Below are positions 1-64,000 of a DNA stretch of 64,000 nt, in pieces; position 1 is the stretch's first letter; the number at the start of each line of letters is the position of its first letter. The stretch covers positions 63,984,001 through 64,048,000 of the forward strand of contig NC_043005.1 of the NCBI RefSeq assembly GCF_006345805.1, read 5' to 3'. The position numbers and the translations under genes were made by a program. The notes under the pieces are model-generated. The model searched no databases. It had not been told where the DNA came from and saw only the letters and a program-made list of their open reading frames with translations. Source of the DNA: Octopus sinensis (Eukaryota).

Positions 1-223
1 ACTGAAGGGGGCTGGGTAGCGGGTCGTGTAATTGAGCAAGCCGCTTCTTTTCATGTAGCTTAAGTTCATTCAGACGAGGTCCAACAACAGCAGGACTCTA
101 ATCGAGAGATTGACGGGTATCTCATTCAGTGGTGGGATATAATTTTGTACTAACAACTGCTTATTCCCCATGGAACCTGGGCCTAATGGACTTCTAGGTT
201 CGAGATAGGAAAGAAGGTGGAAC

Positions 224-1455
224 AACGAGATGATATCAAGACGTTCCCGGACTGGTTATGTTTAATAAAAATAACTTATTTACCTAAGTTTAAACATCCT
301 CTCCTTCGAAATAGTCACCCTGCGCAGCAAAATACCGGTCCCAGCGTTCTCTGCCACTTTTGGAATCCGGCCTGGAAGTTGTTTTCCACGAGCCAGTCGT
401 GGGCCTTCTGCGATTTGCTCTTGATCTTGACAACAGTGTTAAAACAGCGACCTTGAGCAGCATTTTCATCTTGGGTAAGAGATGGAATTCCACAGGTGCA
501 AAATGTAACGAATAGGGCGAGTACGGAAGTGATACTATGTTCTTTTTGAGGGAGTAGTGCTCAGCGATAGAGTACATTGTCGTCGTGTAGAATCCAATTC
601 TTCGCGCCCCACACATCCGGTTGCTTTCGCCGAATGTTCTCCCACAACTCCGCCAGTAGAATTCCCGATTAACGGTCTGGCTCTGGGGGACGAATTCTCT
701 ATGCACAGTACCGCAGATATCATAAAAAAAAGATAAGCATGCTTTTGATTGAACTGCGGCTCTACTGTGCCTACTCCGGTTGTGGAGATGAAATGATCTT
801 CTACTGAGACGACTCTGCTTCGTCTAAGGGTCGTATCCGTACACCCAACTCTCGTTACCGGTGATGATACACGACATGAAGGAAGGGTCATCAGCGGGAC
901 ACTGACGGAGATCTTGACAGACTTCGACGCATTGTACTTTCTGCTCAATGGTGAGCAGACGGGGGACGAACTTTATAGAATTTAAGATTGGCTGCCCAGA
1001 CCCATACGACAGACCAATAACATCAGCAATGTCATTGATTGTACTCAGACGATCTTGATGCACAAGCTGATGAATATCCTCCACATTTCCGAAGGTGACG
1101 CACGTGGCAGGTTTTCCAGATCGCTTCTACTTTTCAAGGACCTGTGCCACTCAAAATATTGCGTACAACCCATTGCTTCGTCACCGTAAGTTTGCCGAAG
1201 CATGCTCAATTTTTTGGTATTAGACTATCCAAGTTTAACGCAAAATTTCACGTTGGCTTTTGTACCATCTTACTGTCCATGACAAAAATTGCAGATTACA
1301 GCATACAAATAATCACAAAATCACAAATTTTACAACTTGCAAAGTGCACAAAGCGACGTCACTCGGCGGACTGCCTCATGAAAGTCACTGCTAGCACTCA
1401 TTGCACACGTTGGTGCGCTACGGACTAGTCCGGGGATCTTTTGACGCACCTGGTA
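224..1455 (-). mobile_element. Decayed mariner/Tc1-superfamily DNA transposon (transposase pseudogene with TIRs)
   Basis: Minus-strand ORF pieces carry mariner motifs FVPRLLT (WVPR-like), ITGNESWVYGYDP and PYSPYSLHFAPVEFHLLPKMK (YSPDLAP-like). Imperfect ~29-bp TIRs at ~224-253 (..gttcccggact) and 1427-1455 (agtccgggga..ggta). Multiple frameshifts. Confidence 0.9.
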
Positions 1456-1565
1456 TCTAAAGTTGAAAACAACTTTCAAATATAATCTGTTTTCAAATTC
1501 AAGTATTCCTGCATTGAAATACAAAACTATATATATTGAGACATTCTGCTATGTATACCTACCTG

Positions 1566-1796
1566 CCTATTTCTTTACTACCCACAAGGGGCTAAACACA
1601 GAGGGAGCAAACAAGGACAGACAAGCGGATTAAGTCGATTATATCGACCCCAATGAGTAACTAGTACTTAATTTATCGACCCCGAAAGGATGAAAGGCAA
1701 AGTCGACCTCGGCGGAATTTGAACTCAAACCGTAACGGCAGACGAAATACGGCTACGCTTTTCGCCCGGCGTGCTAACGAGTCTGCCAGCTCGCCG
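1566..1796 (-). mobile_element. tRNA-derived SINE, family B (central GCCTTTCATCCTTTCGGGGTCGATAAA domain)
   Basis: Reverse complement closely matches the full copy at 57471-57702, including the B-box (gagttcaaattcc) and the conserved central domain. Confidence 0.85.
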
Positions 1797-1972
1797 TACC
1801 TACCTACCTACATGCCTGCCTACCTGCCTACTTACCCTCTCACCAATCTACCTACCAACCTCCCTCCCTACCTACTTACCTACCTACATACATGCATACA
1901 TACATACATACATACATACATACATACATACATACATACATACATACATACATACATACATACATACATGCA
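1797..1972. repeat. (CCTA)n/(CATA)n microsatellite
   Basis: Direct reading. Confidence 0.9.
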
Positions 1973-2384
1973 TATGTATCTTTATATACTGTTGCTTAGC
2001 TCCAGGTCATTTCCAATATTGTAAATCAATAATCAAAATCGTAGGAGTCGTGACCCACCGAATTGCTTTCAGGCATTGTATTTAAAATAAAATTGTCCAA
2101 CGTATTCTTTAAAAAGTTAAATTATGCGTTCAGTAACAGGTTTTAAAAGGTTCGGGCTGATAAGAGCAAAATAGCACTGTAAAGGTAAGGCCTTCACAAA
2201 ATAGCAAAACATTATTTGTAATACGTTCACTGACAGTGCCCCAGCATGGGCACCAACGACTGTTGAACAAGGGAAAGTGTAGAAGATACATTTATTCCTA
2301 TATTGTCGCACAAGCAAACAGGATTTCTTTCAATGTTACAGTGTTATTAATCTTGTGTAAAACTTGTTCTATAGAGAGTTTCAC

Positions 2385-2834
2385 ATACGCACACATACAC
2401 ACACATACATACACACACATACACACATATACACATACACATACACACACAGATAGATAGATGGATAAATAGATATGTGTGTAGGTGTATATGTGTGGGT
2501 ATATATATATATGTGGGTGTGTGTGAGAGAGTATATATGTACATGTATATGTGTTTATATTCGTATGCATACACGTATATAAATATATACATATATCTAT
2601 ATATCTCTATATATATATATATATATATATAATCGTATATTTATATATGTGTATATACATGCATATATAATTATATGTATATTTGTATATATGTATTCAT
2701 GCAGATATGTGTGTATATATGTGTATACACACACACCTATATATATATATATACACTCAAATGAATACACACAGAGAGATACATACACACTTCACGCATG
2801 CACACACTCAAACACCACATTCACAGACACACAC

Positions 2835-2878
<44 letters not shown>

Positions 2879-2888
2879 ACATATATAT
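2385..2888. repeat. Compound (CA)/(TA)/(TG) microsatellite
   Basis: Direct reading. Confidence 0.85.
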
Positions 2889-4872
2889 CATTTTCCAATA
2901 TTTCTCGCACAATAACTTAGATTTGTCTATTCGAGGTATTATTTCAATATGAAAGAAGGAAGTGAGCGAATAAAAAGAAGCGTATATTTGACTTTTGAAG
3001 TCAATTAATCTTGATACGTGTTAGATACCAAAGAAAGTCCGTAGGGAGTCAGCGAGGTCATGCTGATAAATGTTGGCAGGAAAAACGAAACGAAACGAAG
3101 GGAATGTTAAGGCGGAAAGAAATAATTCTTTGACTGCATTCTGAATAATGGCTAAATGTAATAAAGGAAATGTAGCAAAAGGAAACTAATTTATTTAAGA
3201 ATATTGATTTTTAACATACGCACAGTTCTCAATAACATGAAGAAGGATATAGGTGATCATATCGATCCCAAGACTTGACAAATATCTATTTTATTCACGC
3301 TTACTGGAGCCTGACAATTCCAATTGCAAAATTAGTAGACATAGCATATTATTAGATAAACCTGCCTTATTAACACATGAAAATCACAGAGTAATTCCGC
3401 AGCTGCTCAAAGATCAGCAGATACGTTTTTGCAATACAGTGCAGTCTGGTATCACGCGAAACGTCTATGTTTATATTTGAGAGAAAGCATTAGAATATGA
3501 ATAGAATTAGCCATAATGTTACCTATTAAACATTGTAACAATGAGATTTATATAAGGAATGAAGTTTTGTTCTTCAATGCTGTTCAGACCATTGTGCGGT
3601 TGACAGTGGAAGAATCTACGAGGAAGACGTGCCAGATATGTTCGAAAATCTGAGTTGTTGTCTCTTTTGTACGGATTCATTGATGGTGGTTTTAAGTCTA
3701 CAATTGACTTCTGTGTTTGGAAGGCAGAGAATGAACCCAGAAAAACTGAGAAATTTCCGAAGCCATTGGATGTTTACTCACTGTGCATTTGTAGGGGATG
3801 GTACTGCTATGGTATCATATTCTGGAAGCATTCTAATTGTTGTTACTCTACGTAGAACATGTGGTGCGAAGTGCCATTGGTTTTATATATGTTCAGAATA
3901 ATCCTTTCATAATCCTTTCATAATTCGCAACAGAAATTGATATGATGACTTGCAAATTTTCTGCAGTGTGAGATAGAAAATCAGTTATCAGCGTACTTCA
4001 GCTCAAAAATCTGCTCAGCTTTTGTCTGTTAGTGGCTGTAACCAACTAACAGCGACTCGAGACTGTCCTTTCTCTTGCATAACACTATTGTTACTTAGAG
4101 GAGGAAATGCTTAAGAGTGCCGACACTTCGCTTATTTCCTGTTTTTACTCCATAAGTCTGAATCCATTGCCTTAATGAAAAATGTAGGCCGCGTTTTTCA
4201 TGTGTAGAATCAATAAATAAGATTCACACAACTGGGTGAGAAACAGAGTTTTATGAAAATATTTCACACATAGAACCGAAAGCATTTAACGTTTGTGCAA
4301 ATCTAATTTGCAGGTTCTTAGTTCTCTTATTGCATTTCTCCTGAAGTTAATTTTCAAAGATGATCTTGATGATACTGCCTCAGTTTTTGCCGAAGTCACA
4401 CCAGGAATCTAATTTGATATTCTCTGACATTCATTACACCAATTATGTGAACTTGGTCATAATCATCTAGCAACCGATAGTATATAGTTATACAGTTAAT
4501 TTTGAAAGCAGACACATTTGGTTTCTTCGTTTTCAAAAGATGGTCGCAATGTAAGCCTCTTTCTCGTGTTAAGATTACAATCCTTGTTCCATTCCGGCGT
4601 ATGAAATACTTTTATATAGATATATTCACGCTATGTCGACACTTCTTTAAGAATATTATCGAGTCAGTGATATTTATTGCTTTATATGGTTTTCGATGAT
4701 CCACCAGCCTTAGAAAAATACACATCAACTGCCAAATAAACTAATCAAAATATTTCTCTTAACTACTTATGACTGAAATCCTGACTAGAGATGTGCCGTC
4801 TGCTGATTTCACTGGTACAATGAGATAATACACATACACACACACTCACAGCCACCCACTGACAAACACACA

Positions 4873-4931
<59 letters not shown>

Positions 4932-5014
4932 GAAATTACGGAAAAACAAAAGACAAAGACAGGTGTATAAACAACAAGCAGGTGTATTAGTTTAACGATG
5001 GGGAAGGTGAGAAG

Positions 5015-5052
5015 GTCTTTTATATTTCGAGCCTACTCTCTTCAACAGAAAC
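5015..5052 (-). ncRNA. Degenerate minimal type-I hammerhead motif in a PLE-like fragment next to (TA)n
   Basis: Minus strand reads gttt CTGTTGA A GAG agtagg CTC GAAA TATA aaagac. Same architecture as 17186-17222 and 36309-36343. A6 is mutated. Confidence 0.5.
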
Positions 5053-5280
5053 GAACACGAGGAAATAAACAGAGAGAGAGAATAAGAAAAAAATACTTGT
5101 AGATTTGACGGTCAATCATCGCGACCTATTCGCAGCAGGCGTTATATAAATATGTTAACGTATCAATCTGCATTTCCATTGGGTAACTTGTTTGACACAT
5201 CTCACTCGCAGATAACTTCAACATATTCCGGCACTGAAAACCAAAATTCGAAAACACACACACACATACAGATATATCTC

Positions 5281-6309
5281 TCTATATATAAAACTGAGGA
5301 TGTGTGTCTGTCTGTCTGTGTGTTTCCCTAAAACTTGAGAACTACCCAACCAATTTCATTCAAATTTTACACATGCCTTACTTAGGGTCCGAGGAGTGTC
5401 ATCGGCAAAAAATCGTTTAACTTTTTGCCTAGGGCGAGCTCACAGCAATATCATATCTTCTCCACTATTTCAGTATTACGTGTTAAAAGTGAAACAAAAA
5501 CATTTCTCTATTTTATGTCAGATACTTTCACTTTAACAATAAAAATAATAATAATAATTGAATTATATGTAGTAAGTAATAATTAAAATCAAACTAAAGT
5601 ATAATATAATTGTAACATAACAAAAGTAAAAATAGCAATTGGTATAAAATTGCATCAATAACTTGAACTTGAATAAGTGGTTTCACATGAATGGGAATAA
5701 ATTAAAAATAAAATTAGCGTGCAGAAATGGAATAGTCCAGATGGATAATAAAAAATTAAATCAAAGAAAAGACTATTGTCTATAAAGTATACAATGTAGA
5801 CAAAAAAGATTTGAACACATGGAGAAAAGCACTATCAAAAAGTGTTTTGGTGCGACTATGAAGATATCTAACCAGAGGCGGTAAATTCGCCACAATAGAA
5901 GCAAGGTTTGAGTCAACGGAGCGTGCAAAGGAGTACTCGACTCGAACTTGCAAAGTGGAAATATTTTATTTTTACCTTTATATCTGGGACGTAGGACGTG
6001 CCGGATAAAAATTTTAAATGCCCCCCCACCCCGAAGTTGAGGTAGGCTGGATTGTAGCCACACTTCTATACAAGAGGGAGGACAAGATACAATTGATCGA
6101 AATTGCAAGAGACGGGCTTACAATTCCAGTCTGTTATATATTTTGATTATTGTTATCACTAGCGATATCAAGATATAACTTTGTATTTTGTATTTTATGT
6201 GTAGATGTATATATATAGATGTACATGTAATATGTACACATATATATATATATACACATATATACATGCACTAGCACTATGACCCGGCAACGACGGGTCA
6301 TAATGCTAG
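5281..6309 (+). mobile_element. Non-autonomous Helitron-like element (boundaries approximate)
   Basis: 5' TCTATATATAAAAC..gtgtgtctgtctg start, 3' GC hairpin gacccg-gcaacga-cgggtc followed by CTAG|T. Similar in layout to the element at 53990-54383. Confidence 0.6.
5766..6074 (+). pseudogene. Frameshifted fragment of L1/Tx1-like ORF1, homologous to 51160-51760
   Basis: Hand translation across frameshifts gives EKTIVYKVYNVDKK..YLTRGGKFATIEARFESTERAKEY..LFLPLYLGRR, which aligns with KKTITCKVYSVESRK..YLAKGNGYGTMVVQFKTAKEAKRL..LLPTKLGKR. Confidence 0.7.
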
Positions 6310-6361
6310 TATATATATATATATATATATATATATCATCACTAAATGTGACTGAGGTTGC

Positions 6362-6522
6362 TGAGGAACCTATATTTTTAGAAATAAGAATTAAAGACTC
6401 TTAATGCTGGAAGAAAAACTTATTATATATACACTGACAAGGGTGTCAATACATATATATTGCACTCTTCTTACAACATCAAGAGTCTTTAACTCTTATT
6501 TCTAGCAATATAGGTGCTTCGG
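6362..6522. repeat. Imperfect inverted repeat (fold-back) next to (TA)n
   Basis: Arms ~6362-6415 and ~6466-6522 (cctatatt..gaaataaga..aaagactctt / aagagtcttt..tcttatttc..aatatagg). Confidence 0.8.
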
Positions 6523-6578
6523 TCCCCCCTAAATGTTGCTTTTATATCATATTGCGACTAGCCGTTTTTAATATTATA

Positions 6579-6640
<62 letters not shown>

Positions 6641-6645
<5 letters not shown>

Positions 6646-6783
6646 GAGTAAATAATTTCTTCGGTGGTTTTTCAGACAACCAACAATTATTTACCGCTAA
6701 TGGTCATATTTACATACCGAATTCTACCGGTAAATAATTGTTGGTTGTCTGAAAAACCATCGAAGAAATTATTTACTCTTATT
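6641..6783. repeat. Near-perfect ~56-bp-arm hairpin after (AAT)n
   Basis: 6641-6696 is the reverse complement of 6728-6783 with one mismatch; ~31-nt loop. Confidence 0.9.
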
Positions 6784-6998
6784 ATTATATTACTAATTGG
6801 AATTTTCACTCCCTTACGACGACCCATAGTTTCTAACCCTAAGGAACTATTCTTGTAATGCGCATGGCAAAATTTTGGAGGGAGAATTTACGGATTCAAT
6901 CGTCAACATAGGTTTAGCCTATGCTCGCTTTTCTCCCACTACTTTGATGTCGCCTGGTCAAAGGTGGAGGTAGGTGGCATTTGATAAATCTATCGAAG

Positions 6999-7063
6999 AT
7001 GGCGATGATGAAAGACATGAAGTATTTTCTTACTTCTGATCCTGAAACATGCGTGTCCGCTAT
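6999..7063 (+). ncRNA. Type-I hammerhead ribozyme motif (C3A-mutated)
   Basis: ATGGCG ATGATGA [stem II GAAGTA/TACTTC] GAAA CATGCGTG TC CGCTAT. 6-bp stem I, near-palindromic stem III ACATGCGTGT, GUC site. Confidence 0.7.
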
Positions 7064-7217
7064 TAACGGTAAGGCATTGTTTTCGTTATTTATTCCTCCT
7101 ATTTTGCATTTGTGAATTACAGGGTTATGTGGTATGTGGAGCCCCACTTGTAGAAAATAGAAATAAATAGTCTCTGACTGCTATTTCTAATTCTTCCTGT
7201 TGCCTGCCCTTCTACTT

Positions 7218-7252
<35 letters not shown>

Positions 7253-7337
7253 TGAGGAGATAATCATTAAAATGATTATATCAATGGTTAGCTTATAAAA
7301 AATGATCATATCTGTAAATTTTACCGATAATTTTACC

Positions 7338-7386
<49 letters not shown>

Positions 7387-7447
7387 GTATATAGCAAGAG
7401 AGAGAGAGAGAGATAGAGAGAGGTACACATATATATCTACGTGCATA

Positions 7448-7498
<51 letters not shown>

Positions 7499-9672
7499 GC
7501 TCCAATTTGTTGTCTTCTTGATGTATGAAATTATAAACTGTAATAAAACCTGTTACAAGTTTCCGTAATGAAAATTGATTGATTAATTTACTTCAGATTT
7601 TAACATGCGTTTCAGATTGACTAGAACTGTTTGGGAATTCGAACGAAGATAAGTTGTTTGATTTTGCAATGTATCCCTTTGATGTAAGTGCAGGATGCCA
7701 TGAATGAGTTTAGGGTTTAAAAGGAAATACAGCCACAAAACAAAGCTAAACTGTTTTATACTCTGCAACCTAATGTATGAAAGGCAGCTTTAAATTAGGG
7801 AATGTTTCCATTCGCTGAAGACACAATTGAAAATTTCGATATGTCAGTTCACAATCAAGTAATTTTTTTTTTTTAAATATATATCTATTGTTTCATTTGA
7901 AATAAAGTTCTGACATGTGCAATTACCAGCATCGGAATAAGAGAGTATGGGAACGAATGAATTTCAATTTTGTGCTGACTCTCTAATCTCAAGATTGATT
8001 ATAGTTTACTGAAATAATATGATCTTTCTAAGCTCAATGTTCTTGTGGCAAATCTATTTATTCCTTTTTATCCAACTTTAATATATGTTATTGTGATTCC
8101 TTTCAAATTTCGCATCGATCACTATGTGTTGAGCGTTTTTGATGAAACTGCAAGTTACACTATTTTGCTTTACTAGAGGTTTTACAATAAGTTTGCTTTT
8201 GTTTTTAACTCTTGATTCAGCTATTCTCATTTTGGTTTATATCCAAGTTTACCCCGATCGAGAGGATCAATAACCAAATATACATACTCTACCTATGTAT
8301 GACTTTATTTTCGGGTCTGGTGTATGTACAACTATGTTATCAAGTGTGTCCTTCTGTTTTTAAGACAGCAGAGTATATTTTAAAGGTGATTAGACTGTTC
8401 AGGCTATCAGGACGAACCACTGCATAGAGACCCTTACTATCGCCTCAAATTTTTCCCTCCATTTTATCTAGATGGAGGATATATCTAAGACCTCTCTAAC
8501 TAATGCCTCTATGAAATAACATTCCACCGTCTTAAAATGATAAGGATACTGTCAACAATGTAGTACCTTATATACAACATAACGGAATGGTCATAACTGG
8601 AGAAGCTTTTGATCGTAGATCTACTACATTATGGGTGATCTGGTATAAGCAACTATAGCAAAATAACCAATAATATAATAAATGTTCCAGGATTGACCTT
8701 AACTTGCGACATTCAGTGCACTGGTGTCATGAGTTGCATGTAAATATTTGATGTCAAAATTTATTGATATAAGTGTACTCGTGCCAGGCACGACGACAGA
8801 ATATTTCTATAATTCAGTTACTTTTTATGAACGTTCTAGAATCCTAATGCGCATGATGACAATACACACTCACAAAAGAAATTGCATGCAAAAAATAACG
8901 ACCAGAATCCATTACGTATAGAAAAATGTTACGAAGTTTATTAGCTGATAAGTGGAAAACATGTAAGTAGTATCTAGAAAACAAAAAGAAATATTTGGTA
9001 ACGTCTTGTTGTAATTTAAATATAAGAAAATTATTTCAGCTGGTAAGAGGCTTTTTTTAAAAAAAATTTTTGATTAGCTCTAAGAGAAGCATAATGAAAC
9101 TAATTTGTTAAAAAGTAACAAAGACTTCGTTAGATCACATTTTTCAGTATTACTTAAGATTCACACGGCGCGTACATGTAAAGATGTGTTCATGCAAGAA
9201 AATAAATATATATCTCATTACAACAATGTATACATATTGCATCTATGTGTGAGTATACTTGCACAAATGTACCTACGTACATAAGCACATACAAACGCAC
9301 AAAAACTGCGGGGAAGATGGTTAGAAAGTGAGTGATTATATGATGAACATTTGCTCATAACATGTAGTTTTGTACACGTATGTTTCTCATCTGTTTTTAA
9401 TTTTTTAAATTTTTCCTTAGAAGAAGGAGCTGGTTTCTAATGTATGTATGTATGGATGGATGGATAGATGGATGGATGGATGCATGCATGTATTCAGTTT
9501 ATTTCTAGATTCTTGCCAATAGGGAAAGAACCAGTTTCTAACCTAGATCCAAGTGTTTTTCATTGGAATTTCAACATCAACAACAGGGTATTTTTATTAG
9601 TATGTATGTATGTATGTATGTATGTATGTATGTATGTATGTATGTATGTATGTGTGTATGTATGTATGTATG

Positions 9673-9777
9673 TAGAGACACTTGCTGCCAACCGCTCATC
9701 CTGGCGCAGCGCAATCACCGTGGGAGCAAGGACAGCCGAGGAGGGACGGATTCGGTCAGCGGAGCAGAAACGTCAGA
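9673..9777 (+). mobile_element. RTE-clade LINE ORF2 C-terminal fragment embedded in (TATG)n
   Basis: Translates ETLAANRSSWRSAITVGARTAEEGRIRSAEQKRQ, matching the WE..A.DR..WR..V..G....E..R.....KR C-terminal signature of RTE/BovB ORF2. Confidence 0.7.
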
Positions 9778-10118
9778 TGTATGTATGTATGTATGCATGT
9801 ATGTATGTACGTACGCACGCACGTACATATGTCAGTGCATCTGTGTGTATGTATATGTCAGGTCACTCTTAGTATTGCTAACTAAGTAACAGGTAACTAG
9901 GTACAACCTGTCGCATGGTCGGACAGTCGGTGACAAAACTGTCAACCCTATTTAGCTTACTCGCTAGGAAGCGTGGTCTCGTTGGAGACACTGCAGGGTG
10001 AAAAACAAAACCTATGAATGGGTGGATTAACTCCGTTGGGACTGAAATACCACAAACTTGCTGTTCGTGGTATAGAGGACAATCTAGCTGCGTTGTAATT
10101 TAAATATTTATATATACA

Positions 10119-10151
<33 letters not shown>

Positions 10152-10153
<2 letters not shown>

Positions 10154-10573
10154 TCTTACTCTCTTTTACTCTTTTACTTGTTTCAGTCATTTGACTGCGG
10201 CCATGCTGGAGCACCGCCTTTAGTCGAGCAAATCGACCCCGGGACTTATTCTTTGTAAGCCCAGTACTTATTCTATCGGTCTCTTTTGCCGAACCGCTAA
10301 GTGACGGGGACGTAAACACACCAGCATCGGTTGTCAAGCAATGTTAGCGGGGACAAACACAGACACATAAACATATACACACACACATACATATATATAT
10401 ATATAAATATATACGACAGGCTTCTTTCAGTTTCCGTCTACCAAATCCACTCACAAGGCTTTGGTCGGCCCGAGGCTATAGCAGAAGACACTTGCCCAAG
10501 ATGCCACGCAGTGGGACTGAACGCGGAACCATGTGGTTGGTTAGCAAGCTACTTACCACACAGCCACTCCTGC
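10152..10573 (-). mobile_element. tRNA-derived SINE, family A (full length)
   Basis: Head ggagtggctgtgtggtaag..ggttccg..ttcagtccc, internal microsatellite, (AAAAGAGT)n tail. Other copies at 27899, 28737 and 44405. Confidence 0.9.
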
Positions 10574-10641
10574 ATGTATGTGTACACACGCGCGATTGAG
10601 TTCGTGCGTTTGTGTGTTGTGTGTATGTGTGTATGTACGTA

Positions 10642-10733
<92 letters not shown>

Positions 10734-11264
10734 TGTGTGTGTGTGTGTGAGTGAGTGAGTGTGTGTGTGTGAGTGTGTGTGTGTATACTGGAGTGCACAC
10801 AGTTGCTCCATACATCTAAATATTGGACCTGCACTACACACAAAGATAAAGAAATTATATTAAGGATTACTTCCATGATATTTGATCATCTGTATCGATT
10901 ACGCTCTTGGCAGTTCTGAATATTTTAGATGTCAGCACTTCAGAACGTTATGTTTGTTATTTTGCCAATGTTTGTCATTTTGTCGTGGAGACTTCCCACA
11001 CTTGAGTATCATACGAAAAACAGGCCATTAACAAATTAGCATTAATCTACATGCAGCCTAGCAGCTTTAAATGTTTACCCAAAGAACTGAATTAATTGCT
11101 TGACGTGTGAAAGCTCAGTTATTCTTTAAAAAACGATCCAAATCAAAATAGCATATCTGTTCGTATAAATGAATTCTGGGTACATTTGCATCCACTTTGT
11201 GGTGCATAAAATGAGACTAGTGGTGCTGTTATCACGTAGCATCCATTTCGTTATCATTTGTTTT

Positions 11265-11435
11265 TTGCTATTTCTACCGGTTCCTTACGTTCAGTGTTCA
11301 AATTCCGCCGAGGTCGATTTTGCCTTTCATACTCTCGAGATCGATAAAATAGGTAAAATTCAAGTACTAGGGTCGATGTAGTCGATTAACCTTATCTCCT
11401 AAAATTGTTGGCCACGTACCAAAATTAGGAAGAAT
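11265..11435 (+). mobile_element. SINE family B, degenerate
   Basis: gttcaaattccgccgaggtcgattttgcctttcat..gtcgat motif. Confidence 0.7.
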
Positions 11436-12242
11436 AATTAAGGCTCTGTCCCCCCCACCCTGAAATCTGTGTTGTAGTAGGCGCAGAGGTTCCTATAGAT
11501 TTGAAAACTGTAGGATAACGGATAAAAAAATTAGTTTTCTAATCACATAGTGACTATTGATGTGTAGAGATAAATATTTCCTTGAAATGCTTGCAGCAAA
11601 TACTAGCTAATGCCGTTAAGCCAAACAATTTTACGTACAACCATTTCTGTGTCAGTTAACGTTTGAAGTTGAGAACACCTTCGTTATCAATTCATCTGCA
11701 GTATTAAGAATTATGCTTATGGGAGCTGCACTATTGGCATTATATCTGCCCGAAGAAAAATTACGACCTGCAACAAATTACACATTTTTGGCAAAATAAC
11801 CAGGCAGTTGATCTTCAAACACATTGATTCTCATATTTGTAAACAGTTTGAAAATTCTAAGCATAGTCCTGATTTTTTTAACTTTTGTTCTGGTGAATAT
11901 TAGTAGCTGTGTCTGATGGAAGTAACCGCGCAGTGCAAATACTACTCCTCGCTTTTGAAAGTAGTTTTCACGAAAATCTGCAACCAGACATTGTTAACCA
12001 ATGCTTATTCGTCTCAGATGATCACACGATATCTCATAGGAGATACTGCACTCAATCTATATATACATAATGCATACACACGTGTTTATATATACATACA
12101 TATATATATATATCATTTAGATATAGAAGTCTCCATGCAATTCATCAAATCCTAATATACATCACACCATATCATAGAATTTTGTTTTAATACTTACTAT
12201 TTCAGTTCCAAATTTCTCTTCTACACTTGTTTCATGAGGTGC

Positions 12243-12280
12243 GTTTAACGTTCCCGAGACACTCAGTCTTTTTCAGAAAC
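12243..12280 (-). ncRNA. Degenerate minimal hammerhead motif
   Basis: Minus strand gttt CTGAAAA AGAC tgagt GTCT cgggaa CGT T aaac. Stems I and II and the ACGT palindrome are present; the core is mutated. Confidence 0.45.
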
Positions 12281-12594
12281 ATGTATTAACTGCAACCCCA
12301 ATCATCAGGACTCTCCATAACATATTTATAATTCTATAACTATTCCTATATTTTTATATTTTTTCAGTTACGAATCTAACAAACAAACATGCGGGTGTGC
12401 AAAGTTCGCCAAACCTTGCCGTGTAAGCCATAATTTAATTAATTAAAAATTTATTTACACACCCGCATATTTGTTCGTTAGTTACATTCGTAACTAATAA
12501 AATATAAAAAAATATAGGAATAGTTATAGAATTACAAATAAGTTATGGAGAGTCCTGATGATTTGGGTTGCAGTTAAGTCATGTTTCTGAAAAA
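12269..12594. repeat. Long imperfect inverted repeat (~130-bp arms)
   Basis: ~12269-12400 is the reverse complement of ~12457-12594. Confidence 0.9.
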
Positions 12595-14870
12595 CTTGCT
12601 GACGAAGGTGGCTACGAAGGTGGCTAGATGCATATAAAACCATAAAGGAAAAATTTATTTCTCCCTAATAATGATTGAGGATGCAGAGTAACACCTATAT
12701 TGCAAGAAACAAGAGTCAAAGACGCTCATAATTTATTCAATAAAAAAAAATAACAATCCGTTATATGCAGCAAATGCAGTGTTAGATTAAATTAGCAATT
12801 TATGTATCATGTTCAGTATAAATACTTCGTCAATAGGAAAGTTATAGCAGCATTGATCCGGAGAAAATATCTATGACGGTTCTGTGTTTAAAAACATTGT
12901 GGCGTATAAAGGACTTTTATTCAACCGGGCAGCTAATTGTAGCGCTACTGATTGTTAAATTTTCAATTAACAATGACTGGTGGGAGGTGTATATCTCTAG
13001 CATGAGGGAGCATCAAGTTATATAAGTCCAAGTATATGAAACAAAATACTGTTGTTCTCGCTTGTTCTTGCATCTGGATTTGGGAGTTGATATATTCTTA
13101 AAGAGAAAACTACAAAGTCACTAGCTATAAAGAACAGGTGGCAAAGGCAAATGAAAACGCCTGTCAGTGACAGTTGAGAAGAAACCAGTGTGGTTTTGGA
13201 GGAAAAAGAAACGATAACTGGGACAGAAAAGGAATACAGCAAATCACTAAACATGGTAGGAAGGAAACCCAGTTTGTGCAGTGGTGATTGTTACCAAGCA
13301 CTAAGCATACCCAAAGGTTCCGAGTTCAATCGCGACTAACGGTGGCATTTAGATAACAGCAGGGGGATACTTAGGAGTCACTACCTAGGTGCATCCGGCA
13401 CTCTTAGAGCGCCAGGAACGGGCCCAAATACTTGTGTCATGGGAGTTCTTCTGAAGATTTCCCTCTCTGTTTTCCTTCCACCCATTTAATTTTTGTCTTT
13501 AAAGACGTTGTTTTATTTTACACTGATAGATATGATGCTAAAGATTCACACGCTTATGCTGATTGCTGACTGCATTTTTGAAAAGTATGGGTGGGTCACA
13601 AGATGTGTGTTTCTGTATGCCAGTTTTTTTTTTTTTTTTGCTTTATTTAGATTATAATAATGCGCCTATGTGTTGCTGCCTAAGTTAAGGGAGACATAAA
13701 ACTGTTAGCCATTTTTTATAGACATATTCCCTTTCAAAGCATGTTGTCTTCCTGATTTTCCGTCATATTCTGTCATCTATATCAACATATCTTTTAGCGA
13801 AGTATAGAAACCTACCAAGTGGGAAAATAAGTTGTCTACGGGAAGATATCAACTACGTATGAGTGTATGTATAGAGTAGATATCAACTATGTATAAGTGT
13901 ATCTACGGATAGATATCAACTATGGATAAGTGTATGCATAAAGAGTTTATATTGCATAGAGTATACAAACACTTTAACTTCTCTAGTTAATTTAAGGTGC
14001 AGATCCACATGCAAGTCCATAAATGGATGTCAGATCTAACCTACCCCACATAGCTTCTAGCAAACAATGATTTGTGGCCGAAGTATATGCCTTTGATTAC
14101 TAATCCATATTTTGTAAAAAGTTATTATTACTTCAATCTACATACTACCCAGTAGCAAGTATTGAAAATCCAATTTCTGTTAAATGGATTTCCTATCTGT
14201 CAATTCTCCTTATGCTTCCATTAATAACATTGTATACGATTTTCAATAATATATCAGCCTCAATAAAAATGCCTTTGTGTATGATTTACTTTTCATTACG
14301 TACAATACAATACACAGTGATGTAGTGTTTGAAATCTTCTCAATATTCTTCCTTGATATTCCTGGTAATCATAATTATCAGCAACCCTTCTTTAGAAATT
14401 ATATCTTCTTCCAAGAAATGACCGACTTGAATTCAGTTACTTATTTGCATTAACAATTTCAACCTGCATTACTGAGTCTCACTTTATTTTAATTATTGTT
14501 ATCGTATTCAGTATCAGCCTTACTTGAGATTAAGTTATTTTATTCGAAAGCAAGAAGTTTGATCTCATTTAAGAAGTTTGATCGTAATGAAATATTAAGA
14601 TTTGAAGAATAGTGTGTATGTTAACTTTTTGATCATGGAATTGCAAATGACTGAACTTCTTCGCAATTACTTATTTGAAGACAGCTCTCTACAAGAGGAG
14701 TTAGTCACTTTGTAGTTAGTGATATTTGTGCTGTTGCCGTCCATACTTGGTCAGACACATTGTGTAAGATCGGAGAATCAATTGCTTAGCTGTGATCAAT
14801 GAACTCAACGAACTAATTATGGCCCCAGACAAATTAATGACATCAACTTAATCTTTAGTTTTTTATCAAT

Positions 14871-14907
<37 letters not shown>

Positions 14908-14983
14908 TCACATACGTACACATATGTACATGCATACATGCATATACTCTCTCTCTCTCTCACACACATACATACATGCATAC

Positions 14984-15020
<37 letters not shown>

Positions 15021-15129
15021 TAAGTAGTTGAATGAATTATCCTAGTATGGATAATTCGGTTAACCGATACCTGGGTAGCAAATTCACGTCAGAAAAACAC
15101 GGTGGAAATTTGTGTGTTTTTTAATACAA

Positions 15130-15388
15130 ATAAATGAAAGAATGGAGTTGAACGACGATTTAACAAAATTCCTTTATTCTCGACATATGTTTCGAAGGCT
15201 GCATATTCCTAATTTCGTAGGAATAATGGGTGAATTATGCTGCCTTCTCATTAGGAGAGACAAGGAACTTATGTCAGCATCAAGATGAACAAAAACTCTT
15301 AGATGACTGCCCACTCGGAGTCCATAGCGATAATGTCGAGAATAAAAGAATTTTGTTAATCGTCGTTCAACTCCATTCTTTCATTTAT
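15130..15388. mobile_element. PLE-like pseudo-LTR module with inverted arms between (TA)n tracts
   Basis: Arms ~15130-15186 and ~15333-15388; contains the HHR at 15178-15258. Confidence 0.7.
15178..15258 (-). ncRNA. Type-I hammerhead ribozyme motif with long stem II (G5A-mutated)
   Basis: Minus strand TCTC CTAATGA GAAGGC..GCCTTC GAAA CATATG TC GAGA. Palindromic stem III ACATATGT, GUC site, stem I TCTC/GAGA. Confidence 0.75.
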
Positions 15389-15402
15389 ATATATATATAT
15401 AT

Positions 15403-15466
<64 letters not shown>

Positions 15467-16819
15467 ATATGTATATATCTTTTCAAGATAATTTTCAGTG
15501 ACTAGTAAGAATACATCTTGAATTGCAATTGTCTGTATCGTGTATATAACCTACCATTTCCAGTTGTTTGCCATCTCCTGTGATTATATATGTCCGTAAT
15601 TAAAAACGCACCTGGAATAGGTTTATATTTGAAGACATACATATAAGCACGCATATATGTGTGTGTGCGAGTATATTTATTCTGGGTACACAAGTGGAAG
15701 ATACAGTAGTCAATTCATGTAGAAGAGTGTTTGTATTATTCATTACAAGTTACTGATTTCTTTTTATTATTTCCTGTTTTCTCATATGTGACTCTCTCTT
15801 TCTCTCTATGCATGAATGTATGTATGTATGTATGTACGCATGCATGCATGCATGTATGTATGTATGTATTTGTACATATCTATATATGATACTTTTTAAA
15901 ATCGGATATCTATTGTGCATAATCTTATTAAATAAATCTCCCCGTTCCCTGAATACGAAATAATTCTTTGCCTGGAAACACTTTTACTGCTTATTCCATT
16001 TAAGTATGATTGGAATATATTTAGACTTGTATCGGAATGGTAGTATTGGAGACTAATCCACCATAACTTCTGTTCGTTGGCACGTCGAATAGGCACTATT
16101 CTCTTTTTATTTGGTGAAAGAGTTTATCGCCACACCGTACACTTGAGTCTAACCACTCCTTGACCTGCAGTCTATTGTTTATAACCAACAAGTAAAAAAC
16201 TCTAGAACTCATATATTTTGAATAACATGTCTAAATATTGAAATATTTCAGCTTAAATTATAAATATTTCCAAACTTTGTATAATTGTTTTAAAGCTAAA
16301 ATGAGAATAAAATTAATCAGTTAAATAATGGAAACATACAAAATTAATTAGCAATTATTAAGAAATTAATTAAAAAATCATACAAAATTAATGAAATACT
16401 GAAATTCTACTGTTATTTTCAAAACAATAAACATGTTGGAAGTTTATTGAGGTCCACGAAATCTGTAATTTCTTTTAAAGTTATATATTTCTGAAACGTT
16501 TACTTCGAGGTGTATAGTAAACATACATTGTACTAAAGATACTGTTTTATAACAGAACACTATATTTTGCTAGACATTTGCCATACATGATGCTATCCAC
16601 ATTTGCATACACTCGAAGCGTCTTCAACCAGTAAAGATGTTATCTATTGATTTATATCTTTACGTCAATAAGTAAAACGGTTTTAAGAATGCAACAAATC
16701 GATGACATACTTGGTAAAATTATTTTTATGGTGCGACTGCGTTGGTACATCTTTAAAGAATTTTAATGTCTTATATAGTTGATATTACATCACAATATAT
16801 ATATGTATGTATATATATA

Positions 16820-16866
<47 letters not shown>

Positions 16867-16993
16867 ATATATATATAATATATAATATATATATATATAT
16901 ATGTATATATATATTGATAAAATGGTTTAAGGCAACAAAAGAATGAAAGAGACCTCGATATTATGTAAATAGAGGAATTTCTTCCGATGGCCG

Positions 16994-17054
16994 GATAACT
17001 GAAGAGATAGCGGCGTGGATTTCCACCTCGGCGTCCGAAACTCGGAGTTTTATC
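16994..17054 (+). ncRNA. Type-I hammerhead ribozyme motif, canonical core
   Basis: GATAA CTGAAGA G..GTGG attt CCAC..C GAAA CTC g GAG T T TTATC. 5-bp stem I, intact CUGANGA/GAAA, GUU site; module flanked by (TA)n. Confidence 0.8.
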
Positions 17055-17185
17055 ATGGCTACCGAATAATTGTCATATATTACATTTACAGATATATATA
17101 TATAGGTTAATCCTTCTACATTTTTTCGCTCCGCGTTTTTTCTTTTTCTGTTTTCGTTCTGTCTCCATTCTTCGCCTCTCAATAC

Positions 17186-17222
17186 TTTCAGCCGAAGAGC
17201 GTAGACTCGAAACTTCATAGAC
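17186..17222 (+). ncRNA. Degenerate minimal hammerhead motif
   Basis: ttt cagccga A GAG cgtaga CTC GAAA cttcatagac; related to 5015-5052. Confidence 0.4.
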
Positions 17223-17474
17223 TTTTCCATTCTTCCCCAAAGTCAAAATAATATACCTGCTTGTTAGAAAGAACATCTTAGTACCGGTTTTATCCTTTGT
17301 GACTTTTTCAAAGCAAGAAAAGTAAAGCATGAAAGACAATTAAATTGTGAAAAATTAAATAAAATGTTTTTTCAATATATTTACATAGTTTTCAAATGCA
17401 AAGGGCATTTTCCCTTTTTCTCTCTGTCTCTATATCTCGCTTTTACTCGTGTGAGATCTTGGTAGCAGATAGCA

Positions 17475-17475
17475 G

Positions 17476-17524
<49 letters not shown>

Positions 17525-17622
17525 AAGAAGAAGAAGAGAAGAAGAAGAAGAGAAGAAGAAGAAGAAGAAGAAGAAGAAGAAGAAGAAGAAGAAGAAGAAG
17601 AAGAAGAAGAAGAAGAAGAAGA
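17475..17622. repeat. (TAG)n(AAG)n microsatellite
   Basis: Direct reading. Confidence 0.95.
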
Positions 17623-18262
17623 GGGATCATGAAAAGGAAAGAAAGAATAATATATATATATATATAATGGTAAGATCCAAGAATCAAGGTGTAGACACAC
17701 AGACATACACATACACATGTATATATAATATTTATATATATATATGAATTTGTAGCGCAATATATGGATTCATAGAATCATGTGGCGGTCGAACTAAGCT
17801 CCTCTAGTAGACCTGGCTACCATCCTACATAGTATTCTAGTACAAAGGAGTGTACTGTAGAGTTCTATGCAACTTTCATGCTGCAATAGTACCTTCTGTT
17901 CATATTAAAGTATTTTACATGGCTGCACCAGTATCCATGCTGTACATTGCACAGTACAATTCTACAATTACATATCAATGCAGATACAGAAGGCTAGCTC
18001 TTCAGATCGGCAGAACATCATGGTTACACCAATATTTCAACTCTGAGGCGATGAGGATGATGATGCTGGCAGTAGTCATCGCCGTTGTCAGTCTCTGATG
18101 CTATAAGAATCAGGATTGTGGGAATGCTGAGGTAGAAATCCATTTAAAAAAAAAACAAAACAAAAAAGAAAGAAAAAAGATGGGTACGTTGGTGGATGGG
18201 AGAAATATTAAAAGAAATAAAATGGTGACGATGATGATGCTATCATTATTATTATTATTATT

Positions 18263-18293
<31 letters not shown>

Positions 18294-18779
18294 TATTATT
18301 GTTGTTGTTGTTGTTGTTTTTGTTGATGTTGTTGTTGTTGTTGATGATGATGTTTTTAATGTTGCTATAATTATTTTGATGATGATGATGATGAGGATGA
18401 TTTTAGGTGACAAACAGAGATTTGTTCAGTGTTTCATCTCGGAAAAAAAAACATTTCTTCGCTACCACTTTTACTGCTACTGCTGCTGCGACTCCTGCTG
18501 CTTCTGCTGCATCTTTTCATGTTGTTATCTCACGTCTGTTATTATTTTTTTTTCCTGCCGATCCCTCAGATGTCAGACTTTCTCTCATCGTCACCGCCTT
18601 CCTCTCCTATTTCATCCCTTCAAATGGAACTGGTGCCATGAATTATCTCTTTATGAAATAACACACTATTTCTGATGGAGTGGTGTGGTCGTAGCAAGCT
18701 GGATAGATGCAGGGATGGAGTAAGGACAATGGAGTGTGGACATCGATGTTGTAATTTCTGGGTATTGATGTTGGTAGCT

Positions 18780-19951
18780 ATGATGTTGTTGTTGTTGTTA
18801 TGGTGGTGGTAGTTGTGGTGGTAGAGGTTGTGGTGATAGTGGTGGTGGTGGTGGTGATGGTTATGGTGTTGTTGGTGATGGTTGTGGTGGTGGTGGTAGT
18901 GGTGGTGGTGGTGGTAGTGGTCGTAGTGGAGGTAGTGTTGGTAGTGGTGGTGGTGATGGTTGTGGTGGTAGTGGTGGTAGTGGTGGTGGTTATGATGATT
19001 GTGGTGGTGGTTGTAGTGGTGGTGGTGGTAGTGGTAGTAGTGGTGGTTGTGCTAGAGGTTGTGGTGGTAGTGGTGGTAGTGGTTGTGGTGGTGGTAGTGG
19101 TGGTGGTGGTAGAGGTTGTGGTGGTAGTGGTGGTAGTGGTAGTGGTGGTAGTGGTTGTTGTGGTGGTGATGATTGTGGTGGTTGTGGTGGTAGTGGTGGT
19201 CGTGGTGGTGTTAGTTATGGTGGTGATGCTGTTGGTGTTGGTAGTGTTGGTAGTGGTGGTGGTGATGGTTGTGGTGGTGGTGGTAGTGGTGGCGGTAGTG
19301 GTGGTAGTGGTGGTGGTGGTGGTGGTAGTGTGGTAGTGGTGGTGGTGGGGGTGGGGGTTGTGGTAGTGGTTGTGGTGGTGCTAGTGGTGATGGTGGTAGT
19401 GATGGTTGTAGGGGTGGTAGTGGTGGTGATGATGGTGTGATGGCAGTTGCTGTTACTGCTAGAGATGCTGCTATTGGTGATGCTGCTGCTGGTGATGCAG
19501 CCGCTGGAGATACTGCTGCTGCTGATGATGATGATAATAACGAGGAGGAGGATGACGATGATGATGATTATGATGACGATGATGATGATGACGATGATGG
19601 TGATGACGACGACAATGACATGATGGCGATAGTGATGACGACGACACAGCGACGAAGATGGTGATGACGATGACAACAACACGACGACGATGATGACGAT
19701 GACGACGTCGCGATGACAATGATGATGATCATCATCATCATGAGGAGGAGGAGGGAACAGGGAGGGAGATGACGATAGCTGTGATGATGATGATGATGAC
19801 AGTGACGATGACGACACGACGACGACGATGATGATGATAATGATAATGATGACGATGATGACGATGATGATGGTGATGATGATGATAAGGAGGAGGAGGA
19901 GGAGGAGGAGTAGCAGGAGGATGAGGATGATGATGATGACAATGATGATGA
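18780..19951. repeat. ~1.2-kb cryptic trinucleotide repeat, (GTG/GTA/GTT)n then (GAT/GAC/GAG)n
   Basis: Direct reading; source of the poly-V/S/D/H ORFs. Confidence 0.95.
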
Positions 19952-20284
19952 TTGCGTTAACTGATTTTTCAGTTTTTCCATCGGAGATACAACTGAAGCT
20001 ATAGCCATTTGCGCTCGAATTTGGAATCAGACAGGTGATGCATATTAATTTACTGATAAATAAAAATCTGGAAAAAAAAACAGAGCTATATCAGGAAGTT
20101 AAAGGCATGCCTAATGCATAAGAACGTATACAGATAAGAAGAGTTGTAAATGTGTTTCATTAACAATAAAAAAGAGAAAAATGAAATGAAAAGTTGTTTT
20201 CATTACTTACACACCTCTGTTACGTGTGTTCGTGTGTGTACGTGCACGTGTGTATTCGTGCGTGTTGTGTATATCACTCTATTT

Positions 20285-20342
<58 letters not shown>

Positions 20343-20604
20343 TATATACAATTTCAAAATTAGGATAAAATCTTTATAAGAATTTATCAAGTAGTTAGCG
20401 TGAAAAACCTCATAAGAGAAAAAAAACCATCAAGTTTTCTCTTAAAAATATTTATTTGTATTATATATAGGGCATTACTATACATTAATGCCACACGCTA
20501 GGAGGGATTCTTAAGGTCAAAACTACCAAAATAAATAAACACATAGTATTGAATGCGAGGGAATGTAACTCTCGAAGCGAGCCTTTTAAAAACAGAATTC
20601 AGCT

Positions 20605-20659
20605 GCAAATCACATGATTTCATAATAATTGCAGAAATGCACTTTTTGATCGTCATTGC
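20605..20659 (-). ncRNA. Hammerhead motif (mirror copy, C3A)
   Basis: Minus strand GCA ATGACGA..TGCA tttc TGCA..GAAA TCATGTGA TT TGC. Confidence 0.6.
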
Positions 20660-20934
20660 AAGCATAATTCAAGATTTATAACGAATGAACAAAAATCAAC
20701 ATACCAGCTGAACACCCAATGTAACCAGCATGTCATATAGAAATGTTCAACCTTTATACATCTATTTAAAAGGCGGGCTTTTTCGAATGTTCAACCTTTA
20801 TACATCTATGTAAAAGGCGGCCTTTTACATAGATGTATAAAGGTTTAACATTCCTATATGCTACGCTGGATACATTGGGTGTTCATCTGGTATGTTGATT
20901 TTTGTTCATTCGTTATAAATCTTGAATTATGCTC

Positions 20935-20989
20935 GCACTGACGATGAAAAAGTGCATTTCTGCACTAATTATGAAATCATGTGATTTGC
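20935..20989 (+). ncRNA. Type-I hammerhead ribozyme motif
   Basis: GCA CTGACGA tgaaaa AGTGCA tttc TGCACT aattat GAAA TCATGTGA T T TGC; near-palindromic stem III. Confidence 0.75.
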
Positions 20990-21469
20990 AGCTGAATTCT
21001 GTTTTTAAAAGGCCCGCTTCAAGAGTTGCATTCTCTCGCATTCGATACTATGTATTTATTTATTATGTTGCACAGGAAACAAGAATATAACTGGTAACTT
21101 CAATGTTGATAGAAAATGATAAAGAGTAAAACAAAAAAAAACATTATTTTTAAATTTGAACTCAATACATAAATATATCTTTCATTCGAATTTAAATTTC
21201 ATTTCTTTAGCCCCCCACCCACCCACTCACCAGGTTTCGATGTGAATTTAATTTGTTTAAATAAACGTCACAGTCTGAAATTGGTAATTAAACTAATTAT
21301 GATTTATAAAAATAGGCCGAGAGCAAAACATCGCAAAAGTTACCGATAATTAACTACAATTAATCGATACAACCTTAAGCAGAATATTTTTTTTAGTAAA
21401 AGCTAAAGAACGAAAAACGAACTGGAATCCAGTTTTGTTTCTATCCATAATGTTTCTATCATCAACCTC

Positions 21470-22010
21470 TAACAATAAATATAGGAATAAAGACAGAAAT
21501 TTGGAGGCGGGATTAGTTGATGCCATCGATTTGACTGGTACTTGATACCATCAATCTCAAATGGATGAAAGCTAAAGTTGACCTCGGCAGGATTTAAACT
21601 GTGAACATAAACAGTCAGGGCCAATACCAAAGGCATTTTGTCAGACACACTAACGTCTCTGTTAATTCACCTTCATTAATAATTACTTTTAACAAGACTT
21701 GAAATCTTGAGGTAGAGTGTAGAACGATGAAACTGACCCCAGTATTTGACGATTATTTTATTTTATCGATATCAGAGAAATGGAAGGCAAAAATGCCCTG
21801 TTTGAAATTTGAACTCAGAAAGTTAAGATCCGGAAGAAATATTTCAAGACATTTTGTCTAACACTATAACTATTCTGTCAATCTATCGCTCAAAATAACG
21901 ATAGTTTATGATTTAGGAACAATGACAGAAATTACAAAGGGATAAATCGATAAGGTTCATTTTATCGAACCCAGAGGAACGAAAGGCGAGTTCATAACTC
22001 GGCGAGATAT
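21470..22010 (-). mobile_element. About three degenerate tandem SINE family B units
   Basis: Repeated ggatgaaag..aaagttgacctcggc..atttgaact motifs. Confidence 0.6.
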
Positions 22011-22019
22011 CCCATCTAC

Positions 22020-23500
22020 CCATATGACTTGCTCAATCCACAGCTCAGAGTAGGCTTATGCATTCAGACCGCACTTGCCATTCTCATCTACCTTCCAACT
22101 AATTTACTGGAAAAGCTAATCTGACAAAATGCGACCACACTAGCTTACCGCCATGAAATCGGTGTAGGTGTTGCAGTCTCAGTGCAAGTCTGCGTGTCAT
22201 CAGCAACAGAATGTTCATTCCTCCCCCTCCCAGAGGATATTCATAACAAAAGGGACGCCCAACCAGTGGAAGTCGTCCCTTTCACAAAAAGTGGAAAAGC
22301 AGGGCACAATATTGGTCAGGCGTGAAATGGTGTTAGGTACGATGGTCAGGGGGTAATGTAAGACGGGTACAATGTAAACGTTTACCAATTTTGCGGGTCT
22401 TTTCAGGGATAGTTTTCTTTCGGAAAACTTTTATTGACATTGATTTCCATGCAGGCCACCAAATACCAGTTCTTCTCCAGTTTGAGATCTGAGACAAACC
22501 AGAGCTTGAGCAATTTAACTAGCCCTTCTGTTCGGCATCTCACTACACCTTTCGACACATTCGACCTCACTCTACAGGTGTCGTGGTGTAGGACCACTGA
22601 CTTTGCTTTGTTTGCCCCTGTCCTAGCCTTGTATTCCCTTAGAGCAGTGTTGGTGACTTGTATATACTTGGCGTCACATACTATTATGGAAACGCCGCTT
22701 GTGTATGCTGACATGGTCCACCCCATGTCCTACTTCACGAGGGTCATTCCTTAACGTCATCAGTTTCACTACACACAGAAGAGGCGATAGAGGAATATCT
22801 TCACAAACGAAATGCATAATACTGAAGCGCTACGATAGGTGACCATTCACTTGAAGTACCGAGCAGATGTACACTGTGACGTTCTAATCACGAAGACGAG
22901 ACTGAAATCTCCCATATTACAATGTTAACTTTTACGACTTTCGTCCCCACATACCTTAGAGCACGAACGTTAGCCCTGACGACGCAGCATTCGTGTTTTG
23001 CGTTTGGTCGAGGGCCATCTCACTGCGAACATGTCAATTGCGATGCATTTTCTAAGCACCTCTTAGCATCTAACTAAGTTTCACTCTGTTCTATTTTTTT
23101 CTATTGTGGCGACCTTACTAAACCTAATTGGTTTTACTCTAATGGCCTTTGTTTTTGACGATTGTCCCGCCAACATCCGCTTAACTAATTCGCTAATCTG
23201 TTTTTTTGTAAGCTTGGCAGAAACGTCCGAGCAGTTGGAAACATCTGAGCAAGTTTGCTAGTTATTTGAAACCCCTCTCCTATCAGCTAGTCCCACAAAA
23301 TCGAAGATGGTATTCCAGTCGTCCACAAGTACTAAAGAGCAGGATGGTCCGAGAAAAACTTCCAGACACTTGTAAAGATCGAGCTATTCCGCCCCAGTCA
23401 AGTGATATTCAGCTACTAGTCTAAAGGCACTCTCTCTGCTACTGTTCACACCATCTTATCGTCAGGCTCCAAGAAAATGTACCGTGAGATCCAGACACTT
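22020..23500 (-). mobile_element. Decayed L1/Tx1-clade LINE ORF2 (APE endonuclease and RT)
   Basis: ORF 22403-22726 SAYTSGVSIIV..ALREYKARTGAN..KS..VKLLKLWFVSDLKLEKNW resembles RT domains 5-7. FRLVA and L.DDWN endonuclease-like remnants near 23320-23430. Confidence 0.7.
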
Positions 23501-24169
23501 ATTTGCATCCTATTTCTGATGAAATTTTGTAAATATCTAGGACATGTGATCTACTTTTTATGCGCATGTTCATATCCCTTCGCTACTGGAGATAGATTAC
23601 AGTAATTGTCATGCTGTTGACAACTATTGGCAAAAATACGTGTCTGTCCTCTTATCCCTAAACAATAAGCTTGCTCTATTTTTAATAACTTTGGATAATT
23701 CTTGAGATCATCACCTTATCTTATATAGAACTGCTCTCAATTACTATTTGGTAACAGTAACCTTTCCTGTACTTTTCTGTTGTCAATATACATGCCACTG
23801 GCCACTCTTGGCTCTCATTTTTGTTTCATTTTTGTCTTCCTCTACAGTTGCTATTGGGTTTGTTGCTCTACAATTAAAATTAACAACTATGCGAAATTCT
23901 ATAGTATATCTTCGATTCTGGAAGTTTAATTTTCCAAATTACATTCATTATCTACAATATTACTGTACTAAGGGCTTTGTATAGCATTGGGGAACAGATA
24001 ATGAATCCGGTTTGGGCAAATCCATGCTTTTATAATCTAGAAAATTACAATTTCTTCCTTCATAAACTGTTCAGGCTCTTTCGATTTGTTCGTATTTTTA
24101 CGTATTCAAATACAAGTATACATACCCATGTATGTATGTATGTATATATGTATGCATGTATGTATGTAC

Positions 24170-24209
<40 letters not shown>

Positions 24210-24487
24210 TTGTGTAATATTGTCCGTTTTTTCCGTCCTTGTTTTTGTACACATTCGCTGCTTTCTTCCAAGGAATCTAATGCTCTTAGCTTATTTTTTC
24301 TTTGGGGCTGGCCAGATTGGAGCAATTTCAAGAATAATCAGCCGAAATTGCGAGGATAATCTGATGCTTGACTGAGGAAAGAAAACTTCGAATGACCCGT
24401 CCTTGTTTTCTTTGTATCGTCTAACTTGATGTTTTGTTGTCCCTTTTTACATCACCTAGCTGTCCGGATGTTTTGCGTTCTTGTCCC

Positions 24488-25051
24488 ATTTTTACACGTT
24501 AGACCACTGGAGGTGAAAAACTTTAATTAATTTTCCATTTCCCTTTGATATGTTTAAGTATTATAAGCCTTTGGATAATTTTCTGTTTTAAAAGTTGGCA
24601 TTTTTTATTGCCGGCGAAGGGCTGCGTCTGTGCAGTAGATTTAGAAAAAATAAGGATATATAAACGGGAGGCATATTGTTTGATTGCCTCGTTGTTTATA
24701 TATTTAACCCAAGGTATACTTGTTGAGGACGATTTCACCTCGTGCGCAAATATTATTTGCTTGCGAAGCTAAAATCAGAAACCAATTGGTCTCGGAAACT
24801 TGATAGTAAAATGTTTTTATTTTTCATTTCGTTCCTGTCGAATTTTATCCCTAATTTTTGTGGTTATAGAACCTAGCTGTTCTTTCTAGCGTGCTGAATT
24901 CCATTCCACGAGTGGATTCTTTATGTGTTTAAATGTACACCATATATTATGACTAATTCATAGTCTTTTGGGACTAAATTTTTACACGTTAGGCCACTGG
25001 AAGTGAAAAATGTTAATTAATTTTCCATTTCCCTTTGATATGCTTAAGTAT
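24488..25051 (+). mobile_element. PLE-like module with ~73-bp direct terminal repeats, ending in (TA)/(CATA)n
   Basis: tttttacacgttag..ccactgga..gatatg.ttaagtat occurs at ~24488-24561 and ~24979-25051; HHR-like motif inside. Confidence 0.65.
24719..24795 (+). ncRNA. Degenerate hammerhead motif with long stem II
   Basis: TTGAGGA CGATTT..GCAAAT att ATTTGC..AAAATCA GAAA CCAATTGG TC tcgg. Perfect palindromic stem III ACCAATTGGT, GUC site; stem I weak. Confidence 0.55.
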
Positions 25052-25092
25052 ATATATATATATATACATACATACATACATACATACATACA

Positions 25093-25123
<31 letters not shown>

Positions 25124-25237
25124 CCTTAAATCCTTTAAAATGTTTTAGCCTGAAGGCCGCGGCCATACTGGGGCACGTACATAAATATATATATATATGT
25201 GTGTATGTGTGTGTGTACTTATGTATGTATGTATGTG

Positions 25238-25303
<66 letters not shown>

Positions 25304-26961
25304 TACAAGTGTTGCACAGGCCTTTTGCATGACGCATAATTAATCTTTGGGTATCGTCTCTAATTACCACCAATAGAAAATCATAAAACGTATCTTCTAA
25401 ATACATCATAAATTTTGCCTTAATATTCCACTTTTTCACATAAAATTTGAGTTACATGCACATGCAAGTACCGTATAAAAGCCCCCCCCCCCAAAAAAAA
25501 ACACACACACACATATAATCACATTTTCACATTTTCTAATATATATATAAAGAAAATGTACAAATCTACATACATACCAATACGAGCAGAGATATGTGCT
25601 TATATCTGTGTATGCATGTATATATAATAATGTGTGCGCATGTGGATGTGTATGTGTGTGCTTGTATGTGTGTGAACATATGTGTGTGTCTGTGTGTGTG
25701 ACGTACTGTGATGTACTTCCTCTGTTTAATTGCTTTTCACTGCGTTTTTACTTTAATTAAATACACACACACTGAGGCACACACATATACACACAAGTAT
25801 ATATATAATTATATTGTATTATATTATGTGTGTATTTGCTTGCATTTTCGAATGTATATATGTACGTAAACATGTGCATGTGTTTACATATATGTGTATA
25901 TAATGTCCAAATGATGAAAATGAAAGGAAAAATAAAAATAAAAATAATGTTATGCAACAGTGTCTTCTTGTTGAAAGGGGAAAATTCTGTTAAAAAATCA
26001 ATAATCAATTATTTCAACATGCCATTTAATCATCTGTTCTGTTCTCTAAATCATGTATTCAATCACTTCCTATAGATTGTTGTGACTATTATACATATTT
26101 TTTCTCTTATTATATATATATATTTTTATTGCTGTTATTTTTTTTTCTCTATTGTTGTCTTCTTTCAAGAGTTCATCATCCATCAAAGTTTTCCTATAAC
26201 ACTGATACAATCCGGTAATTTCATGATGATTGCTTGCTTTGATTCATTTCTTTTTCTCTGTATTTCTTACTTTTTTTTCTTGATTAATCTCTGCTACGCT
26301 TTTTATTTGTTTGTCTGTTAGTTTGTTTTTCCTGTTTTATTGTTTGTTTTTTTCTTCTTGCTTTTTTTCCCTCCCTTCTACTATGGATTAAGTCCGAGGT
26401 ATTTTACGACCAATACATCATATTCTGATAAATTCTTTTAATTTTAGTACCTTCTTAGTTTCTCCCTCCTTTTTTTCTCTTATCTTATAAGAACTATCGT
26501 TGGAATTAAAGCGAACATGAAAGGAAAAATTCATCAATTAATTCCAATTTTAAAAGAATAAACAGCACTTGCTTCATTGAATCCTGCTTCCTTTTGATAA
26601 ACACTCGCTATTACATATTTCTTTTTTCCTTTGTTTTCTTTGGGGTTTTTTTTTAAAGATGTATGTTCAAGTTTTTATGGGGATTATTTCTCTTTTCAAT
26701 CCCCGCATTCTAGTTATCTCTCTTCCCAGATCTTCATATTTCAATAGTTTCTGTGATTCTTTTAGAGATATAACTTCGCCCGTTGAGGAAACAATATGTG
26801 GTCGATTTTTTTAATCGTGTCGTCTGTATAATTTGACATGTCTCAAAGTATAATTAATTTCCTTCTTTCTGAAGTACTTCGTGTTATATATTTGTACATA
26901 TAGGTATTTCATAATGCCAGCAAAATTTCCACTGCATAAAAGCTCTACTTGTTTAATAGCT

Positions 26962-27090
<129 letters not shown>

Positions 27091-27898
27091 CAGATGCATC
27101 TATATATGTGTGGCTGTTAGTATTTTCTGTATTGGTCAAGATTGTTCGACCAGGAAACAATGTAATAGATTCTTCTTTCATATCCTTCATATATTCTGGG
27201 GTTACATTGTATATTCTATTTCATTATATGCCTCTGGTAGTCATTGGTTGGACGGCTGCGACAATATATTAAAAAAAAACTATTCTCTCTCAGCTTCGAG
27301 TGCTTCATTTAACAGCCTCTGCTATGTCCTTTACACAGTATCGCTTTGATCTGTCTCGTTAGATATTGGCTATGTAAAGTCTTTTCATGCCAACGGCTAA
27401 ATAGAATATTTTCCAATATCTTTGGTTTCTGTTTAGTTTTCAGCAATTCTTTTTTATATATATTTTCTGTGTTATTTATCAACTTTCATTTCAGCTGTAT
27501 TTTACCTCAGACTCTGTTTTATATATGTTGGATTACTTGAAGAAAGAAACCAACATTTTATCCATACGACGATGTTCTCTCCGCGCTATTCTCGGGAGGG
27601 TCGGGGGGAATAGGAACCGTCTTCATGTTGTTTTTATTTTGTAGGTGATTTTCATTAGTTCTTTATTCTTTACTTGTTGTTTTTGTAGTCTTAAAGTAGT
27701 TTATTTGAAGAAGATCCCTGTATTCGTGGCAATATTTAATCTTTTTGAGTCAGACATTGAATGGTGTAGATTCTAAAGAGAGACAGTCATTAATTTATCT
27801 TGTTTTTTTTTTCTGACGGGTTTTACTCTTATTCTAATATCTACACGATAATATCATAACTATAACTCATTACTAAAACAGAATATAAATAATCTACG

Positions 27899-28307
27899 TA
27901 GCTGTCTGGTAAGAAGCTTGCTTCGCAACAGCATGGTTCTGGGCTCAGTCCCACTGCGTGGTACCTTGGGCGAATGTCTTCAACTATAACCTTGGGCCAA
28001 CCAAAGCCTCGTGAGTGGATTTGGTAGGCGGAAACTGAAGGGAGCCCGTCGTACATATATATATATTTACCTGTATATGTACGTGTGTCTTTGTGTCTGT
28101 GTTTGTCCCCACTTCACTGCATAACAACCTGTGTTGGTGTGTTTACATCCCCTTAGCGTTTCAGCAAAATACACCGATAGAATAAGTACCAGGCTTTAAA
28201 AAGAAATAAGTACTGGGGTCGATTGGTTCGACTAAAACCCTTCAAGACACTGCTCCAGCATGGCCGCAGTCAAATGACTGAAACAAGTAAAAGAATAAAA
28301 GAATAAA
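27899..28307 (+). mobile_element. SINE family A
   Basis: Full head-to-tail match to the reverse complement of 10152-10573. Confidence 0.9.
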
Positions 28308-28309
28308 TC

Positions 28310-28735
28310 ATTTATTTATTTCTCACATTTTCTTTCCTCTGTGTATGACGTACTTTGCTAATTTCTTAAATCCTTGCTGTTTGTGTTTGTATAAATCTTA
28401 TATATTTGATCCTTTATCCATCTTTATATTCGCTACGTATTTCACCTTTACTCTATTCAGCGTTTCTTAGCGCATTTCTTTTCAACAAATTTTCAGTACA
28501 ATTTCTCTGCTTAATCTGTGCATAGTATTTAACAGTGCATTCAGTTGTTTAACATCAGCAGCGTACAGTTTGAGATCATCGATTTTCAAAATAATGCCGG
28601 TTGTCCTCCCGTACAATTCAATTCTCCAAGTAAACTTTGACAGAGCATTCTGAGTGAATGTGTTTCCTTTATGTAGAAAAAGAGCAGACGGATAGATGAA
28701 AATGATCTTGAAACACTCTACTTGAAATAAGACCG
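28310..28735 (-). mobile_element. Decayed non-LTR RT fragment, probably R4/Dong-like; likely extends ~27100-29550 around SINE insertions
   Basis: Minus strand RVFQD.. (GVFQGD-like) and IDDLKLYA (MDDLKLY-like). Confidence 0.55.
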
Positions 28736-28736
28736 T

Positions 28737-29153
28737 ATTCTTTTATTCGTTTATTCTTTTACTTGTTTCAGTCATTTGACTGCAGCCATGCTGGAGCACC
28801 GCCTTTAGTCAAATCAAATCGACCCCAGGACTTATTCTTTGTAAGCCTAGTACTCATCCTATCGTTCTCTTTTGCCGAACCGCTAAGTTACGGGGACTTA
28901 AACACACCAGCATCGGTTGTCAAGCGATGTTAGGGGGACAAACACAGACACACAACATATACATACGTATACATATATATATACATATATACGACATGCT
29001 TCTTTCAGTTTCCGTCTACTAAATCCACTCACAAGAATTTGGTCGGCCCGAAGCTATAGTAGAAGACACTTGCCCAAGGTGCCATGCAATGGGGCTGAAC
29101 CCGGAACCATGTGGTCGGTAAGCAAGCTACTTACCACACAGCCACGCCTGTGC
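28737..29153 (-). mobile_element. SINE family A
   Basis: Near-identical to 10152-10573. Confidence 0.9.
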
Positions 29154-30322
29154 CTTGAATTGTTTTACACTTATTCATGACATATTTGATGTAACTACTT
29201 AACTTCTTATTATCACTATGGCTAATGCTTGAAAAATTTATGGATGGGAAACATTATCAAATTATGCCCCAGACATTTTTGTCTTCCTCTGCGGTTTGTG
29301 GTTATCGTTTTGTTGCTCTGTAGTTATTCATTATCTGCAATATTATTGCAGTTAAGCTTTGCATACAAATAGGAAGCAGGTCATAAGTCCAGGCTTTGGC
29401 AAATCCCTGATTCTGTAGTCCGTTCTTCTATAATATAATTCCCCATTGGTGAGCCGTTCAGGCTCTTTCTATTTCTTCGTATTACGTGTACAATTCCAAG
29501 TACACATACTCAAATTTGCACTGACTAATATGGTATCCAGCAATTTATAAATATTTCTGAGGGAAAAAGATGTGGTGACTTTGTTGTGCTGATTTGATTA
29601 TTGTCTGTTAGTGTACATGATGGATACTCGACAAAATCAGTAAAATTTGAACGGTTTTAATACTTTAATTAAACATATAACCACATATAATTGCTAATAT
29701 TTTCATCATTTATTGTTAATTTTCTTCGTTGCTATCATCCTAGTTGGTCTTGTCCTTTAGCCATAGGTTAGTCTTAATTCTGAAACACTGTTCAAAGACA
29801 ACCCTGTTATGATCATCACATCTATTTATATATCAGTGATGTTCTAGTGTCTTTCTTTATTCAAGACAACAGGGTACATTTTAAGGAGATTTTGCACAAA
29901 GTTTTCCGCTTTGTTTTTATTCAACCGATACCGATTAATAGGTATATTATAATATACACGCCTATAGACACTAACACTGTCCGTATCTTTCACTCAAATA
30001 TAAAATAGGTCATTTTGAAGCACTTTTCGAGTTGTCGTACCGAAATCAATTTATGCTTTTGTCAACTTTCTTTACAAGCCAACACTTTCACTTTCCAACG
30101 AATATGTACACAGTACTAAGACACTAAGACACGTTATTCTTGTCTTTAATAGAATTATCAAACTCTCAATGGTGATCTATGGGAAGCAAAATCAAGAGTT
30201 CAAAGCAAACTACAGGACAAAATTTCCTAATTTATGAACAGGCGATCTAATTACCATTTCCAGTAGACCATTTTATTCTTGCTCACTTCGTTGTAGTTGT
30301 TATAACTCATATATCTTATATA

Positions 30323-30517
30323 TTACAGTATTTTAATGACAAGTTCGAGCAGTTTGCATTCTCTGGTGAACCATAAATCACCTTCATGATAAAGCAGTAA
30401 AGAATATACAGAATGCGCAGAAGAATGTGCAACAAATATGAAGTTCCAGACTTCATAAGATTTTACAAACTTGCCAAAAAAATCTGAGAGAAAAATGACC
30501 ACGAAGCAAAAGGCCAC
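30323..30517 (-). pseudogene. Possible hAT transposase remnant
   Basis: LLLYHEGDLWFTRECKLLE resembles the LLLHTEVRWLSRGKVLE hAT motif. Confidence 0.35.
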
Positions 30518-30870
30518 TTACTAGACATCCGTTATATTTAGACTACGTTAGCAGTCAACTCCTGCTCACAGAAACAGAGACATTTTTCAAATATATGTAT
30601 CTCTTTAATGTTCCCGTTTTTTCTTTAATCTTTGTCTTCTTTAGAATGGTAAAGGTTTTGGATATTAGAACATTCCATTCGATTGGCAATACTTATCCAA
30701 ATTCTGGATCATAAATCACTCTGCAAAGAAAACAGATAAACTTTCAGCTGACTGAACTATATTTGAAGCTGATAACATTTTATCAATGAATACACAATAC
30801 AATAATTCTATTTCGGTATGTGTGCGTGTGTGCGCTTTGCGGTTTTACGTATGCCAATATGCACACACAG

Positions 30871-30945
<75 letters not shown>

Positions 30946-30947
30946 TA

Positions 30948-31023
<76 letters not shown>

Positions 31024-31088
31024 GAGAGAGAGAGAGAGAGAGAGATAGAAAGATAGAGAGGAGTAGTTGCACATGGATATATATATAT

Positions 31089-31120
<32 letters not shown>

Positions 31121-33650
31121 ACTGCATACAAATATATACACACTTATTTTTATATTTAAATATATGTATATATAAAAGGGTACGTGTGTGTGTGTGCTCC
31201 GTGTTGTTTATTGTCTAGGGTAATGCAGAAGGTGAACCGTGAGTAGAGTGAATTTGACTTGTTTCAATTTACTTTATTTATAGTTCTGCTCATAATGCAT
31301 CTCCTGCTGCTGCTGCTACTACTGCTGCTACTGCTGCCCCTGCTACTGCTGCTGTTGATACTACCACTGCTGTGCTACTGTTGCTTCCGTTTGTGTTATG
31401 GTGGTTGCTATTATTTTGATTATACCGAAGTGTGTGCTGCTCAGTCTGTGGCTGTAGATCTTATAATTCTAATAATCCGGTACTTTTCCCTCGTTCTTTT
31501 ACTCTCAAGTATTCCAGACTATATTATTCAAAGTATACTTCGCTTTATAGGACGGGTTTGCCTTTAGTAAAATAACGTTAGTGTGGAGAAAGGACTGCCT
31601 GTATAGGCAACTCTCATTCTTTCGCAAAACAATCTTGCCCAGGTCTGCACGTACAGGGTCTACACTCACCGATGAAGGCTTGCAATATTATGTGCTTCAA
31701 GTTTTGACTATCTTTTCTCTTTTTCAGCAGTGAATAAAAACAGTAGTATCTAGATTGTCACAGTTTTTCCTAAAATGACACAGTATAACTTAATCCTTTG
31801 AACACGGGAAGTAGATATATCCAGTCAACATTTTGTTACAGGTAATTGCGGAAAGCTTTCAAAAACAGACTCCCCTTGTGCTGCGAGGAGCGGAGACACC
31901 TCTAGTTGCACATTTTGCAAAAGACAATTTTTCAGATTCTCTTGAATTTTTTCACGTATTTCCTAAAATATTTTTGTACAGGGCAAAAATCAAATAACTT
32001 TAGTGGTGGGTATGAAAACCGTACCTATAGGAGATACTAGAATAAGATTGAAGAAGTATTTTGGTGGATAATTAACATCATTACAGTAATGACTATGAAA
32101 TTTAATTATGCAGCCAAAGGGTTAGAGGAGATGGAAATTTCGTTGCTATTTTGGCATGCGGAGTTCCTGTTGTTTTTACTGTTACTTAGCTCCGAGTCAG
32201 CTCTAATAAATCGGATCTACGTTAGAAGACGTCTTAGTCGTCCCTATCTCATTTCTTTCTTAGCAATGTATAAAAGAAATATCTAGTGAGACCTCCTTTT
32301 ACTTAAAACACTCAGCTATTTCTAGAATGCTGAGCATCCAGAGACTTCCCGTTGCTCGCAAATTGGCCAATAGGCAGCACCATTATAATGTTATATAAGA
32401 GGCCGCACGATATTCGTGCTTAATCTCTGCGCTCTGAGTTCAAATCGCCACCTAGATCAACTTTTATCTACACGAATCAATAAGATAAGTATATTCCGGC
32501 ACGATAGATTGGCAGAACTGTTAGGAAGGAGAGCAAAATGCCTTACAGTATTTGTTCCGGCTCCTTGAGTTCTAACATCAGCTCTTACCTTAACACTGAT
32601 TGCAAGTTGTATCGGCCCAGGTTGGAGGCCTCTCCCGTGGTTAAACATCAGTGGGGAGGAGAGTGGGAAATATATGTGTGCATGGGTAACTGCTCGTCTT
32701 CAATAACTCTAAATTAGGCCTGCACACACATGGTGAACATTGACCGATAGGGGCCATGAGGTTTTTCTATCATGTGATTCTAATCTACAGCCAGAGGCAT
32801 TGGGACGTTCGAGACGTAATTAACACTGGCATCAAAAACATCTTTCAAGAAAACGATATAAATCGCTAATGTCTCCGTTCGCGGTTCAGCGTCATGAATA
32901 GAAAAAGAGATAAATTTCAATACTAAAACTACGTTTTTATGTTAGTATTCATAAAATTCATTATATTTCCATATTTAATTAAAGTGTATTAATAACATAG
33001 TAATCAATAAGAAAACATTTCTGATAATAGTTTGGTCTAATTGGCTAATTTTTAATTAAATGTTACCCTTACACACCTTCTCATTATTTCTACATAATAC
33101 GGCTCATCAGGTTTCCTTTTGCCTGAATAGGAGAACGGTGACGTAGAGGAGAATAACTAGAGAAACAATTCCACTAAAATGACACATTGTCCCAAATAAT
33201 TACGGAGCTGTCTGTCAATATCCACAGGTCTATCAAAATCAAACTTGGCATACAGCAGACTCACATTGCCGTTTTAATTCCATTCTAAATTACCGATTTT
33301 TCAATTAGCATGCAGATGTATAGTCTTTTGCACAAAATTCTGGGAACTGTAGAATTTCCTTCACACAAAAACTATCAGTAAAATACAGATTCTCTCTCTC
33401 TCTCTCCGTCTCCCTCCTTCTCTCAGCTTCTCCCTTCTCTAAGCTTTTCTCAGATTTTCTCCCTCTTCCTACGTCTCTCCCCCTCTCCCGTGTCCCTCTT
33501 TCTCTCTTTCTCTCTGCCTTCTTTCTCGCTATACTTACCTATCGCTACCAATCACCTCTTTTTCTCTCTCTTTGTATTTCACTCTCTTCTACACTCACTC
33601 TCCTCTATCTCTCTCTCTTTCTCTGTATTTCACTCTCTTCTACACTCTCT

Positions 33651-33727
<77 letters not shown>

Positions 33728-34172
33728 GTTCTTTACTTCACGCTGTCCTTTTTCGTTATCTTTCTATCTCTCAACAGTGACTAAAATGGTGAAGAAAAAA
33801 ACTATCATGGCAAAAATTGCTCTTTCATATTATTATTTTAAAGATAATTATCTTGATTAATTTCATTCTTTCCAATTTCGACAATGAGGCACCATCATAG
33901 AACTTTTATATTTTTCTTTAAAATTTACCATGTCTTATATACATATATATATGTGTGTGTGTGTGTGGTGTGTGTGTGTGTGTGTGTGTGTGGTGTGGTG
34001 GGTGGGTGGGTGTGGCGTGGTGTGTGTGTGTGCGTATGTGTGTATATACATATATATATACATACATATATTTATATATGTATGTATGCACGTATATAAA
34101 CATATATCCATGTATAAATATATACATATATATATGTGCATATATATATGTATATATGTATGCATTATATAT

Positions 34173-34218
<46 letters not shown>

Positions 34219-34444
34219 GTATGTATGTATGTGTATGTGTATGTATGTATGTATGTAGGTGTATGTACATATATATAAATTATATATATATGCATGTGTA
34301 CATACGTTTATATATATATAAATATATATATACACAGACCATGAGTGATATACATATACATACGTATGCATGTATATTTGCATATATGTATGTATGCATG
34401 CATGTATGTATATATGTATGTATGTATGTATGTATATATGTTTG

Positions 34445-34475
<31 letters not shown>

Positions 34476-34831
34476 GTACGCATGTATGTATGTGCACTTT
34501 TTGATCATTTTTTATATAAAAACAGTTAATTGGAAAATTTACATTGTTTCCTTTTGTTTTGGAACCAATTTTCTCATAATGAGATTCTTTGCTACCAATA
34601 TATAAATATTTATACAACTCTGTTGCTGTTATAGGATTTCAAATAATACTTTTTATTCTCCATCTCCATTCTTTTTTTTCCTCTGAAATTTGAAGTATAA
34701 ATTATAGACAATTATATCATAGCAATTTATTTTTACTGATAATATTATTGTTTCAACAGGCTTATTTCTATTACATGTTTTCACTGCACAGTCGCATAAA
34801 TTCATATAGTTCGTGTGACCTATAATAGCTG

Positions 34832-34884
<53 letters not shown>

Positions 34885-35065
34885 GGGTGGTTGTGGGGGG
34901 GTGATGATGATGGTGTTGGTTATGATGCTGGTGGTGCTTGTGATGCTGGTGGTAGTGCTGCTGATGGCTATGATGAGGAGGAGAGTATGAATGAGGATAC
35001 TGATGTTGATGACGATGACGACGATGATGACGACATACACGATGATGACGATGATGATGATGAAG

Positions 35066-35096
<31 letters not shown>

Positions 35097-35365
35097 CGAT
35101 GATGATGATGATGACGAAGAGTCGACGAATAAAATTCAGTTCGATCAACTGAAGTACGTACTTACTAAATTAACATGTATGTAATTTAGTACTCCACGTA
35201 TACGTTTACTCTCAGATAAGTTAATCCTGTAAACGAATCATAAAGAAACAATAAGGGGAGACGATTCGACCTTTAGATCCCAGGTAGGATCCATCTGATG
35301 GACTTCTATACCGTTTCTATCTACTTGACTCTATTTTATTCTCATGGAGACGTTGGAAGTAGACA

Positions 35366-35545
35366 TGACAAAGTGGCTAAGAAGTTCGCTTGGAAATTAC
35401 GATGTCCTATGTTGAAACCCACCACGTGATATCTTGGCCAGCAGCCTCTTACCATAGCTTCGATCTCGCTCAGTAATAAACACATACGTATACACACACA
35501 CACACACACGAACATACGCAAATTCTCTCCCTCTCTCTATATATA

Positions 35546-35638
<93 letters not shown>

Positions 35639-35978
35639 TGTATGTATGTATGTTGTATGTATGTATGTATGTATGCATGCATGTCTGAATGTATGCATGT
35701 AAATAAAACCTCGGGCTCACCAAAGCCTTGTCAGTGGGTTTGGTAGACAGAAACTGAAAGAAACCCATCATGTGTACGTGTGTGCGTGTCTTCCTATCTG
35801 AGAATTTCCCCCACCTCCGCTAGAAAACCAATGTTGTGTTTACTTCCCTGTATCTAAGCATTTCAGCAAAAGATAATGATTAAATAAGTATGAGGACTCG
35901 ATTTATTCGACTAAAAATTCCTTATGGCTGTGCCCCAGTATGGCCGTAGTCTAATGACTGAAACAAATAAAAGATAGA
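35366..35978 (+). mobile_element. Degenerate SINE family A interrupted by microsatellites
   Basis: Head at ~35366-35470; body and tail at 35708-35978 (caaagccttg..gaaactgaaagaa..gactgaaacaa). Confidence 0.65.
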
Positions 35979-35980
35979 AT

Positions 35981-36019
<39 letters not shown>

Positions 36020-36020
36020 C

Positions 36021-36074
<54 letters not shown>

Positions 36075-36128
36075 TATTATATATATATATATAATATATA
36101 TGTTTATATATACATATATATATACATA

Positions 36129-36179
<51 letters not shown>

Positions 36180-36182
36180 TAT

Positions 36183-36214
<32 letters not shown>

Positions 36215-36308
36215 CATATAACATAGATATATATATATATGACCACGTCTGTACCGATGGCGATTTTTTCCCTCTGTCTTCCCTTCTCTGGATCTTTCCT
36301 TCTCCTAC

Positions 36309-36343
36309 GTTTCCGACGAAGAGCTCCGCTCGAAACATTAAAC
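36309..36343 (+). ncRNA. Minimal type-I hammerhead (U4C, extra A after A9) in a ~205-bp TA-flanked module
   Basis: GTTT CCGACGA A GAG ctccg CTC GAAA CAT T AAAC. Confidence 0.65.
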
Positions 36344-36441
36344 CCTCCTTCTTTCCTTCTCTCCTGAGCGTTCAATAATACTATATTTGTTCCACGTCCT
36401 CGCGTTGTTGTGTTTTTTTTTGTGCTTTCTTGTTTGGATTA

Positions 36442-36472
<31 letters not shown>

Positions 36473-36540
36473 GTAGGTCCCGGGTTGAGTCGGGGTTAAC
36501 CACAGTAAATAAGGTACTCAATACATAGCAGAGTAAATCA

Positions 36541-36589
36541 GCTTCCTGATGATTTCATTTGAATGAAACAATTCTAGTCCTGTAGAAGC
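36541..36589 (+). ncRNA. Type-I hammerhead ribozyme motif, canonical core
   Basis: GCTTC CTGATGA t TTCA tt TGAA t GAAA CA attctagtcc TG TA GAAGC. 5-bp stem I, GUA site. Confidence 0.8.
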
Positions 36590-36620
36590 TCCTTCTATAA
36601 AATAAAAAATATATATATAT

Positions 36621-36681
<61 letters not shown>

Positions 36682-36785
36682 TAGAGAGATAGAGAGATAG
36701 ATAGATAGATAGATAGATAGACATTTTTTTTCAGAATGAGATTAAAAGACCCAGGGTGTGAAGATTTTAGAACATTTATAAATTG

Positions 36786-36833
36786 GTCATACAGCTGTTT
36801 CCAGGATATTTATTAAATCATTTCGTCGGAGAC
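36786..36833 (-). ncRNA. Hammerhead motif (mirror copy of 37081-37128)
   Basis: Minus strand gtct CCGACGA..GAAA CAGCTG TA tgac. Confidence 0.6.
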
Positions 36834-37080
36834 GGTGTGAGAAAATGGTTAAGCAATAATCAATTTAGATAAAATACGAAATAGTGAGTGAAGTAGAGAA
36901 AGGAAAATAGATGTGAGATATGCAAGTTTATTGCATTTGTAGATCTATTATTTGGGCAAATAAATAATGGATCTACAAATGCAATATCCCTGCATATATC
37001 ACATCTATTTTCATTCCTCCACTTCACTCTCTATTTTGTATCTTATCTAAATAACTATTGCCTAACCATTTTCTCACACC

Positions 37081-37128
37081 GTTTCCGATGAAAGGATATA
37101 ATAAATATCCTGGAAACAGCTGTAAGAC
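37081..37128 (+). ncRNA. Type-I hammerhead ribozyme motif (U4C)
   Basis: GTTT CCGATGA a AGGATAT aataa ATATCCT g GAAA CAGCTG TA AGAC; palindromic stem III ACAGCTGT. Confidence 0.8.
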
Positions 37129-37345
37129 CTTCTATTTGTAAATGTTCTAAAATCTTCACAACCTTGTGTTTTTTTATCTCATTCTGAAATAAATATATAT
37201 ATATATACACGCGCTGATATATGACCTACGTTGGAGTCCTTATTCGCATGATCACCGAACCTGGAGCTTAACTATGGCTATCCATAGCACTTACCCAGCA
37301 TTACCTGACACCTTTGGGTTTTCCGACACCATTTCCTCTCACAAG

Positions 37346-37392
<47 letters not shown>

Positions 37393-38522
37393 AGCAAGGA
37401 AAAATTGTAAAAAGGCAGAATGCTAAATTGAAAGAAAATTTTAATGAAAATGGGTGTATGGAAAAACTTTTAGAAAAATTGATAAAATATACATATATAT
37501 ATTAATTCAAACCGGTTTTCGTCATAATGTGACTTTTCAAGAATTGTAAAGAAAAGAATTTTTTTTTAATGTGAGGAGGGGGGGAAAAAGAAAATTACAT
37601 TGTTTTTTGCAAAAAAATAATAATAAATATATACAAAAATTTAAAAAATAGGTACTCCGATACATTGTAAAGTCTTTGTGTATCTTGAGTTTAATGATTG
37701 TTCACGAAAAAATTACCTTGAAGTATTGAGATCCAATGGGATTAAATCCATCTGTTGTTTAATTTAATTAAGGTTGTCTCTTAAGTGGATGCAAAACAGA
37801 AAGTAGTAGTAGTAGTCCAGTTCCTGTGTTGTGAATAAGGGGAGATAACTATTTTGGTTTTTTTAAGCTCTGCAATTTGTGTTTGTTCAATTTTTTGTAA
37901 TAAAGGATGTTAATAAACCTTAAATTATAAAATTATCATATTAGCTTCATTTGCATTATCTTTTTTATATAATTGTTTGCTAACTTAACATTCAGATTTT
38001 AACACTTTATTTATTTTCTAATTATATAAATTTGCATAAACCAATTTATAATTACATTTCAGATTGTTATGTCATATATAATAAAAATGATAGTAATAAT
38101 AACAACAATAATAATAATGATATTTAAAGAATATAAGTTTTAGCTTGAAGTGATGACTGCATGGTATCCTTATATATTTGTGTTAGTCCATCCAAGAAGT
38201 ATGATCAACGAGGAGTTTGCATATTAAGATGCGTTTTGAATTTTTCAATAAAGAGATTCTCCTTGTTAATTCTCTCCTGTGTGGTTATTCCGTCTTTACA
38301 TTGGTAGAAGGGGAATGTGTAGAATTTGGGATTTTTGTCTTTAGCGCATGAGTCTATGTGGTCACTCTGTGGGATTTGCCGGTATTCCGGGAGATTTACT
38401 TTTTCCATACACCCATTTTCATAAAAGTTTTCTTTCAATTTAGCATTCTGCCTTTTTACAATTTTTCTTTGCTTATCATTTCTCCACGTGCGGTCAACAC
38501 AACCCCACCATTTATTGATCTA
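37393..38522 (-). mobile_element. Truncated Penelope-like element with inverted pseudo-LTR, in (TA)n
   Basis: 37393-~38398 is the reverse complement of ~42547-43540. ~38399-38522 is a forward copy of ~43467-43588 including the 3' tail. Both ends abut TA repeats. Confidence 0.9.
37504..37545 (-). ncRNA. Hammerhead with U3-A8 covariant core
   Basis: Minus strand AATTC TTGAAAA GTCA catta TGAC GAAA ACCGGT T T GAATT. Confidence 0.8.
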
Positions 38523-38869
38523 TATACATATATATATATATATATATATACACATATTATGATGAGGATTATGATGATGGTGATGATGAATGATTGTAGT
38601 CTTCCGAGTAATACGGTTCTGAGATTTCATGATGAATAGTGTGCACAAATATTTTGTTAACAGTGATGAAATGTTTGTGCTGTACATTAGCTGACTTCCT
38701 CCATCAATTTGACGTAGGCTGAACACATGTACGACACACCAGATGCTGCTGTGATCGCTTAGTAGTGGGGGCTAAAGTGTTTTGCTCAAGAACACAGCGC
38801 ACCACCCTAACACAAGGCCATGCAACCTCACACATACGCGCGCACACATACACACTCATATACACATTC

Positions 38870-38901
<32 letters not shown>

Positions 38902-40321
38902 TATATTGTATCTTTTCATTTGTCTTGCTCGCTTACGTTCTGGCATTTGCTAAATTTTCTTGAGAACATTCTTTTCTTAGTGGTAAGACCATAGCGGATC
39001 TTCTTCTAGCATAATGGATTTCCACTTACAGGGCATCCATTTTATATGTATGTAATACAATTTTTTTTTTGAAACTTCAGATTTTTCAATATGCTAGACC
39101 ACTGGTTTTAAATTGATATTAATCAAATTAATATCCAGTTTTTCACCCTTATTTCATATATATATAAATTACCTCAATTATTGAAACAGTGTATTTGGGA
39201 TTTGTTGTATATAAATGTACACGTCTTATTTAGTCTCACTAAATGTATATTCCTCTTCTAATAGAGAAATGAGTAGTTTTGCTGATTTTTCTCCCCTAAA
39301 CCTTTTTTGATTTGTATTGTCACCCGTCGGAAGAATCATAACAAATATATCTATAAATATATATCATATACAACGGCTGCTGTTTCTCTCTGTTTCTCAT
39401 TTCCTTTTGAAGAAACACTAGTATCAGCAGAATAGTTTGCCATTTATGCATGAAATATTGAAAATGTCTGCCTATTGTGCGTCTTTGCTAACGGTCAATA
39501 TCTATTGGATGCATGTGAAGTGAACACCATCACACCCACGTTCAGTATTTTATGTTCAGAGCTTTCATCTCCTACAGTTTTCAGTTATGGTTTTGTTGAT
39601 CAGTAATTTATCTTTACAGCCATATGCAGATCCTTTGGAAGTTTTCTTTCCGCTTTCCTGAAAATAAATTGTTTATTTTTCGAGATAATTATTATTTTAT
39701 CTTTTCACTTACCACCAGTGGAAGTATCTTGCAGGGGCTCATGAGTTTCTGGAAAATATTGGATTATATTCTAAGTTATTTTTGCGTTTATGTATGAATG
39801 TGCTGGTCTTGTATGGTCCTTTCTCATATTTTCTCTCGTTTACGGGGGACGGTAGGAATTTTACATTTCGAAACGTAACTTATTTTGCTGTCAGGCGATT
39901 AAAAACAAACTGAAAATACAGAATCTACTGAGGCCTCGGTATAAGAAGGTTCCAGTGAAACTGATATGACGATTATATGATTGCTAATTCTAGTATATCA
40001 ACGACTGGGTAAAGGCATTTTTTTTATTTGGCCTTTTATTAACAATCTTGTTGTTGTTTAAGCCAAGGTCAATCTAATCAAATAGACAAACGTATGATCA
40101 AAAACATTCCAAAGTGTCTACTCCGTACTTCATGTGTATGTAGAAATACATTATTTAATGTATCATCGCTTTTGTTCCTAAACTGTGGGGACTGATTTCG
40201 AGTGAAATTTTCTGCTGCTTGTAATAGACTGAAATGCCACTTAGTGACTCCTTTGCTTTGCTGGTTGGTGGACTTACTATTTGTCAAGACTGACGTTATT
40301 GTTTGTCTATAATAACAAAGG

Positions 40322-40575
40322 TGGAGGCACGTGGCTTAGTGGTTAGGGTGTCAGCATCATGATCTTAAGATTGTAGTTTCGATTCCTGGACCGGGCGACG
40401 CGTTGTGTTCTTGAACAAACCACTTCATTTCGCGTTGCTCCAGTCCACTCAGCTGGCGAAAATGAGTAACGCTGCGATGGACTGGCGTCCCGTCCTGCTA
40501 GGAAACACATACGCCATTGAAACCGGGAAACCGGGCCCATGAGCCTGGCTAGGCTTTAAAAGGGCGCATTTATTT
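40322..40575 (+). mobile_element. tRNA-derived SINE with V-domain-like segment
   Basis: A-box tggcttagtggt, B-box gtttcgattcc, and ctgcgatggactggcgtcccgtcc (V-SINE-like). Confidence 0.8.
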
Positions 40576-41744
40576 TCTATTTTATAATACCAAAGATGAT
40601 GTTCCTATCTGGCCTCCGCTATGATGACTAAAACCAAATAAAGAACTTCACAACTAACGATTATATTGTGATAATCTAAGTTATCCTTTTTCTAATAACG
40701 TTCTATGTAATGTTTACTGCACAAATACTAATATGAACGGCTCTCAGAAATCTATCAATATTATTAAAAAGAAAATCGATAAATAAACGAAGTAAGGGAA
40801 GTAATTAAAGTAACCCAATTAGGTTGATTAGGGTAAATAAGTTAAGGGGTGATATACTGAAAAACGCTCATGAACTAAAATTCCCTATTTAACCAAAGAA
40901 AGGATACAAAAAGTCCAGCTGAAAATGTTAGCGAGTCACAGAAACGGAAGAGATTTCTTAGAAATTAAGAATCAGAGTCAAAGTTAATAGACGTACTTAG
41001 AGAAAGGTAAGTTTGATCTTTGCATGCAAGAGTCAATTATAGCTGTGATTCATGTTTAGTATGATATAGAATATTTATTGTATGGACAGAATGACGCGAG
41101 TCTTAGTGGTCTATGTCAGTTCTCTCGACTCTCATAATATATCAACTATTGAAAAGCTGTTCATTTTTAATATTTCCTATTATTACATTTATCTAATTGT
41201 ATTTTAGATTTACTTTGTAAGGTTCTTGTTTTGTTTTTTTTTATTCTATCCGTTGGATGATGTATAATTGCTGCATATAACAAGAATGAAATAAAGCTTC
41301 ATGGGCACTGCATTCTCCGTACTTCTTAGCTGTAGGTAGTAACCTGTTTTCTGTCATATATTTATTATATTTTCTGTTATATATATATATTATATTTATT
41401 TAAGCCCACAGTAGGACACCACTTTCAACAATCAGAGAATGGCAAATATTTAATAACTAGTTTTTATGTTTTAAATAATTTTTTCTTTCCTTTTCTTTTG
41501 CTTTAATTTTTTGTTTTTGTCAGTCGTTTTAATAACCGAATCGCAAAATTTATTGCATTAAAACTGGTTTATCAGTAAACGTCGTTTGTTCTGACTTGAA
41601 TATCATGTTAATGTGTCTATATTCTTTTCTATTTTTTCCATTCATTTATTATATAATATTCATATAGTCTATATCTTTAAACTTGCATTTGTTCTAGTTC
41701 CTTCCATTTCTACATCTTAACTACACACCACACATATATATATA

Positions 41745-41842
<98 letters not shown>

Positions 41843-41845
41843 ATA

Positions 41846-41879
<34 letters not shown>

Positions 41880-41939
41880 CCATATATATATCCATATATA
41901 TATATATATATATATCCATATATATCCATATATATATAT

Positions 41940-42002
<63 letters not shown>

Positions 42003-42282
42003 AAACATTATTACAACGCCAATATCCCTCCACCCTTATAGAGTATGGAATAAAACGCGCAAAAGAACTGGACAACATTACACTGAAAACCACCCAACCC
42101 AACACCACACACAACCCCAAAATACTTCCATACATTTCCAACCACAACCCCAAAAATACCGAAGCATACACCACAGTTATACAAAACCTCAGTCTACTGT
42201 CAACAGACCCAAAAATGAAAAACATTATAAATACACACAAAATCCTCAAATGTAAAAGGCAACACAAATCTTAAAAAAACTC

Positions 42283-42738
42283 TTGACAAATGCCAAACTT
42301 CACACACTACATCCATCCCCAGCAGTTAAAAAATGTGCACGCCTAAACTGTGGCACCTGCCCCTTCCTACTTGAAGGCTCTGAATTTATCTTCAAAGAAG
42401 GAACGAAGTTTAAAATCAAGACCAACTTCTCCTGTTCCTCTGAGAACCTTATCTACGTTCTCACATGCGCTGGTTGCCAACATAATTATGTTGGACAAAC
42501 GAGCCTCCCGTTACGTAAAAGAGTAGCGGTGCATAAAGAACAAATAAATCTCCCGGAATACCGGCAAATCCCACTGAGTGACCACATAGACTCATGCGCT
42601 AAAGACAAAAATCCCAAATTCTACATATTCCCCTTCTACCAATGTAAAGACGGAATAACCACACAGGAGAGAATTAACAAGGAGAATCTCTTTATTGAAA
42701 AATTCAAAACGCATCTTAATATGCAAACTCCTCGTTGA
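42283..42738 (+). pseudogene. GIY-YIG endonuclease domain of the PLE ORF (C-terminal part)
   Basis: CARLNCGTC Cys motif, NLIYVLTCAGC..YVGQT..R...H..HIDSC..E..FI..F...LN. The C-x4-C-x2-C linker is typical of Neptune-clade PLEs. Confidence 0.9.
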
Positions 42739-43392
42739 TCATACTTCTTGGATGGACTAACACAAATATATAAGGATACCATGCAGTCATCACTTCAAGC
42801 TAAAACTTATATTCTTTAAATATTATTATTATTGTTGTTATTATTACTATCATTTTTATTATATATGACATAACAATCTGAAATGTAATTATAAATTGGT
42901 TTATGCAAATTTATATAATTAGAAAACAATATAAATAAAGTGTTAAAATCTGAATGTTAAGTTAGCAAACAGTTATATGAAAAAGATAATGCAAATGAAG
43001 CTAAAATGATAATTTTATAATTTAAGGTTTATCAACACCCTTTATTACAAAAAACTGATAAACACAAATTGAAGAGCTTAAAACCCATAAAGTTGTCTCC
43101 CCTTATTCACAACACAGGAACTGGACTACTACTACTTCCTGTTTTGCCATGCACTTAACAGACACCCTTAATTAAATTAAACAACACATAGATTTAATCC
43201 CATTGGATCTCAATACTTCAAGGTAATTTTTTCGTGAACAATCATTAAACTCAAGATACACAAATATTTTACAATGTATCGGAGTACCTATTTTTTAATT
43301 TTTGTATATATTTATTTTTATTTTTTGCAAAAAAACAATGTAATTTTCTTTTTTTCCCCCTCCTCACTTTTAAAAAAATTTGTTTTCTTTAC

Positions 43393-43434
43393 AATTCTTG
43401 AAAAGTCACATTATGACGAAAACCGGTTTGAAGT
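43393..43434 (+). ncRNA. Hammerhead with U3-A8 covariant core in the PLE 3' pLTR
   Basis: AATTC TTGAAAA GTCA catta TGAC GAAA ACCGGT T T GAAgT; sense orientation relative to the GIY-YIG ORF. Confidence 0.8.
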
Positions 43435-43590
43435 AACATATATATTTTATCAATTTTTCAAAAACTTTTCCATACACCCATTTTCATTAAAATTTTCTTT
43501 CAATTTAGCATTCTGTTTTTTTACAATTTTTCCTTGCTTATCATTTCTCCACGTGCAGTCAACACAACCCCACCATTTATTGATCTATAT

Positions 43591-43679
<89 letters not shown>

Positions 43680-43958
43680 CCATATATATATCCATATATA
43701 TATATATATATATCCATATATATATATTATATATATATCCATATATATATATATATCCATTTATATATCCATATATATATATACGCTTAAATATTTGTTG
43801 TGCAAGATTTTTTATGTGAAGTCGTGTGTTGAAACAGATATTGTTATATTTCGGATGGTCATATTGCCAGTTTAGCCAATAAAAACACACGCACTATATA
43901 TTTGGTGTTATTTTGCTTCAGTGTTATTTATTTTTTACATTAATCTTAATCTTATTTC

Positions 43959-44003
43959 GGCCAGATTTCTTTCGTCACACTCCTGTGACCGCATCAGTGG
44001 TCC
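43959..44003 (-). ncRNA. Degenerate hammerhead motif in a TA-flanked module (43782-44335)
   Basis: Minus strand ggaCCA CTGATGC g GTCAC aggagt GTGAC GAAA gaaa TC TGGcc. Confidence 0.5.
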
Positions 44004-44334
44004 TTTGTTTTCTTCTTTCTTATTTGTGTCTCTCATTACTAAACGTCAGCCATTTTGTATTTCTATTGTACGTCTTCATTTGCGCATGCTTATATCTCTA
44101 TGTGCGTCTATGTCTATTTAGTGTGTGTATGTGGGGGGGTGCCTGTAATATTTGTATCTTCTGTTTATATATGTTCATGTAATTTGTATTTTGTTTTTGT
44201 TGTTTTTGTTTATTCTTATTTTGTTCATGTGTTTACATTCACTTATTATTATCATTACATATGCTTGTATGTATGTATGTATATATGTATAAAAACAATA
44301 CTAGTAATAATAATAATAAATCGAATCGAAAAAA

Positions 44335-44391
<57 letters not shown>

Positions 44392-44404
44392 AGTGTGTGT
44401 GGAT

Positions 44405-44603
44405 GTATGTTTCTCTGTGTGTTTGTCCCCCCAACATCGCTTGACAACCGATATTGGTGTGTTTACGTACCCGTAACTTAGCAAAAGAGACTGATAGAAT
44501 AAGTACTAGGCTTACAAAAAATAATTCCTGGGGTTGATTTGCTCAACTAAAGGTGATGCTCCAGCATGGCTGCAGTCAAATGAGTGAAACAAGTAAAAGA
44601 ATA
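44405..44603 (+). mobile_element. SINE family A, 3' half
   Basis: tttgtccccccaacatcgcttgacaacc..gaaacaagtaaaaga. Confidence 0.85.
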
Positions 44604-45419
44604 ATATATAGTCAAAATATGAGATCCAGAGATTCTCGGTATAGAAAACCCTTAGTAGCACTCAAATGATTCGAACTTAGTCTCTGCCGGGTAAGGAGTA
44701 GCTATAAAAGAAATCCAGGCGGGCACATATGGAAGCTATTATGTGAATAAGCAAATTAAATATAACAAGTTAGGCCTGATATATAAAATGCATATTTATG
44801 TTGTATATCAAACCCAAGGTGTTATACCTAATGTATTTATCTGCTTAATAGCCTACACACACACGCGCACGCGCATATATATTGTATATCAAACCCATAT
44901 ATACATACATAAATATATATGAAATATGACTTCATATGCATTCTTCACTTTCTTATGCTAACACTTTTTCTTCTCTGTAATATATAAGATATATCCACAC
45001 TAAACGTTTGCACTATTTATTATAACAAGTTCAGTTGGTTATCGTCATTCTCATAACGCTTTAAATCAACTGTATGTAAAAATATGGTTCGATTTAGTAT
45101 ATTTGTCGATTTAGTATAGTTGTGCTAGCACGGCGTAAAGCGACAACGAGAATGAATCTTGAAATATTTTTCTATTTATAGTAAATTCATTTGTCTATCG
45201 AAGCAATTTGTTTTGGACTTGTGTTCCAATTCTTCATCCTTCTTATCTATGCGACTACCTTCGTCTTGCTTTCCGCTGCAAGGATCTGTGAAAATATGAC
45301 ATTTTGTAAAAAAATTGTTTTTGTTAGTCAAGCAGCGCCATACATCAACACAAGACATTTAATAGTGCTCCACATTTATGGATTTTGAAGACACTTCCCA
45401 TTAATAAGGTAGGATCTTA

Positions 45420-45602
45420 ACGGCATTTCATCTGTGTATATGGTCCGAGTTCAAATTCCGCCACGATCGATTTTGTCTTTCGTCCTTTCGGGGTCGATAA
45501 AATTAGTCCAACTTCATTACTAGGGTCGATGTAATCGACTTACCCACATTTCTCAAGCTGCCCTTGTAGCAAAAATTTGAAATGATAATGATAATGATAA
45601 TG

Positions 45603-45661
<59 letters not shown>

Positions 45662-47110
45662 GTCCATGAGCTGGCAAAATCTTTAGCACGCCGAAGAAAA
45701 TGCTTAACAGCATTTCGTCCGTCTTTACGTTCTGAGTTCAAATTTCGCCGAGGTCAGCTTTGTGTTTCATACATTCGGGGTCGATAATGTAAGTGCCAGC
45801 TGAGCAGTGGGGTCGATGTAATCGACATATTCCTTCCATTGAAATTGCCGGCCTTGTGCCAGCAGAATCGTTAGCAATCCGGTCAAAATACATAGTGACA
45901 TTTCAACCGTTCTTGCGTCCTCTGTTCAAATTCCATCGAGGTCGATTTTGCCGTTTATCCTTTCAGGAATTTTGCAATCAGTACCAGTTGAACACTGGGT
46001 TCAAAGTAATCCTCCAGTCTTCACCCCAACAATTTCAGGCCTTGTGCCTATAATAGAATGAATTAATATTATATATTAATGCGGCGAGCTGCCAGAATCG
46101 TTAGCGCATCGGTCAAAGTACTTAGCTACATTTCTTCTGGATTGCTATGATCTGAGTTCAAATCCCGCCGATGTCAACTTTGCCCTTCATCCTTTCGGGG
46201 TCGGAAAGCTAAAGTACCATTCATGTCCTGGTGTCAAAATATTCGACTTGCCTCTTTCCCTGAAATTGCTTGCCTTGCACTAAATTCTAGGACTGTTAAA
46301 ACTGCGAGCTAGAAGAATCGTTGGCGCATCTGTTAAAACGTTTAACAGCACTCCTTCCGACTCTCTAGGTCCTGGTTTCAAATCCTGATGAGGTCTGCTT
46401 TGCCCTTCATTTTCTCGGAACCCTTGAAATACAGAACCTGTTAAGTTTTGGGGTCGATTACATCGACCCTTCACTCCAAATTTTAAATCTTGTACCTATA
46501 TCAGACAAAATAAGGTGGCGAGCTACAAGAAGCATTAATGTTTCAGGCATAATGCTTAGAGCTGGCTATTTACACCTTTAGCTCAAATGTTCCGCTTCCT
46601 TACGCTCTGAGTTCAAATGCTGCCACATCAACTTTGCATTTGTGCTTTTATGGTTGATAAAATAACAGTACTATGGAAGTAGTGGGGATGACATAATCAT
46701 ATAGTTCCCATCCCTCAAAATGTCAGGCCTTCTGCCCAAAATAAAATGAATTATTTTAAGGGGCGGTTGAATGGCAGAATCGTTAGAGCGTCTAAAGAAA
46801 TTCTTTGCCATATAGCTTCAAGCTCTTTACGGTGTGACCTCACGTTCCGCAGAGGTCAAGATTACCTTCTATCTCTCTCGTACCGAAAATATAACATACT
46901 AAATCACATACTTGGGTCGATGTAATCAATTAGTCTCCACTCCACCCCTCAGAATTGCTGGCCTTATACTTAAACTAGAAACAATTATTTTTTTAGTCTG
47001 AACAAGTTAAAGCAATTGCATTACTTCATGTCGGTTTGCATTCTGAGTTCAAATCGTCCTGAGGCCCGGCTCTGATTTTCATTGTTCTGTAATTGAAGAA
47101 GACGTACCGT
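45420..47110 (+). repeat. Head-to-tail array of about 8 diverged SINE family B units (~200-230 bp)
   Basis: Recurrent gagctggcagaatcgttag / ctgagttcaaat / ggggtcgat motifs starting near 45420, 45662, 45860, 46080, 46303, 46513, 46760 and 47030. Confidence 0.8.
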
Positions 47111-47320
47111 TTAAAGATTTAGGTTCATATATCCTTCAAAAATTAAAAGATTTAATATTTGTAAAACATAAGGGAGCAGAGATATCTGGAGTCCCACATA
47201 CTGCCTGAATTGGCAATTCTCTTCAGTATCTTTAGGATAGTAGTTTAATTTTCCCATTCTGTGCTTGTCTTTCACTGTCAGCTATTTCTCCAACCAATCC
47301 CTCGAAAAATCAGCTTCAAG

Positions 47321-47507
47321 TGGAGGCGCAATGGCCCAGTGGTTAGGGCAGCGGACTTACGGTCGTAAGAATGCGGTTTCGATTCCCAGACTGGGCATTG
47401 TGAGTGTTTATTGAGCAAAAACACCTAAGCTCCACGAGGCTCCGGCGTGGGTGGTGGTGAACCCCGCTGTACTCTTTCACCACAACTTTCTCTCACTCTT
47501 TCTTCCT
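47321..47507 (+). mobile_element. tRNA-derived SINE (third family, 5' part)
   Basis: tggaggcgcaatggcccagtggttagg..ggtttcgattccc A and B boxes. Confidence 0.75.
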
Positions 47508-47818
47508 ACTTCTTCCACAAAGGAGAGGAACCATGGTGTAACCCACTATGGTGTGGTAAACTTTCAGACCCTAGTCTAGATTGCGAATCCTCTGTACCCC
47601 AGGATGGTTCAGCTCTCCACCCGTTAAAAGACCACCGTTTACAGAATGAGGATAACAACGTAGCTTTCGCGCCCGTGCAACCGCCAGTCTATCGCGTGTG
47701 GTGGGTGGATCTTCAAGTTGCCACACGCATTTTTAGTAGCTTAGAGTAGGCTCGAATTAGAGATTATTCTTTGTGGCTAATGGTGTGAGTCCTGACTGGA
47801 AGAAGAAGAAGAAGAAGA
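47508..47818 (+). mobile_element. Retroelement 3' end with (GAA)n tail (RTE-like)
   Basis: GC-richer segment ending ..cctgactgg(aag)6. Confidence 0.45.
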
Positions 47819-49655
47819 CATCAGCTTCACGTAGTCTATTATCCTAGTAAAACGCATTTCAAACATTAGCTTTTGAAAATTTGCACCATTCACTTGTTTC
47901 AGTTGTTGCTGATCTTGTTGTACAGCAAAAGGCTCAGTTTCAAAATATTTTATATAAAATGTATTCCTCTATACAGCAATTTTGCATTTGTTATAAATTC
48001 TAGGTACGGCATTTTGTGCCATTTTCACATATATAGTTGCAGTAACTCGTTTTTTTTCTTAACTCATATTGTTTAATAATGCATTCTTAAGTTGTTTTAA
48101 CATATTTGTATCAAATATTTTACGCCCACATAGCAAAAGATTATTTCTTTATGTTGCCTACACACTATTTCTATCAATTACGTGTACTTTATTTATATAT
48201 TTATTATTTCGTGTTCTTGGCTTTTATAAGTTGTTGTGTCACGTTAAGAATGGAATTAGTTTCTTTTCATAGAGTTAAAAAAAATAATTCACAAATTTCC
48301 TTCTGCAGAATGACACCAGGCTTCATCGTTGCTAGACTTAGCCTCCAGGCAACTGTTTGTTGCTACACTTCAAACGACACGAAATTTGTAACAAAATAGA
48401 ATGTCAATTCCACTCAAATTGAATTTCAAAAATATTATAGTTCAAGTAAAACAAGTCGTTACCATCTGTAAATGAAGTCTGATTATAGTCTTGAATTTCA
48501 GTTTTATATTTTGTCTCTACATATTTATTAATTGATGTAAATGTTTAAGTATGTGCAAATTGATAACAATTTCCAAGGTGATAGATAAAGTAATGGATAA
48601 TGGTGTCTCACATTGTTCATAATTTCTGAAATATGAGGAGAAGGTATCAAATTGAGTTTAATCGTCTCTTCAGTGATGTGATCGATCTCATAAGGTAAAA
48701 GACCATCGTTATACAGAAAGGTTTAAGGAAACCAGTTTTCCACATATGTCAGCAATTAGTACGTAGAAACAGTTCAGAAATCGATTATATTGGTTTGTTG
48801 TGATCAAGAAAAGAATGTCGGCGCTTCTTCGTTATTATTCTGCAACGCATATTTTTCCACTGCCTTTTTAACATGACTAAATTATAAATTATAGACTGTC
48901 CATTTGATCATGATACACTAAGTAGACTATTTCGCAAATAAGATCATTATATGACTGTGTAAGAAAACTTTAACTTTTTGACAGCGTTAATCAATTTCAT
49001 GGTCATTCCTGTGCTGATGTTAAATATGCACTGAAAATAGGATTGACATTTTCTGCTTCTTCGATACATCTTCAGTATCTTCTGTAGGTACAGTTTTTCA
49101 TATCCACTACTAAAAGTATTTGATTCTTACTGTTTTATAGAGCAATACTTTATGTAATATGAGGTAAAAATTTCAGAAAATCTGAAAAAACTGTTTTGTA
49201 TGTGTGTGTTTTATATATATTACACACAATAATTTCGATTGCAGTAAAATCTTCATGCATAGTGGTATAATATATACGGATGCATGTGTGTGTGTGCACG
49301 CGCATCTGTGCATACTGCTTTTTTTAATAGCTTTGTATGGAAAAGGTGATGTGCTCATAGCCAGAAGAGTTGAGGTTCTTTTTCAAACAACAGCAGTTCG
49401 ACGACTAAAGAAAAAAGTATCGTTAAGGGGAGAATTCCAAAGTTATAATTTTCTGGAGAGAAAGCATTACGTTAGGATATATAACAGATGTGCCAATACA
49501 TAGACACGTATGTTTTTATGTATGTATGCCCATTTGCAAATTACTGCTAATTCGAGATATTGGGAGGCCGAGAAGTTTGAATTGCAAAACTAACTGGGGT
49601 TAGTTTCCACTTAGCGAAGAATAAGGAGAGGTCTTCTTTTTTTCAAAACCGTGTG

Positions 49656-49912
49656 GTAAAACTACTTTCTGCAGTTAAAGATAATAAAATTTTGTATGGA
49701 TATAACGGCTTTGAATTTTATTATCTTTAACTGCAGAAAGTAGTTTTACAAAATGAATGAAAAACAACGAAGATCAACGTATTTGGAAACATATATACCA
49801 TACAATGTCAAAGTTTAAAGTTTTATCAACGGTTGATAAAACTTTAAACTTTGACATTGTATGGTATATTTAGTTTCCAAATACGTTGATCTTCGTTGTT
49901 TTTCATTCATTT
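49656..49912. repeat. Two abutting hairpins
   Basis: Perfect 36-bp arms at 49656-49691/49714-49749. ~80-bp arms at 49751-49830/49832-49912 with a 1-nt loop and one small internal difference. Confidence 0.95.
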
Positions 49913-51126
49913 CATTTCGTTTTGAAATGCAGCCATAATAATGAAAAGCCGTCAAACACTCTAACAAGTTTCTTTCCCCGAAAGCAATGTTTCTGAGCAC
50001 AGAATAAATAGATCAAGATTAGTAACTCAGGAGAGAAAAAAAAAAGAGAAATCAACGTGTACGTATGCTTGCTTAATCGAGATCGCAATCTTAGAAATAT
50101 GCATAACAATGTCAATCCAGTTCAATTTGAACTCAAAATCCACAAAATATCATAACATATGGCGTCTGTCACAAAATTTCTTGCTTGGGGAATCATTGAT
50201 ATTCAGATGTTGACGCATCGTTGATTACTTTTTCCCCCTCGGGTCACAGATTCGAAGACAGAAATAGCTTTATTCAACGATAATAATATTGATAAAAACA
50301 TTCTAGATGACAGGCATGTGATTGTCCCTCAGTTATATCTGAATTGATTACTTGCTTTGAACGCAATAGGTCAGTGCACTACATTTCCCTGTTCGTTGTA
50401 TTTCTGTGACATACATCTATACTCTGCAAAATCAATCCTATTTATTATCTCACTTTCGATAATTACAAATCAAACTGAGTCTCAAATGAGATTATTCATG
50501 ACAGTTTAGACAAGGGAAGATTTGACCCATGTCATAATATTGATATAAATAGTATTTGAAATATGATTTATTGCTCTAAGAAAAATTTCCCAATGATTCC
50601 TTAGAACGGGGAAATGGATTTAGCTGGAAAATCATTTCCATTTACCAAACCACCAAACGTATATTCTGTGTCAGATACATATCATTAATGACGATTTCTC
50701 ATGAACTCGACGCAAAGCCGAATTTGTGTTAGGCAGGAAGTTTACTCGATCTCAGTAAATTACGGATGTTTTATGCCCCATGGCAAGATCGAAACTCAGA
50801 AGCCCGAGGGAAGAGATTAAGGACAATAAATCATTTAAGGTGAGCTAAACGGTATGAAAAACCTCTCTTGTCGTTTATCACTTTATCACAAATCATCACT
50901 AATTCTGTACGAAGAACACATTAAAACTAATTACTCTAGCTCCGACTGAAGTGTAAGGATTCTCAACATTGCAATAGTTTGGTTTCTGCTTGCTTACTCA
51001 ATTGTCAAGAGTGTTTGTTTTGAAAACCAAAATTTCAAGTAGTTTAGTGCGCTTAACAGTAACCTCGTGTAGTATTTCTGTACATATAGGTGCAGGTATG
51101 ACTGTATGGTAAGAAGCTAGCTTCCC

Positions 51127-52440
51127 GTGCTAGCGTTGGTCTATTCACTGTGTTGATTTTTGACGAGTCGGACGGAATATTTTGGGCTGCTTAGCAGCGG
51201 TTTGTCAGTGAATGTTATACCGGTAGAAAAAATGTATTCAGACCTTAGCGAGTATGAGCTGTCCTCAGCAGAGGAGTTCGTTAAGGCGGTAAATAGAATG
51301 GACGAGCATTTGGAAAGATTAAAAAGTTTTGCTGAGGCTGCAGAGGTGAAGAAAAAGGAGGTGGACCTAGCCGGACTGAAGGAGCTGAGTAAGATGACAC
51401 AGAAGGTGGGCGGTGACGTAAAGTTACTACCCACGAAAAGGGTCATGGAAAATATGGAAAAGAAGACCATTACCTGCAAGGTGTACTCAGTGGAGAGTAG
51501 GAAGGTGGAGCGGATGGAGATGGAAAAAGTTGAAAAGGCATTGAAGGGGCTTTCGAAAGAAGTAACATACTTAGCGAAAGGAAATGGATATGGGACGATG
51601 GTTGTCCAGTTTAAGACAGCGAAGGAGGCAAAGAGGCTGGCGAGGGCAAATGTAAAAACGGAGGAAGTGGTACTTCTACCTACGAAGCTTGGAAAAAGAT
51701 TTCTAAGATGAGGCCAGAAGAAATTCCACCCAATATAGAAGTGGTTTGAGTTGCGACAGCCGTCCTCGTTGGAAGTGAGGAGGAGGTGGCTGTCCTCTAA
51801 GCCATGTAAACGGAGGATGGAGAGGAAAAACACTGAACCTCATTATACAGGCAGAGAAGATGTAATTGGAGAGTTTGGTGGAGACGGTGATGTTGGGAGA
51901 GATTGTGTTAAGAGTGTGGGTGGAGTGCAGGATCCCACGATGTTTTAAATGTGGCCAAAAGGGCCACGTTAGAGCGCACTGCCCTCTGCAGAGGAAAACG
52001 ACAGATGGTGGAGACGGAGGAAAAAAAGGAAGAAGTACAGATAGATGGAAGGAACAAGGAGGATGACTGGACAGTGACAGAGAATAAAAGGAAAAAGAGA
52101 AAGAAGAGGAAGAACAGTTAGTGTGATGTGAGACCCCAGACCAACTCCAACTCGCCCCAGACCACTCTGATCACCCTTCCCATACAGACACCAAACCCAC
52201 CCACCCCCTCTCCTCACAGGAAAAAAAGAAAAAGAACAGACACCACAACATTTACCAGACCCCTCCCCCACCGTGAAAAAAGGTTACGTGTACATGGAGG
52301 AGAGAGTGTTGTCACTCAGCGATGGGGGAAAACGGTAAACAAAAGAGATGAATGACTAAAGAGGACTCAGGACTCAGAGGTGGCGAGTCATGTTACTCAG
52401 TGTGGGGTGAGTAACACACGTTTTATATTCTCATTTCTCT
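51127..52440 (+). mobile_element. ORF1-only L1/Tx1-like element (gag-like ORF1 with CCHC zinc knuckle, disrupted)
   Basis: ORF 51160-51711 continues through a stop and frameshifts to CFKCGQKGHVRAHC (C-x2-C-x4-H-x4-C). No ORF2 follows. 3' hairpin tgttactca..tgagtaaca. Confidence 0.7.
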
Positions 52441-53989
52441 TTCCCAATCCTAATGATCCAGCTGATCAACAATTCTCTCTGATTTCAGTTCCGGCAGAAA
52501 ATTGATCATAGTGCTGCAAGCAATAAAATATTCAAGCCAACTGATCAGCAACTGCTACGTAGTTGTTCGACTTGCTAAAATAAGTAACAGAGCTTTGTCC
52601 ATGTCACACTATATTGTCGTAAAAATCTACATTGACGTATTAACAGAGGTCTTCCTGTCTGTAATGTCTCTTAAATTAAAACAACATCATTAGTAGAACT
52701 TAGAAAATCATAGGGTTGGTAAATTGCCTCATCTGGAGATAAAGGAAAATAGCAAAACATTCTTTAGAAATTTGTCAAATTCACTATTTTTGTTGAGGGA
52801 TTAAAATTTTCGTCACACAACCGACACCTATCCAACGACGCAGTCGCGCTCTGTCAGTTCAAATCCTCACAGTGTTGAAGTGAAGTAGTGTCTATGTCCA
52901 GGTCGCAGTAGTATGACAAAAAGTTTGTCGCTTCAAGAACTAAATGAAACTCGAACAGGCTTTGTGGGTAAAAATAGCTCTTGCCCCAGTAATTGTCTCA
53001 GTTTCAATATTTAATAGAGTCTCAAGTGAAATCCGAAGCAATATATCATTGGAATCATTATTGCATTATTGCTGTAACTTAGGCTGGTGAAGTTAGGCTG
53101 GGGAAAACCTAGTGGAGAATGGGTTACTCAATGATACTTAATTTAGTTTATAGAGAAGACTCATTTCAAGTGGTGGTTCACTAAAGGATCGACCTTACTC
53201 CGTTAATTGTTTCGTACCTTGTTAAATTCTGTAACCATCTGCACTCTCGTGACATTCATTATTCTTAACTCGATTGAAATATTTCAAGTTTTTTTCCAAT
53301 ATTCTAATGCAGAGGAAATATGTCTGGTCTGCGGTATTTAACTGTCTACAAGTAACTCTTGAACGTTTGCTTCAATGAATTTTCACAAGTTTCCAAGTCA
53401 CAAAAGACCAGAGGCATAGATTTACACTTTTACCATTCTCTTCCAAGAGAAGCTTTGCCATTTACAAATTAATTGATTTTCTTTACAAACATTGTGTCAT
53501 TTAAATTCCATTCACTGTCGTTTTCTTAATTATCTTCCAAAAGAAGCCAGTCGTCTTTTAAAAAAAAGATTCTGTATATTTTCATTTTGTATTATTTGTT
53601 GAGTCTTTTTACATGTTTAATGATTCCTATTAATTGATTTATTTATTTATCTAGCTATCATTTATTTATATATTTATTTCTTTAGCTATCATTTATTTAT
53701 TTATCTAGTTATCATTTATTTATTTATATAGCTATCATTTATTTATTTAACATTTATTTATCGTTTATTTATTTTTGGCTAGCAACCGTAGTAGGGTAGC
53801 AGAGTGATTAGAACGTTGCAAATAAAAATGTCTTGCAGAATTTGTGTAAGCATTTTACATTCAGAGTTCAAATCGCGCTACGGTGAACTTTCTTTTCATA
53901 CTTCAGGTAACAATAAAATAAATGTGGCATTGCACCAATGTCAGAAGAACTTCTTTTCAACGTAAATAAATTTTTCATATAGTGATATA

Positions 53990-54383
53990 CTAGCAGTATC
54001 GCCCGGCGTTGCTCGGGTTGTAAGGGAAATAACTATATAAGCATTTTTAGAGAGTTATAGCCAAAAAATAGCAAAAGAATGCATTAAAAATTGAAAAAAA
54101 ATTAAGGTAAAATTTTTTTTAAATCGTTGACACATCGTAGATATTTTTAGAGAGTTACTTCCCTTATATAAAAGCGAAAACATGCATTAAAATGGAAAAA
54201 TATGATGGTAAATTTTTTTTAAATCGTAGACTCATCGTAGACGCACGCTAATACCCAGAAGGGCTCGATATGAATCACGACTATAAGATACCCGCTTTTG
54301 GTTAAACTGCACCGCAAAATGTGGGAGTAGTTAGGAATCTAAATCGTAGGAGACAGACACACAACTTCACTCTTATATGTAGA
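53990..54383 (-). mobile_element. Non-autonomous Helitron
   Basis: Minus strand A|TCTACATATAAGAG..cccgagcaacgccggg hairpin..CTAG|T (AT target, 5'-TC, 3'-CTAG). Internal ~90-bp tandem duplication. Confidence 0.8.
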
Positions 54384-55059
54384 TGCTTTTTTTTTCAGTC
54401 ATAGAGTTAGATTTATGAAGGTCTTCAGTAGAAAATCCTTCGAATTCTGACTCGCTGCTTGATATAATGAAATTCGTATCCATTTTTTGTCAGAATTACA
54501 AATTTTGAAAACACAATAGGAACAAATTTCGGAAAAAAATCTCCCATAATTCACGGAATTAAAATTACACTTCGATTTTTGTACAAAACTGTAGTTGAAG
54601 TGTTTACGAAGTATAATACGTCTTTTCACGAATGTACTAAAGAGATTTGCTCTGATATTCTCATTTAAATATGAATAGGTAAATTCGGGCGGCTTGGTAA
54701 CGAAAGGGTTAAACGGATGCATACATTTATTAATCTCTTATTATAATAACTATATATAAGTGTCGTCTGTTCATACATAAACACTGTTTCATACTGCAAT
54801 TATATATACATATATCTATATATAATATTATATAATAAAATATATACAGAGTAAAATAAAAACCAATTTACCTTTTCTGTCCATCCGTGTGTCTTTGCAA
54901 ATGTGTTGGAATGATAAGTGAGTTGTGATTTGGCGCCTTTTTTACTAATAACAAACACACACGTGTTTGTATGTAGTTGTATGTGTATGTAGTTGTATGT
55001 AGTTGTATATGTATGTGTATGCGTGTGTGTGAGGAATGACACACACACACTCACGCACG

Positions 55060-55600
55060 CACACATGTACATCAATGCTTTCGGAGTGATATGTTAAAAT
55101 ATTGAGTTTTCTCGAATTTTGTCTTAATTGGGGGTGAAATTGAAAGAAATATATTATGGCATGAGCGAATGGAGTACTTTGAAAAATCTTAGGTAAATTC
55201 TAATTGAAGAAATTGTGTGAGGAGTAAATGGTTATGTATTTATTTGTTTCTGTTTGCTGTGTTTTTTTATTTTTTGAGTAGTGGTTTAAATACTTTCAGT
55301 TTAGTCTTCCTCAAATCACTCTGTCGCTATTTACTTTCATTTTATTCGTTGCACACTGTGTGTGTGCGTTTGCGTGTGGTGTAAACCAGACTAAGAAAAG
55401 CATTTGACACACACACCAGAATGTGAGTTTTCTGTAAATTTTGCTTAATTGGAGTTTAAATTTTAAAAACTGGACCTGGCATGACGCGATGCATTCTACT
55501 CTTAAAAATGCTAGGTAAATTGTAATTGAAGAAATCCTATATTGTAGATTTCTATAACTCCCAAAGGGAGTCAGATAAAATCTGCCTTTTATAATAAGAG
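55060..55600 (-). mobile_element. Helitron-like 5' portion with internal duplication
   Basis: Minus-strand start TCTCTTATTATAAAAGGCAG at 55600; ~110-bp unit repeated at ~55102 and ~55424. Confidence 0.45.
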
Positions 55601-57459
55601 ATTATTATTATTATTTATACTCAAAGTTTCTGTGTTCATATCCCACTGGAGTCAACTATACCTTTCGTTATTTTAAGTCAGATAAAATAAGTATCATGTA
55701 TGTAAAGGCATTATGTTGCCACTTCTTGCCTATAGGTAGATTGGAATCCCTTGTGCTATCCAGCCTGTCCCTCTGGGCTTTGATTTCAAATCCCAGTGTA
55801 CTCATTCCAAGTTCTATCAATCCATGTTCTGGGTTGATGGAATTATGGAGCGTCGTGTGAAATGTCTTGCGATACCTTTTTGCGTTCAGATTTCTAATTC
55901 TTCTTAGATGCTCGCTGCTAGACCAAAACTAATCACCCGGCCATGAGAGCGCGCCAGCCAAACCGCACTTAGCCATCGTGCTCAGGTCAACTTACGTTTT
56001 TAAACCAACAAAGACCAGCTGTCAATAGCAAAATGTCGAATACAACGTAATGGAAAACCTTCTTCAAAGATTTGCGTCTTCATATCACTGTTGGAAATCT
56101 TCAATGTTACTGTAATTTAATAATTTCACTGTGTTTCTATCATGAAAGTTATATTTTTATAGAAATGAATGTCTACACTGAGGATGCCTTTAACACAAAA
56201 TGGTTTGAGACATTTAGTCATGGCGCTTAACATTCTGAGTTCAAATCCAGCTGAGATCATCTTTACTTTTCATTTCTTCAAGGTCGATAAAATAAAATGC
56301 CAATGGAGGAATGGAATCGATGGAATTGCAGAATTTGTGCCGAAATTAGAGATACACACAGGCATAATACTTAATTCTCAGACAGATTCAAGGCAGACCT
56401 TGAAGAGAGGAGGCGCGTCATTGATGAGTAAAGAACTTTGGTAAAAAAAAAAAACATTGATTGTTTAACCAAAACATTAAACAAACGATCTGTTAGTTTG
56501 TTGGTTAGATATTTAACCCATTTGACTGATAATAAAGAAGTGATATTGAACCAGTGCGAGGGTTTATTATTATTAGCGTAATGACTCTCCCAAGAAACAG
56601 CAAGATTTGTGTCAACACACGAATTCACATTAAGAATTTTGCAAACCAAATACAAAGTGTGTATGTGTGTGTGTGTATAATTTTAAGAACTATATACACT
56701 ATACAATTTTAAACCGATGGCCGCTCGATGTATTATGCTTTTTGTATAAATTAAAAAGAGATAAAAAGAAAAGGTACATAAACTACTCTCACATAAGTCA
56801 AAAATGAACGTCCTTATCTTCAGTACTACTTCATAGCATCTCTGATAGAAAAGAAATAACGGTAACGGTATATAAAATGACAAAAGCTATTCATTCTTCA
56901 AAACAAAATAAGCTTTATACGAAGGATTTACTTTTTTTAAGTGATACCAAATCCATTAAACTTCCACCACTACCACTACAATATATCTCCGCTCTTAATC
57001 TCATTTACTTTGCTGAAATTTTAGGTGTTCTTACCACTAGCTAGTGATGAGGATAAAACTCAGTCTCTGGAGAATGGTTAAGATACAAATAATCTGTGAA
57101 TCGATCTCAACTACTTTGCAATATGTGTAAAGATAATTGTATAAAAATACATTTCAAGCACAAGGATTTGAATTTCAATACGGAATCATTTCAAGCCAGG
57201 TAAACAAGACCAATAAGATATTCAAACATTAAAAAAGGAATAAAAGCAAGAAGAAATGAAGCTTATGAGCAAGCGCTGACGTTGCAAATCTATTGCAATC
57301 TTTTAAAAGTCAATAATTTTAATTATTAAGTTAAGACATCAAATTACTTTGATTCTTATTCATATCTTTACTTTGTTAGTATCTGAAATATCTATTTAAG
57401 CAGTAGTTATCCATTTACAACAAAACATTATTTACTATTCTGACAATATTTTTATCTAA

Positions 57460-58330
57460 GGCGGCAAGACGGGGCGAGCTGGCAGAAACGTTAGCACGCC
57501 GGGCGAAATACGTAGCCGTATTTCGTCTGCCGTTACGTTCTGAGTTCAAATTCTGCCGAGGTCCACTTTGCCTTTCATCCTTTCGGGGTCGATAAATTAA
57601 GTACCAGTTACGCACTGGGGTCGATATAATCGACTTAATCCGTTTGCCTGTCCTTGTTTGTCCTGTCTGTGTTTAGCCCCTTGTAGGTAGTAAAGAAATA
57701 GGTAGTAAAGAATTAGAAATAGGTATTTCGTCTGCCACTTCGTTCTGAGTTCAAATTCCGCCGAGTTCAACTTTGCCTTTCATCCTTTCGGGGTCGAGAA
57801 ATTTAGTACTGAGGGTGATCTGATGGATTGGCCCCCTCGCCAAAAGTTTTGGACCTTGCGCCTAGAGTAGAAAATACTATTTCTAAGGTGGTGAGCTGGC
57901 AGAATCGTTAGCACGCCGGGTGAAATGCTTAGCGGGATTCGTCTGCCGTTATATTCTGAGTTCAAATTCCGCCGAAGTCGACTTTGCCTTTCCTTCTTTC
58001 GGGATCAATTAAATATGTACCAGTTACACACTGGAGTCGATGTAGTCGACTTAATCTCTGTCTTTGTTTGTTCCCTTTATGTTTAGTCCCCTGTGGACAA
58101 TAAAGAAATAAATACTTCTTAGGAGGCGAGCTGGCAGAATCGCTACCCATGCCGGGCAGTATTTCGCTTGTATTTAGGTTCTGAGTTCAAATGCCGCCGG
58201 TGTGGACTTTGCTTTTCATCCTTTTGGGGTCGATAAATTATATACCATTGAAACACTGGGGTCAATGTAATTGACTGGTCCCCTCTCCCAAAATTTCCTG
58301 CCTTGAGTCTATAGTGGAAAGGATTATTCT
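57460..58330 (+). repeat. Tandem array of four SINE family B units (first one full length)
   Basis: Units at ~57471, 57720, 57886 and 58121. Confidence 0.85.
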
Positions 58331-59999
58331 GATAATATTTCTTTTTTTAATTTGACATAACGACGGAGCTTCTGCACGATCACTCAATTTGGTATAAATA
58401 ACAACCATATCTCTTTCTAATCAAATTAGACGATGTAGATGGAAGGATACTTTGAATGATATAGTCTGAGCTACATCATTTCTAGAAAATTAATGTAGGA
58501 AAATAAAACTGGTGGTCACCGCTAAAGTAATATTGATCATAAGATTGCCTCAACGAGAGGCGACTTGGGTTATAAAAGAAGCAATAACAATAACAATAGC
58601 TATGCATAATAAATAACCCTGTAAAACTTTCAGCGACACCTGTTTCCACTTACCCAAGAGTTCAGATATCAACTGCTACTGGACCATTTGAAGGAATTTT
58701 ACACGAATAAGTGAGCCTACACTTGCTCACTAAACTTGCTAAACACAGTATTTTCATCTCTTTTAATTCCTATCCTACTGTCTTAAGAAATATGAGGAGA
58801 GCACTATATCTGGAAATAGATACGCGATTATTTTGGGTCATAGATTTGGGGGGAATGATCTATAAGGAATTTTCTATTCCTTTCTACTATAGTCATAAAC
58901 ACGCCGACGGGAAATAACATCATTAGGTGAGACAAGCTGACTGAATCAGCTTCGCTGACTGACAGGTGACGGTCGTTTAGAAAAGGCGCGGGCTAAAACT
59001 ACGCGCCTTCACTAGTCAGTTAAGGTGAGACAGTGTCACGTGACAAAGGGGGCGCCCCGCCGTCACGTCAAAACGGTAGAGGAGTAGGGGCCGAAACCGG
59101 ACGTGGTTCCTCCTGATGATGTCTTGAGCTAACTGGATCCTATAAAGGAGCTGTTGAGGTAGCATACCACGAAACATGGTTGTAATTCCAGTGCCATTAC
59201 ATTATTGTAATAACTTTAGAGGTATTTTTAATTGTAAGGTACTTTAATTACCAACTATAATACATCCAGCTGACACTCGTGAGCAATTATTCTTTAATGA
59301 CATACTTGAAATAAATATTGAATGTGCGTCTATATTTGCGACTAGCCGTAGAAACCCTCTCGTCTCTATTTAACTGTGACTCAATGGCACATTCAGCATG
59401 TGAGCACAGCGGGAGAGACGGCTGCACCAGTACCCTGGTTGGTACACGTAGGAATTGTGGAGCTTGAAGCAATGTCAAATGAAGTGACATGCCCAAGGAC
59501 ACGAACAAGCAACCTGATTGGTACACCCTTATGGTCATGAATCGAAAGTTCTAACGACTTGCCTAAACACCTTCACAGGTTTACCAGGATTAACACAGAA
59601 ATAAAATTTTTAAATAACACATTTCATAGTGTGTAGCACTTGGTTATTCTTGCAACTTTTTATACTCTGCATCTTCCTAACATTTATGTTGACATGACTG
59701 ACGGGAAGACTGGCACTAAATTCTGCATTAATTGGTACAAGTCTAGCACTTCCCATTTGCTCTCTCCTACTAGTAAGTCCTTCACATTTTAAGAAGGAAA
59801 TGGTCTGAGACCATTAAAACTGTAATTATATATTCTTCCTTTTATCATTAATATTATCATTAATATTTTAAGCAACTATTTAGATCTGCGAACACTGCAG
59901 CGTAGGGACTTGTAAACACCAAGATTCATTTTTAATCAAGTCTGCGAATATATTCTTACACAAAATTACTTGATGGAAGTATTTTCTTTCACTCTTTCA

Positions 60000-60181
60000 C
60001 TATTTTTAATCGCATGACAGCAGCCATGCTGGGGGCACCATTTTAAAGTCTTTAGTAGATCAAATCATACCTATCACTAAAGTTTAAGTCTCTTACTTAT
60101 TCTACCAGTCTCGACTACCGAACTGTTAAGTGTAAACAAACACCGGTTACCAGGCTGCGAAAGAAAAATACAAGCTCAATG

Positions 60182-60218
<37 letters not shown>

Positions 60219-60376
60219 AACACGGCGGATTTGCTCGCAGTTTACATCTACAAATTCACTAGAAATTATTGGGTCTGAGGATCTAGCGAAGACACTTGCT
60301 CTGACACTACTAAATGGAACTTATCCATCAAACTGCATAATTGCGAAACAAGCCTGCTAAGCATACAGCTATACCG
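60000..60376 (-). mobile_element. Old SINE family A copy
   Basis: cagccatgctgg..cacc..acttattcta..caaattcact..gaagacacttgc motifs. Confidence 0.6.
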
Positions 60377-62395
60377 GCAGTATTCTGTAGTGCTTTAGAT
60401 AATTTTCCAGTGTTCTACACAATTATTTTCTATTATCTGCATGGAATAACCTGCGTAACACCTTAAAATAAAATTTCTAAATTATTGCAAAATCCTTAAA
60501 ACAAAATCATATACATTTCCTCTTCAATGAGGAATTACAATAATTTCTGCACTAAATAATGCAGGATTTATCGTTGATTGGATTACATTCCTGATTATCA
60601 GCGTAAAGCAACCTGCCTAAACTTCTAAAAGGAAATTTCTACAGTAATTCACAATTATCTAAGTATCAATATAAACTATAATGTAAAAAATATATCAGCT
60701 ATAACATCCTTAAAGAGAAAATTTGAAAATTACAGTCTCCAGCAGAAATCATGTATAACGAAAATCATTACAGAAGATATTTGACAAAGGCTTCTTATGT
60801 GAATAACATATAAGAACATGAATATTGCTTATGTAACATATTTTGATGTTTTCCGTTTTGTAAGTTTTTAGTTTATTTTTCTTTTAGCTTTCAGAACAGC
60901 TTTAAATTGAAATTACTAATACAGCGAATGTGATACAAATTAATCCTCTATGCAACTATATATTTAATCTTGCGCAAGCATAGGAATTACGTTTTGCTTG
61001 GAATTTCTTCGTAAAATATCTTGGTTCAAAAACTATGCTGAATTTTTCATCTTAAACACATTCTTGTTTCAATTCAACACAAACATATGAAGAATTATAT
61101 AGACGATTGAATAACAAGATAACATCCACACAAATTTAACTGTAGTAAGAAACTCTCAAAAGAGCTGAACAACAGGTTTTCAGACAAGAAGCAGCCCTCG
61201 GGGAAGTGTTTTGGTCTTTAACTTCTTAAGCTCTAAGAGGGCCGGACCGCATCCAGATCATGACTCCTGGGTGCCCCTCCGCTTTTAGATTTTAGCCACT
61301 TAGATATCGGATACTTGGAGATATCAGAGCATGGAGATTTCATTTAGTTATAACTCGCCCCTGTCAAACTACTAGTCGAATAAGATATAACGTTGGTCGT
61401 CATGGTAGCAAGTAACGTCAACGCTCCCACAGTGACTCAGAGTTACTTCCCTTAGTGTTAAAATACAAAAATATTGTTTTCAAACGATGCTGGGATATTA
61501 AAGGCCTAAAATGTCATGGAATAAGAATATTGTTGACACCAACTGGTAGTATTTTAGCCCCTGCTCCTCTAGTTTCGTGTATTTCAAATGGAACTTTTAC
61601 GCCTCTCGTTAAAACTACATACTATTCTGCACACAATATCTGGTTTGTTCTTGCAGTGTGAAGCAGAAAACTCTATTGAGGTGTTCATTAATCACACATT
61701 CTTGTAACAAGGTTTCGTGTGCCTTCATGAACTGACGTTTTGCAAACCTCAGCTCCCTGTAACGCATTAGTGTGGGGATCCTAGTAATACTGTTATGAGT
61801 GCCACGTTATTGTTCTACCTAGTAAGTCATAATTTTTATCCATCAACTCACTAACGGCTAAGAATAGTGCAAATCAATACAATAATTCTACCGAAAGAAG
61901 AATCTACATTTTAATCTATTTTATATCGTCTGAAAATAAATTTCATAAATAACCAGGCTGATCGCATAGACTTGTTCGAAATAGACGATTCTATCGCAAA
62001 TAGGAAATTATCGATAAAAGGCGAATTTATTTTTTCTGGTTTTGTTTTTCTGGAATATTTCTCTTCAAAATTTATATTCAATTAATTCTTTCGTGCTATA
62101 GACATTTTTAACCGCCCCCCTCCACACACACACAACACACACTTTTATATACACTTATATAATCGCATAAACAACAAGCATACACATACGCACACGTGTG
62201 TGTGTATGTGTATAAGTTTTGAAAACTAAGTTGACTGTAGCTTACTGAGCCCCCGCTTAGAACTTACTGTCAACTTTTTTTCCTGTAGTAATTAATAAAT
62301 ACGTGCCCTACTACGAATTGAGTAATCCTTCAGTTTCAGATTTTATTTTTTTACATTGGTAAATTGTTTTAAATATAACTTCACATAAACAGCGA

Positions 62396-62440
<45 letters not shown>

Positions 62441-62519
62441 CATCTAGTTAGGGAGCAATGTCTTGTTTAAGCCTGTATTGATAAAAACATGTTTATGTCC
62501 TAAGCTTACGTTTTCAATT

Positions 62520-63050
62520 AAGTTTTTTTCATAGTTCCTTATGCGTTCTTGGCAGTTTATTGGAATAATTAACTTCTCCAATCCATCAATGTTTGTACAT
62601 TTTCACAGTTTCATCTTCCGAATGTTACTAGAGGGCGTAGATGATTTTTTTTTCATAGTAAGTAAATGTGAATTCTGTAGATTTCACTGCTGGGATATAA
62701 TCCTTTGCTCTATGTCATCAGTTATGTGTTTATTTTGTTTCTATTTTAGTATTGCAGTGTTATGAGTAATGTTTCCATTATTTGTCGTCTTATTTCTTGT
62801 GAGGAATTCCATACAATATAAATGTACTTTCCACTAAAGTTGCCTATCTAGATTTTTCTGCTATATAGCGGAGAGTGTTGCGATTGCTTCTTGCTGTATT
62901 TGCATAGGAAGGCAATGTGAGAATGTTATGTTAGTATGTCTAATATAACATTTGGAATAAAGTAGTTTGCAACTATTGGGTTACAATCGAATTTATAAAC
63001 AGTATAAGGGATTTGTGTATTGGTCAATCGTTACATTCCTGCAGTTTGGT
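62520..63050 (-). pseudogene. Highly decayed PLE reverse transcriptase fragment
   Basis: Minus-strand remnants LYGIP, PIVA and TNIDGLE resemble the PLE RT motifs YGLPKIHK, RPIV and YTNI..GL.A. Confidence 0.35.
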
Positions 63051-63111
63051 GTTCACAAATAGGTTCTAAATTCTATCGTATTATATTTTTCTATACCATA
63101 TTTTAATTTCA

Positions 63112-63290
63112 AGTGGTGAGCTAGCAGAATCGTAAGTACTCAGTAATTCATCAAGTTCTTTACGCTCTGAGTTCAAATTCTGGTGTGATCGACGGTGCCT
63201 TTGTTACTTTTGAGGTCGATGAAACGAGTAGGAGTTCAATATTGGGTCCGATTAAATCGGCTTACAATTGGCACTGTGCCAAAATTGGAA
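63112..63290 (+). mobile_element. Degenerate SINE family B
   Basis: gtgagctagcagaatcgtaag..ctgagttcaaattc..gaggtcgat. Confidence 0.65.
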
Positions 63291-64000
63291 AGTACTACAT
63301 CAGTTTTGTATTATATTATTGGTATAGATTGTTTGATGTGATATATATTATGATATGCTCCTTGTAATATTTTTACGTGTTCAGCTGCTCAATAAATCAA
63401 TACATATTTAATTTATATAATACATTTATGTATGGTTTGTTTAATTTTAATATCTTATGTTTCTATTGCACTCTGTTCGCGTTTGTATATTTTGCTGACT
63501 TGGTCTACTAATCTACTAGAATATTCAACATATTTGAGATTCTATATTTAAAAAAAAAATGTATATCTCACACTTGATTTGTGGAAGACAATATAAAGGT
63601 TTTCGAAATAAGTGTTTATCACATGCGTTTTGTGGCTGTGATACAGTTTGTTGCCGTCATGTAAGTATAAATATTTCTGTATCTTGATGTACACGGATGT
63701 GATAAACCTATTATGGAGGTTTTCTACATAGAAAGTTGTTCATGTTTATGTGAGACTGGATGTTGAATTTTAGTGGGTAGTTGTTTTTAGGTTCCCTTTA
63801 ATTCTTCAAATATTCTATGGGAATACTACTCTCATAACATGTGCACATTTTTTGTTTGTGAATTGGTGCTACGTTGTTCTGTATTGTAGTTTCATAGAAT
63901 GATCTTGATTTATGTATGTTTTGAAATAGGATTTCAAATGAAATACGTAATACTTACAGTACGTTATAATTGATTAATATTTCCCTCTGACACCTTTGGA

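What the first reader, a model, noticed from the sequence alone, without database searches (positions are those of the whole stretch)
43393..43434. PLE hammerhead with a compensatory U3-A8 core (UUGAAAA instead of CUGANGA)
Both PLE copies (43393+ and 37504-) read AATTC-TTGAAAA-GTCA catta TGAC-GAAA-ACCGGT-T-T-GAA. Positions 3 and 8 form a tertiary Watson-Crick pair in hammerheads (established). Changing both C3>U and G8>A keeps that pair, which argues for selection rather than decay. Stem III is the perfect palindrome AACCGGTT and the cleavage triplet reads UUU or GUU depending on register. Standard CUGANGA searches would miss this motif.
Basis: partly seen in the sequence, partly recalled or inferred. 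Interest (0 to 1): 0.75.

Follow-up and report, generated by a model that had tools for sequence, protein, structure and literature searches.

The report
Penelope hammerhead, known U3-A8 core
The motif is a hammerhead-shaped RNA in the end repeat of a Penelope-type jumping gene, its U-A core swap is already in print, and genomic copies in which U6 or ribosomal RNA is joined at the predicted cut point suggest that it likely does cut in living cells.

Summary
Observation confirmed at 43393-43434(+) and 37504-37545(-). The motif is a type I minimal hammerhead in the pseudo-LTR of a C-terminal-endonuclease Penelope-like element. U3-A8 is family-wide: about 803 of 827 genomic matches, against 2 with C3-G8. 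Stems I and II covary between subfamilies. The swap is not new: Perreault 2011 reported it in nature, and Cervera and de la Pena 2014 in Schistosoma Penelope elements, with the same UUGAAAA core; UUU sites are in their alignment too. The register here is UUU. The 43393 copy has a stem I mutation, and both window copies are truncated fossils. What I add: three independent insertions join a cellular RNA (U6 twice, 18S rRNA once) to the base just after the predicted scissile bond, as expected if a 5'-OH product was ligated and then retrotransposed. Numbers are small and the evidence indirect. This scan noted such U6 junctions before in other genomes. The largest, young subfamily lacks one U (510 matches, against 249 with it), so it is either a GAAAA/GUU core variant or a dead ribozyme that spread anyway; unresolved.

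The parts
43393..43434 (+). Type I minimal hammerhead motif, copy 1 (stem I weakened by T>G at 43433)
43398..43404 (+). Core box U3-U4-G5-A6-A7-A8-A9 (U3 = 43398, A8 = 43403)
   Evidence: family tally
43405..43417 (+). Stem II, 4 bp with 5-nt loop; G10.1-C11.1 invariant
43421..43428 (+). Palindromic stem III (A15.1 to U16.1), predicted to form an 8-bp duplex between two molecules
   Evidence: duplex -10.1 kcal/mol; monomer hammerhead fold +2.5 for the intact copy
43429..43430 (+). Predicted scissile bond, U17/G1.1 (UUU triplet)
   Evidence: structure; fusion junctions in other genomic copies
37504..37545 (-). Type I minimal hammerhead motif, copy 2 (family form, intact 5-bp stem I)
42003..43586 (+). 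5'-truncated Penelope-like element copy 1: end of ORF, 3' UTR/pLTR with hammerhead, long tail; flanked by (TA)n
42256..42738 (+). Frameshifted ORF end: CX4CxxC linker and GIY-YIG endonuclease with CCHH residues
   Evidence: Pfam PF01541 E 2.8e-5
37390..38405 (-). 5'-truncated Penelope-like element copy 2, about 94% identical to copy 1, short 3' end
38401..38523 (+). Inverted piece of the element tail joined to the 5' end of copy 2 (typical PLE inverted structure)

Best explanation
The motif is a minimal type I hammerhead carried in the pseudo-LTR of a Penelope-like retrotransposon family whose core has U3-A8 in place of C3-G8, and in active elements it likely cut the transcript after UUU, probably as a dimer, leaving a 5'-OH end that was likely sometimes ligated to other RNAs before reverse transcription. 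Shown: the sequence, its place in an RT plus GIY-YIG element, family-wide U3-A8, stem covariation, and genomic fusions at the predicted bond. Inferred: U3-A8 pairs as the 3-8 pair does in solved hammerheads; two copies pair through AACCGGUU (tandem 4.6-kb units put two motifs on one RNA); cleavage is weak, partial and perhaps protein-assisted, as reported for a lizard PLE; an RtcB-type ligase made the chimeras. In a tandem the cut lies about 170 nt upstream of the likely start codon of the next unit, so it would trim a read-through transcript to unit length. The two window copies are truncated, on opposite strands and likely inert.
For: Element identity: GIY-YIG in the window, RT PF00078 E 1.9e-7 in related copy L033, inverted and tandem layouts. 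Core state: 81 UUGAAAA, 10 UUGAUAA, 1 UUGAAGA, 0 with C3 among 92; 827 matches of a pattern with free stem II, control 6, of which 16 C3-A8, 2 C3-G8 and 6 U3-G8. Conservation: upstream UTR identity between subfamilies is 79-95%, and about 47% to the distant F lineage, while core bases stay fixed and the free position 7 takes A, U or C. 5 of the 9 stem I and II pairs show two-sided changes in a hand-picked 14-row alignment. Cleavage footprint: full-length U6 (Rfam 96.7 bits) joined to G1.1 in L148; a U6 3' part joined to G1.1 in L151; a 31-nt sense 18S rRNA piece joined to G1.1 with no microhomology in L190. Of 61 tail-anchored copies that keep G1.1, 5 break within 0-3 nt of the bond and 8 over the next 37 nt (Poisson P 0.002). 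In a separate family, 2 of 7 tail matches are U6 fusions at the equivalent bond. U6 ends in a cyclic phosphate and RtcB joins it to 5'-OH RNA (PMC6789731).
Against: No cleavage or expression was measured. Counting only foreign-RNA partners, the excess in the tail-anchored sample is 3 against 0.87 expected, P 0.057. One of those three (28S rRNA, L107) has an ambiguous junction, and U6's terminal U run overlaps the UUU in L151. U6 is fused to many other repeats at varied points in this genome (208 U6-like 3' ends, 100 listed), so 5'-OH ends need no ribozyme. The monomer is unstable and stem I is very weak (-0.7 kcal/mol); folding z-scores are 0.37 and 1.32. The shuffle control ignores relatedness; pairs with two-sided change were matched by 22 of 500 shuffles, and the 3-8 pair itself shows no two-sided change within the family. 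The largest young subfamily lost one U in the core. In Anolis the hammerhead was not needed for insertion in vitro and no RNA-seq reads ended at the cut site. Published metazoan minimal hammerheads cleave poorly in vitro.
Confidence: 0.72

Rival explanations
1. The fold is conserved for a non-catalytic reason (dimerisation through the palindrome, protein binding), and cleavage is negligible or dispensable. The junctions at G1.1 would come from reverse transcriptase stalling or switching template at the structured palindrome.
For: The one-U-short subfamily B2 is the most numerous (most of 510 matches), young (97.5% within-group identity) and nested among U17 forms (100/100 support). Hammerhead mutants did not affect insertion in vitro in Anolis. 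Cervera and de la Pena leave non-cleavage roles open.
Against: A stall at stem III would be expected after copying N17, yet the 18S junction omits it, and L148 has the tail of a subfamily in which 6 of 7 comparable copies have A17, which the junction lacks. B-type copies share the palindrome but showed no U6 or rRNA fusion. Catalytic-core bases, not only the palindrome, are conserved out to the F lineage.
Confidence: 0.2
2. U3-A8 is a decayed canonical core that was fixed by drift in a master element and copied neutrally; the motif has no function.
For: AT-rich context; very weak stem I; subfamily B2 tolerates a core deletion.
Against: Compensatory stem changes between subfamilies, variation confined to free positions 7, 17 and loop II, conservation to a lineage with about 60% endonuclease identity, and the same core in Schistosoma PLEs.
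Confidence: 0.06
3. The two window copies work together as a dimeric ribozyme, or either has been recruited by the host.
For: Two copies lie within 5.9 kb.
Against: They are on opposite strands, 5'-truncated, separate insertions, and copy 1 has a stem I mismatch.
Confidence: 0.02

Closest known systems
U3-A8 minimal hammerheads of Schistosoma mansoni Cercyon Penelope-like elements (Cervera and de la Pena 2014, PMC4209133; seen: main text parts 1-3 of 4, supplement file 2 part 2 of 3 and a term search; supplement file 1 not readable)
   Same: Type I minimal hammerhead in a pLTR, U3-A8 core (entry S. mansoni(4) has UUGAAAA), short stem I, palindromic stem III, U-rich upstream and AU-rich downstream flanks; U17 is common in their alignment and the oyster entry has UUU.
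   Different: Here no extra base between A9 and G10.1, stem II is 4 bp rather than 6-8, and the palindrome is 8 nt. I saw no activity data for their U3-A8 form, and no fusion evidence.
Natural C3-G8 to U3-A8 covariation in hammerheads (Perreault et al. 2011, PMC3088659; seen: passages and section 8)
   Same: Same compensatory pair, stated to be active in vitro; an insertion in the GAAA box (U13a) is also listed among natural variants.
   Different: Not the minimal dimer-type PLE context; the combination U3-A8 plus an extra A in GAAA (one reading of subfamilies B2 and F) is not mentioned in the section read.
Anolis Poseidon PLE hammerhead (Frangieh et al. 2024, PMC11167929; seen: parts 1-2 of 4)
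   Same: pLTR hammerhead near the ORF start, two 3' ends (tail), AT-rich targets; single 3-8 mutants dead and the double mutant partly rescued.
   Different: Canonical C3-G8, tested with G3-C8; cleavage needed protein and was dispensable in vitro; no reads at the cut site.
U6/LINE-1 chimeras made by RtcB ligation (Moldovan et al. 2019, PMC6789731; seen: passages)
   Same: Full-length U6 ending in a U run joined to a 5'-truncated retroelement RNA.
   Different: L1 junctions are variable; here they fall on a predicted ribozyme cut, and an rRNA piece serves as partner as well.

Membership tests
Hammerhead ribozyme, type I minimal (PLE type) | Core boxes with a Watson-Crick 3-8 pair, G12-A13-A14, A15.1-U16.1 | tested here: met
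   U3-A8 in about 803 of 827
Hammerhead ribozyme, type I minimal (PLE type) | Stems I and II supported by compensatory change; G10.1-C11.1 | tested here: met
   94.5% of cells paired, 5 pairs with two-sided change; slid controls 28-43% paired
Hammerhead ribozyme, type I minimal (PLE type) | Short palindromic stem III, unstable as monomer, stable as dimer | tested here: met
   (energy calculation only)
Hammerhead ribozyme, type I minimal (PLE type) | NUH cleavage triplet | tested here: met
   UUU in this family, UUA in part of subfamily E; unclear in B2 and F, which are one base short
Hammerhead ribozyme, type I minimal (PLE type) | Self-cleavage 3' of N17 giving cyclic phosphate and 5'-OH | not testable with these tools
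   only indirect genomic fusions at the bond
Hammerhead ribozyme, type I minimal (PLE type) | Match to an Rfam hammerhead model | tested here: not met
   0 matches at gathering score in the window
Penelope-like element, C-terminal EN+ | ORF with RT followed by GIY-YIG endonuclease | tested here: met
   every copy examined is frameshifted or truncated
Penelope-like element, C-terminal EN+ | pLTR with hammerhead, partial tandems, inverted 5' copy, optional tail, microsatellite targets | tested here: met
   features as described in PMC8557442
Neptune/Nematis clades | CX2-5CxxC linker before GIY-YIG, and CCHH motif | tested here: met
   read by eye in the translation of 42256-42738 against the description
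Neptune/Nematis clades | RT phylogeny with reference elements | not tested
   no reference PLE sequences were on hand

The most novel reading that the evidence does not exclude
This U3-A8/UUU hammerhead cuts in the germ line, its 5'-OH product is ligated to U6 and rRNA fragments and retrotransposed, and the family's most successful subfamily runs a doubly altered core (U3-A8 plus an extra A in the GAAA box, GUU site) that still cuts. With an A3-U8 family in the same genome, such fusions would give a genome-wide in vivo read-out of which hammerhead cores are active.
Probability: 0.3. Interest if true: 0.65.

Novelty: new member of a known kind. Interest (0 to 1): 0.36.

Why it matters
The U3-A8 core by itself matters little: it is published. 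What matters is whether the weak minimal hammerheads of animal Penelope elements cut in vivo, which the papers read here leave open. Fusions of U6 and 18S rRNA at the predicted bond are a fossil record bearing on that question. The family also offers a natural series for a direct test: U17, A17 and one-U-short cores in closely related subfamilies of differing success.

Tried and rejected
Rfam on the window: no match. Single-strand folding with shuffles: no excess stability, as expected for a dimer-type motif. GUU register for this family: rejected, it breaks stem I or needs two bulges. A C3-G8 sister to polarise the swap: the only 2 such hits (L063, L064) have poor stem I and no endonuclease or RT homology in the stretches fetched, so the direction is not shown. 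Sequencing runs: no RNA holder listed, only contigs of runs guessed to be RNA; laying 4 of 24 runs gave no start or end information. Two further hits of the U6-junction pattern (L173, L177) are not U6. My first idea that subfamily B2 is dead because it lacks fusions is not established: U6 alone gives 2 of 249 against 0 of 510, P 0.11, and one B2 copy, L234, has a clean internal junction exactly at G1.1; one such event could be chance. The classifier was faulty and was redone. The root of the tree (long branch to F, near-random alignment) was not trusted. Lunse et al. 2017 (small PLE hammerhead variants), Przybilski and Hammann 2007 (3-8 pair exchanges) and Hammann et al. 2012 are not held; I saw only their titles in reference lists. 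They and unseen supplements may already cover U3-A8 activity, A3-U8 or GAAAA variants. Literature searches for U6 fusions at hammerhead sites: 0 papers; 1 unrelated; for 3-8 pair names; for octopus with PLE hammerheads: (1 paper, on Naiads).

Full report
Observation. The motif is present as written at 43393-43434 on + and 37545 to 37504 on -. Numbered as a hammerhead: stem I 5' strand AAUUC, U3-U4-G5-A6-A7-A8-A9, stem II GUCA/UGAC, G12-A13-A14, stem III A15.1 to U16.1 = AACCGGUU, U17, stem I 3' strand GAAUU. A relaxed descriptor finds 2 sites in the window and 0.025 per shuffle. Rfam finds none. The only register that keeps both stems gives a UUU site. Copy 1 has T>G at 43433, leaving 3 contiguous stem I pairs.

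Context. Both copies lie about 660 nt downstream of the stop of a GIY-YIG endonuclease frame (PF01541) with a CX4CxxC linker and CCHH residues. Related copies carry an RT (PF00078) and show inverted and 4.6-kb tandem layouts, two alternative 3' ends and (TA)n flanks. This is a C-terminal-endonuclease Penelope-like element, Neptune/Nematis-like by the linker described in PMC8557442 (passages); the clade was not tested by phylogeny. The window copies are separate 5'-truncated insertions on opposite strands. The genome G000 has 2.72 Gb; earlier scan notes call it octopus-like, which I did not test.

Is U3-A8 the family state? Yes. With positions 3, 7, 8 and 9 partly free, 92 copies gave 81 UUGAAAA, 10 UUGAUAA, 1 UUGAAGA and none with C3. 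With stem II free, there were 827 matches against 6 in the control: 16 C3-A8 and 2 C3-G8, 6 U3-G8, hence about 803 U3-A8 by subtraction. These patterns see only pyrimidine 3 and purine 8. The 2 C3-G8 hits are not shown to be relatives, so the ancestral swap is inferred from the hammerhead consensus.

Is it under selection? Subfamilies differ by 5-21% in the upstream UTR, and the F lineage barely aligns with about 60% endonuclease identity, yet all keep the core. Differences fall on position 7 (A, U, C), loop II, position 17 (U, A) and on both sides of stem pairs: AAUUC/GAAUU against UAUUC/GAAUA, and GUCA/UGAC against GUCG/CGAC and GCUA/UAGC. In a 14-row alignment that I chose by subfamily, 94.5% of cells pair and 5 pairs change on both sides; slid controls pair 28-43%. 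The shuffle control ignores relatedness, so this is support, not a probability.

What is known. Perreault et al. 2011 (passages, section 8) report natural U3-A8 and say such cores were already shown active in vitro. Cervera and de la Pena 2014 (parts 1-3 of 4) found U3-A8 in Schistosoma PLE hammerheads, about 1,300 hits; their supplementary alignment has the same UUGAAAA core and a UUU site in an oyster PLE; activity of metazoan minimal forms was low and needed dimers. Frangieh et al. 2024 (parts 1-2 of 4) ran a single/double 3-8 mutant test on a lizard PLE hammerhead: rescue was seen, cleavage needed protein, it was not required for insertion in vitro, and no reads ended at the site. A review (PMC6765202, passages), a G17 study (PMC3884650, passages) and a 2026 preprint on retrozymes (part 1 of 5) add background only. 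The headline of the finding is therefore known.

Does it cut in vivo? Following a lead from an earlier scan note, I anchored on the tail downstream of the motif. One search gave 212 matches and listed 100; the loci and stretches fetched for them yielded 87 distinct copies. Of these, 63 had a G1.1-like anchor, 24 did not, and I dropped 2 anchors as spurious. Of 61, 5 break within 0-3 nt of the predicted bond and 8 over the next 37 nt; Poisson P is 0.002, or 0.057 if only the 3 foreign partners count. Partners: full-length U6 in L148 (Rfam 96.7 bits), whose tail type has A17 in 6 of 7 comparable copies, so the junction probably has no overlap; a U6 3' part in L151, inside a PLE-type inverted pair; a 28S rRNA piece in L107 with an ambiguous junction. 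A second search anchored at G1.1 (113 matches, 100 listed) added L190: 31 nt of sense 18S rRNA ending at G1.1 with no shared bases. Rfam found no such RNA in 12 loci scanned that included several other break points. A genome-wide U6-junction pattern gave 5 hits: 3 from the two known insertions and 2 not U6. Independently, a different PLE-linked family has U6 at its equivalent bond in 2 of 7 tail matches. U6 ends in a cyclic phosphate, and RtcB joins it to 5'-OH RNA (PMC6789731, passages); a hammerhead's 3' product has a 5'-OH. Against: U6 is fused to many other repeats at varied points here, and the numbers are small. My searches found no paper on U6 fusions at hammerhead sites, but four earlier notes of this scan report them in other genomes.

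An open problem. 510 matches are one base short between GAAA and stem I, against 249 of full length. Most belong to subfamily B2, which is monophyletic, young and sister to a U17 form; the F lineage has the same shortage. Either N17 is deleted (dead), or an extra A sits in the GAAA box and the site is GUU; a GAAA-box insertion is among Perreault's natural variants. Among 409 B-type tails two filtered searches showed no U6 or rRNA fusion, though the filters miss some junctions. One B2 copy, L234, joins the ORF end cleanly to G1.1. This neither proves nor excludes activity.

Mechanism, with status. Shown: sequence, element, covariation, fusions. Inferred: in tandem copies two motifs pair through the palindrome (duplex -10.1 kcal/mol; monomer fold +2.5) and cut after U17, about 170 nt before the likely start codon of the next unit. 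Cleavage must be partial, since most copies run through the intact motif. The 5'-OH product keeps the tail and can be ligated and reverse transcribed.

Verdict. A real, conserved, probably active PLE hammerhead of a published core type: a new member of a known kind.

Noticed in passing
G000, e.g. C5:16063955-16063993, C2:5678581-5678619; L193, L197: A separate hammerhead family with an A3-U8 core (AUGAUUA), 2-bp stem II with a 4-nt loop and GUU site: 45 pattern matches, control 8; endonuclease homology in L193 and L197; 2 U6 fusions at its predicted cut (L191, L192). A3-U8 was not named in the papers returned.
   Followed up: partly
G000 subfamily B2 (e.g. L045, L066, L170) and lineage F (L055, L060): Core one base short before stem I (GAAAACCGGUU then stem I); about two thirds of all matches.
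   Followed up: partly
L234 (G000:C10:98639317): B2 copy in which the ORF end is joined directly to G1.1, the 3' UTR and 5' part of the hammerhead missing, no microhomology.
   Followed up: partly
L019 near 1246(+); L071 near 436(+) and 416(-): Another U3-A8 hammerhead-like repeat with different stems and a 4-nt AAUU palindrome.
   Followed up: no
G000 genome-wide; C1:141926091-141959502: 208 U6-like 3' ends, many followed by recurring repeat sequences; a tandem run of about 20 U6-like units on C1.
   Followed up: no
L198 (C1:192676067), L199 (C10:7747139), L200 (C4:30294819): U6 fused to other short AT-rich tails ending in (TA)n, two of them at the same starting bases; possibly cut products of further PLE families.
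   Followed up: no
L088, L089, L097, L106, L129, L134: Subfamily E combines U3 with A17, which could mispair with U3 as G17 does with C3, yet a U6 fusion (L148) has this tail type.
   Followed up: no
window 20527-21067: Inverted repeat with 256-nt arms, 91% complementary, 29 nt apart; no hammerhead by my descriptor.
   Followed up: no
window 51157-51711 (+): 184-aa charged, helical-looking open frame, possibly a retroelement ORF1 remnant; not searched.
   Followed up: no
window about 40325-40560 (+): Looks by eye like a tRNA-derived SINE between the two PLE copies.
   Followed up: no
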